Of a stretch of DNA of 64,000 nt, positions 1 through 64,000 are shown in pieces. The notes beneath the pieces were generated by a model. That model searched no databases, was not told where the DNA came from, and saw only the letters and a program-made list of their open reading frames with translations. Location: contig RSEE01000061.1 of assembly GCA_003971905.1 (NCBI GenBank), positions 62,001 to 126,000 of the forward strand, given 5' to 3'. The translations under genes were made by a program, and so were the position numbers. The DNA comes from Moniliella sp. 'wahieum' (Eukaryota). The number at the start of each line of letters is the position of its first letter. The stretch's first letter is position 1.

Positions 1-1296
1 CTGACGTCATGCGCATGCAATATGCATGCTGCTCCTGCCGAGGAACACTGGATGCGGATGGCCAGCGGACGCCGGAGCCTGGCCACCGGCTACCCCAGCC
101 TTCCCCACCCCGCAGCCGCCACTTGTGCCCCGGTCACGTTGCCGGCGACACCAGCGCTTTGCCTGGGCTGCCGTCTGCAAGGAACATGTAACAGCAGGCA
201 GGAGATTACTCAGTACTCCAGTGCACTGCGGATGCACCCGGTGGGAGGCTGTCGCGCTCCTGTGCCGGTGCCGGTTGTAGACACAGCCGGTGTGGCCCTC
301 CCTGCCACCGTCGTGCCTTGCCCATCCAACCCAGCCCAACACAAGCCTCCACCCTCTCTCCCCTCAGCCCCCAGGCTTCCCTTCTCAGCCGTCTCAGCAC
401 AACCAACCACATATTGCTTCGGGCCCCTGGCTTTCTGCCTCAGCCTCAGGCTCAGGGGCCCTAATCCACCACCTTGCGGCAACCTCTGCCCATCGCCAGC
501 GTGTAGTCCTCGTTTCGTCTGCCGAAGCCGCTTGCACCCCAAAGGCGTACGCAGCACGCCATGCAACCCACTTGGCTTCGCTGTGGCTTTTGGCAAGTCG
601 TTTCAATTGGATCGCCCCGACCCCCTGTCATTAAGGCACTTTGGTCTCGGGTTATGTTGTTCTGCATGTATTCAAGCGCTGCATTATGCAGAAGTCACAT
701 GTCCAAGACTGGCTTCTAAGGCGGGCACCGAGATGGGAATCGCAATACCAACAGAGGCCGCTCAGTTGTTGGCGCGTCAAGTAGTGTAATTTAGGTGAGA
801 TGTGTCTCCCACCGAGCTAGACACTGTCCTGCTCGCCCCCCCCCCCGGCCTTCCTACCGATCTCCGAATCCAATGTACCCTCTATCCAACACAACAGTTT
901 CCGTCCGAAAGTAGTTTTGGCGTGCCCCATGCGCAAACACACTCACCCGGCAAAGAATGCGCACCCTAGTGTCCGTTTCAACCAATCTATCAACATCAAT
1001 ACACCGTTCGGATCGCTATGCTGCAGCGAAAACCACAAGACCCATACAGAGAGGGCATGACGATCCCATCGTATTTTTCGAGACAACGTCCAGCAGCAGC
1101 AAGCGACGTCTACCATAGGGGGGAGCCGGAGCAAAGATGCAACGCAGATGCGTGCAGAGTGCATACGAAGCGAAAGAGTGAACTGCGTCCCACAAGGCCG
1201 ACTGACTAGGACCGGTGTAGGGGCCCGTCTTCGTCCTGTAAGGAGAGCAAGGCGCCCTAGCTTCGACCTTGACCGCTACCGAGTCGAGGCACCTGT

Positions 1297-1752
1297 TTAG
1301 GCAACGAGGGTCGAGGCCGTAGCCGACTCGTACTTGAAGGTAGGGGGCACGGCGCCCTTGGCCTTGTAGTAGCGCGTGAGGCGGTGGATGCGCGACTCAA
1401 TGAGAATCAGACGGAACTTGGAGTCCATGTCCTTGCGGTTGCGCTCGAGGTGCTTGCGAACCGACACGGCCTTCTTGATGAGGTGGTACAGGTCCTCAGG
1501 AATCTGGGGCGCGAGACCCTCCGACTTGAGGATACGAAGGATCTTGTTGCCCGTGACAAAGCGGACCTGGGCAATGCCCTGCGAGTCACGCAGCTGCACA
1601 CCAATCTGCGAAGGAGTCAGACCCTTGCGCGCCAGCTTGAAGATCTGGTTGGCGACCTCCTCCGGGGTGGCCTTGAGCCACGAGGGGGGCGAGCGCCTGT
1701 AGGGCAGCGCCGAGGACGAAATGCCCTTACCCTTTCCGTACATGCGACCCAT
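1297..1752 (-). CDS. RPS13: 40S ribosomal protein S13 (uS15)
   Basis: 151-aa [21 protein letters not shown]...[19 protein letters not shown]...[10 protein letters not shown] is the canonical eukaryotic S13. A probable 5'UTR intron lies upstream (CTGAC...CAG just before ccaagATG). Confidence 0.97.
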
Positions 1753-2232
1753 CTTGGCTGCCGCCCCACCAAACAAGTCAAAAATCGAGGAGTCAGTCAG
1801 ACGCTCCAGGAAGCAAAAGTCGTACCTACCGAATCAATTTATGAGCGTCGGCGAGAAGAGTGGCTTGGAGACGTTGGCGGCGTTGGCCCACGCTGCCCAG
1901 CGCGCCTGCTAGGTGGCAGGAGCAGGAAATCTGCTGCGGCAGCCCTGCGCCAGAAGGAGAAAAATAGGGTTGTGCAAATTGGCATGCCGTTTGCGAAGCT
2001 CGTCGTTGGAGTCCTAGGGTTATGCAGACACTGGCGCCCTGCCTTGGTAGCGGGCCCCGCTGGATCCTGGGTGGCTGTTCTAGTAGCTGCTGCTGGCTCC
2101 GTTGGTCTGCTGCCACCAAGCTCCATCGACGCATCCTCTGAGGTCTAAGGTGGGTAGTGCTCCTCTCTGCGCCGGTACGCCAGTCGCGGCAAGTGCTGAC
2201 GCTCGTTTGCCTCGCTTTCAGATTGGTCCACG

Positions 2233-2960
2233 ATGAAGCTCAACTTTGCCAACCCTGCGACCGGGGCTCAGAAGAGCTTCGAGATTGACGATGACCGCAA
2301 GACGCGCATCTTTGGGAGAAGCGCATGGGCCAGGACGTTGAGATTGACGTTCTCGGCGACGAGTTCAAGGGCTACGTTGTCCGCATCGGCGGTGGTAACG
2401 ACAAGCAGGGCTTCCCCATGAAGCAGGGTGTGCTTGTCCCGCACCGTGTGCGCCTGCTGCTGTCCGAGGGCCACTCGTGCTACCGTCAGCGCCGCACGGG
2501 TGAGCGCCGGCGCAAGTCGGTTCGTGGCTGCATTGTTGCGGCCGACATTGCCGCGCTTCACTTGATCATTGTCAAGCAGGGCGAGCAAGAGATTCCCGGG
2601 CTGACCGACGAGGCTAGCATTGTGCCCAAGCGTCTGGGTCCCAAGCGTGCCAACCACATTCGCAAGTTCTTCAACTTGACCAAGGAGGACGATGTGCGCC
2701 AGTACGTGATCCGCCGTGAGGTGGTGCCCAAGACCGAGGGCAAGAAGCCCTACACCAAGGCGCCCAAGATCCAGCGCTTGATCACCCCGGTGCGCTTGCA
2801 GCACAAGCGTCACCTGTTTGCGCTCAAGGTGCGCAAGCAGCGTGAGCAGGCGGCGCAGAAGGCCGACTACGAGAAGCTGCTCGCTTCGCGCAGCGCGGAG
2901 AAGGCCGCTGCTCACCACGCGCACCGTGTGGCTGTCGCTGCGGCCAAGGCTCAGGCGTAA
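2233..2960 (+). CDS. RPS6: 40S ribosomal protein S6 (eS6), one apparent frameshift near 2310
   Basis: [14 protein letters not shown]..., then [35 protein letters not shown] and [11 protein letters not shown] in the next frame. Confidence 0.96.
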
Positions 2961-3467
2961 GCACCACGGCCGCAGCTCACGCATATGGGCCGACGCGGGA
3001 TTGGGCACTCCCACGATTGGAACCCATGTTGCTCATCTCCTGTGACCCTTCCTGTTGTGTTGGCACTGGTTCATCGCCAGTGCCTGGGGGCTGTTCTACG
3101 CCAAGAGTCTTCCGACGATCCCGAGTGCACTCTAAATCCATCGGCTGTAGCTCTTGCCTCTACCAAAACGTTCGGCGCCATGCTATGCTCTCTCCCCAAC
3201 ACTGTTATGTCTCCCCTATTAGTTATGAGTTTGGGCTGGCCTGGAATACCACATAGCTTTATGCACTCACGCTTCCAAAGACACGAGGAGATGGCGCCAG
3301 CATTATACGAGGGACAAGGCATGAGAGATGAGAAGCTTTGTTAGATACAAACTGTGCGGGAAAGTACGAGAAGGACGGGGTACAGATAGCAAGGCGGGCG
3401 ACGGCTGCCCAGGCCAGTCAAGAAGGTCCTGGGCGTGGGGGGCGCATTGGGGGGCTTACACCCCAGG

Positions 3468-5188
3468 CTAGGACGATACTTGAGCCACGGGAGAGGACGG
3501 CTGGGCGGCCGTGAAGATAAAAAGGTTGTTGGTGGCAGCAATGGCGACAGTGTGCTCGCGGGGTGGTAAGACGCATGGAGGATCTTCTTGCTAAAGTCGA
3601 CATTGTCCACGTCCACTTGGGTCACGGGTCCAGGCACAGCATTCTTTCCTCGCACTTTGCTCGCTAGCTTCTTGTGCTTAAAGGCTGACTTGTCGGCTTG
3701 GAGGACCACTCCGCTGGCTGCTGGGTCTGGCTGCTCCTGAAGAGGCGGGAAAAGGGAGCAAGAGGGTCAGTATAACGGCAGTGGGGAGAATAATGGCCGG
3801 AAAAACATACCGTATCGAAGACATGGAAGTAGTTGCTATACGACCCTGTCAGGACATGACGATTGTCCGGCCCCCACAATGCCTCGAATTTGTCAAAGAT
3901 GCAGTCGTTCTCGTACAAGTCACATAGCTTGGAGCGGATGTGTTCATGGACCGGAATGGTGAGCAGTGGTCCACGATCCATGTTTAGGTCCCAAACCTTG
4001 AGCGACAGATAATCACGCGAGAGGAGGTACCGTCCATCATGGGAGAACTGGACATCTGAAATGCTGCTGATAATCTCGGAGAAAAAGGACTTGGAACTGA
4101 GATCACCATCGAATTGGTCGAACAGCTTGGCATGTTGGTCGCACAGTGCTGCGTCGCGCATGTCGGCCAACTTGATGGTGCCCTTGGAGGAGGAGTAGAC
4201 AAACTGGTTGCAGTTGATCGGGTGAAACTCGGCAGCAGTGATGACCTCTGTGAGGTCTTCCATATTGTCAGGCTTTATGTCAACCATGTTGAAAGACTGG
4301 TCCGAAATGTCCAAGTTCCATAGGTTGATCCGCAAGTCGTCAGCCGACATGTACGTCTCCGCGTCCGAGTTGACCGAGATGGAATTGACATGGTAGGCAT
4401 GTGCATTCGCGTAGATTTTGCGGGGCATGGCCGCCACAATGGTGTCCTGCACATTAATTCGCGGCAACCGCAAATGAATGCCACTACCGGGTTGAATGTG
4501 GGAAGGAGCCACGAGAGGGTTGTCAAACGCTGATGCGGGGACCACTCCACCTGACAGATTGTTCTCCGCCACGACCTGTAACGACTTTTCAAACACCTTC
4601 CACAATTTGATCGTCTTGTCTGTCCAGCAGTGAACGCACAGCAAAGAGGGGGGTGAGTGGGTGACACCTCAGAAGGGTTCGGGGGGGGGTACGCACCATT
4701 GGTCGTGAGAAGAAAGTGAGCTGCGTTTTGGCGCGGGCACCACCGGATCTTGTTGATCTTCTCTTCAATCTCGAGCGACTTGAGGTAGTCAAACTCAGGC
4801 TCGTGAGATTGGAACTCGGTGTAGAACTTGTACTCGACGCTCTTCTTCTGCGGAAAGGAAGGTCAGTAGACGTGTTCTGGTCCGTGCGCAGCAAGAGGAC
4901 GGGAAAGCCACCCAAGGCCACGCACCGAGTCGTTGCGCTCAAACAAGACGACACGGCCGCCTTTGTCGCCAGTGGCCAAGTACTCGCCGGTGGGGTCAAA
5001 CTGGACGGTGGAGATAATATCAGCTGGGAGCAGAACCGCAAGAGGGGTCAGCGTCGCGGAGGGAAACGAGGGGGTAGCGGACCTACCCTCGGTGATATCC
5101 TGGATGTCGCCCTTGTCGCCAAAGCACTGGGCAAAGCGCCAGTCGGCGGCGGTGGGCGAGGCAGCGAGGGGGGCGGCTGGGAGGGCAT
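3468..5188 (-). CDS. CDC55: Protein phosphatase 2A regulatory subunit B55 (Cdc55/Pab1), multi-exon
   Basis: [86 protein letters not shown] introns near 5023-5085, 4845-4925, 4620-4696 and 3737-3810. Confidence 0.95.
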
Positions 5189-6290
5189 GGTGGATGTGGG
5201 GGGGGGGGGGGGGCAGGGGACGGGCGCAGGAGGACGGGCGCAGGAGCAGGGCCTATGTCGAGAGCGACAAGGGCGAGACGGCGTGCATGAGCCAGGCCGC
5301 GAGCCGAGAGCAGGTGCGAATGGCTGGGGAGGCAATTTGCATCGGACCGGCCGAGAGCGTCAGCGCTGAGCAACCGAACACTGAACGTTTCAGCCGCATT
5401 AGCTCGTGCGCGCATGGCCCAGCCCGTGCATACGCCCCGCACTGACCACCCGTAGGCCTTAGGCGGCCCCATCGGACGAGCACGCGAGCACGGCGCTACG
5501 CGCTCTGTGCTGCTCTGCCTGCTCTGCCTTACGCAGCGCAGCGGCGATGCCCTGGTCCCTCGCACGTGATCTGCACTTCATTCCGCCCGCCCTCCCCCCT
5601 CGTTCCGATCCGAGCGGCCAGGCATGGCATGGCATGTGGCATGCACAAGTCGAGCGCACAGAAAGACGGGCCCGTGCGAGGCTGCAGCCTGCCATCGGCT
5701 AGCTGCCACGACCGGGATACTCCTCCTGCCGGGTGCCCGGCCCCACTGCGCCCATCCTCTCCCGTTGGGTTTCGCGCAGGGCTGGGGGGCTGCGCCTCTG
5801 CGCCCGCCGGCCCTCGCCCCCTCCTATCCACGTCCGCTGCCTGCATGTCGTGCCCGGCTGCGACACTGCGCACCGCCCCACCCAGGCCAGCCGAGTCGAC
5901 TCCCGGCCTGGGAGCCCAGGACGGGATTTGTGCACACATACAAGTCGATTTGCGTCTTCTACTTCCGCGGGATCAAGCAATTGCCTGGAACTGGTAGACG
6001 GCCTCCATGCTCCGCCGCGCCGCACGGTCTCCGCTCCTGCCGGCATACCAGCTTACCCGTCAGGATTGGCGCCTGATCCGCCTCAGTCGGACGGACATGC
6101 TCAAGATCCCTCACATGCGCTTATTTATCTTGCTTCTCCAAGAGCTTCTTCCCATTCTGTTCTTTCTTTTCCCCGTGCCATCCTCTGCCCTGCCATGTAC
6201 CTGCCCATGTGGAACAGGCCCATGAACAGCACAAGGTCAAGTTGGCCGAAGGTCATCGTCTTTTGACCGTGCATCCGCCTGAGGTGACCG

Positions 6291-6872
6291 GTGACCCCGG
6301 AAGCCAAGATAGATGACAGGCAACTGGGCCAACTTGCTTCCCTCTTTGGTCTGCCTACCTGGGGCAACTATAACCGCCTTCTTTCCCGCCTCGTGGCCCA
6401 TCACAAATTCCTGATGGGTGATGATGTTGCTCTGGTCTCCTCGCTGGTGGAACGACCCAGGCGATCCCTGCCGAACTCCAGTACGGATTGTCTCTCATGT
6501 CTCTCGAAGCGCGCGCCTTGGCGCTGGGCAATAAGTGCCGACCACAGGTGCCGAATTGGCCCGCGCCTGTCGCCAACGCGGCCTGCGTTTGCTCGGCCTT
6601 CTGATGCGGAGTTGCAGAAGGGACTGGATGCTTGGCTCGATCAGATGGCCCCTCCCCGTTCCGACCTGGGGGACGAGGAACAGATCGTGGCCTTGGCCCA
6701 ACGTGTCCTCGCCCTCTTCAACCCAACCGGATGGAGCAGGTTCAGGCGCGCGCGCAAGAGCGCCAGAAACAGGGGTGACTTGAACGGACCAAATCCATCG
6801 CTCATGGTGTTGTTGAAGCAGGGCTTGCTCACCGCCCCCGTCGCCCGGGGCGCTGCCGCCCAACACGAATAA
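6291..6872 (+). CDS. hypothetical protein (unrecognised ORF; may be part of a longer frameshifted gene)
   Basis: 193-codon ORF with helical-looking composition in the otherwise empty CDC55-TRR1 interval. No motif recognised and no clear ATG start. Confidence 0.25.
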   Translation: MTPEAKIDDRQLGQLASLFGLPTWGNYNRLLSRLVAHHKFLMGDDVALVSSLVERPRRSLPNSSTDCLSCLSKRAPWRWAISADHRCRIGPRLSPTRPAFARPSDAELQKGLDAWLDQMAPPRSDLGDEEQIVALAQRVLALFNPTGWSRFRRARKSARNRGDLNGPNPSLMVLLKQGLLTAPVARGAAAQHE

Positions 6873-7242
6873 TCCGTGTCCATTTTGGACAAACCACTAC
6901 CCTCTTTGTGCCATCATATGCGACCCCTTCCCTGCCTTTTGGGCAGACGCACCATTGCACTCTAATTTCCCTGGCCATGGTCCAAGCCATTCTTGCCGTT
7001 TCACGTTTGGAAAATGGATCCCCCCGCATACAAGGTCTTCGACTGTTCTCATACCAACAAGACACCAAAATTTAGCAAAAGCTAGTTTGCCAAGCAAATG
7101 CCCACCTAGAAACTATACAAGAGCACAACCAGGGTAGGCGAGGTATCGTGTTCAGAGTTGGAGGATGTAGCCCCAACAAGGGTAGTTTCGTAGGGAAGGA
7201 GGCGTGTGCACGTTAGACATAGAAGCAAGGAGATGCGACACA

Positions 7243-8318
<1,076 letters not shown>

Positions 8319-9435
8319 TTAAAAGGACGAAACAGCGGCAATAGAAGCGCCGAAGACCGCACCGACCACACTGGCGCCGCGCGCGTCGAAAAGTGAAATG
8401 TTGTGGCCCTGGCCACGGCGATGGTGCCGCAAGGGAAGCCCGGTGGGACACTGGCGCGGTGGCTGCTGTTCGGCGATAACCTGGTCAGATGCCGACCAGG
8501 GCAGCGGCCTCCGCCGGCCGCCGGGAAGCGTGAAGGGGCAGGGCAGGGCAGACTAGTAGGCGACCACCGATCGCGCGAGAAAGGCGGTGGGAGGAACGCG
8601 TGATTGCGTGGCTGCCGCCGCAATCAGATTTCAGCGCAGCCGATGGCCACGCCAAGCGCCAGGCCGCACGCAGCACGTGACAAATCGTCGTTTTTTGGTT
8701 GTTGCCGACGTTGCCGTCGAGGCCCCGCTGGTCGCCCCAAACCACCGCCCGCTGCGACCAGCGCCTCCAGTGGCCGCACACCCTTCCGGTCTACCCCTCC
8801 ATAGGCACTCCGACATGGCATGGTCTGATCACTCATCTCCCTTTTCTCGTCCGGCCTGTTGCGAGCCTGTTGCTCAGCACGTTGAAAATGAAGTTGAGGA
8901 CAATAAGGCGAAGGTTTGCGAGCACGGGAGAGTTTGAGGTTTTCTATTCCATCTGGATCTGATCACTCTGTACTAGTGCTCGTTCCCAAAAAAGGTGCTG
9001 TAAAGCGCTAGGCGGATGAAGCAGCAGCGTAACGCCATCCAAACTGGCACGGCCATATGGGATTAGACCGTGTCTTCCTACAATCCACATCTATTGGCGT
9101 CTTGCCGTATCAATTTAGATCAGTTCCCGGTGAATGTTTCCATTCATCACCACTCATTAGATTGCGCCGTGAACCAGAAGCTGCTTGGAGAGGATTGGCT
9201 CCCTTGCCCGTTGTATGCTAGCGCAAGATAATGGATCGCTTGAAGCTGTAGGATGGAGTACAAAGGAAATGCACCCGCCTGCTTTGGTTTATACAATCCT
9301 GTCTCCCACGTGTCAGCCTCCTTTGGGATGCACGTAATATATTCGAGGGTGCTTCCACCGTTCATCATCAAACGCCCAGCAAGGGCCGGACGCGATCTTC
9401 AAGCTTCAATCACAACCGCACCAATCCACAAAACA

Positions 9436-12170
9436 TCAGAAGAAATGGCTTTTATTCGTCAAAGGCAGTTGCGTTGCCGCCGGGGCAGTCATAAGCTCGC
9501 CGTCGGCATGCACATCGTATCTGGAGTAGAATGGGTTAGTGCATGCTCAGAGGGGGAAACGGTGTGGGACATACGTCTCAGGGTCAACAGTAATTTGGGG
9601 CAACCAGTCATTGAGCTTCATGTCCTTCTTGCCGATCTTGCGGCAGTTCGTGACGAGCTGGATTGTCTTATCAAGTCCATATCCGGCAATGACTCCTGTT
9701 CACACATACGGTCAGTTCCAGTCCACACAAAGGCAATGGCAGGACTCACCTTTGTCGACGCTTGCTTTGCTCACAGCGAAGGAGTTTTTGTGAGCAGCCT
9801 TCGGGGCCGACCCAAACATGGGCCGTCCATAAATGGGCTGGACAGTAGGGATGGATCCGTTGGCATCGCCCATCTGAGACCAGGCGATTTGACCACCCTT
9901 GAGTACCATCTCGGGTTTGGTCCCAAAGTAGAGGGCTTGTACAGGATAAAGTCCGCCCATTTGCCTACTTCAACCGAACCAATGACATGCGACAGGCCCT
10001 GTGCAATGGCGGGGTTGATAGTGTACTTTGCCACATAGCGGCGAGCACGGGCATTGTCCTTGCCCTCCGAGTCGGGAGCGAGGCCAGTGGGAGCTTTGGC
10101 CAATGGCCCACGAACCGTCCGCATCTTGGCCGCTGTACGCCAGGTGCGCGAAATCACCTCCCCAATCCGACCCATGGCTTGGGAATCGGAAGAAATAATG
10201 CTTAGAGCCCCCGTGTCCTGCAGCACGTCTTCGGCAGCCACAGTCTCGGCACGAATCCGCGAATCGGCAAATGCCACGTCCTCCGCAATGTCCCGGCTCA
10301 GATGGTGGCAGACCATAAGCATGTCCACGTGCTCGTCGAGAGTGTTCTTTGCATATGGGCGAGTCGGGTTGGTTGAGGAGGGAATCACATTTTCCACCCC
10401 TGCCACACGGATAATGTCAGGTGCATGGCCGCCACCAGCACCTTCAGAATGGTACGCATGAATAGTGCGGCCCTTGAACGTGTCAATTGTACGCTCGACA
10501 AAGGAGGACTCGTTAAGCGTGTCGGTGTGAATGAGGCACTGTACGTCATACTCGTCGCATACGGTCAGACATGCGTCGATGACTGCAGGGGTGGTGCCCC
10601 AATCCTCATGAACTTTAAGTCCGCCACACCCTGCCTCAACCTGAGCCCGGAGGCCAGGCAAGCCGAATCATTTCCCTTGCCCGTAAAGACAAAGTTCAGG
10701 AACTGCATCCGTCGCCTCAAACATCCGTCGCACGTTCTCCGCGCCAGGCGTGCAGGTTGTAGCTGATGTCCCGGCTGAAGGGCCCGTACCGCCACCAATA
10801 ACGGTCGTGACTCCTGTTGCCAAGGCCTCTTGGAACAAGTCAGGGCAAATGTAATGCACATGTGCGTCGATCGCACCCGCGGTTAAGATAAGACCTTCAG
10901 CAGCAATTACCTCGGTGCAAGACCCAACAACCATACCGGGCGTAACGCCATCCATCATGCCGGGGTTGCCCGCTTTGCCAATTCCCACAATCCGACCACC
11001 CTTAAGCCCAATATCAGCTTTTGTCACGCCAGACCAGTCGAGAATGAGGGCATTGATAATGACCGTATCCAACGTGTCTTCATCACCTGCACCACCGCTC
11101 GCTTGGCCCATCCCGTCCCGGAGTACTTTGCCTCCACCAAACTTGCACTCGTCTCCGTACGATGTCAAGTCCTTCTCCACCTCGATCCAAAGATCCGTGT
11201 CTGCCAGACGAACACGGTCGCCTACCGTAGGGCCATACAAGGCGACATACGCTTCGCATGTGAACGTAGCTGGCTGGGGATCCTCAGTCCGGACTGACTT
11301 GGCGGGACGTCCGTCCTCAGCAAGCTCCACATCGGCCTTGGGCACCCCCATAGCCAAGAGTTTCTCGGCTACGGCAGCCAGGTCCAACTCGTCCAAGTAC
11401 CCGTAGCCACTCCATTACCGCCAGCCAGATACGGGCGCTCTCCACCCACATCCACCAACGTGACTGTGCGCACGTCTCCCGGTTCGAACCGCACAGCTGT
11501 CCCAGCAGGAATGTCGAGCTTCTTGCCAGGGTGGCTAGGCGGGGGAAGGAAAGGTACGGATTGGTCTCAATAAAGGGGTAGTCTGACAAAGAAAGAGGAA
11601 GTTCAGCCGCACGAAACAGGGGAAGGACACTGGAGGATGTGCATACGGCTTCCGACTTGAATGGGGCGATCACCCGTATTGGTGACACGAATCGAGATTC
11701 GACCCCGGCCCTTGTTGAGCACAATCGGGGAAGCGTCGGCCTTGACCACGATCGCACCAGGAAGCTCGGGGCCGGAAAGCACCTTAGGCGGGTCCTTTAG
11801 GAAGACTTGCGGGTCAGGGGGGCTCAAACCGGAGCCAAAGAGTGCGTTCTCGATGCTGCCTCAGGCGTAGCGATGGGGTCGTGGATAGTGACCAGGAAGA
11901 ACCATCGGGGAACGTGGCCTCAATCATGACTTCATGGAGCAAATGGGGTACATCGCCCAGAACATGCACGCGACCGAGGATGTTTTTGCCCCATGTCATG
12001 AGCTCCGACACGCTCAACTCGCCGTCACGCGCCTTTTCCTGTAGTGTCCAGGCGATCAGCGCTGTGGCTTCGCTGACGTTGAGGCGAAGCCCACGGGCGA
12101 GACGGCGCTGAGCAACACCGCCAGCCTGAGAGAGAAGGAGCTTGTCGCGCTCACGTGGGAGAAGGTGCAT
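9436..12170 (-). CDS. URE1: Urease (single-chain gamma-beta-alpha fungal type) with introns and frameshifts
   Basis: [11 protein letters not shown] (gamma), [12 protein letters not shown] (beta); alpha-domain nickel ligands [39 protein letters not shown] and SSDSQAMGR are all intact. Confidence 0.96.
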
Positions 12171-12545
12171 GGCGTGAGACGAGGTAAGGGTGGTGGGGGT
12201 GGGGGTAGGTGCTGCTTGTCGGTTGGGGAAAAGGTACCGACCGAATGGGGCAACGGAAACAGTGGGTGGAATGTGGAACCGATTGATACGCACGGATCAC
12301 GCGGATCGATCACGCCGGAAGATGATCCGGCTGCGGCCCCAAACTTCAAACGTTCAAATCGCCAATCATCTCCTGTCGGGGGGGCGGAAATGGCCCTTCG
12401 AAATATTTCGACCGTATTAGGTACGTTCAAGGCTCGCGTGCCACATGTCACAACTCCGATGTACCGACTGATTTTTTTCGCAGGCCCACTCGCGTCTGCC
12501 GTCAATTAAGCACGACGACCGCCACCTCCTCCGAACATCGTTATC

Positions 12546-13400
12546 ATGCGCTACGGAGTCCTGGTCTGTGGCCCAGCCGGATCTGGCAAGTCCACATTCA
12601 GTGCTGCACTGATCGCGGCCGCTCAGCAAGCGGGGCGTAGTGTCCATCTCTTCAATCTCGACCCTGCTGCCGAACGGTTCGGGTACGAGCCCGCGGTTGA
12701 CATTCGTGAACTCATCAGCGTCGAGGATGTGATGGAGGAGCTGGGTCTGGGCCCGAATGGTGCCCTGGTTGCCTGTCTGGAATATGTCTTTCCCACCCCG
12801 AATGGCTCCACGACCAGTTGGCGCCGTACGAAGACGACTACCTCATTATCGACTGTCCTGGACAGATCGAGCTCTACACCCATGCGCCCTTGGTCCCACG
12901 CTTGGCCGATCTGCTGCAGAACCAGCTTGGATTCCGCCTCGCCGCCGCCTACCTCCTCGAGGCCCAGTTTATGGACGACACGCCCAAGTACTTTGCAGGT
13001 GTGCTTGGTGCGGCCTCGGCTATGGTTCACCTCGGTCTCCCACACGTCAACCTAATGAGCAAAATGGATCTGGTCAAACGCCCTGGTGCGCAGAAGCGGA
13101 CACGTTCTGAGCTAGAACGCTACATGGACCCGGACCCTCTTCTTTTGGCTGATACTCCTGCGGGGGCGCGGAGGGTCCCGGAGGAAACACCAAGTTTGCT
13201 GCGCTAAACCATGCGGTGGCCCAACTCGTGTCTGACTTCAGCCTGGTGTCATTCCTTCCACTTGACTCGACCGACGACGAGAACGTGACGGACATCTTGT
13301 CCCACATTGACAATGCGCTTCAATATGTGAAGATGAGGAGCCCAAGGAACCCAAGGACTTGGACGAGGGCGACTACGATGCAGTCGACGAGGATTTTTAG
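12546..13400 (+). CDS. GPN3: GPN-loop GTPase 3
   Basis: MRYGVLVCGPAGSGKST, NLDPAAE, LGPNG (GPN motif), DCPGQIELYTH, HVNLMSKMDL, and a C-terminal QYGEDEEPK-like segment. Confidence 0.92.
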
Positions 13401-14202
13401 CACGCGTCATTAATCTCGGTGCGGATCGCTTGCCACTCCATCATCTGTCTTATACCCGTCCCACATTCCTGTTGTTTGCGCCAAAGCATACTTTTTCGTT
13501 CCGTTTCTTACACCCCACATACGCTGGTACGCTTGGAGGGGCCATTACTTCGTATAGTTTGGAAGAGGGCCACTCAGCGCACGCGAATGACGCGGGCGGA
13601 TGCGAATTCAAGGCATGATTGGCATGCAAAATGACGCTCAGTGAGGAACCATCTCAGCGAGCCGCTGAATCCGGGAAGTGACATATGCGGGATGAAGTTC
13701 ACATTCGTTAAACACAGCGGCCCTAGTGCCACCACAAGCACTGCCGGAGCAAAACTAACCCAGTAGGACCGGCATGGGAGGTAGTCAGTGATGTGACAGG
13801 GCCAGACGATCTGCACATGATAGATCATCGATCAAAGATCAAGATCAAATCGCCAAATCACTTATCCAACTGGGACGCCACCTCCTGGTCGAGCATCGAT
13901 GTGGACATGTCCTTTGGAAGAGGTATGCTTTTACGAGCGGTGGGCGCCGAAGGAGACAGGCCCAGGCTGCCCAGGCTGCATCGTGGCACGTCCAACCTTC
14001 AGCGGTTCAGCGGAACGTTCGTTGAACGTTCAAGTTGAACGCTGGGTAAAAACAACATGAGGCGATGAGGTCACCGGTCTCACCAAAGTGACCGGTGACC
14101 GTTGATTTTCGCCATGCATCAACATTGTGTTTGCAATTGCGTCTTCTGCCCTTCCCCCATCTTTCACGCCCTGCGCAACTTCCCACCTCCCTGCCGGAAG
14201 CC

Positions 14203-16763
14203 ATGCTCACGACGCTGTTCCAGCCGTCGGAGCTCAAGATTCATCTGCTCCAGAACGTCATTTTCCTACACCCACCGGAGGGAGGGCCGCTGGCAACCGG
14301 GCTGAAGACGCGCCGCCACAAACAGACGATGAACTAGTCCGTGGTCTCATCGAACTTCACGTCCCCAGCGACCGCTACATTGGCGGCATCCGTGTCCGTC
14401 TCCGTGGTTCCGAGACAGTAGGCATCATGGACCCATCCAGCTCTTCCCACGTCCCCATCAGCTGGAGCGAGCGGGTCATCATGGATAAGACACTCGAGAT
14501 TGGTGTCCCCAATCATCACTCGACCAGCCACAGTCGGTCCACATCACGGGCCCCCTCCCCACCAGCTGGTCGAAGCCAGAGCCGGAACCGGCGCGACAGC
14601 ATTGATGGCCCCGACGCAGAGACCCGAGGTAGGGCATCATCCCGGGCCACGAGCCGGTCACGGAGGGATCCCAGTGTGACTGGTCTGGCTAGCGCGTTGG
14701 CCTCTGTTATGCGAGGACGTTCCTCCTCCAATCTTCTCGTCCTCAATCCTCTCCCAGCCGGGGCCGATCAGAATCTCGTCATACCTCTTCATCCCAAACT
14801 CGAAGGGATGAGAGTTTGGCCAACTCGTCAACAATTTCAGAACACAGCAGTTTAGCGATGAACCGACACAGCCAATCCCTTTCTCGCAACCGACCAAGTT
14901 TGATGAGGAGGAACCTCGTGGCCGTGCCTTCCACCGCCCGTCGACCGTGCCCGAGGAAGATGGTCCGTTACATACACACGGCCACTCCACCTCCTCTCAC
15001 CGCTCCATGAGCCTACTCCACCATTCCCATCATTCTTCTCACTCACTCCGCACGCCTAGTGCAGGATTCCTCAATCGTTCGGTATCCGGCCCTCGTGCGA
15101 GTGAGCACGAGGATGGTGACGATGTTGAAAGTGAAGGAATGTTCGTTGCCAAGGGTATTCACGGGTACGTTTCCCTCTTTTGGTTTGCTCTGCAGCTAAT
15201 TAACCGCCGGGATGCAGGTTTGAGTTTGCTTTATTTTGCCTTCGGACTGTGCCCCGTTTGAACGATCACCGTTTGGCGAGTACGCTACACGATCAAAGCA
15301 ACTGCATTTGGTGCGGGGCGGGCCAGAGCAATGTCGATGCGACTCGGGATATATTTCCCATGACGGTGCCCAGCATCGAGTCACCTTCGACGCGTTGGCG
15401 GTCATGTATCATGATGTTCACCCCACCGTCGGTCTGCTTAGCATCGCTTGTACTCCAACAACATCTCCGTGGTGGGATTTTCAATATCGATGTACACTCG
15501 CCGAAAGCACCCCCGATCTCATTGTCTATATGGTACGTGTCTCCCTCGAGACACAAGTGGACCTCTACACATCCAAACACGGCAAGCAGACCGTTCCTCA
15601 TATCAAACATCGTCTCTTTGAGAAAGGGTTCGTACCCCACACACCCGCCGAGATGGATGCACATGATGCCAAGAGCGATTTCTCGGGGGTGCGGCAGCGA
15701 CCACGCTTGGTCTGTGCAAGGGATTGCCCGTATCCCTAATGACGACGTCATCCGGCCCACCACCCTTCCTGGGTCGAAAGGAGACATTCGTTTCACCCCT
15801 CTTTTAACGTCGAGATCATTCACTCCCGCGACCCTACATTTGATGATCTACCCGCCGACGCTGAGCGACGAACTCAAGGCATTCACCTGGCAGCCCGTCA
15901 TTATCCGTCTGCTGGTGTGCTACAGCGCAGTGACGTTGCCCCGGTATCAAGAGAAGTCGCCCTTGTCCACGGGAAGGGTGTGAACCCCGCTCGTACCAAG
16001 TCGCTGATGAATTGATTCAGCGAAGAGTCGCCGTGGACCGCTTCCGCCGGCCCGCTCCAGCCCGGCACCCACGAATTTTGTGTGTGTGGCATGAGCCTGG
16101 CTGACTTGGAGGCTCAAGAAAAAAATGTATTGGCCAGGGACGCCTGGGGACGATGTTCCCGTCAACCAACTACGAAACCATGGAAAAATTGGCGAGTATA
16201 CTCCGGTGGACGACTCAGCAGCGCAGCGTAACTCCGTTGCTGGGCCTTCTTCCAACCAAGGGGCTCCACCCACCCACCAGCGTCTGGGTTAAGTACCCCG
16301 ACGGTGTCTCCCACTGCACCTCACGAGCCCCCTCTACTGATATGCCCTCTTGGATCCATCCAGTTCACACTCACCCATACCAAAGTGCAGCCCACGGTTC
16401 CTCTGTCCGCAAGTATAACGAGGAGAAAGTCAAGGAAGGTACACACTCGATTGACACATCTGACCCACCTCGGAAGAGCACGGTGCGAGACAATCTCGAT
16501 GGCTCTGTGGTAACTGGCTGCCTCTTGCTCCCACACCCGGCGGGTCAGGAATGACTACCCCCAGCCGCGGCATGTCTCGCTCCCGCTCCCAATCTCGCGC
16601 TCGGGGTCGCCAGGCTGATCTGGCCGACGCCATCCCTCGCCTCAACTCATTGGCCGAGAGCGCCGAGAACGACAACATGCCCCCGTCGTACGAGTCAGTA
16701 CTGAATCAACCAGAAGAGGAGGGCCAGGCTGCGCCGCCAGTGGAAGAACGGGATCCTGCCTGA
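14203..16763 (+). CDS. alpha-arrestin-like adaptor with PY motifs, heavily frameshifted
   Basis: N-terminal LKIHLLQNVIFLHP / VRGLIELHVPSDRYIGGIRVRL and F-x-F-x-LPSDCAPFERSPFG arrestin-N features, Ser/Arg-rich inserts, and a C-terminal PPSY. Confidence 0.7.
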
Positions 16764-17056
16764 ATCCGACATTCACGTGCTTAGCTAGAGGCTAAGCAAA
16801 GGTCACGGTTACTAGGGGTACTTGTGTTGCACTACATTAATTACATGGAAATAACCATCCGTCCGTGGGGGCCATACGCATTGCCCACGCACTGCACCGC
16901 ACTGCCCCTTCTCGCGCGCCACATCACAGCTGCATCACATATATTAAACAAACTGAGTGCTGACGTAACGCCCTTGGGTTGAATATTGAATCTGCTCGCT
17001 CGCCCAAGAGGCGATCTTTTGGCTCTTGACTACCATCGTGGCCAAGTCCAGCTGCA

Positions 17057-19127
17057 ATGGTCGATTCGGGGATTGACTCCTCCGAGCTCAGTGCCCTCGA
17101 AGTAGCAGCTGCCGAGGAGCTGGACGGAATGTCGCCTGAGGAGGCAGAGCGCTTTGTCCAGCGTCTCACAGCCGAAGGTACGCTGCGTGTGCTCTTATTT
17201 TATGTTTCTCCCCCGGCCCAACCCCAATAAACTGACCTTTCTGATACCCAGCGGAGGCTGACTTCCCTCCGGAAAGACTTGCTCGTCTGGATGAAGAGCT
17301 TCAGGACCTCGGGATTTCTCTTTGGATCCAGCGCCATGTCATTCAATCCGACTTCAGTGTGCGTGTTCTCAGATCCGTCAAACTGAAAGGCACTAACACC
17401 CAGCTCTTCTATTTCACCATTCAGATTCGCAACTTCTCATTGCCAAGGGTTCTACTGGTACGCTGCACTCCTTGAGTTGTAATCATTACTGACTGGTGTG
17501 CCATGCAGCCTTATGACTTCATTGGGGTCGAGATTCCGTCGGTTCGCCTGGTGGCGGTACTTAAAACGGTCTTGATGCGATTGTGAGTGTGACTTCCAGC
17601 CTGCAAATCTGCTCTGGTTATTGACCTTTGAAGGTATGAACGACTAGGCTACGTCATCGCAACCGATTGATGCAGTACAACTCGCCCGAGGATGCCGTCA
17701 ACCTGATCCGTAACGCCACAATATCGTTGTTCTGACGGGGGCAGGTATTAGCGTTTCCTGCGGGATTCCCGATTTTCGTTCTCGTGATGGTATCTACTCG
17801 TCGCTCGAGGGTAAGTATGGTCTGGACAAGCCTGAAGACATGTTTGACAAGTCCAGTTCATGTCCAACCCAAGTATATTCTTTGATTTTGCGTAAGTGTT
17901 TCCCTTTCCTGGGTAAGGATGACGGGCTAACGATCCTATTAGCCATACCATCTACCCATCGAATTTCAAACCGTCTGCTTCCCATCGTTTTGTCAAGCTT
18001 TTGCAAGACAAGGGCAAGTTGCTGCGCAACTATACTCAGAACATTGACACGCTCGAGCAATCCGCTGGGATCACGCGCGTATTGCAGTGCCACGGAAGCT
18101 TTGCCACAGCGACCTGCACCAACCCTCTGTGCGCAAGCGGGTCGATGGAAGCGAGATCAAGGATGCCATCTTTGCCAAAGAGGTGCCGATGTGTCCCGAT
18201 TGTCAGGCCCGGCGTGCTGGGAGAGAAAACAAACGACGTAAGAAGGCCAAGGTGAGCTCGAATGGTGCTGCTCTCTGGGTGACCCAGGATCAGACAGTGA
18301 AGATGACGAGCCACCTGGCATGGGTGTACTAAAGTACGCGATCCGTCCTCGCCCTGCACATTTGCGACTTTTGATAACTCACCTGCCTTCTTTTATCCTA
18401 GCCTGATATCACTTTCTTTGGTGAGGCACTTTCCCGCCAGTTTGATCAGCTTCTCGAAGCGGATAGGCCCGTGGCCGACTTGATCATTGTAGCCGGCACT
18501 TCCCTCAAGGTTGCTCCTGTTGCCGAGCTGTTGACCTTCATGCCCCATCGGGTGCCGGTCATTGTAATCAACAAGACGCCCATCATGCACTTCCAGACTG
18601 ACATTATGTTGTTGGGAGCTCTGACGTGGTGGTGACGTGGCTGGCCAAAGAGCTCGGGTGGGACCTCCCCGGTGCTGACGCTTCCCCGCGCGCGGTCGAA
18701 TCCACGCCAACCGAAACGAACAATGGGACAAGCCGTGCGGATACCGATGCATTGACCAAGAAAGTTGTCACCCCAGACGTTCCCTTCTCCGCATCCGTGA
18801 TCGAACCTACCAAATGGGACGGAGCGTACGTTGTCTGTGTCTCTTTAATTTGCTTTATCCGTATCTGACCTTGTACACTTAGCGACTACATCTGGACATG
18901 GCCCGACGCTGAGCTGGACATGCTCGAAAGGATGCGCGCGCCAAGCAGATGATTCTCTTGACTCGGAGCCTGGCAGGATGAGTCTGAGCAGGATGGGTCT
19001 GGGCAAGAGGAGACTGACCAAGAGGTACCTGAGCAGGGTCGCAGGGCACCAACGGCCTGAGCAGGAGGGAGACGAGCAGAGGAAGCTGAGCAGGAGAAAG
19101 AGAACAGCGAGGGGATGCTCAAACTGA
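17057..19127 (+). CDS. SIR2: NAD-dependent deacetylase, Sir2/Hst1-type sirtuin, multi-exon
   Basis: [15 protein letters not shown] (~17740), [33 protein letters not shown] and GTSLKVAPV. Gene ends are approximate. Confidence 0.9.
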
Positions 19128-19440
19128 ATCGGTCGCTGATGCGTCAAGTACCACAAAGAGCGCGCCTTCTACAAGTACTGACGCCACCTAAATGCGTCCT
19201 GTAACGATCTGTTTTTTGCTGGTGCAATGGGCGCTTCTCTGTGCTGTGACTTTTCGGGGGATAACAAATGACAGGCGGTTGAAGGGAGCGTGTTGCAGGC
19301 GGAACGGATCCGCTCTTCGTCATTGGCTCTTGTCTATACGAGTATTGGTAAACAAATCGCCTGCTTACAGCCTATAGGATGGTTCAAAGCGCAGTATCAT
19401 ATTGACTCGGATGCAATCATAGCAGGGCGCAAAGTGTTCT

Positions 19441-21916
19441 TTAAGCGACGGCCTTAACCAAACGCGCCTTTTCAGCATCGCTGTGGTTGAGTAGAATGTC
19501 AAGGTGCTTGAGGTCGTCAGGGACAAAGCGCAGAAGGTACTTGGCGTTTTCAGGGTAATCAACAACACGAGAGTGGCTGATGATGAGGCTGTTGAAAATG
19601 CGGACCAAGAGCAAGTCGTGCAGCAACTCGGCTTCCTCGGGCAGAAGCTTGACCACCTCATTGTACCCCTTGAGGAACGCAATGGCGCCTCAAGAGGATC
19701 CTCGCTGCCAATGCCCAAATGATAGTATGCTCCAATGGCCGCGTCAAACACAATCGCTGTCTCGACTGCATCGCCAAAGTCGATGATGCCCGTGATCTCC
19801 TCGGGGTGGTCAGCGTCAACCATGGAGTTGTAAGCCGAGTGATCGTTGTGGACCAGTTGGCGACGGAATGTGTGAAGTTTGGGCTGGATCTTTTCTTGGA
19901 ACATGGCATAGACCCGCTCCAACTTCTCGCGCGTGGCAGGGTCCTTGATCACGTCAATGCTCTTGTAGTTGATCGGGGCGTGCTGCAAGTCCCACACTTG
20001 AATGTTGTGCATGCCTGGGTGAGAGAAACCCTCCAAACCCTTTGTCACCTTGGCCGCCTCACGACCATGGTTGCCAGCTTGCGCAACAGAGCGCGGGGCA
20101 TCAATCATGACAATGCCGGGAAGGAAAGAGTTGACGCGCACGTACCGCTTTTGCCCTAGGCAGTCAATGTGCAGCTCATTCTCCCCAGTAAGGGCCGGGA
20201 TCTGACGAGGCACCTTGACATCCGGAGCATTCCGACCCAACCAAAGGATCAGCTCGGTTTGCAAGTTGGAGTCGTCGTGCGATTCGCCTGGATTGGCAAA
20301 CTTGATCATTAGCGCTCCGTTACCCGACTTGGCCTTAGCCGAGAAAGTCTGGTCTCGTTCGCTGTTGTGCTTGTGAGCCTTGCCATCAAACCCGTAAAAC
20401 TCGTTAAGGATCCCTCGGCAAAGTCAGTCGAGAGTGGGATCTGCTTGGCTGCCAACCCGTCTTCATTGCGGTCGGTGTGCACCGCAGCTTTGCCGCACAA
20501 CTTTTCCATGGTCGCTTTGAGCCCATTGATCAACTCATCTGCCTCCTTCTGGTTAAAGGAGATGAGGGGACGGATCTTAAGCGTCGCCCCCTCGGGGCCC
20601 ATGGTCGAGATCAGGATCCGACGCTCCCGCATCTCTCGCACCACTTCTGCCGCAAGCGCTGCATCAGGTTCTTTGGTAATACGATCCTTGACGTACTCCA
20701 CTCCAAAGTACATCCCGGCACCACGGACATGGCCGATCTGGGGATAGCCCAACTGAATCTCGCGGAACGCATTGAGAATGTACTCGCCCATCTTGCGCGA
20801 GTTTTCCGAAGCCCACCTTGGATTCGTCTAGGGTCGCCTTCGCAGCCGCAATAGACACAGGGTTGCCAGCAAATGTGTTGAAGTACCTAACTTTCTCGCC
20901 AAATTCGTCAAGCAGCTCAGGACGAGCGACCATGGCCGCGATGGGGATGCCATTGCCCATCGGCTTGCCCATTACCACCAAGTCAGGCTTGATCCCGTGC
21001 CGCTGGTATCCCCACATGTGAGTACCCGTCCGGCCAAATCCGGGCTGGACCTCGTCGGCAATGAAGAGACCCCCACGCTTGTGAACTGTGTCGATGGCCC
21101 CTGGAGGAACCCGCAGGCTCGGTAAAGAGGCCATCAGTGCTGAAAGCCATGTCGGCAATGAACCCGCAAACTTGATCCCGTGTTTTTCCATGTCGTCCAC
21201 AGCCGCATTGATGTCATCCACCAACTGCTTGGCCACATCGTCGCAGCGATACTGGTCTGGAGCACGGACCGTGCGCACGTCGCGGTCGAGCGGAACATGC
21301 GTACCCATCGTTGAGGAGATGGCTGCAACGCGGTCTGTGTTCCATGGTACGCATAGCTTGTCACGATGATCCCCGTGCCACCCGTGTTGAATTTGGCCAC
21401 CCGCAGAGCAAGGTCAACCGACTCGGACGCCGAGCAGGTGTACATGACACGGCCCAGATGGGGCTCAAAGGTGGCCAAAAGTTGGTCAGAGTAGTCCAGG
21501 ATGTTCTCATGCATGTACCGCGTATGCGTGTTGAGCGTCTGCATCTGTTTGTATACAGCCTCCACCACCCGGGGATTGCAGTGCCCAACAGAGACGACAT
21601 TGTTGTAGCAATCGAGGTAGGCGTTGCCCTGAGGATCGTACATGTACGACCCTTGCCCTTGACGAGCTCAACCGGATGCTGGTACATGAGCTGGTAAGAA
21701 GGTCCCATTGTCTTCTCGCGACGCTTGATAATGCTCTGCTCGCGGGGGTGAGACTGGCGAGCGTCTTGGGGTCAAAGCCGTTGTGCATGCCCGTGCCAGC
21801 AGCTGCGCCGAGGGAGCTGGACAGGCGCACGGGCCCAGGGCCCAGGACGCGGCCCGGGGGAGCGCGGCCGATGGCAGGCGGCGCAGAGAGGTGCGCCCGA
21901 GACGAAGGGCGAACAT
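19441..21916 (-). CDS. Putative bifunctional class-III PLP phospho-lyase (ETNPPL/PHYKPL-like) fused to an APH-family amino-alcohol/hydroxylysine kinase (HYKK-like), with an N-terminal mitochondrial-type presequence
   Basis: PLP domain: YLDCYNNVVSVGH, NTHTRY, IADEVQPGFGRTG, MGKPMGNG, YFNTFAGNP, LKIRP. Kinase domain: ILNEFYG..SERDQTF..MIKFAN, LVHNDHSAYN, GIIDFGD. The two parts join across a 1-nt shift at the GAGGGA run near 20412. Confidence 0.8.
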
Positions 21917-22815
21917 GGCGGGAAAGGGGCGGGGGAAGGTGGGAGGGGGGTGGTGGTGGTGGGCAGGCAAGGTTCTTGAGTGCCGCCCACAGCGAACGGA
22001 AGCGAAATCCTGCCAGCCGGTATCGTCGGTTCAGCCGCGGGAAAACTCGCCTGGCCGCGAAGTAGCTATCAGATATCATCAGGCCTATGCTTGAACTCTG
22101 AAACTTGCAAGGACACCCGCACACTGCGCCCCTGCCGGGCACGCGGACATATAGTGGCACACTGGGCCAGTGCCGACGGGGGGGCTTCTGGGGCATGGGC
22201 GGATAATTGCCCGTCCGCACCAAGCCAGTATTAAGGAGTGTCTCTCCACCCAGAGATAGAGGGTGGTTTGGGTCTTTGCTCCTGTGCGACACTGTCGGCT
22301 GCGCACTGCTCCTTTCTCTGTCACACTGCAGCCCAGCGCACCCACCAGTACCATCTCTCTGTGTCTACTTTATCTCCATCTCCATCCTCACCCATGTCGG
22401 CCCCATCTCCCTCGCAGCTACAGCTCCCGGTTTCCAGCTTCTCCGCGCGTGATGCTCAGACCCACTCGCCCTTACTAGACACATCGATCTCATCGATCAT
22501 CCCTCATCGCCGCATCCGTGCGTCCCTCTTAGTTCCACCTGGAAGTATTTTTCCAAAAAGTTCCGCGTTCCTATCCTCGCTATCATTTGTCCGTGGCCTT
22601 GCCTGGTACCCAGTATGTATACATTGTCTGCTGCTCGCAGATAAAGGATGTATTGGGCTACAACGCGAAACCTGCCATGAATGTGTCGGAGCGTGCGAAC
22701 ATGTCAGAGCGGGCAGGTGTCCAGCTAATGTGTGTGATGGTGCTCGGTACAAATGCCGTAACCCAGGGACCGCTTGGGGTCAATGACCCGCTCGAGACTT
22801 CTCACAAGACTTCTA

Positions 22816-25302
<2,487 letters not shown>

Positions 25303-25726
25303 ATTGGGACTGATGTGCTTGGTTGCCCTAGGTCATTGTGGTGTGCCCACGTTGGTACGCCTCTCTATACAACCTAAATTTGCATCAGCTACCGCATTTG
25401 CGCTTGTGTACCATATAGTCCCGATCTCTTTACCGCACTTGGTGGTGTCGCAATGCCCAACTTACCCTTATGCACGCAACCGTGCTGTTCCACCTGCGAA
25501 GGCAGAAAAGAGAGGAGGAAAGACAAGGACATGTGCATTTCTAGGGGTGGTAGACGCTTGCAAACGCAGCAGCGTTGCACCCAGCCGACCCGATTGAGAG
25601 AAAAGGCAAAACAGGAAGATCAATCTGACCGATCAACGTGACGACATTCTGATTTGGAGGCCCCGCTCACTCGAGCTAGTAGCCTCGACCACAACCTACA
25701 TTCCATGCAGCTCCGCGGTCGTACGT

Positions 25727-28700
25727 TCAGCCCAGACGGCAATGGGACGGCTGGGTGACGGCGACACTGGACCCGATCATCGAAACGTTCTCCTCGTCTT
25801 GGGTCAACCGTGCGGCCCAGCTCTTTGCCTTCTCTGCCACCACCGCCGGGAGGGCCATCGCAATGTGAGCCAACGCGTGCGTATCTTCATGGTCCAACAG
25901 GGCGATAGCTAGGCACCGATAGAGGTCAGCAGGGAAGTAGTCTTGCTTGGCAAAGAAACAGGTAAGGCACAGGGGAAATACGTACTGACGCGTCGTGCTC
26001 CCGGACGGCGGTGCCCGGCCGCTGCGAGCGCGGCCTTGACAAGCGGGAAGATGCGTTCGCCAACCGCTTGCTTCTGGTCGGGCACACTGCGTTTTCCAGC
26101 CCGGCTAGCCACGCTTCGGTTTCAAAGCGATCTTGGTTGCCTTGCGGAGCGCGCGCTTGGGACATACCCGTGGGCAAGACCCCGCGGTGGGCCACGTCCA
26201 CCGCATACGCACGCACCAACTTGTCCACCTCCAACGCCGAAAGACGTGCCAGAGCGGCCACGCCAAGGGGTGGATCCATGTTGCGCCCAGGCGAATCCGT
26301 GCGCGATGAGGGCGCCTTGTGCTCCGACGAGAACCCGCGGGCGCTTTGCATGGAAACCGTCGCGGGCAAAGGCACGTTGGGCGACCCCATCTCCTGCAAG
26401 GACGGATGCGCAGGAGTCGGAGGAGGCGGAGGCGGAGGAGACCGCGAGAGAATAGCATCCGCAACAGTCGTCGGTTGCTTCGCCCATGGCTTGGTCTGGG
26501 TGGGAGCAGGTGGGTCGGGTGTAAAGGCCCAGGGGCGTTGGGCCTCAATCTTGGCCAGCGCATCGTGGAGCTTTTTGCGAGAAATGAGCACCCGGCGCCG
26601 GACATCCTTGGGCAGCATAACAAGCGCCGCCACAGCTGCGCTGCACTGCTCGGACGTTCCTGAAGGGTAGGCGGCGCGGACCTTGGCAAGGAGGGCCTTG
26701 CGCTCCGAGGCGGAAGCGCCCTTGGTCACCGTCCCCTCCTGGGTCGCACGCAAGGGAACAGGATTGGGCGGCGTCTGCAACAGTTCGGCCAACATGGTGC
26801 CCGGTCCAGCGTCCAGGACGATGGAGCCGCCCAACGCAAGGTCGTCCCAGCCCTTGGTGGGGGGAGCAGGGGCATGGTGGGTTGAGAAGGCGCAGGACCC
26901 TCGGGGCTGGGCAGCGAGGGCGGGACATCGAAGCGGACCTTGTTGGTGGGCGACGCAGCACTGCTGCTAGGTTGCTGGCCAACGCGCGCTTTGTGCTGTG
27001 CGGTGCGTACGGCCTGGGCGAGCGCATGGGGGTGGTTCAGCGCATATAGCAGCGCTTCGGAAGAGAGGGAGCTAGCGATCCCCTCTGTTACCGCTGCCAC
27101 ACGCGCATCGAGGCCCAAGATGGCCGCCGCTCCTTCGGCCCCACGGTTGGCTTCCAGCACATGCGGGTGGGCAGCCCCAGTGCCAGCGGTGGGTGCAAAC
27201 GCTGCTTCCGTCTGAGCGGCTGCTTGGAACAGTTCTGCCGCTGATGCGCCGGGTGCCGGGCCCATGGGTCGAAGCAGCGCACGCACTCCCCTCTCCAACA
27301 GGGCTGAAACCACTTGATCCTTGACCTTGGGGGGCAGGCGGAGCAAATGTTCCTCTGTCAGTTCCCCAACTGGTGCGACGTCGCCCGCAGGAGTGGCTTC
27401 CTCGGTGGAGGTTGCTGCCTTTGGCACCGCTCCCGTTACCGTGTCCTCAGTAGCTTTCTTGGGAGGAGCCAAAACCGGTACCGACTGCTTGTCGCCAGAC
27501 TTGGATGGACTGGCTGCACTGCTGAGAGGAGGCACCTTGGTCGGTCCCGGTAACGGAGAAAAGAGAGTCGGGATGGAAGGTTCGATGGGTGGTCCCAGCG
27601 GCTGCGCTTTGACCGCCGGCGTTGGGGTAGGGGTACGAGGTAGCAGCAAGGGCGAGGGCGCTTCGCGTCGTGGCGTTTCGGAGGCCCTTTTGCTCTCCGT
27701 AGAAGCGGTCGGGGAGCGGGGCACGAACGGTCGGACGGGTGGCTTGAGTTGGGGCGTCGAGGGAAGGGGAACGTTTTCCGGCGCCGGCGAGGGGGAAAGG
27801 AGGTTGGGCGTGGGCGGGTCGGGGTCCTCGTGCTCTTTGTGGACGGATTTGGAGGCAGTCAACAAACTTGGCTGGTTCTCGTCGCGCACGGCCGCCTCGA
27901 TGGTAATGGCTGGTATGTCCGTGTCCTCCGCGTCGGTCACGGTGGGTAAGGTAGGATTAAAGTGTTTTCCAGCGAGGCATAGACCGAGGTGCGAAAGTTG
28001 GCCTTGGCCACTGCGGGCGTGAGCGGGGTCAAGGGCGGGGACGATGCGGCGGGGTGCGGGTGGGCGGTCAGAAGAGGGGTAGAGGTGGCCGGAGGAGCGC
28101 GATGAGAGGTCAAAAGCGGTGTGACCGGCCCGACCGATACGAGGTGTCATGAGCGGGCCCAGGATGGGCGTCGCGGCCAACAGAGGGGTCTGGGGGGGGA
28201 TGCCTGACGTGCCAGACGCTCGCGGCTTGATGACCAAGTGGGGAAGCAGAGTCTTTGTTGAGGAAGAGGCAGCCGAAGTGCCGTTCACATGGGACTCGTA
28301 CATCTTTTTCCACTCCTCGTAGGCATACACCGTGATCGGTCCCGGCGGCTGATCTTGCTCATCTTCCTGGTGGGACTCGACCCAGGCAGCGACCTTGCTG
28401 CTCAGCCGAGTGGCCGCAGCCGGCGCATAAAACTGAACTAGGACCGCCGTCTGTTTTTTCTTCGATTCTGGTTTTCCAGGACCATCACTCGGGGCGGACT
28501 GCTGTCCCTCAGGAACAGAGGCGAGGGAGGCAGTGCGGGCATGGGGGATGGGTACATTGTTCCGACGAACGTCCAGGCGTCGCACCGGCCCCGCTTGACG
28601 GACGAGACTCCAAAGCTGTTGGGTTACCGTCAGGGACGGAGGAAGGGGGTAGACGATGCGTGTGCAAGCCGTAATCCAATCGGTTGGGTCCGTTCAATCG

Positions 28701-29054
28701 GACGGCCGATTCCTCCCGGTGGCGGGGCAACGCGGACGGGGCCCGAGGTGCCGCCGAGCGTGGCCAGAGCCAGTTCGGCTTTGTCGAGGGTCTGGAAGAA
28801 GACTTTACCACAGCTGTTGCCCGTGTCGGACTCGGCGGGGGAGAGATCAAACTTGACGGGGAGGCAGTGGGCAAAGGCGACCTGGGCAAGCATTTGGGGG
28901 GTAGCATGGGGGGGGATCTGCTTGAGAAGGAGGACGGGGGCCTTGAGCGGCCGCCAGTCGGGCGGGGGAAGTCGACGAGGGAGACGACTCGTTTGGGCGC
29001 GGCGGGCGTCCATTCGGGCGGAGGGGCAGGCGGGACGCTGAGGGCAGCAGCCAT
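25727..29054 (-). CDS. Rrm4-like RNA-transport protein: degenerate RRM(s) plus three MLLE/PABC-like modules; intron 25909-25985
   Basis: RRM-like LLLKQIPPHATPQML...GKVFFQTLDKAELALATL. After splicing, the C-terminal QKQAVGERIFPLVK...GARRVTIALLDHEDTHALAHI...VAEKA resembles the last MLLE of Ustilago Rrm4 (comparison from recall). Two further MLLE-like helical blocks lie upstream. Confidence 0.65.
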
Positions 29055-29483
29055 GGCCGTCGGCAAGGGTGGTGGTGGTGGTGTGGGTGGTGGGGGTGGG
29101 GTTGGTCAGAGCCGGGGCTGGAGGAGGCAAGCAGAAGGTACTATGCGTTTTATCCAGCCAGCAGCGCAAGAAGGGGGCGGCGCGCGTTAACTAATTAAAG
29201 CAGGGGGGCGGTGCACCCCCCGTGCGGGGAGAGGCGGGGGGGTGGGGTGGGCACTGGGGCGCTGTCGGCGCAGTGCCCACCGCCGCCGCCCGCAGCGCCA
29301 GCGGCAGAAGCGCATGCATAAGCCCCTGGCCGCTGCGCTGTGGCCCCCGTGCATGCCGGCAGCCTATCCCATCCCGCGCCTCGGCACACCCCAATCGCTC
29401 TCTCTCGCAGCAATCCTATGGCATCTGCGCAGCCCACACAAACTGGTACGATCAAACCGCCTCCTCCATCTCTTCCCCCCCGC

Positions 29484-32400
29484 TCAGCCGCCCGCCTGCG
29501 CCCCCGCCGCGCCCTGGGCCAGGATGCCCTCCACCACCTCCCGCACCACTGTCCGCGCCGTCGGCTCGTCCGCCGTGCACAGCAAGCCCTGGCGCAAGTT
29601 GAGCAGCCGCGTGTGCTTGGACGGGGGCAGCAGCGCTCGCGAGCGCGCCGTGGCCCGTGCCAGCACCGCCTCAAACTCGCTCAGCGGGTTGTAGGCCGCG
29701 TGCACCGAGTAGCCCAAGCAGGGGTACTGGTTCGAGTAGGCCGACGAGCGCACGCTGTCCGTCAGAAGGAGGCGGGATTGCGAGATGAGGCGAATGTCGA
29801 GTGCACTCCTGGAGAAAGAAGGACAGAGCAAAATAATACACACACAAGTCAGTCAGTGAAAACAAAGCAGCAGCAGCAAGAGACAACGTACCCGCCGCCA
29901 AAGGTGACTAGCACATGGGACACGCCCAGCGCATCAATGTCGAACCGGGGCACGTTATCTGGCGGGACCGCATGGGCCGCTTGCAGCCCCTGCAGTGCAT
30001 CCAGCACCGGGAATGTGTCCCGCAACAGACGAAGGAAGCGGATCCAGTGGACCATCTGCTTGTTGCCCGGTGCGTTGAGGTAGGCCTCGAGAAAGTAGCA
30101 TGTCCATTCGTGCGGGTTGCGTTCGGGTTTGCGATGCGGGTAGGAAGGGTGGGGCAAGCGCTCCACATCCAACCGATACTCCCATCCGCTCTTAACGTTC
30201 TCCCAGCGCACCGTCGCCAGCGCCCGGTTGGCATAGACAAAGCGGACCTGGTCCAGCCTTGTCTGTTGCAAGCCGAGGTGCGGGACCTCCTTTTTGCCCT
30301 GCAGCGATAACACTGCACGCGCCAACACAACCACCCGGAGCAACCGCACGGCAAGCTCGCGCACCTGCTCCACCGCCTGAGCCGCATGGGGCGAACTGAT
30401 GCGCATCACACGCGTCGACGGATCAAATCGCACCTCCAACCCTTCCTCGGAACGCATCGGCTCATCCGACAAGCCCACCTCGTACGACCAGCACAGGGCA
30501 AAACACATTCCTTCCCCCTCGACCCGAGCAAACAAGTTGGGCCGCACCCACGCTGCCAGCTCGCCCAGCAGTGGCGCTGCCTCGATCGAGAGAGAGGGGA
30601 TGAGTGCTTCCCATTCGTTCCCATCTGTTTTATCCTTGTCTTGCAAAGCCACAGGCCGAGTGTGGACGAGGGTTGGGGCGCGTGGTAGAAGGCAAGCTTC
30701 TGCTGCACACTGGCGTACGAAGCGACAACCCGGGCATAGTCGTGCAACCATCGGATTTCCTCGGTCGACAAGGGCGCATCGGCAGACCAGGTGGAAGGAG
30801 CGATTTTGCTGGCTAGCTGGGCGCGGTCAAGCCAGCGGATAGTCTGTAGCAGCAGCGTACCGGATGCCTCGCCGGCCGACTTGACCGTCTCCATCAGCCC
30901 TACCCGCGTCGCGTGCATCGTTGCGCCCACCACCAGGTACGCGCCCGCCCGCACCGGCACAAACACATAGCTCGCCTGTAATGTTGGGTCGAGCTGCATC
31001 CATGCCGCCTCGTTGAGCGGCAGCGTACGTACCAACGGCAGTCCCGCAAACGTGATTCGCTGCTCAAGGTCTTGCAGCAACACCTCCAATGCCACTTCTT
31101 GCCATGAAGCCAGCATCTGGTTCGGGTCTTTACGCAGGCGTGCGCCCAGCGGGGCGAGCAGCGTGCCGTACGGCCCTTGCGATAAGGACAGAAGCACATG
31201 GTCCCCTCCTGCACCGGCGGAACGACCGCTGCGCTCAATGCGCCCGACACGGTGCTCAGGCTCAGTTCCAGCGCCAGGTCCGCTGGGAGCGGGAGCGTTG
31301 CCGCTTGCCGTCGTTGCGATCCATCGAGGTGGGATGTACTGCCCTGACAGGGGCGCACCAAGTGCTCCAAGGCGCGGTGGGCATGCTCGCTCGTTGTTTG
31401 ACGCAGCGTTGTCTCCAAGTCTAACGCGTCGGGTTGCAGGGCTCTCGATTCCGACACCCCCAAGCCAGGGGCGGACCAATGTGCCGAAAGATGAGAGCGC
31501 AGGGGCGGAGCCAGCAGCTCGTCGGTCGCTGCGCCTCCAGGGCCGGAGGTGTGATGGTGATCGTTCCGGGGAAAGGCAATTGGGAGCGGGCAGCTCAGTT
31601 GTACCGCGTCGTGGTTCGGCTCGTTGCTGGAACCAGTAAGTAAGCTCGAGCGAAGTGCCTGGGTTCCAACGGACTTGTATATTGGACCCCCACTCGCGAC
31701 TGGCGAGATGGAGGGCTTGATAGTGAAGAATTTCGAGTTGGTATGTCAAGGCCGCTTGACGGAGGTAGTGGAAGAGTCGTTGAAGTGCCTTGCGATCCGG
31801 TGGAGGGGGCGGGCTTCCTCCTCCGCTTCCTCACTGGCATTGGGAGGCGGTGGTGGGGATAAGATGCTGTCAGCCTGAGAGAGAATGAGAGCTTTTTGGA
31901 TGTCGTTGGGCTTGGAAGGGAAGCGGGCCGAGCCGGCCCCAGTGACCGTGAGGTGAAACTCGATGGAGAGCAGATACCATCGGTCATGGGGCTCGTTTCC
32001 CGATAGGGTGACTTGAGCCGTAAAGAGACCCTCGGCGCGTAGAGTCGCCTTGCCATCCTGGACACTGTACTCTGCCAATTCCGATGGCAGGTCCTCCCCG
32101 CATGCGAGACGGAGACGCACAGCTGACGAAAGAGCATCAATGATAGCCAGTTGCTCCTTCAGACAGCTCGTCGCGTCGGGAGGAAGCCCGGTGACCGAGG
32201 CGGGCGCAAGGTGGAAGTTTCCCGTGCTGAGCACGTCGATTGCAGAAAGAATGTCATAGTGTCGCACTCGTGCGCCCGGCAAGCTCTTTCGCACAGCGAT
32301 CAAGTCATGGATCACTTGGTTGGCCTGGCCAAACTGTTCGTTCACCAGACCAATCAGGTCGCGTGTCTGCAGCGCCGCTTTGGACTTGGACGCCCACATG

Positions 32401-32930
32401 ACTACCACGAGCAACTTGGCCAGTTGTCGGCGCACATCCAGAACAGTGTCGAATATTTTCTTGCGTCGCTCGTCGCCCGACAAGGAGCCCATGCTGAACG
32501 CAGAAGCTGGGTCAGTAGGGGCCGACAGACACCGCAACAGAGATGCAGGCGGGGGAGCAGGGCACGCACGTCTCGCCTAGGTTGAGGAAACTCTCATAGG
32601 CAAAATTGGCCATGCGGATGACCATGTCGCGGAGCGGGATGAGACCCTCGGTCTCGTGGAGCATGTCGTTGCGTAGCTGGTCCAGCGGCAAATTGGGGTC
32701 GACGAAAGGGCGCTTGCTACGTGCACGCTCGGACAGGGGCTGGAGCGTGCGCAGGTGCGTGGCCGACGGCGCGACGGAGGGGCAGAGGCAGGGCTGCCGG
32801 CGTGCGCCGACGGCGGGGCCGAGGCGGGGATGGACACCATGGGCGACGCGGTGTCGGGGGCGGCGAGGGGAGGCGCGGCGAGGCGCGGCTTGGACGGCAC
32901 GCCGGGATGGGCGGGGGAAGGGGCGGACAT
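29484..32930 (-). CDS. MED14: Mediator subunit 14 (Rgr1), multi-exon and frameshifted
   Basis: IPLRDMVIRMANFAYESF..., RRQLAKLLVVVMW, YDILSAIDVLSTG, VRLRL...YSVQDGKATL...F-x-A-x-VTLSG match the Med14 N-terminal domain. Boundaries are approximate. Confidence 0.85.
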
Positions 32931-35213
32931 GGGGGGCTGGCGGCAAGCAGAGGCGGAGCGTGCCTGAGGAGGAGGCGCACGACGCACACACAGCCCCAGA
33001 AGCACGCCGGCGATGGACGGTGGTGGTGGTGGAGGCGGGCGGGGTGGCGGAGATGCGCGTGGCCGTGGGCTGGCTGGCTGCGCTGGCTGGCTGCGCTGGC
33101 CTGCGTGTGTCCAGGCCAGAGCGCGGCATTGGCGAGGATCGATGGCGTCGATGAGATGGATGCGACGACAGCCCCCGCTAGGGTTACGCTTTTCAACATT
33201 GCAGCGCTTGTTGCACACCGACTCTCCGAGTGGCCCGGTCGTTTGCACCGATTGCCGCTTGCTCTACACCAATCATTAATCATCGATCATCGATCATCAT
33301 CGATCGTCATCAACCACGCATCGTTAATCTTCACAGATCTCCCCTCTGCTTCCCACTGCCCCATCGACCACGCCATCGCCATCGCTCCTCTCCCTGTCGG
33401 GAGCTGAGAGAGGAGCAACAAGCTGTAAGCAAGGGTCCGCATTCCGTGTGATGATGCATGATGGACGGGGAAGCGTGGTGGCTCTGGGGCGACTTCGTAG
33501 CCCAGCGCGAACCAACTGTGTGTTACGTTGTGAATCAAGACACCTTCTGATGCATCTACTTTGTCCCTGTCGCCGTTTTGGGGACTATTGGTGCGAGGTG
33601 AAGATACTACTGTCGTTCTGCGATTGACGTCGAGTGGTAGTCGGTACAAGTACAGTACTTGCGTTCGGCGGCCGGCCGCAAGCCCTTTTACACAAGCATT
33701 TAAGGCTTACCTTTTGGGGACCAACTTCAAATTCTTCAAAGACCAAAAAATTCAACGCGCTGAGGCTGTGCACTGATGTTGAGCGCGCTGATATATGATC
33801 CCCTGAGTCTGAGCGCTGAGCCTGAGCCGCGGTGGATGGTTGTGTTGTGCGGATGCAGATGCGGACCGAAGGTGTGGGTGGATGGATAAAACAGTTTGTT
33901 GGGACCCGTGGTCCCGTACTTAGGCCAAGGTGCCTCATCACCCTTCACCCCTGATTTGTCCTCCCAAGCCTCCACGTGTATACTCAGGCTTGTTTGAACC
34001 CCTGTCTCTAGGTGTGGCACAAGGCTTAGACCTCAACCACCACCATCGCGATTGCATTGCTCTACATCTCCAGAGGTTCTTCACCCAATCCCTTGGGTTC
34101 CTCCGGTCTTACACAGTTGGTTCAATGGACGAAGATGTGGAACCTGTGCTGGGCGGGTAAAAACGGGTTTTGAAGTCGGTGCGGCCGAGGCCTGGACTCA
34201 GGCAGGCCTGAGACTCAACTCAGGCTGAGACCTCGCGGCGGGCTGGCCTGGAACGGGAGTCCATGCGCTGGTGTGCTGGCAGCGCTGAGGGCCTCGCCTC
34301 AGCGCGAAGCCTCAGCTGCCTCAGCTACCCCGAGTTCTAATAGAGGCATTTGTCAGGCCCAGCCTATAGTCCAGCCTATTAGTCCAACCCGGAGGTCCGG
34401 CACGGCCAAATGTGACGTCAGTACTCAGTGGATGAGTCTGTGCTTGCCTCGGGCCTCGGCGTAGTGCATTCTGCGCCCTGCGCCCCAGCCGGCCGCAGCA
34501 GGCCCCACACCCGCCTTTCCCAGGGCGTGGGGTGGGATCTGGGGGGGTCTGGGGGATCTGAGATCTGAGAGCGCAGCGGCAGACACTGCCCCCTTGCCCC
34601 TCTTCACTCTTGCCACGCAAGTGCTGCCGCTCTGGCGATGGGCACCTGAGGCGTGGAGCCCAGCGAATAGCGGATGCGCTGCAGGGCACCGCCAGAGACG
34701 CACTGCCCTGCCAGCGCACCGCCCGACAGCCTCTGCCTGCCACTGCCCCCCCGCCCATGGACGAGCCGGGCAGAGCGCGAGGGGGTCGGCGGGGGGGCAG
34801 CGTCACGCCCAGCGTTGCGCCGAGCGTTGCGCCCCACCCAGCATCCTCGCAAGCGGCAAGCCAGGCCGACTCGGCCCGCCGCGCCCCCCTGCCCATGCCC
34901 AGCCATCATGCATCCCAGGCAGCAGCAGGCAGAGGGGCAGATGGATGGGTGATCGATGACGTAGCCGCTGTCCGGAGGCTGAGTACGGCCAGTGTGTAGT
35001 CAGGACTCGGTACCAGCACTGGGCTCTGTCCGTACAGCTCGCATTGCACCACACTGCCCACGCACGCAACCCACCACCACCCCCCGCAACAAAAATCCTA
35101 GCCTTCCTTCCTGCTGGCTCGCCAACGCCCTCGCCTCCCCCCTGCGCGACTTGTCTCTGCTCCTCCTCCTCCCACCACCACCTCGCGTTAGCGCGCTGCT
35201 CGCCGCCTGCAGA

Positions 35214-35980
35214 ATGGCGGATCGCAACAGCTGGAAATCGCTGCTGCCCGACGACGATCCGCTGTATGTGCCGCCCCATGTCGTCCCCGCCACCCGCTCG
35301 CCTCCCCCGCCGCCGCACCTGCGCCAGCACAGGACGAAGAGAATCTGGACCAGGTCTCCTCCCGCTCTGCGCCCCCCAACCTAAGTGCCCACCAACGCAC
35401 CCTGTCCCCCCTGTCCTTGCCCGAGCGCTCGAGCCCAGCACGCAGTACTCCGTCTTGGAATGGCCAGAGCGGCGAACCAGAGTATGTGGTGCAACAGTCG
35501 CCTGTGCCTACCATCCCCTTTCTCGAGCAACGCCCTGCTCCCCCCGAGACGACGCTCACCGTCGACACGCACGCGTGCGGGGACCATCCGCTTGTACCTA
35601 CCTGGCTTTGCCATTGAGGGACTGACACTCAGCGTCAAGGCACGTCACACGGTGCACATTGTGGCAGACAAGTGGGACGACGAGTCGGGCGGGCACTTTG
35701 AGCGACGGGTATTGTTCGGTCCGGATGCCGATATGCGCAAGGTGCGCGCTCAGTTTGATGACCACTTTCTCTTGGTGCATGTTCCGTTGAAGCAGGGCCG
35801 TTCGCGCCCCAGCTCGCCCATGCAACTCCCCTGCCCCGTCCGACTCGACCTCCATCTCCTCCTGTAGCCACACCCCAGCCGGCCCGCTGGCCGAAGCTCC
35901 ATCGGCCCTCAAACCTGTCCCTCCGCTGGCTGTTGGTCTCCCCGCTGTCCCCCCCGTGGCCGACCAAGGGACCAGGTGAA
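35214..35980 (+). CDS. HSP20/alpha-crystallin-like domain protein with Pro-rich flanks, frameshifted
   Basis: LYLPGFAIEGLTLSVK..HTVHIVADKWD..GHFERRVLFGPDADMRKVRAQFD..LLVHVP has an ACD-like beta-sandwich pattern. Ends are uncertain. Confidence 0.65.
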
Positions 35981-36114
35981 AGCCAAATACCAGACTTGGC
36001 TCTGTCTTTCCGGCCATCGCTGTTCTGGTCGTGTTGCACTGCGCCGCCCGCTCTGGTGCCCAGCTTGGGCATCTTGTCTTTTTTCGCGCATTCCACTTCT
36101 TATACCCGCCTGTA

Positions 36115-36285
36115 CGCATCCATCGATGCGTACATTCACCCATCCATCCGTCCATCCATACATTCATCCATCCATTCGTCCATCTGTTCGTCCATTCATT
36201 CATCCATCCGTCCATTCATCCGCCATTGATCCATTCATCCGCCATTGATCCATCCATCCGCCATTGATCCATCCATCCATCCGTT
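36115..36285 (+). repeat. Degenerate (CCAT/TCAT)n simple repeat containing three ~19-bp CCATYCATCCGCCATTGAT units
   Basis: Direct inspection of the sequence. Confidence 0.85.
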
Positions 36286-37143
36286 CCGCCTATAGTCGAT
36301 CAGCTCCGTCGCTACGCCTCGTCTTTCTCCACGCCCCCAGTTCTGGTTCCAGGCAAGGCAGGCAATCAAGCCAGTGCCTTGCTTTCCTTATTTTTTGCGT
36401 CGTACGATGGGGCCTGAGACTCGGGCGGTGAGCCTCTGCGACCTGGACCTAGTCTTGGAACGCGCTGTTTCCCCGCCCTCTCGCTTGGCCCGTTCCCCGC
36501 CTCTTGTCTCCGCCACTTTTTTTGTTCGGCGTCCTGTCTAAGCTCCCGTTTTCCAATGTAACCCGCCACCGGTACGATCTGCCTGGTTGGTGGTCTTTTT
36601 TCTCTCAGTTGTTCTCTGTCGTTCGTTGGCCGTAGGGGCCAGTGGTACGGACCGTGCCAAGACCCCGCGGGAGGGCAGGAGGACTGGATGACAGGGCATG
36701 CAATTGCAGGTGAGGTCTACGCGAAAGCCGAGAGAAGATAAAGAACGGCGCGAACAAATACGGGACCAAGAAGGACAAGGGTGAGAGAAGAGCACGCACG
36801 GGTGAAAGGATAGGACACAGTGGCATGGTATGCATTGACAGTCGCTCGCCGTCTCACCCCCAGCTCCGCTTGATGAGCTTAGCCCCCAGAGTCAGAACGC
36901 CTAGACGCAGCTTGCAACCTGCAGCGCGCGCAAGGGTAACGTAACCGTTAGTTTAGACAGATTCCACGCTACAGCGGGGAGGAGGGAGGGGAGGGGGGGG
37001 GGTTAGTACTCCCTGTTCCACCACCTCACGCAGCAAACACCCACCCACGTGGGGCGGGCCTGTTGATAGTCCCAGCCCCAGGCACCCCATTCCGATACCC
37101 CGAGGCCGGGTGCCCATCTCGGAAACCTGCCGCACGCACCTTG

Positions 37144-38985
37144 TCATGACCCTATTCCAAGCGACCCCACAAGCCCAGGGTGGCACTCCAAAACGCATGT
37201 CAGACCGAAAGCAGCGGGAGAAACGAACAGAGCGTACCAATCACTGGGCCGGTTGGGACGAAGCTGTTGAATGTGTGGCTGGTGCGGAAACAGACCCAGA
37301 TGCAGACCCGAAGCAGGCGCAGAAGCAGGCGCAGGCACCGTCGCGGTCGCAGCGGTGGAAGTAGCAGCGCGGTTGTGCGCTTGGGCGCGCCGTCGTTCCA
37401 ACAACGCAATCCGCGCTTGCATCTCTTGAATTTGACGTTCTTTCGCCAGCAGTTCCGCGCTCGGCGCTACCACAGCCGGAACGGCAGGGGCGCGGGGAGA
37501 GGACGAGGACGAGGGCGGGCTTACCACGGCCAAGCCGGGACTAGGTGCCGGTGCCGGTACCGGTACCGGTAATGATGCAGCAGGCCGGCAGGCGGCAGGC
37601 ACAGGTACAGGTACAGACACAGGCGGAAATGGCGAACCGGTCGCGCCGCCTGTTCGGACTTTGAGACTCTGCTCGAACTGAACGATGGACTGGACCAAAG
37701 CCGGAGGGAGCGAAGCCAAGTCTGGCGCGGGCAGGCTTGATGGAGGCACAGGTGAAGGCACATGCACAGGTGCAGGTACAGGTGCAGGTGCAGGTACAGG
37801 TTGGGCGCCAAAGTTTCAGGCCGCAAGAGCAACAAGATAGGCGAGCATCTTGGCCCGTTTCGTCTCCATCTCGGGGGTTTGGGTAGGATGGTGTACGCCT
37901 GCTGCGGGAGACGGCGCGTCGTTGGTTAGTGCAATTTGTACCTTGACCTCCGGCACAAACGGTCCTTTTTTCGATAGGGCTTGTAGCTGCGCACGAAGCG
38001 AAGCGAGTTGTGCCACCATCTCTGCTGTCGACTCTGTTGGAGGCTTATCCTTGGCCAGATGCACAGACGCAGACGCAGGCACAGGCACAGGCACATGCAC
38101 AGGCACAGGCGCAGGGGCAAGGGCGATCGGCCCGGCAGGAGGGAGTGCCGTGCCCGCGGCGGAGGACACAATGTTAGAGGCGGGGAATGAGACAGAGGAG
38201 GGTAGTGAGGTCGTGGCGGGCGGCGTGAAAGGGGTCGGGTTGGCCGGGTTGGCCATGGGTGGGAGGGGTGGACCAGGTAGGGCAGGCGCCAAAGGAGGCG
38301 GTGCTGCCAACGGCGGTGGGACCGTAGGCACCAGATATGGGTGCGACGGGGCAACCCCCGTAAATGGAACGCCGGCGGAGGTGCCATTGCTCCTGCCCAA
38401 ATGAGCGGGAAGAGGCGGAGGAGGCGGGGGAGGCCCCGGCGGCAGCCATGGGGGCATCGGTGGCGGCCCGGCGGAGCCTTGCGGGAAAGAGGGAAACTTG
38501 GTGGTGGTCCGGGGGGCGGTACATGCGAGGGCGGGAGCGCTGCCAGGGTGCACAATCGCAATGTCAGTTCCACTCGAAGAAAGATTGGCACGTACGTTTG
38601 AACCGAGGTCCGGGCGGATCGGGAGGCGGCGGCGCGGCGGCGGGCCGGGCGGTGGGTGGCGGTGGGCCGGGCGGAGGTGGGCGGCGGAGTGCTGCGGATT
38701 GTCCAGATCATAGTACCCTCTTGCGCGCTTGAAGCGGCCCGAGCGCGGGTAGACGACCTGGGTGGCCGCAGGAGTGCGAGGCGCGGCGCTCCCGCCGCCG
38801 TCGTAGTCGAGCTCAAACGCCTGCTCGTGCACAGGCGGCGGGCGGGATGGGCGGGGGGGCGTCGGGGTTCAAGGGGCCGAGGGGGCTCCTTGGGCCACCC
38901 AAGGCCAGCTCGCCCTCTTCCATCTGCCCAGAGTCCGATGCGGCGGCACAGGCGCAGATGCGTCGACGCCTGCTCCGTCGGCCAT
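37144..38985 (-). CDS. Pro-rich low-complexity protein with coiled coils (hypothetical; EEGEL motif near the N-terminus)
   Basis: Long overlapping minus-strand ORFs with poly-Pro and (VP)n tracts, coiled coils MVAQLASLRAQLQAL and LLAKERQIQEMQARIALLERRR, and a good Kozak context (cgccATGg) at 38985. Confidence 0.55.
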
Positions 38986-39929
38986 GGCGGTCAAGATGGA
39001 GATGGAAGGATTGCGTTGGCCGCCGTTTGAATTCGCGTGGGCGCTGCAGCTCGGCGCTCTGCCCGCGGGACACGCAGCCGTTCCGCCGCAATTCCGCCGC
39101 CAGCTTCATGAGAAACAGGATGCTGCATGAGCGCGTGACCGGTGACCGTGACGTGTTCCCGTGAGAATCATGTGTGATGTGCCCGGTGAGGCCGGTGCCG
39201 ACGGGAGCAATAAACGTGAACAGACTTCAAGCACTCCAAACATCCCCTCTTCCTCGAGTATATCGCTCCCGCCTCAACTGGTTGAGGTTGAGTCCTGTAC
39301 GTTTCACGATCTCATCTCTTACATTTTCTGTCACGGTGGCCTGCACTATACTGTCATCATGAGGGGGAAGTCACGATGACCCGCAGCGGTGACTCCAGTC
39401 AAACGCCGTCGACCATCGCTCTTCCATGGGAAAAATATGGTATGGGTGCAGTCGCTAGCTCGGTTTTGCCCCTCCAACCTCTCGCAGTGAAGTGGCGTCT
39501 GGATATAACATCCTGGTTAGGAGCGAATGGCGGGCGCCAGAGAGCCCTGAGGCCTGACCAGCTAGCGACTCCATTTATGGTTTCCTAGCTAGTTTGGCAC
39601 GATCAAGCAGCCTCACACGCCGGATGAGCGTGCCATTTAAGCACAGCGCCTCCTTTTTGTTCTAGTCGCCTATGTGAATGAAGTTAGATTCACCTCCCAT
39701 CTATCCGACACCATACGAGGGAGGTCACCGCGTCATGTATCATGTACTAGCTACGCATGCAGCTTCCGCATATGGCCATCAATATGCAAACGCCGGTGGG
39801 CCGTGGAAGAGGAAGGAGAACGACAAGTCGTAGTAAGGATAGGAGCAAGAGGGGGGTAAAAGGGGGGAGGACGGGCTGCCAATGACAGCAGCAGGTTTTA
39901 TACTTCCTCACATGGAAAGGAAGAAATGC

Positions 39930-42900
39930 CTACTTGCTGCGCAGGTGCGGGGGCACATACGATCCCCGCGCACCGCCCGCCGGGGGGTTCGACGGAGCAG
40001 GAGAGCCAGTTCCCGATCCGGACGGCGACCGCGCCGAGGGCGAAGCTCCGCCGCTCATGCCGCCACGAGAAACAAACCCGCCCCGCGGCGGCTGGTACGC
40101 ACGAGGAGTTCCAGTCGACGGAGGGGTGTACCGTGGCGCTGGCGACGAGGGCGACGAGGGCGAGGGTGACGAAGGGTTGAACCGGCCCGAAGGGCGCCAC
40201 GCCCCGGCCGAGCGAGGAGGCAGTTCGCCACCGGCGCTCGAAGGAACGGACGGGGGACGCCAGGCACCACCACGGGTGCCGGTGCGGCGCGGCGAGCTTC
40301 GGAGCGAGCAAGAGCAGCTTCCTCGCGTTCGCGCTGCTTGGCCGCAGCCTCCTCGCGTTCCTTCTGCTCGGCTTCGAACCGAGCACGGCGCTCGGCGATC
40401 GCCGCCTGCCGGCTCTCCTCGGCTTGGCGCTCTTCTTCCTCGGCCTTTGCCCGGCGGGCTTCCTCCTCGGCCCGGCGACGCTCCTCGTCCCTCTTGGCTT
40501 GGAGCTGCTCCTTGCGCTGAGCAATGATAGAAGCGCGGTACTTCTCCTTCTCCTTGTCGCACTGGGCTTGAGCATGAGCACGGCGAGTGGCCAGAGCTCG
40601 GCGCGCGTCTCCTCGAGACGCGCACGTGCCACACGGTAGTCAGGCAGAATGGCAAGAAGACGGTCCCCGAGTCTCAACATCAGCCTGGTGCTTGGCTCGC
40701 GCAGCCTCGAGTGCGACGACCCGCACGTGTTCGTAAGCGGCCTTGTCGGCGATTTGCTGAGCAGCATAGTCTTCGTCCTGGTGCTTGATCACAGCACGAC
40801 GGTACGCCCGCTCCAGATGGTCCATCTTACGGTGGATTGCCTTAAGCCGCTCGTTCTTCTCCTTGTTCTCCCGCTCAATCTGTTCGACTTGGAGCTTGAC
40901 GAGGGTATCGGGGTCCATTTGGTCAATGTCCTTGTCCTCGAGCTTGAGCCCCTTTCTCCCGCAGACTCTGGGCCATCTTGCGCGCCTCGTCAATCCGCAC
41001 AGCTTGCAACTCCTTTTCGATGCGAGCACGTTCCCGAGCGGCAGCCTCAGCAACGGCGCGTTGCGCATCAGCTGCAGCCTGCTCCTTGGCCTTGGCGGCA
41101 GCGGCCACAGCCTCATTACGCTCGCGCTGCTGAGTCGCAGCACGGACAAGCTCTTTGCGGTGGGCGAGCAGCTCCTTGCGCGCAACGGCCGCCTCGTGCT
41201 CAGCCTTGGCCATGGCCACTGCCTTCTCGAATGCAGCTTGGCGCTTTTCGGCATCTGCCGCCGCTCGGGCACCGGGGTGAAGCACATCGTTGGCCGGTCA
41301 AGCGCGTAGGCGAGACGACTAAGCTGGGTGCGGACCAGCTCGTCGGGCGTCGACTGCAAACGGACACTGTCGGAGCTAGCGGCCGCAGCGCTGGGCTCAA
41401 TCGATGGGTGACGGTCCGTGTCAAACAGGTCATCTTGGAACGTGATGGAGCGGGAGGCATGATCAATCGACAATGCAAGGTGGCCACGCTTGCATGCGTT
41501 GAGCGCAAACTTCTCCACGTCCACCTCTGACAACTGCGTGCCAGAAACGTCCGTCTTAAGCGGGCTGACCAACTGAAGCACCTTGGCATCGTCACATGCT
41601 CATACACCTGGCTCAGTTGCTGGAAGAGACGGTGAGAATAACGTTGTGCAAAGCAGGAATGTAGCGCTTGGCAGCGGCCGGCGAAGCAGCAACAATCTGA
41701 TCCAGGATCGGCTGGGCGTCGGCACAAATCGAGAGCGGGTGGAACTGCTGCTCGAGCATCTGGTACAGCGCACGGATATGGGGGGAGGCGATGCGGAGCA
41801 CGTTGCGGCCCAGCGCATCGCGCAGCAGACCAGCTCGGGTGGGGGTACGCTGAAGACCCAGAAGGGCATTCAGGCGACCCGCACGGGTCTTGCTGTCCAC
41901 ATCCAGACCACCAATCAAAAAGTCAGACCGGCCCCGCTGCAGATTGCCGGTGCCGGGTGCTGCCGAGGTGATGACGGGACGGCCAGAGCAGACAGCAAAA
42001 CATTGTCCGCAATGGTCCGCTGCTCCTCTGGCGTCGAGGCCTTGAGCAACTGCTGGTCCTTGGGAGAGGCGGCACGGACGAGGGCGTGGTACCGGTTCCA
42101 GGAGGCGGCATGCAGCAGCGCATTGTCCGACACAAGGAAGATGCGAGCCAGTTTCTCGTAATAGTTGGCCATCATCGTCAGGCGCGGCTGTTTCTTGCTC
42201 GAAGTGAGGAGCGAGTGGATGTCCTCGACCGAACGGAAGCCTCCTGCCACAGCTCCAACTCAACCGCCGCATTGAGCTGGGCAAAGCGAATGTCGAGGTG
42301 GCGCTGTAGCGTGTCTGGGTCGGTAAGGTTGAGAGCATTGGGACTGGTGGAGTACTTGGTTGCATTCGTCACGTGCTGGCGCAACAGTTCGCACAGCGGC
42401 GGAACTCCGTCTTGCGCTGGTATGCCAGGCAAAACTTGAACGCACGCAGGGCCACATTGTGGTACACCAGCTCCAGACGCGTTGTTCTTGAGGATGTCAA
42501 GGGCGGTGCGGTAAGCCTCCCAGAGGAACTTTAGCCAGGGACAACCACCACACGGTCGCGGCGGTCACGGTCCTCCTCGACGCTAACGGCAGCGAGAAGC
42601 ATGCTCTCGGGGTTTCCTCCTGCTCCAGGTCTTCGACATGCTCGTCGGTGGCGGCCTGCTGCTGAGCCTCGTGAACGCGGGCGTTGGAAAGCTTGAGGAA
42701 GTGGGTGATGGCAGCCTCAATGCTGTTGGGAGCACCCTGAGCAATGTTTTTGAACTGGACCAGACCGTCCTTGGCAACGCGGCCCTTGCGCTGTTCAACA
42801 GCGAGGTCGATGAAGCGAAGGACGAGGGGCTCGAGCTGGCTGACGCTGACCTGGCGGATGCGGCGCTGGCCAAAGACGTCGTGCAGGGCCTGGAGCGCAG

Positions 42901-42976
42901 CGGCGCTCTGGCCAACGGCAACGAGCTCGTCGGCGCGCTTGAGGACAGTGTCGGGGCGGGCGGCTTGGCGAGACAT
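39930..42976 (-). CDS. TIF32: Translation initiation factor eIF3 subunit A (Tif32/Rpg1), frameshifted
   Basis: [69 protein letters not shown], and a C-terminal YVPPHLR. Confidence 0.95.
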
Positions 42977-44279
42977 GGCGATGGGATGGGATGGGTGGCG
43001 GTGCTAGAAGCAATGCGTAGGGGAACCAGCTGCAGAGTGCTCCTTGTGCGCGGTGGGACCGGGCTGAAGCGACTCGGTCTTGCGACTGAGCAGCGGTGGA
43101 TGGGGGGAGGGGTGGTGGGGGAGCGGCTCGCAGCGGGCAGGCGCCCCCAAGGGCAGCAGCAAAGGCAGGCGCCACTGGGGCAGTGACCCACGCGGAAGCA
43201 TTTTTTTTCTTCCGCCCAGCGGAACGCAGAGAAACGGCACCTGATCCATTAGCTCAGCCCGCCCGCCAGCGCTTTCACTGCAGGAACGAGCGTCCAACCT
43301 CGACCCAACCCACGATGATCTGATCGCCTTGGCCACGAACAGCTGGCCTCAACGCTGGCCGATCCCCTGCCACGGTCTCGGCAGGCCTCCCTTTCGGTGG
43401 TGGCAGGAGCGCAACCCTCAACCCAGGATGATGTGGTTTTCGTCGGTTGACGGAGGGTTACTGTGGCCCCTCCGTCTTGGTTGATGAGGATTACGCGTGG
43501 TTGAGCGCGATAAGCAATGCTGTTCCCCACAGCTCTATATACGCGTTGGAAAAAGACCTGTTTTTGGTGAGGCTCATTGAAGGTCTCGGTGTTCATGCTC
43601 GACAACGACATTACCACTGTAACCAAAGTCAATCGTATATACCTTCCTCACCTGTGAAGGTGTCCCGCACCGCGCTGGGCCTCAGTTATGCCCTTAACTG
43701 ATGGAACAGTTGAGCGTCACGGGACGTGGCATACAAGCTACTCAATGGCCATGGCTTCTTGCTTATATCATTCAGATGAGACCACGGTCGACCTGAGATC
43801 TGACCCTCCACCCCTACGCCACGGTGCATCCAGTGGTCCATCCCCGATGGTAAATGTGCATATGATTCGGGCGGAGGGTTTGGCTGCTGAGGTCGATATA
43901 CTTTCGCTGCGACCAGCCCAGATGTATGCACTTCTGCCTATTGTGTGATGCTTTTGAATTACAATCCATGTTTCCTCCTGCAATGCATGTCATTATCAAG
44001 GAGTCTCATATGGGTGCTGCCTTCCTTTCCTTGATGTATCCTCTCGTGGAGCGATTGCGAGCCTTCAAGCTCCAAGCTTCATCTGCGTCTGCTTCCATGT
44101 ATATAATTCCCGTATTGTAGGGGTCACGCAATGGATGGCACCGTACTTGGTGTGATGGTGACACGAGAAATTATGTAATCCAATTGGCCCGATAAGATGG
44201 CGACGCTGGCCCAACGTGGTTGGGGCGGCATGGACGACATTCCCATTGTTTTGCTCTCCGCTTTCTTCCACCACCACCG

Positions 44280-45951
44280 ATGCTCAGTGCTAGCCTTGTT
44301 GCATTTGCGCTGCCTTCGTCGGTGTACTCGCGGAGAGAGAGCAGGTTCGCGTGCTGCCTCTTTCTTCCGTTGAGGGAGAAACCAATGCGCTCGCCTGGCA
44401 GACTCAGGAAGCTTGTGCCCGCCCCCTCCGCCTCAGCACCCACCCTGCCTGGGACGCCTCCAACCAGCAGCAGCACTGGTACACCACCATTTTTGGAGAA
44501 GATGGATGCACGCAGAAGGGCATGCAACATGTCCAATCGAACGTCAGGCTCATATCGACCGAGAAGACACCCTTTTTTGGGTCTCGCAAACGGCTGTCGC
44601 ACAGCCAGACGCGTGCCCTTGGTTTGCGCGTCTGTACCACTCCCTCATCCCGAAGGCGAAGCGGATTCTTTTGGATTGGACGTTTCGTGTATGCATGAAA
44701 CCGGTGATGCGGCCGCGCTTCGTGTACAGCAGCGCCGTGCTACCGGGAGCGCGTCAGTGGTCCATGCCCTTACCGCCGAGGGGATCAGTGAACTGCCCCA
44801 GATTGTGCTGTTGACCTCGGAGTATGCATTGCTTTCCTCCCCCCCACGCGAGAGGGACAACATGCGAGCGCCAACATTGATCGCTTCCTTCCGTACGACA
44901 CGCATGTTGCTCGGATTCAGGCGCGCCCCCTGTGATTCCCTTTCAAGACAAGCCCGAGCCCACCTTCCCACGGCCCGAGTACGACCCAGTGGTGGCCAAG
45001 CTGCTGAATGATTCCGAGCTGTCTGTGCCGAGGATCAAGGAGGTGGTCAAGATTCTCTCCGGTGAGGCCCAGAGCACAGTGCTAAAGCAAGGCTTCAAAA
45101 ATGGCACACCCGTCACTCTGGCACTTGGGGGGCTCGTCATGCAGCTGAGTGGATTAAAGGTATGTGGATTGGGTTCATTAAAAGCAGGATCTAACTTTCT
45201 GAGGTAGCCGATGTGGAAGCCTCGCTCGTTTCTCTCCCCGGGGCCAACTGTGACCTGTGGGAGTACAACACGTATTACGCACCTAACGTCGTGTGCACCA
45301 TCCCCCCCGCTCCGACGGAGGAGCATGAAGGATGGGATGAAGATGAGAAGGATGGCGAAGTTCTTCTCTCGGCACACTATGACAGCCGGGGCACGTTCGG
45401 TGAACTCACGCTCCCGGTGCTGATGATGATGGGAGCGGAACCACCGCTTTGATCGTCCTGGCACGGGTTCTGGGTAACTTTGGTGTCCGCTTCCGTCGCC
45501 TGTGCGGATTGTCTTCTTTAGTGGAGAAGAGCAAGGTCTGTTGGGCTCGCAAGCGTATGCTGCCCACCTCAAACAAACCGAGGCCAAGGTCCACCTCCAA
45601 TTCCAGCTGGACATGATTGCGTACCGTGTGGAGGGAGAACCGCGGCAAATCGCGTTCCCGGATAAGCTCAGCACCCGTTCGGTTACGCAACACGTGGTTG
45701 CTTTGACGCAGATCTACGTACCCGAGCTTGTCCCTGGCTTCACACCGGCGTGCTGCTCAGACCACCAGAGTTTCTGGGAGGCAGGCTATCCTGCCAGCTG
45801 GGCCTTTGAGCGCAACGGGCCCATCCGTGACCCATTTTACCACAACTCTGGCGACTTGGCGGCCCGGCCAGGATACGACTTTGTCCAGCTTCAGCTGATT
45901 ACCAAGGTCATCTTGGCTACGCTCCTTACGCGTGCTGAGTTTTACCTGTGA
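44280..45951 (+). CDS. Secreted M28-family zinc aminopeptidase, frameshifted
   Basis: Hydrophobic N-terminus; SAHYDSRG, GADDDGSG, FSGEEQGLLGS, QLDMIAY, CCSDHQSF and YHNSGD zinc-ligand motifs. Confidence 0.88.
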
Positions 45952-47020
45952 TCGATGCGCATGGCAGGGACTAAGCTCAGGTTCGTCAAGTCACGGCTCA
46001 GTGATTCGCGTGGAGCCACAATCTACCAAAATCCCGCTCGATGCCTCCCCCGCCTCTGCATAGCATCGAAGGCAGTAGACATGCTCAATCAAGCAAGTAG
46101 GAGGTAGGACTGGCCATGGAGTAAGTCACTAGCTACTAGTCACTACTCAGTTCTCACTAGTCACTGCTCGTATTATTGAACCAAGATGCAGCAGACGCTG
46201 TTCTGTGTGTACCAAACGGTGTGTGTTGGCGAGACGGGCGTCTTTCGAGCCATGTTCCGGGGTCGTACAGCATACAATACGTTGGTGCTCAGAAGGCCTA
46301 AGGTCTAAGGCCTATAGACATCTAACGACCTAAGGCCTAAGGTTAGGCCTAACATACCAAGGTTAGGCCTAACATAATAGACGTGGACTAGTGGACTTGT
46401 AAAACCTAAGTCCAGGCAGCAGGGCGCTCGCCTACCAGTCACTAGTCATCCTTAAGGTGGGGGCGATCATCGGTCGCATGGTCCAGCCGGTGTGACTGTC
46501 ACGTGCAGCAGAGAGAGCGGACGGGGCTGGCCGAAGGCAGGGGTGGGGCCATTCGTACATGCTGCTGTGCGGCTGAGGCGGTGCAGGTGGCTGCGACTGG
46601 CGCTGTGCGTGGGCCAGCAGGGCGCCACTCACGTCCACGTGGTCGGATTTCCCGGGTCTGCGGCTGATCCAGTGCGCCCGCACAGCACTGCGCCAGTCGT
46701 GCAGCTGCAGCGCCAAGGCCCCGGCCAGCATCTCTGCGGCCTCGGCGTTCTGCGTCGGACAGGCGCAGGTGCTGCGTTGTGCTGCCAGCCCCTGCCCCCA
46801 GGTTTCACCCACAACCGCACTCCCCCCTTGCGCCTCCCCACCAATCCCCTCCACCACCAATCCCCTCCATCCCGTCGCTGCGCGAACCACGTCACCCTCG
46901 CTTGAGTGCAGGCACACTCTCTCTGGCCCGCCCGCCCTCTCACCATCTCTTGCGCCGTGCGCCCGCTTTCCACCCGCCTCCCACGGCCCTCCCACCCTCT
47001 TTCCCACTTTTCGTGCCGTA

Positions 47021-47851
47021 ATGGTCTCCCTCTCGCGCGCTCTCTTCGCCGCATCTGTGGCCATCGCCGCTGCTGTCGGCACCCAGGCCTCGATGCAGCA
47101 CGACGCCGCACTTGCCCCGCAAGCTCGTGCATTTGGCGTGCCAAACAACCACCCGCGTCTCGTCTCCCGCTTTGGCAACATGCATCAGCGCCGCACGCGC
47201 AAGTGCCGTCCCAAAGCAGCAGCCTCAGCCGAGCCTGCGCCCTCCCAGCAGCTACTCTCACACGACCCAAGGGAGCCACCACCCGTCGCACCATAGCCAC
47301 GCCCATTCTTCTAAGGCCCCGACTTCGTCTTCAGCCAGCTCGCCGGCTATCCCGTCGCCTCACCCGTCGCCTCGTCCGTCGCATCATCACTCATCTTCCA
47401 GCTCGTCTTCGTCCTCCGAAGCGACTTCTAAGAAAGGGGGCGATCACGCCGCGCAGAGCTGTCGGCTGCACCATGCACCTGCCCCTGCCCCTTCATCTTC
47501 ACATCAGGCGGCATCGGCGGCGTGTTGGCAGGAGCCGCATCGGGCTCCCACACGGGTGAGCTGACGTACTACGCTACCGGTCTTGGTGCTTGCGGCTGGA
47601 CCAACTCGGACTCGGACTACATTGCTGCGATTGGCACTGGTCTTTGGTCCCAGTATGGGTTTAGCAACAGCAACAAACTATGTGGTCACAAGATTGCCTG
47701 ACGTACCAGGGCAAGACGATCGAGGTGACGCGAGCGATCAATGCCCCGGTTGTGGTCCTTTCGACCTCGACCTAAGCCCCTCGGCCTTCACTGCGCTTGC
47801 ATCTGAGTCGCTTGGCCGGTTGACGGGCGCGACGTGGCACTTTATTCTTAA
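47021..47851 (+). CDS. Secreted expansin-like / RlpA-type double-psi beta-barrel protein with a Ser/His-rich linker
   Basis: Signal peptide MVSLSRALFAASVAIAAAVG; GELTYYATGLGACG, DQCPGCGPFDLDLSPSAF and GRLTGATWHF. Confidence 0.85.
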
Positions 47852-49408
47852 GTGTGGACCGTTTGGACCCTGTCTGTACCCTCCTCACGTTTCTTTTTTT
47901 GTCTCCTCTTTGGGTTTCCTTTCCCATTTGCTCCGGAACGTAATGGCACGCTGGCTGGTCTAGCATTCCCCCGTGTTCAGTTTTGTTGGCCATAGCCCCT
48001 TGGGATTTACTCCACCTTGCTTTCTACCTGTTACTGTGAAAACAAAGAAAAAAGAGCATCAGACAGTTGATGGTGTACTGCGTAGCTCATTATGAGCTAT
48101 AGACGCAGTAGAGAATATTCCTGCCGTGTAAGAAGGTGACCGAAAGGAACGCTCCGAAGAGAATCTCTCGACTTGGGCAACCGGTGCCACTGTTCAAGTA
48201 AGTGTGGCATTCCAAAGCTATAACTAGGGGCACGGTGTCCCTTTTTTCGCCGTGTTGGATGAGTTGTTGGGGACTCAACACCCCCTCGGTACAAGGTCTT
48301 GCTACTCAAAGTGGCTCCCTCGCTGGTGACCGTCACACTGTGGTCCGTTGAGCCGGGTGGCTCGTATTGGCTAATGTCCCTTCAGTTCCTCCTCAGGCCT
48401 AGTAGGAATTCCGTTGTTTTCTCTCCTGTTTTTTGTTCCGTCAGCTTAGCCCTGATGGCGACTCGCTGCTTAATGTCCTCTGTAAGCATTGCTGGTTGCC
48501 ACACCACCACCACCAGTGCGACTGCATCACCCTCGAGGATCACACCAGGACTCCAGGTCTCATCATGGTCCTCTATTATACTTGAGACGGGAAGCGTGGG
48601 AAATGTTAGTGCTCTCGGTCATGATGTGCATGATGCATGATGGCGCTGACCAAGCACGACGATCATCGATCATGGCAGACCTTGGAGGACAGGGGCACGC
48701 AGGGGAAATCGGCCGAACGTTAGTCCGGTGGGAAAGAAGTCACGAGAACAGATGGCGGTAAGTGCCCGCTTGCACAAAAAAAAGCGCCTGACCTAGATTT
48801 TGGACGGGCGACCCCTTCAGGGAATGAGGCCGGGGTTGGGGGACGTCTGTGTGGATCAGCGTTTGGGGTTGGAAAGTTGTATGGTTCACATCGGAAAAAG
48901 GCAGGGCTATGTTCGATCTTATTGATATCCCTTTTTGTTACGGCACAGCGTATGGTACGCATGCATTCCGCGCTATATAGCCATGCCGAACCACGCCGCT
49001 ACAGCCCAGGGACACATGGACTCGGAAAGGCCCGATTAAATGCGCGGTCAAACTGAGTCGTCGCGTCACCATCATCACTTTTCTGTCCACGCCACCGGCT
49101 GAACTGAACGGGAGCCGGATATGTGGGCCAGAAACGGGGCAATGATTTATCGGTTGTGTACACAGCCTCTCAGGGGTACACCATAGTAGTGTCCACTGTC
49201 AGCTGTGCATCACACGCAGCAGCCCCATAGTTATATTAAGGGCCAAATAGTAATGCCGCCATTTCTTCTTGCTCCTCTCACTTCATCCTACTGCCACCAC
49301 CACCAGTCTACCTTCCCTGTATCTACCACAGGCAAGTCTCTTCCCGCGTGTAAATATACGGTACTGTGGTCTAACTCTACTGTCTTTGTCTCCCCACTAG
49401 CTGCTGCA

Positions 49409-49538
49409 ATGCCTGCTGCTGTCAACCCGAACGACTTTGGTACGATGGTGCCCTCGGTGCAAGTTTGTCACCACCTCCTATGACTGCATCTGCGCTTGTG
49501 GCAAAATCACAGGCCCCGTGCATTCCAAAAAGACCTAG
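49409..49538 (+). CDS. Candidate small Cys-rich protein (needs a 1-nt correction)
   Basis: TATA-like sequence near 49232, CT-rich leader, intron-like 49332-49400 (GCAAGT...CTAAC...TAG), ATG at 49409, and a CxxC...CxCxC segment in an adjacent frame. Confidence 0.3.
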
Positions 49539-51656
49539 GCGTCCACGAAGTACTGTGAGCACTGAGCTCATCCCCATCTCGCTCACTCCACATCCTTGCC
49601 CTTCCTGCTTCCGAAATGCTCCCGTTTCGTCTGGCATGTTTGGGACGTTGCGCGATTGGTCCTGTACCAATTTGGCGGCCGGGGTATAAACCGTGCTCCT
49701 CTTTTTTCCTTGGCTATCGTTATGCACAGTGCCTGGCCCCCGCTTCGCCCCCTACCTCTATCCGTTTCCGGTCAATGTTACTGAGAATTGATGCGATGAA
49801 GATGGAGAGGAATGTGAATCACATCCCCACTGTTTCTTCTATCTATTCATGTGCAAAACAACAAGATAGACGCAAAGCAGCTCGCTACGCATATAGACTG
49901 ACGAATATAGGTATAGTAAACGAGCAGGTATGCAAGAGAACACCGACATGAAGATTCCAAAAAAGTGGATGACAAAATGGCAAAAGGCTTCCTCTTCATG
50001 GTTCATCACGGCCATCAGCGAGATTTACTGAAGAGCATCTCACAAATATCACCGCGTTCTCGGGGAGAGCACGAACTGTCGTTTCCAAACTGGATGTATT
50101 GCGCGAGAAGGGCTACGAATGAACGAGATGATGGCGTGTGAGCGATGAACATCAGCCATCCCCAATGAAAACCTTTTCTTAATTAAGACTCTTCTTCCAG
50201 CGCTCAATAAGCAGCCATCTTCGGGAAAGAGGCCACACACAGAAGAGTGTGAGCGCGGAGCGGATCCTATCTGTCTTGACTGTTTTTTGCACACACAGTC
50301 GGCGAAACCCGAGAACGTGACAGCCCAGTCACCTTGAATCCGGGTCATGATCGCATCTCCCGAGGAACAGCCATCAAGCTCCATGAGCAACATTGCTAGT
50401 ATTCCTGCCACATGCAAGAGCCCGTCGGCAAAATCGCATTGATCAAACTCAGAGACTCTCGCCTGGCTTGGCGTCCCCGGGGGTGGGGCCCCTTTCTTGA
50501 TCCGTGCATGAGCACATAGTGTACTGTCGATCTTGCTGGATGTGAGAGCAAATCAACAACGCATCAAACTTGCCATTAATATCGTATAGGATCACTATAC
50601 TAGGACAAAAGGGCAAAAGGATGTTTTGGGTATTATAATGTAACACCCGCAGCACAGAACTGGGGGGACAAAAACCATTTCGGGGGTACAAAAGTTTTCT
50701 AAAAGGAGTGTTATTGTGTTACCACACCAACATCCGGGAAGGGGATGTTGGCCACAAACCCAAATATTCGTAACCACGTAGTCGAGACTTAGATCTATGA
50801 TCGAGGAGAGGCGATATGGAACCAAGTTATTGACTGGAATATTTGTGGGGGATTTACCGCCGGCTAATCAACCACTCAAGCTCGCCAGGTACGAGATTCC
50901 CAGATTTCATATTTCAGACCTCGGCGGAACACTAAGTACTAACTATGCAAAGGGCTAGAGAGAGAAGTTAATAAAAAGGGCACGATGTATTGTTTGAGTG
51001 GCGAGAGGGCGGTTACGCGGTCACGCGTGTGGGCGCGACCGGCGGCTATGGGGAGAATCAGTCCAACAAGGGACGCATACTGCATGTGATCGATGTACAC
51101 TGTATACAACCAATGGGCGAATCGCATCGCAAATTACTACCGAAATCTTATCGGTCTTATCTCTTCGATTATCCTCGCTATCGCCGAACAAGATATGGCG
51201 GTGATTGGATATTGACAGTGGCTTGTGTGGCCATGTGTGACATCTGTAAAAACACTCTCTGGGCTTGCGCGCTTGCGTACCTATGCCACGCCTATTATCG
51301 ATTACCGAGATAACCAAACTTGCGCTCCCAGATCTCATGCGCCAGACCAGAGGCGCCACTCTGGACTGCATTTGCAGCACTGTCTTATACATCGAGATAT
51401 GCGCTCTTCCGACTAGGGTACTTTTACAGTACATCCACTTCTCCGTCTAACAGCCGAGGCCCGCATAAGCCTCGCTCTCTCTCCACATCTCTTCCACACA
51501 ATGACAGTAGGAACGAGAGAACCGAATCAACCACACTTTATTGCGCCCCTGCTTTGTTATCTGTGACGCTGATCCCTGATATCATAACCGATCTATAAAG
51601 AGGTACGTTCACAACCATTAGTACTTAGCCTCTTTCACTTCTCCAGCATCACCCCA

Positions 51657-53493
51657 ATGTCCGCTCTCCCAACTTCTCTAGGCGACGACGACGTCCCCAA
51701 CTCGTGGTCCGCCCCGAGTCTCCGCTCAAGAAAAAGGATGGTTACGATGTCGCCTCTGATAAGGACATTGATCACAAGGAAGATGCGGAGAAGTCTGTTG
51801 GCTTCCCCAATGAACTCCCGTCGGTCGCAGGATCGCAACTTGATCTGACCGAAGGCCTCGAGGGCCGCGTCGAATATATCCGCAAGGCTCATCTGCTCAA
51901 CAAAGTCATGAGCGAGCACATTGGAATGGGTTATTTTCAGTGGCAAATGTTTGGCCTCTGTGGAGTCGGATGGTGGCTTGACAACGTCTGGCTCCAGGGA
52001 GTAGCGATCATTCTAAGCCAGGTATCCATTGAGTTTGGGTTTGTGCATTACCAATTCTTGACTTTGTCCCTTTACGTTGGCCTTTTTCTCGGGGCCCTTA
52101 TCTGGGCATCCTGGCCGACGTTGTTGGCCGACGCCTTTCATTCAACGCTACCCTTTTTTTGGCTGGTATCTTTGGTATTTGCGCCGGCGCTGCAAACAAT
52201 TCCGTTACTTTGTGCTCCCTGGTCGCTTGCATGGCCCTTGGGCTGGGCGGAAACTTGCCTGTGGATGGATGCTCCTAATCGAGGTGCTTCCTTCAGGAAG
52301 GCAAAGCCTACTTGCAGTCTTGGCCATCTTCTGGGCAGTCGGTCAAGTGGTGGCCTCGCTCATTGCTTGGCCTTTGATTGCCAATTATACTTGTGATGGC
52401 TCCAACCTTCCCGCGGCCAAGGCGGCTGGGCAACCCCCATGCCTCAAAAAGGACAACTGGGGCTGGCGCTACACGTACTTTTCCTATGGAGCAATCACAC
52501 TTGCCTGCTTCTTCGCGCGCTTTCTACTGAAAATTCCCGAGTCGCCCAAGTTCCTTGTATCCAAAGGCCGTGACTCAGCTGCAGTGGCGTCAATGCAGGA
52601 GATTGCCCGTCGCAACGGAAAAGATCTTCCGGAGGATGTCTTGTCAGTGCGCCTGTTGCGCGAGGTGGCGGGAGAAGATCCAGAAGGAAAGTCTGAGGGT
52701 GACACTTTTGACGGACAAGACCGAGGTGGCTGGTCTACTATGTTTGTGGGGATCAGTTGGAGCACCTTCCGTCCGAGCATGGCACACTTATTCCACTTTT
52801 CCAAGGTGTAAGGATGGCCTACACCATGTCGGCCTTGATTCTAACATGGGCTCTTTGCGGGATTGCAGCACCCCTCTTTTCGTCCTACTTGCCCGAATAT
52901 CTTTCTTCACACTACAAGACCGGAGGGGCGAGCTCAGTCGATCTCACATACCGCAACTATGTTATCGTGTCGGTATGCGCCCTTCCGGGTTCCTTCTTGG
53001 GCGCTTTTGCGGCCGAACTTCCGTTAGTCGGGCGCAAAGGCAGCTTGGCCCTCGGCTTCTTCCTCTCGGGTATATTCATGTTCGCCTTTACTACGGCCAA
53101 GACATCTAGTTCCAATTTGGCGTTCAGTTGTGTGGTCGCTTTTACCCAACAGATCATGTACGCCGTTCTTTACCTCTTGCCGCCCGAGTTGATCCCGGCT
53201 CCTCACCGCGGTACCGGCGACGCTCTCTGTGCTGCTGCCAACCGTCTATGCGGGATAATATCGCCTCTCATTGCCATCTATTCGAAGAATGTATCGGCGC
53301 CTCTCTTCACTGCTGCTGGTATGGTACGTCGGCCTCCTCTTCTCTACACCCTCTGTATCGCACCCCGGCGTCCTATGTTTGTTTTCCCCATCCTACTCTT
53401 ATCTGACTGGATTGTTATGCTCTGCAGTTTATGTTCAGCGGTTTGTTGGTGTGCACTTACCCGATCGAGACGCGGGGACGCTCGGCTCTGTAA
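51657..53493 (+). CDS. Major facilitator superfamily transporter (SV2/SVOP-like sugar porter relative); last intron ~53323-53427
   Basis: IGMGYFQWQMF, GWWLDNVW, ADVVGRRLSFN, GGNLPVD, NWGWRY, IPESPKFL, ELPLVGRKG, PELIPAPHRGTG and PIETRG. Confidence 0.9.
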
Positions 53494-54188
53494 AAAACGA
53501 AGACTTGCAACCGGGGACAATGACGATTAATGAACAGCGACGATGGTGTTGACGATAATAAAACATTGGTCATTTTTGTGCTTTCCGCATCTCTTGTATG
53601 AAAGCAGGTATACCAGAGAGAAGTAAAAATCCCCAGAAACAGCTCATCACAGTCTCAATAGAATGCGAGTATATTCAACGCCCACGTCGCACATAATGCC
53701 ACTCTCGGAAGGGGTATATATATGGCCGCAATGAGGGGACAACCAAAATATATTTGTTTTGTGCTCTCTTCCCTCCTACCTCTCTCTATAGTGTTGGAAA
53801 CCGGCTATCTCTATCGAGGTCGATGCACCCCACAGAGCGCACAGGTGGATATCTGGGCAGGTATAACACCGTCTTTTGCCCTCTCGGGCCCCCTTTGTCC
53901 TTCCCGCCGGGCACCTATTCATACAACAGCACAGCAAAATGCCAGAACCATATGGAACCAAGATCGATCATCGATCATCATTCACCGGTCATCGATCATC
54001 CATGAATCGCCAGTGAGACGTGCATACGTAAGCCCCGCCACCCCACCAGAGCTCCGCCATCCCAGGCCGCTGGCTCCGCCGCCCGCAAGTCGAAAGTCCC
54101 CGCCACCCGAGCGGAGCCGCTCCCCTCGTCGACCTGGCGCGCATTCACTCGCCACCATCGCCCCTCGCCACCATACCACGTGCTGGCC

Positions 54189-56600
54189 ATGAGCAGCCCC
54201 ATATCGCCTGCCCAGGCCAGCAGCGTTCCACCCTCGCTGGACGACTGGGACGCACGCTCTGTTGCCCGCTGGCTCGACAGCCTCAAGCTGGGCCAGCATG
54301 CCCGCGCCTTTGCCGAGCACGGCGTCACCGGCTCTGTTCTACCGCTTGTTGACGATGAGGCCCTTGCCGACATGGGCGTGCGTAGCGTTGGACAACGCAT
54401 CGCTCTTCTGAATGCCATCTATGCGCTCAAGAAGAAATACGGTATCCCCATCCGCGCCAACCAGGACTACGTCCCTGCCTCCTTTGGTGTGCCTGACCAA
54501 CCGCAAGAACCATACCCTGCTTCTCCTCGGCCCGGGCAGGACGACCCGCGGATTGCCGCGCTCGAGTTGCATGTGGCCTCCCTCTCCGCTACGCTCAAAG
54601 CTCTGCAGCGCATGGTTGCACCCACTACCCCTGTGCCCCCGTTGGCGGCGCCCTGTGCGAGCTGTGGGCGATACGCGTGCACCTGCCCCTCTTCTACCCC
54701 ACTCTCGGCACCTGCCGGGCCCAGTGTACATGGCCAAGTCTCCCACCCGGTGCCCCGACGGAGGAAACCTCCCATGTCCCCACAGCCTCCTGCCTCCCCT
54801 ACCTCCCCCGCCAGCCCACCGCATAGTGCCTCCAGTGCGCCTCCCGGACCTTTACGTTCCCAGTTCTGCCCCTGGTTCGGCCCCGCTGCCTTCCCAGGTT
54901 TCACTCTCCCAGCCGGATGCCGCCGCCAGCCCTAGAACTGCATCGGCTAGTAGTCCAATATCCCTGGTCGATGGAAACAAGGAATCCAAGGTCAAAGAGG
55001 AGGATAAGGGTCTGGCCGATCCCTCTCGCCCCTCTGACGCAAACCCAAGCCAACCCGACCTTCCTCCCACGTCACCCAGCTTTGCTAACGATCCAGCAGA
55101 ACATAACAAGGTCGATGCGATGGCTCCCACAGCAGATTCGTCGGCCTCTGGATCAGGTACGCTGGCGAGCCGGTCGAGTGGGCGGGGCAGTGTATACAAG
55201 TCCTTCCGCGTCACGATGGAGGATCCGACGGACAAGGTTTTACCTGCAGCCCTTAAAAAGTACAAGATTGTGGACGATTGGAAGCAGTATGTGCTCTTCA
55301 TTTGCTACCACAGTGTACCTGGGACCAGCGGGGCTGGCGATCAAGAACGGTGTATGTCGTTGGACGAACGGCCACTGCTCCTATTCCAAAAGCTGCGTGA
55401 CCAGAATCAAAACCCTGTCTTTATGCTCCGTCACATCCGCGACATTAAGAGCCCCGAGGCGATCGCAAGGGGCAAGGCTCAAGCAGCTCAAGCAGCACGG
55501 GAGCAACTAAATGAAGCGCGTAAGCGGGCCCTAACAGAGGGCACCGCCATTGACTCGGCGGCTTCATTCTTGACTACCGAGGATGAGGCCCCTCCTCCTG
55601 TAATGCAGAGCCTTGTCGCGGCTCGGAGGGAGTGGATCATTGCCTCGCGTATGGGCCTCAACCCGCCTATTGGCAGCGAAGACGCCAATCTTTGACCTGG
55701 GCGGGGCCAAATGTGCATCCTGATCGGGCGGCCACAGCTCGCATGTCGGGTCCCGGCGCCAATGTATCACGTCCCTCCAACCCTACGTACGCGGTTGCCA
55801 TCTACCCGTACAGCAAAGAGCGCGCGGATGAACTGAATGTGACCGTGGGGGACTCGTACATTGTCATTTCCAAAGCCAAGGGCTGGTGGGTTGTCCAAGG
55901 TGATCCTATGGCCGATGGAACCGGGGCGTGCGACTATGATACCTCCAGCGTGCCACTTTCCTCTCTTCCAGGGCCTGGTGAGGGGGCGAGGGAATTTCCC
56001 CTGGTACGCACGACAGGTTGGGTGCCTGCAGGTTGTCTGCTCGAGATTAGCCATCCACTCTTGGGTCCCTCGGCACCGATTCGGGACTTGAAACGGATCA
56101 CCACCCTCCCTATCGCGCCTTCTCTCATCCTCAGTACCTCAACCCCAGGCATCGTCTTGATGACTTACGATGCCCAAGCTTTTGCCGCCATCGCCTCTAC
56201 CTCGCCATCCACAGGAAACAATGCCTCTTCTGCACTAGTAACGACTCCACCCCATTCTTCTGCCTCTCCGGCTCTGCTGGATGAGGGCGAACCTTGGATC
56301 TTGCCAAAGGACACTCACCTCCGAGTCTTTAAGCGATATAATCATTGGTCATATTGCGTTCAAGAGACTGGCACATTTGCACGAGGATGGGTACCAAGTT
56401 GGTGTACGTCTCATTGCTCCTCCCTCGTTGTTGTTTGGGCCTTACTGACTATTTGCAGTCATTGGGAAGGGATCAACTAAATCTCGCTCGGGAAAGGGGA
56501 CGGGTACCCAAGCTCAGGCGAGTCACACGAGCCACACCCACACCCCTTCCACACCTACCTTGAGTGCAGCGGTAATTGGTACAATAAGTGGCGCCGAGTG
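54189..56600 (+). CDS. ubc2: Ste50-family MAPK adaptor Ubc2 (SAM, RA and two SH3 domains); intron ~56404-56458
   Basis: SAM (WDARSVARWLDSLKL...MGVRSVGQRIALL), RA (YKSFRVTMEDP...ALKKYKI...DERPLLLFQKL...PVFMLRHI), SH3-1 (YAVAIYPY...GWWVV...GWVPAGCL) and SH3-2 (FKRYNHWSY...RGWVPSWFI). Confidence 0.9.
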
Positions 56601-57456
56601 AACACCTCACCTTTTGACATCAGCGTAATCTCCCTTTTGGCGTCAGTGCCCCTTTTTCATTGATTCATCACCTCTGCTTCGGTCTTCTCCTGTCCATCAA
56701 CGCGTTTGCGGCTCATCCCATCGAGGCAGCCCCGCGTGGACGCCTGGCTGCGTCTCAGACATGGATTTTGGAATTTCTATATCCTTCACCTATCCAAGAA
56801 GGTTGAGACGCAGTGTTGAAGTGAGCACTGAGGGACCGAAGGGGATGGAGCTAGCCTAACGCGAGCCCGAAGGGAGGACAGCGGGAGGCAGGAATTGAAC
56901 GTGCAGTGAGTGCAAGGCAGGTGGGGATAGCACTGCAGCAGCTTTCTCCGCGCTCGGGACAAAGGCGACATCTGCACGTCTGAACAGGAAACGGGGCGGT
57001 GTCCCGTCTCAGCCTCTCCAATTCGAGAGCTCTTCTGTGTCCAACTATTAATAGCGCGAGCGCCATCCCCCGAACACGCAAAGAGTGGACAAGGGTGACG
57101 TCGACCGGCTACAGATGAAGCGACTGTCTGTGTCCTGCGTATATGAGGCTTCGACATGAAATCCATCCATGCGACTGCCAGAGAAGGAGGCTATACCGGT
57201 GATACTTGCGCAAGGAGACCACTGTACCAAGGTTACCGGTTACAGGTTACACCGAAGCTGCATGATGATGTGATGATGTGATGATACTGGCCTGGCGGTC
57301 CGCTAGGGTTGTGTGGCGTGGCCTCCGCCTCCGTGCGTGCTGCAGCGGCAGCGGCCCAGGCCGTTCACCAACCAACGCCCGCGCTCGTGCCGCTTCACCT
57401 CGCCTCCACTTCTGCCCCCCGTCGCGCCGATCCAGCTGCCCCGGCCAGTGCTTGCT

Positions 57457-58818
57457 ATGAATGCCATCCAGGTGCGTGTCTGGTCTCGCCGCGCTGATTG
57501 GTCCTGACCCTGCCCTGCCCTCCACGCTTTCAGACCCACTTTTGGGCCGTGCGCGACTACCTGAGCCCCGTGCTGCGCGAGAGCAAGTTCAAGGAGCATG
57601 GCCGCATCACTCCGGGTACGTCTTCCTCCTCCTCGGCCAGTCATTTTCTCCTTGTCGTCTAACCCAGCACAGAGGAATTTGTTGCTGCCGGCGACTTTCT
57701 CACGTACAAGTTTCCTACCTGGTCCTGGGCCTCGGGAGACCAGTCCAAGCGCCGCGACTTCTCCCGGACGATAAGCAGTATCTCATCTCCCGAGGCGTGC
57801 CATGTCTACGCCGGGTGAGTCAGATGGAGTCTGCGGCGGTGGGAAAACGGCGTTTTGGGAGGGGAAAGAAGGGAGCTGGGGCTAGCGACGACCCTGAGAG
57901 CTACTTTGTCGAAGGTGGCGAATTGGGGGACAAAGACGACGGGTGGCTTGGTACTGATGCCGATCGTGAGGCTGGGGGTGATGGTGGCGAGATTATGGAC
58001 ATCCCCGATGCGTTTGATGACGACACTGCCCCGGAGCATAAGCTCACTTCCGCCGAGGAGGATGAGTTGGCTCGCCGTGTCGCTGGCTTAGGTGGCGAGC
58101 ACAGTGCCGATGCCTTGGCCGGCGAGGAGGTGGGGGACATCCCTGATATCCCTGACATTCCTGATATGGACGAGGATTTGGGTGCATTTGGAGCGGGACT
58201 AGAGGAGGAGGAGGACGCGACTGCCGTCGCTGCTGCCCCGAGCTCCGAGGCGTTGGAACCTGCCAAGAACTCCAATCTGTTGAGCGTGCGAACGTACGAT
58301 TGCCTCATTACGTATGACAAGTACTACCAAACTCCTCGGATGTGGCTGGTGGGATACGATGAGCATGGTTCCCTCCTCAAGCCAACCCAGATCTTTGAGG
58401 ATGTGAGTAGCGACTATGCTCAGAAGACGGTGACGATCGAACCCTTCCCTCACAGTGAACGGATGAGCACAGCTAGCATCCACCCCTGCAAGCATGCATC
58501 GGTGATGAAAAAAGTTCTGGAGCGGATGAACGCCAGTCTGGTCGAGTCTCAGCGGCAAGAGGCGGCTGCGTCGGGACAAGCACCCGTTCCGGCCACATCA
58601 CAGCCAGGGAAGAAACGCACCTGGGGGCTGAACGCTGTGAAGAAGGTCGCTGGGAAGGGCGACTCGTCCGAATCCAAGACGGACACGCCATTATCCACCT
58701 CCCCGGGGGTGAGATAGAGGCGGAAGGCCTACGGGTGGATCAGTATCTCATCGTCTTTCTCAAGTTCATGGCCAGCATCGTGCCGGCGATTGAGATTGAT
58801 GCGACACAGGCCATGTAA
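57457..58818 (+). CDS. ATG3: Autophagy E2-like conjugating enzyme Atg3, two 5' introns
   Basis: [53 protein letters not shown] (catalytic Cys) and [14 protein letters not shown]. Confidence 0.96.
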
Positions 58819-59703
58819 GCAGCATCAAAGCCGACCTGCCCCTGTATCCCGACGCTCTACATACCAATATCTGCCCTGGACGCTGTCATGGCTTGAATCC
58901 GATTGTCATCGTACTCTTCATTGAACCTGTCGCATCCTCTGGTGGCTAACTGTCTGCCGAGGCTGTGTGTGGTACCCTACTATCTGTGATGTAGAAGGAG
59001 GCTGCATTGAGTGAGAGCGTTGTTTATGTTGGAACGTTCGGGACGAGCTATCTCCCTCCCGGATGAATCAGGTGGAATGGAAGGCGCTGCCTTGATGTCG
59101 CTTTTAGCTGCTTTGCGTGAAACTACAGGCGACCCCCAAAGTGTGCATACAGCACGTCAAACGTGACCGACTGGGCGTGTGACGCCCTCGCTAACCAAGA
59201 GCCCACACCACTCGCTCCAACCGGACAGCCGCCTTCGCCCAATTGTATGGGCGGGGACATAACTTTCTTCGGCTGAGGGGCTAAGGTCGGTAACGAGGCG
59301 TCTAGGAGGTGCATGAGCTGCTACGAAAGACGAGGAGTGGCAAGAAGCATGCATATTAATGTCACCTATGGTGATCGCGTGAATAGTGAGAAGTCACAGA
59401 CGTAGGGTAGGGGAAAAGGGGGAGGGAGGCATATACTCTACACGCGCAACTTGGCCAGAGCGAAGACCAAGGCGCGCTAAAATGGTGGAAGGTGGAAGGT
59501 CACGAGGACATTAGCGAGCGAAAGCGAAGGGTGATAGATGTGGCAAGAAGATGCGGAGTGCGTGGTAAAGGAATGCTGGCCGGTGGAAAAAAAGGAAGTT
59601 GGATGGGATGCAGGGATGGCGGAAGGGCGGGACAGAAGTAAGATCAGGTAGCATAGCACAAGTCATCGAAAGAATGGGGCCGGCGGTGATGTGGCACAAG
59701 CGG

Positions 59704-61352
59704 TCACAACCCCTGGGCTGTGTCCACGACAATCTGTGGGCCCATAGACGGGGTGATTAAGGGTGCAGTAGGTTTGGATGGTTTGGACACCGAGGGAGGA
59801 GACAATTCCATGCTGGTGTCCACACTGGTGTCCATACTGGTGTCCATGCTGGTGTCTGCCGACATGTCCCCATCCCCTGTTTCATAGCCCGGCAGAGGCG
59901 AGAGCATAGTCAAGGGGGTACGCGGTCCCCGGTCGTCCTCGTCGGCTGTCATAGCCGTTGCTGGGGTAAGGCACAGGCTCGGCGTAGGAGGCATGGAAGG
60001 GGCAGTGATAGAAACACGACCACGGGTCGGTGGCGTGGCCAGTACACTCTCCCCCTCGGTGGACTAGGGTTTAGCATCTGGCACGAGGCTGGGCTGGGCG
60101 GGAACATGATGCGAATGCGCTCCTGTGCCATAAGGAATGAACGACGGTGCTTGGACCGAAGCATGGTGGACACATTCCCAGCAAGCAGGACTGACATGAG
60201 CTTCTGGATGGTTTCGTACGTGCCTTTGCTCATCCCTTGAAATTGCTCACTCACAACCAGATCTCGTGCACTACCGTGGCCAAGCATCAGCCGAGCAACA
60301 TACATGGCTCCCTGGACAACTTGGCTCGGAGCAATCGGAACCATGGTACGGTGGTAAAGGGCGACCTCGAGGAGCATGCGAGTCATAGCTCCCATCCCCG
60401 CCCGGGCAGCATCAGTGGGCAAATCGAGCTCGTGAAGGTAGAGCCGGAGCCGTCTCATGAGAGGGACGCCCCAAGTCGTAGTTCAGCGTAGCAAGGATGT
60501 GCGCTTCCATTTGATGGAATGCCGATTCGTCCAACGCGTTGCAGCACATGGTCACCAGCTCCGACGCCGTTGGTACCGAGTCCTTCGCATCCTCGTACTT
60601 GGCTGCTATCCACATGGCAGTCGTACCAGCGAGCTGGTAGTGCTTCTTGAGCACCACTCGCTTACTCAAGTACCGATCCAGAATCCCCACTCCCACATAC
60701 AGCGTCTCTGGAAGGAAATGAAACACCGCGTGCATCTCGATCATAAAGTCAAGCACAAAGGGCCGCATGGACCATGTCACCTCAGGTTGCGTGTCAATCA
60801 AGCTGAGCGAGGGACGCGTCGCCTCCTAAAAGCCAATTGGGTCAGTCGGCATCCAACGGGCATGGCAGGGTTGCCATTGCCAGGTCAAGTACGCACCTCA
60901 ACTTGGTGCATGTGAGCCACAATCTCCTCGCGGTACTCTGAGTCAAAGATGTCATTGCGGGAGGAGCGCGATTGGGCGATGCGCTCATGCCTCCCAGAGC
61001 GAGGAGAGCGGCGTAAAGACGAGGCGCGTGGAGAGAGCCGTGGAACATCTGATTGTGGGAGCTGGACACGGGGAAGGGCGCAGGCAGGCGGTGCGGCCGG
61101 GTTGGATGGCGCATGGGTGGCCGAGAGAGTAGATGCGGCGGGCACGGCAGGCTCTGGGCCGGCAGGGGGCGGGTTGAAGACCGAGTGCTGGACGGACACG
61201 CGGCGCTGGCTGGCAGACAAGCCAGAGTGGCGCTTGGTCGCTGACATCAGGCTGACGCGCCGACTGGAGACGGGGACGCCAGGGGCGGGCTGGATGCGCC
61301 CCAGATGCGCGTCGATGCTGGAGGACATAGAGGGGGATGCGGGGCAAGGCAT
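59704..61352 (-). CDS. G1/S cyclin (Cln1/Puc1-like) with a PEST-like tail; intron ~60805-60895
   Basis: EYREEIVAHM, QPEVTWSMRPFVLDF, PETLY...DRYLSKRVV.KKHYQL, WIAAKYEDAK and ESAFHQMEAHIL cyclin-box motifs. Confidence 0.88.
59809..59856 (-). repeat. 4 x 12-bp coding tandem repeat encoding DTSM-DTSM-DTSV-DTSM
   Basis: catgctggtgtc cacactggtgtc catactggtgtc catgctggtgtc on the + strand. Confidence 0.9.
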
Positions 61353-61648
61353 TCGGACGATGGCGGGCCAGACAAAAGAGTGTAGGACGTAGTGGGGGTG
61401 GCAAGGGGGAGGGAGAAAACAATGACGATGGAGTTGGGGGTGCAATGATGCCAGTGCTGGTGCTGGTGCCGATGCTGGCGTTGGGGTTGCGCGTGGAGGT
61501 GGATGGGGGGAGAGGGGAGAGGGGAGGCGGTGAGGATGGAGATGGAAACTTGCAGGTGGGAGCTATAAAGGCAGAGGCGAGGGAGATGAATGGAGCGCAG
61601 CCAGCACTGCCCCCTTGCGTCTGGTTTGGAGTGGGGCCAGGGTGCTGT

Positions 61649-61674
61649 GCTAAGGCTTAGCGCTAAGCCTTAGC
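61649..61674. promoter_or_regulatory. Perfect 26-bp palindrome upstream of the cyclin gene
   Basis: GCTAAGGCTTAGCGCTAAGCCTTAGC is identical to its reverse complement. The regulatory role is inferred from its position only. Confidence 0.5.
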
Positions 61675-62169
61675 GCTTAATGCTTCCAGTGCGCACGACC
61701 ATCCAGCCAGTCTGGCGCCGTGGCAGGCCGTGCCGCGCCCACGACGCTGGTCACCCGTGTGTCACCGGACGGACCCATGCCGCACGCGGGCAGTCACACC
61801 GCCTGTGGCGCCGATCGTGCAGGCCAGGCACGGGGCTAGTCACTCACGCCCCCCCCCACCGCAAGGATCACCACACAGGCGCGGTGCCATCTGTGGGCCC
61901 ACATGCCACGCCCACCGGGTGGTGTCTCAGGCGGCAGGAGGGCAGTGCTGCGTGGGGCAGAGCAGAGCCGGAGCGGCCAGGCGAGCCCAGGCCGTGCAGG
62001 CTCCTCGCCTGGCCGCCAACGTGGAACGCCGACGCGCAGAGCCTTAGCGCTGCGCGCCTGAGCCGCAAGCGCAGACATGTGACCGCCAGCTAGTCATTGC
62101 TCGCTTGACTCGTGGGCTGGCCTCCCGGCCTGGGCAAGGCGCCGAGGGCTTCAGCTGTAGCTGGAAAAG

Positions 62170-62445
62170 CTGATCCATCCACTTCAATCCCATCCAACTG
62201 CCCATCCATTCCAGCCAACCATTCCACGGCCACTCCTCCATTCCAATCCAACCCACCATTCCATCCAATTCATCTCAACTCATCCAATTCATCTCAACCC
62301 GTCCCATCCCATCCATCCCATCCCATCCATCCCATCCCATCCATCCCATCCCATCCCATCCATCCCATCCCATCCATCCCATCCCATCCATCCCATCCCA
62401 TCCATCCCATCCCATCCATCCCATCCCATTCCTTCCATCCAATCC
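62170..62445 (+). repeat. (CCCAT/CCAT)n simple repeat
   Basis: Long mixed CCCAT/CCAT tract with a purest core at about 62302-62430. Confidence 0.92.
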
Positions 62446-62838
62446 ACCAACACAGCTATCTTCTCTGGCAGGCATTTCCAATTCTATTCTCACATAGCAC
62501 AGCCCACAAAAACAAAAGGAACTCGTAACAGCGTCGTCCATTAAGATCATCAACAGATCATCCCATCGTTCCATGCGCAAGATACACAGTGCACATGAAG
62601 TTAGGTGCAGGCACAGCGAGCAAACCCGCCCGCTCTGTGCGTATAAAGTCGGAGATGAAGTACAGTCCACAGCTCTACAATGGGCGAATAAGGACGACCA
62701 TCGCATCGGTAGAAAATAGACAGGGTGGGAAAGGTGCGGTGTGGGTAAAGGTATCGGACCCATTCTCTGCTTCGCATGAGCATGAGCCAAGTCCACAGCT
62801 AAATGTAGTTGAGTTGCGGGGACTGTGCGTTGCCTCCG

Positions 62839-64000
62839 TTACACCGAGTTGTCGGCGCAGGAAAAGGCATGGCCCACATCCCCAGTATCGTAGCTAACAA
62901 TGATAGACTTGATCGTAGCGTACGTCCCTGACACGGCAATGAACACGCCGAGCACCAGGAGGAAGAGCGCGACGACCAATTGGATCTGGTCAATGAGAGA
63001 ACCCTGTGTGCCGCGGCGCCACGCCTGGCTGACCCAGTTCGACCTGCCAGAAGCCTTGATGGATGGGTCCTTCTCCTCCGAGGCATCACTCGCCCCCGTC
63101 GGGTCATCCGAAAGGTCGTAAAGCATCAGCAGCGAGGTCAAAACGACCACAAGCAGTCCGCCCGTCAGAGCGCCCACCAGCGACACGATTTGACCGAAAA
63201 TAGGAATGGCCATGGCGAGGATGAAGCCGAGAACGAGGACGGTGAAGAAGCACAACGTCCAGACCACTTGATGCGTCTTGGTCCGGTGAGCCACGTGCCG
63301 CGACCCACGCAGAAGACGGACAAACATGTACTTGGCGCCCAAGTGGGTGAGCAAAAGACACGAGACAAAGAGGCCGAACAGAGAGATGGCATAGCAGATG
63401 ATACGGAACGTGTGCCCGGCCGTGTTGAACGCTGGGCTGGCAAGTACTTACCAGCGCGGGCGTACATGCAGCAACCAATGATAAGGTAGTTGGCAATGAG
63501 GAAGGTGTTGCCGATCAACGTGCTGCGGACAAACTGTTCTGGGCGCTTCATCTCGGCCGAGATGGAAAAGAACATTGGGGAGCCAGTGCAGGCAAATAGC
63601 TGGCTGCACACCGCATTCATCGCCTGCCAGAAGGGAACGGAAGTGGTGGCCGACACTCCAAGCGAGGCGCCTGCGGGACGGTCGGGGGGGTGTCCCTTGA
63701 CCAGCACTGCAATCGTCAAAACCCAGTTTGCGAAGAAAATGCAGCCCAGGCCGATCCATGAAATGAATGCGACGCGCTCCATATCGGGCATGGCAGAACC
63801 AGCAATCAAGACGATGGCACACGCAATCCCAGCCCAGGCGACCGTGCAGATAGCGTGGGAAGACACGGCATTAAGAGCAATCGTGACCGTCGAAATGGAA
63901 GCGCCAGCGACAAGGATCATGAGGATAATGTAGATCGCCCCGAAAGCCTCTCCCATTGCCGGGCCACCGAGAATGGCGCCAAAGTCGGCAATGCTGTGGA
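62839..64000 (-). CDS. AAAP-family amino-acid permease (Mtr-like), 5' end outside the window
   Basis: ALNAVSSHAICTV, FACTGSPMFFSISAEMKRP, HLGAKYMFVRLLR, AMAIPIFGQIVSLVGAL, GTYATI and FSCADNS. Confidence 0.9.

Follow-up and report, generated by a model that had tools for sequence, protein, structure and literature searches.

A predicted lyase-kinase fusion gene of likely bacterial origin in a fungal genome

On the minus strand of the window (the whole 64-kb stretch of DNA analyzed here), positions 21916 to 19444 constitute a single gene of 828 codons with a predicted product of ~827 residues, in which a class-III-fold PLP domain is followed by an APH-fold small-molecule kinase domain. We hold it to be probable, with good confidence, that this is one nuclear fungal gene for a bifunctional enzyme, that the frame breaks in it are assembly errors, and that it goes back to a single fusion of a horizontally acquired bacterial pair, with a presequence gained later. 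The gene (19444..21916) runs from the ATG at 21914-21916 to the TAA at 19444-19446 and measures 2473 nt in the assembly; with 11 missing bases added, it comes to 2484 nt, exactly 828 codons including the stop. A frameshift-aware alignment to P0001, an intact homologue of 843 aa, was collinear, and 732 of the 820 aligned residues were identical (89%). No second copy of the gene was found in the window by tblastn with P0001, and P0203, P0024, P0206, and P0312 matched this locus alone. The antisense and flanking ORFs across the gene had no Pfam match.

The initial annotation had proposed one chain with the lyase domain first, and this was borne out by the collinearity with P0001 and by the intact homologues, in which Aminotran_3 precedes APH. 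In the assembly, the Pfam matches to Aminotran_3 fell on the upstream pieces, and that to APH fell on the ORF downstream. The PLP domain (minus strand, 20510..21791), recognized by the Aminotran_3 matches and the best PDB matches, is connected to the kinase domain (19447..20439, same strand; Pfam APH match) by a short, poorly conserved linker (20440..20509, minus strand; limits approximate) that is variable in both length and sequence in the family alignment A1. Two separate genes on separate transcripts, with the lyase terminating and the kinase initiating at 20309, could be suspected from the assembly, in which ORF 20309..20791 stops where ORF 19365..20309 starts with an ATG. However, the stop at 20309 is reached solely via the frame entered after the deletion at ~20409, and the final ~35 residues of the upstream ORF match nothing, while the other frame continues with 90% identity to P0001. 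Moreover, the ATG at 20309 falls within the kinase N-lobe, with helix 1, strands 1-2, and an invariant E and D upstream of it, and the 14 homologous clusters are single ORFs. We thus regard the division into two genes as scarcely tenable.

The absence of a separate kinase start, as annotated, agreed with both the alignment and an AlphaFold model, which made the Met at 20309 internal to the N-lobe. In the model of 19683-20411, residues 1-34 comprise a helix (2-6) and two strands (10-15 and 21-27), all upstream of Met 20309, so that a kinase starting at this position would lack the helix and both strands. In bacterial kinase ORFs, the conserved YG motif is preceded by ~23-38 residues, the counterpart of the segment immediately upstream of the junction break. 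The break itself (20406..20412, minus strand), one base missing in a GAGGGA run, lies inside the N-terminal helix of the kinase and not between two genes. A one-base deletion had been suspected in this run, and the alignment to P0001 indeed puts a break at ~20409, across which the lyase C-terminus reads into the kinase N-lobe.

The annotation had described two abutting ORF blocks with one break. The abutment at 20309 stands, but the number of breaks does not: relative to P0001, eleven one-base deletions were found on the minus strand between 19681 and 21834 (~21834, 21742, 21647, 21339, 21166, 21113, 21099, 20821, 20807, 20409, and 19681), and the PLP domain is divided among three or more ORFs that differ in frame. 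Eight of the 11 deletions lie within 4 nt of a run of at least three, against a background of 0.46 (binomial P = 0.07); this link between breaks and homopolymer runs is suggestive, albeit not significant. Similar breaks occur in neighboring genes. Consecutive Pfam profile positions of a GPN-loop GTPase change frame within 5 nt near 12790 and again near 13153-13189, the N- and C-terminal parts of KRR1 lie in different frames ~92 nt apart (the yeast protein has 27 residues there), and a SIR2 (sirtuin) gene is split over three frames.

If the 11 frameshifts were real mutations, the gene would be a decaying pseudogene, as might be suspected from the number of breaks within 2.47 kb and from the lack of a significant homopolymer association. 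Nevertheless, every break is exactly one missing base, the frameshift-aware alignment to P0001 revealed no in-frame stop and no larger indel in the gene, 118 of the 120 family-invariant columns are kept with no loss of catalytic residues, and an intact homologue shares 89% identity with the sequence. Breaks of this kind also interrupt the essential KRR1 gene and the conserved genes for the GPN-loop GTPase and the sirtuin. A pseudogene is therefore quite improbable; we infer that the 11 breaks are single-base assembly errors and that the gene is intact in the organism. The gene had also been described as intronless, and no intron-sized insertion relative to P0001 was detected. This is weak evidence here, as the neighboring KRR1, OSCP, and GPN genes also read through long intronless stretches.

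Aminotran_3 matched three ORF pieces of the PLP domain at profile positions 22-131, 221-305, and 319-402, while in P0001 the match covered positions 10-401 of 403. This domain shares 395 of 431 residues with P0001. K335 and D305 (P0001 numbering), which we take to be the Schiff-base lysine (codon 20964-20966) and the PLP-binding aspartate, respectively, are invariant in alignment A1. The motifs around DCYNN, HTRY, YFNTF, and LKIRP, on which the annotation had based its preference for the phospho-lyase subgroup over ordinary transaminases, are present, and this preference was upheld by the search against solved structures. The best PDB match was the phospholyase 5g4i (362 bits, 8.6e-107, residues 76-490) and the second was human ETNPPL, 6tor (308 bits, 1.5e-90, residues 80-486), whereas the next structure was a racemase with 169 bits (1.3e-48). 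Judging from sequence similarity, the PLP domain is a member of the ETNPPL/PHYKPL/A1RDF1 phospho-lyase subgroup.

Alternatively, the PLP domain might be that of an ordinary transaminase or of some other PLP lyase, for example PbfA, in which case the protein would be no kinase/phospho-lyase pair; most class-III-fold enzymes are transaminases according to a passage of PMC8154272. We consider this unlikely, as the two solved phospho-lyases reach roughly double the score of any transaminase, racemase, or decarboxylase, and the PbfA model NF049939 gave 192.8 bits, below its cut-off of 525. The covalent fusion to an APH-fold kinase also speaks against it, being the arrangement that the known kinase/phospho-lyase pair of Veiga-da-Cunha et al. 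2012 is said to have. That study is cited as a fusion example in a passage of PMC12138971. The lyase activity, as opposed to transamination, and hydroxylysine as a substrate are both putative.

The identification of the second domain as an APH-family kinase was confirmed, with the fold and the catalytic motifs intact. The Pfam APH match had an E-value of 2.3e-16 (60.8 bits against a cut-off of 23.2), and 284 of 317 residues were identical to those of P0001. In an alignment of 60 kinases, H188, D190, N195, and D211 (catalytic loop and DFG-type D) are invariant and K37 (beta-3) is conserved in at least 90% of the rows; their counterparts in alignment A1 are invariant. On the minus strand of the window, the HxDxxxxN catalytic loop is located at 19827-19850 and the IDFGD motif at 19770-19784, while the beta-3 lysine belongs to the MIKF stretch just downstream of 20309. 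The sequence search of the PDB with the kinase returned no match at E <= 0.01. The AlphaFold model of the kinase had a pLDDT of 95.6, and Foldseek matched it to small-molecule kinases at E = 3e-10 and weaker, including homoserine kinase 2ppq, amicoumacin kinase, aminopropanol kinase 6ef6 (TM 0.74), and APH(2''). One bacterial kinase relative, with 32% identity, is labeled "hydroxylysine kinase" at its source, a name that amounts to no more than an annotation.

Uninterrupted relatives of the gene, 761-894 aa in length, were identified, the closest being 89% identical. The kinase ORF alone, used as a query, retrieved five intact proteins with Aminotran_3 followed by APH (P0001-P0005), and the best 14 of the 120 matches listed in the PLP-domain search were all lyase-first. 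Clustered at 90% identity, the lyase-first family amounts to 14 clusters, and pairwise identity within it falls to as low as 40%. The gene is thus not unique: its architecture is common to the 14 clusters, and the relatives carry at least two paralogues. None of the 14 clusters bore a name in the protein collection searched, so that annotated proteomes may lack the family.

The 14 lyase-first clusters formed one clade with a support of 100 in the PLP tree and 99 in the kinase tree, and the topology inside the clade was identical between the two. The concatenated trees supported the same clade (100 in the quick analysis and 100/100 in the careful one). The recovery of one clade with the same inner topology in separate domain trees points to a single fusion origin of the family, and the congruence of the two domains would make it a clear-cut case of one fusion accompanied by a change in domain order. 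The trees are unrooted, and the sequences in them comprise no animal or annotated fungal ETNPPL, PHYKPL, or HYKK. In the quick concatenated tree, the clade joined P0210 and a Mesorhizobium/Rhizobiaceae group (82 and 96), and in the careful tree it was sister to a larger proteobacteria-rich group (94/91), of which the own support was 70/95. The sister group of the lyase-first clade differed between the quick and careful trees.

Among the matches listed, every named relative of both domains was bacterial, the closest being proteobacterial and actinobacterial proteins, with no named eukaryotic protein. The identity of the PLP domain to the bacterial loci ranged from 56% (Rhizobiaceae and Mesorhizobium) down to 41%, with 49-50% for Roseomonas, and that of the kinase from 22 to 38%. 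Such uneven PLP identity fits a position nested among bacteria rather than that of an outgroup. In the PLP tree, the lyase-first clade lay within a bacterial group of 87 rows and was separate from a group of 19 rows, and human ETNPPL, at 308 bits, was more distant than the 120 collection proteins listed (at least 444 bits). The genomic setting is eukaryotic: the flanking genes encode KRR1, MED14, a single-chain urease, OSCP, and a sirtuin. The GC and GC3 contents of the gene are similar to those of its neighbors.

These data bear on whether we are dealing with an old eukaryotic gene that was inherited vertically and widely lost, with no transfer from bacteria. The composition of the trees, unrooted and sampled as above, leaves room for such a history; the depth of the lyase-first clade and its fully host-like codon composition also count in its favor. 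On the other hand, the bacterial affinity of both domains, the uneven identity to bacteria, the placement in the PLP tree, and the greater distance of human ETNPPL are all against vertical inheritance, which we regard as unlikely. As the clade falls among bacterial operons and fusions of the kinase-then-lyase order, a bacterial origin of the gene is likely.

The initial annotation had further proposed that a two-gene bacterial operon was acquired and then fused. The bacterial relatives and the tree placement among bacterial pairs favor the acquisition, but a direct fusion does not account for the lyase-first order. Among 159 bacterial and metagenomic loci, the order was kinase then lyase in 84 and lyase then kinase in three, and in none of these three is the pair one ORF: the two genes are in different frames in L074 and L120 and are two separate ORFs in L059. 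In the nearest bacterial pairs, the kinase precedes the lyase, and simple operon read-through thus fails to explain the fusion; an operon-then-fusion history would need either a rearrangement or an unsampled lyase-then-kinase donor. A metagenome scan with P0024 alone gave 24 pattern matches, none of which was confirmed, and a scan with alignment A1 gave 79 loci, of which none exceeded 55% identity or carried a fused lyase-first gene.

The gene encodes an N-terminal extension of ~41 residues (21792..21916, minus strand) that precedes the conserved GMHNGFD motif and contains one of the frame breaks, near 21834. Arg, Leu, Ser, and Ala abound in the extension and acidic residues are absent, in accordance with the Arg/Leu/Ser-rich, acid-free N-terminus quoted in the annotation. 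The homologous extensions of P0001-P0004 are 29-62 aa long, with 3-8 Arg/Lys and no Asp/Glu, and the presequence-like extensions have an Arg 2-3 residues ahead of the conserved start. The other lyase-first proteins with GMHNGFD mostly start 8-9 residues before the motif (range 8-49, with 0-3 acidic residues), and bacterial lyase matches mostly start near P0001 residues 53-59, with a few HSPs reaching further upstream. The extension is thus presequence-like, of the mitochondrial type as far as its composition can tell. Such extensions occur in one subclade only, that of this gene and P0001-P0004, to which the suggested gain of a putative mitochondrial presequence would be limited.

In the mechanism that we propose, the C-terminal kinase would phosphorylate the hydroxyl of an amino alcohol or a hydroxy-amino acid at the expense of ATP or GTP, and the N-terminal PLP domain would then eliminate the phosphate to yield a carbonyl product along with ammonia. 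The mitochondrial matrix is the probable location. Ethanolamine, 1-aminopropan-2-ol, and 5-hydroxylysine are the candidate substrates. The ancestor of the family would be a bacterial kinase/lyase pair that was acquired horizontally and fused in one event, and the presequence would have arisen later in one paralogous branch. More tentatively, and with somewhat less than even confidence, we propose that the family is restricted to eukaryotes: a bacterial pair may have entered a fungal lineage, been permuted to the lyase-then-kinase order (e.g., by tandem duplication and fusion of the middle units), and been duplicated into cytosolic forms and one mitochondrially targeted form, with no named protein record yet. 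If so, a single protein would allow these fungi to convert an amino alcohol into phosphate, ammonia, and a carbonyl compound.

Animals are known to possess the kinase-plus-phospho-lyase route, which many bacteria encode as operons or kinase-first fusions. What is new is a eukaryotic, probably horizontally acquired version with both predicted activities in one chain in the opposite order and a putative targeting sequence gained later, in one paralogue only. The current understanding is not overturned. The recombinant protein would offer a compact bifunctional enzyme for testing amino alcohols as a fungal nitrogen source.

The bacterial operons and kinase-first fusions are homologous to the gene in both domains, and their two-step chemistry is presumably the same. 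NF004799 (PRK06148, kinase-M23-lyase) was the best NCBIfam match, to which P0001 scored 634.8 bits, below the cut-off of 1128; for NF004800, P0001 scored 442.1 bits, below the cut-off of 973, and P0003, P0203, P0024, and P0026 likewise fell below both cut-offs. The proteins of NF004799 and NF004800 have an N-terminal kinase and a C-terminal PLP domain, whereas the order is reversed in the window gene and P0001-P0005. The window gene further differs from the bacterial kinase-M23-lyase proteins in lacking the M23 module, in its eukaryotic host, and in the presequence-like extension. Animal PHYKPL (AGXT2L2) and ETNPPL (AGXT2L1; PDB 6TOR) belong to the same PLP subgroup, and the partner enzyme, hydroxylysine kinase (HYKK/AGPHD1), is of the same fold class, but all three are separate polypeptides unlike the fused window gene. 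The best solved relative, the Arthrobacter aurescens phospholyase A1RDF1 (PDB 5G4I/5G4J), is a stand-alone bacterial protein of 446 aa with no fused kinase, and its reported substrate is O-phosphoethanolamine. For the kinase model, the highest TM-score (0.74) was to the microcompartment-associated aminopropanol kinase (PDB 6EF6), an amino-alcohol kinase that works with a class-III-fold phospho-lyase. This kinase has 17% sequence identity to the model and is a separate bacterial protein of a microcompartment locus.

A transfer of an alphaproteobacterial class-III aminotransferase has already been listed in a catalogue of prokaryote-to-fungus transfers (mBio 2024, PMC11708051), of which the main text does not mention aminotransferases. 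According to the best-hit rows of its supplementary file 3, Event759 groups ten genes from nine genomes of basidiomycetes (seven Tremellomycetes, one Agaricostilbomycetes, and Stereum), and the best matches are class-III aminotransferases of Roseomonas and Bosea with 41-53% identity. As far as these rows go, the donors and identities resemble those of the window gene, e.g., the 49-50% identity to Roseomonas, and Event759 may represent the lyase-first family.

The lyase-kinase gene appeared in the ORF listing as a chain of overlapping ORFs occupying all three frames of the minus strand at 21916-19444. Pfam assigned three pieces of the chain to the class-III aminotransferases (profile positions 22-131, 221-305, and 319-402) and the ORF at 19365..20309 to the APH phosphotransferase family. 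We aligned the window DNA to P0001, an intact homologue of 843 aa in the protein collection, with a frameshift-aware dynamic programme, and 732 of the 820 aligned residues were identical with no in-frame stop. Exactly one base was missing relative to P0001 at each of eleven sites on the minus strand (~21834, 21742, 21647, 21339, 21166, 21113, 21099, 20821, 20807, 20409, and 19681). The twelfth event in the alignment, one extra base at 21878 in the non-conserved presequence, is probably an artefact. The gene is 2473 nt long in the assembly, and the eleven bases bring it to 2484 nt, exactly 828 codons. The initial annotation held that two ORFs abut at 20309 and that a frame break lies in a GAGGGA run. 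The ORF listing agreed with the former (20309..20791 and 19365..20309), and the latter corresponds to the one-base deletion at 20409; the number of breaks was understated, as eleven were found instead of one.

We favor assembly errors as the source of the eleven frame breaks on three lines of indirect evidence: all of the breaks are one-base deletions with neither stops nor larger lesions, 118 of the 120 columns invariant among eight lyase-first homologues are kept in the window translation, and conserved neighbor genes are broken in a like manner. Of the two columns lost, one falls on a frame break and the other is a change from Leu to Met. In the GPN-loop GTPase gene (12510-13410, plus strand), the Pfam match leaves one frame after profile position 75, at 12788, and resumes in another with position 78 at 12794; a second frame change occurs between 13153 and 13189. 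The KH domains of KRR1 (22813-24060, minus strand) reside in ORF 22813..24060, while the conserved C-terminal segment is found ~92 nt beyond them in a different frame (ORF 22910..23203); the corresponding interval in yeast KRR1 is 27 residues. The sirtuin gene (17714-18632, plus strand) is split among three frames. The frame changes in these three housekeeping genes span gaps too short for an intron. Single-base indel errors seem to occur throughout the whole window, the ORF-based reading of which requires frameshift-aware methods. The OSCP gene (24619..25299) has no break, so not all genes in the window were hit. A homopolymer of at least three bases occurs within 4 nt of eight of the eleven breaks; given a background fraction of 0.46, this association is no more than suggestive (P = 0.07). 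We regard the fusion gene as almost certainly intact in the organism.

The fusion of the lyase and the kinase is real. If the two were separate genes, the kinase would start at the Met at 20309. According to the AlphaFold model of window 19683-20411 (pLDDT 95.6), this Met is preceded by the first kinase helix and by strands 1-2, and these elements hold a Glu and an Asp, both invariant in 60 aligned kinases. The two-gene reading is therefore untenable, and the Met is internal to the kinase domain, in line with the earlier remark that no separate kinase start is evident. The search for longer proteins with the kinase ORF alone as the query returned 23 proteins, and all except P0019 were subjected to Pfam. 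Among these 22, five had Aminotran_3 followed by APH (P0001-P0005; 761-852 aa), 16 had APH first, three of them with a Peptidase_M23 module in between, and one had the aminotransferase domain only. The best 14 of the 120 proteins listed for the PLP part of P0001 were all lyase-first. When 1.84 billion cluster representatives were searched exhaustively, three of the best 150 (P0024, P0026, and P0144) matched collinearly over both domains; the remainder had a single domain or were kinase-first, the latter being 750-1100 aa long. The last ~90 residues of P0026 are Pro/Ala-rich and unalignable to the lyase-first family past the kinase DFG region, probably because its source contig of 4.2 kb contains an intron or a frameshift.

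We analyzed unrooted trees of 106 PLP domains and 80 kinase domains. Besides the lyase-first proteins, their rows comprised 80 named loci of bacteria, a single locus from a metagenome, and a selection of collection proteins; neither animal nor annotated fungal sequences were among them. One clade, with a support of 100 in the PLP tree and 99 in the kinase tree, was made up of the same 14 lyase-first clusters. Since the clade and its inner topology are identical in both trees, the sequences point to a single fusion event that founded the lyase-first family. In the concatenated trees (53 rows; LF_P0144, L080, P0027, and P0028 were left out as long branches, together with 14 near-duplicates), the clade received a support of 100 in the quick analysis and 100/100 in the careful analysis. 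Its neighbors were bacterial, and the sister group shifted between the analyses: the clade joined P0210 and the Mesorhizobium/Rhizobiaceae/Neorhizobium group in the quick tree (82 and 96), and was sister to a larger proteobacteria-rich group in the careful tree (94/91), the monophyly of that group being weak (70/95). The nesting of the clade within bacteria is supported by PLP identities that are uneven across bacterial loci (41-56%), by the position of the clade in the PLP tree, inside an 87-row group and not between the two main ones, and by the score of human ETNPPL, 308 bits against at least 444 bits for the 120 listed collection proteins. In these unrooted trees, the fusion gene appears to be of bacterial ancestry. 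P0144 (771 aa, from a 6-kb contig) is likewise a lyase-first fusion but divergent, with 32% identity to P0001. Its long branch lay apart from the 14-cluster clade, and it may represent an independent fusion.

Most of the sampled bacterial pairs place the kinase ahead of the lyase, as kinase-first fusions do, whereas the window gene has the opposite order. The kinase was upstream of the lyase in 84 of the 159 bacterial and metagenomic loci, and in 73 of these 84 the two matches were in different frames and thus belong to separate genes. Another 72 loci had the lyase only. The lyase preceded the kinase in three, namely L059 (3953-6394) and L074 (1988-4398) of Streptomyces and L120 (1037-3477) of a metagenome, all of which were far from the fungal lyase-first clade in every tree. 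The two matches were in different frames in L074 and L120, and L059 carries two separate ORFs, in the same frame with a 24-nt spacer. Among the pairs, PLP identity was highest in kinase-first two-gene operons, those of Mesorhizobium (L006; 9-nt spacer) and Neorhizobium (L012; 4-nt overlap). As these nearest operons are kinase-first, read-through of the sampled operons cannot give the fungal order, and we infer that the reversed order needs either a permutation (e.g., duplication plus fusion) or an unsampled lyase-first donor. Of the scenario proposed initially, acquisition of a bacterial operon followed by fusion, the bacterial ancestry agrees with the trees, but the gene order of the nearest pairs does not agree with a fusion by plain operon read-through.

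The genomic setting of the fusion gene is eukaryotic, comprising KRR1, MED14, a single-chain urease, the GPN-loop GTPase, the sirtuin, and ATP synthase OSCP. KRR1 scored better against yeast (386 bits) than against Chaetomium (360) or human (320), indicating a fungus without particular affinity to either model species. The GC content (0.53-0.61) and in-frame GC3 (0.67-0.71) of the fusion gene are inside the range of its neighbors. The absence of apparent introns held for the fusion gene but carries little weight, because the neighbors are likewise intron-poor. No Pfam match was found for the antisense ORFs over the fusion gene, and no second copy was found within the 64-kb window. The urease gene (9774-12296, minus strand), which combines the gamma, beta, and alpha parts 7 kb downstream of the fusion gene, is spread among several frames by introns and/or single-base indel errors.

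Among the lyase-first proteins, an N-terminal extension was found only in P0001-P0004 and the window protein. It comprises 29-62 aa with 3-8 Arg/Lys and no Asp/Glu, and mitochondrial import of the window protein is plausible. In the other lyase-first proteins with the GMQNGFD motif, the start is mostly 8-9 residues ahead of the motif (range 8-49), and it is near this point that most matches to bacterial lyases begin. From this distribution, the presequence appears to be lineage-specific. Members of the clusters of P0003 (with the extension) and P0203 (without) have identical lengths recorded for their longest source contigs, 400565 and 111435, so a single organism probably carries both paralogues on shared contigs, which suggests that one copy gained the presequence after a duplication. 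These two lengths recur in the protein pairs P0003/P0322 and P0179/P0203.

In the PDB sequence search, the best solved relative of the P0001 PLP domain was the Arthrobacter phospholyase 5g4i (8.6e-107), followed by human ETNPPL 6tor (1.5e-90) and then a racemase (1.3e-48); the same search with the kinase part found no relative. In Foldseek, the kinase model matched APH-fold small-molecule kinases, namely aminopropanol kinase 6ef6 (TM 0.74), homoserine kinase 2ppq, amicoumacin kinase, N-acetylhexosamine kinase, and APH(2''). The Schiff-base lysine codon of the PLP domain (20964-20966), the kinase catalytic loop (19827-19850), and the DFG-type motif (19770-19784), all on the minus strand, are intact. 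For ETNPPL, and for the animal pair of HYKK and PHYKPL, a kinase-plus-phospho-lyase logic was reportedly established by Veiga-da-Cunha and colleagues in 2012. On this model, an amino alcohol would be phosphorylated by the C-terminal kinase, and the N-terminal PLP domain would then eliminate phosphate with release of ammonia. The 2012 study is given as a case of gene fusions revealing function in PMC12138971, and is the source cited for ETNPPL in PMC8154272. The best NCBIfam models for P0001, NF004799 and NF004800 (bacterial kinase-M23-aminotransferase), both scored far below their cut-offs, as did the PbfA model. In Mesorhizobium L006 (864-9504), a GntR/FCD regulator and an acetamidase-family gene precede the kinase-lyase operon, and a family-3 solute-binding protein, two permeases, and an ABC ATPase follow it, forming a polar-amino-acid-type ABC transporter. 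As a possible clue from a distant relative, this setting would suit a hydroxy-amino acid or polar amino-acid-like substrate.

Kinase-first fusions and operons are already common and catalogued. The fungal gene would vary this known two-enzyme system by its reversed domain order and lineage-specific presequence, its activity being predicted. No lyase-first protein in the collection had a name or accession, and no description of the architecture in fungi was found in the open-access literature. The catalogue of prokaryote-to-fungus transfers in PMC11708051 contains Event759, in which ten genes are spread over nine genomes of basidiomycetes, seven of them from Tremellomycetes. The best hits of these genes, at 41-53% identity, are class-III aminotransferases from Roseomonas and Bosea; the main text does not mention aminotransferases. 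Judged by the best-hit rows of the supplement, Event759 may represent the same family as the lyase-first proteins; if so, the transfer has already been recorded, although the fusion has not. Supplementary file 3 of PMC11708051 lists further, single-genome transfers of similar aminotransferases, among them Event1511 in Wickerhamiella, with 57.8% to a Rhizobium protein, and Events 2387, 4933, and 2902.
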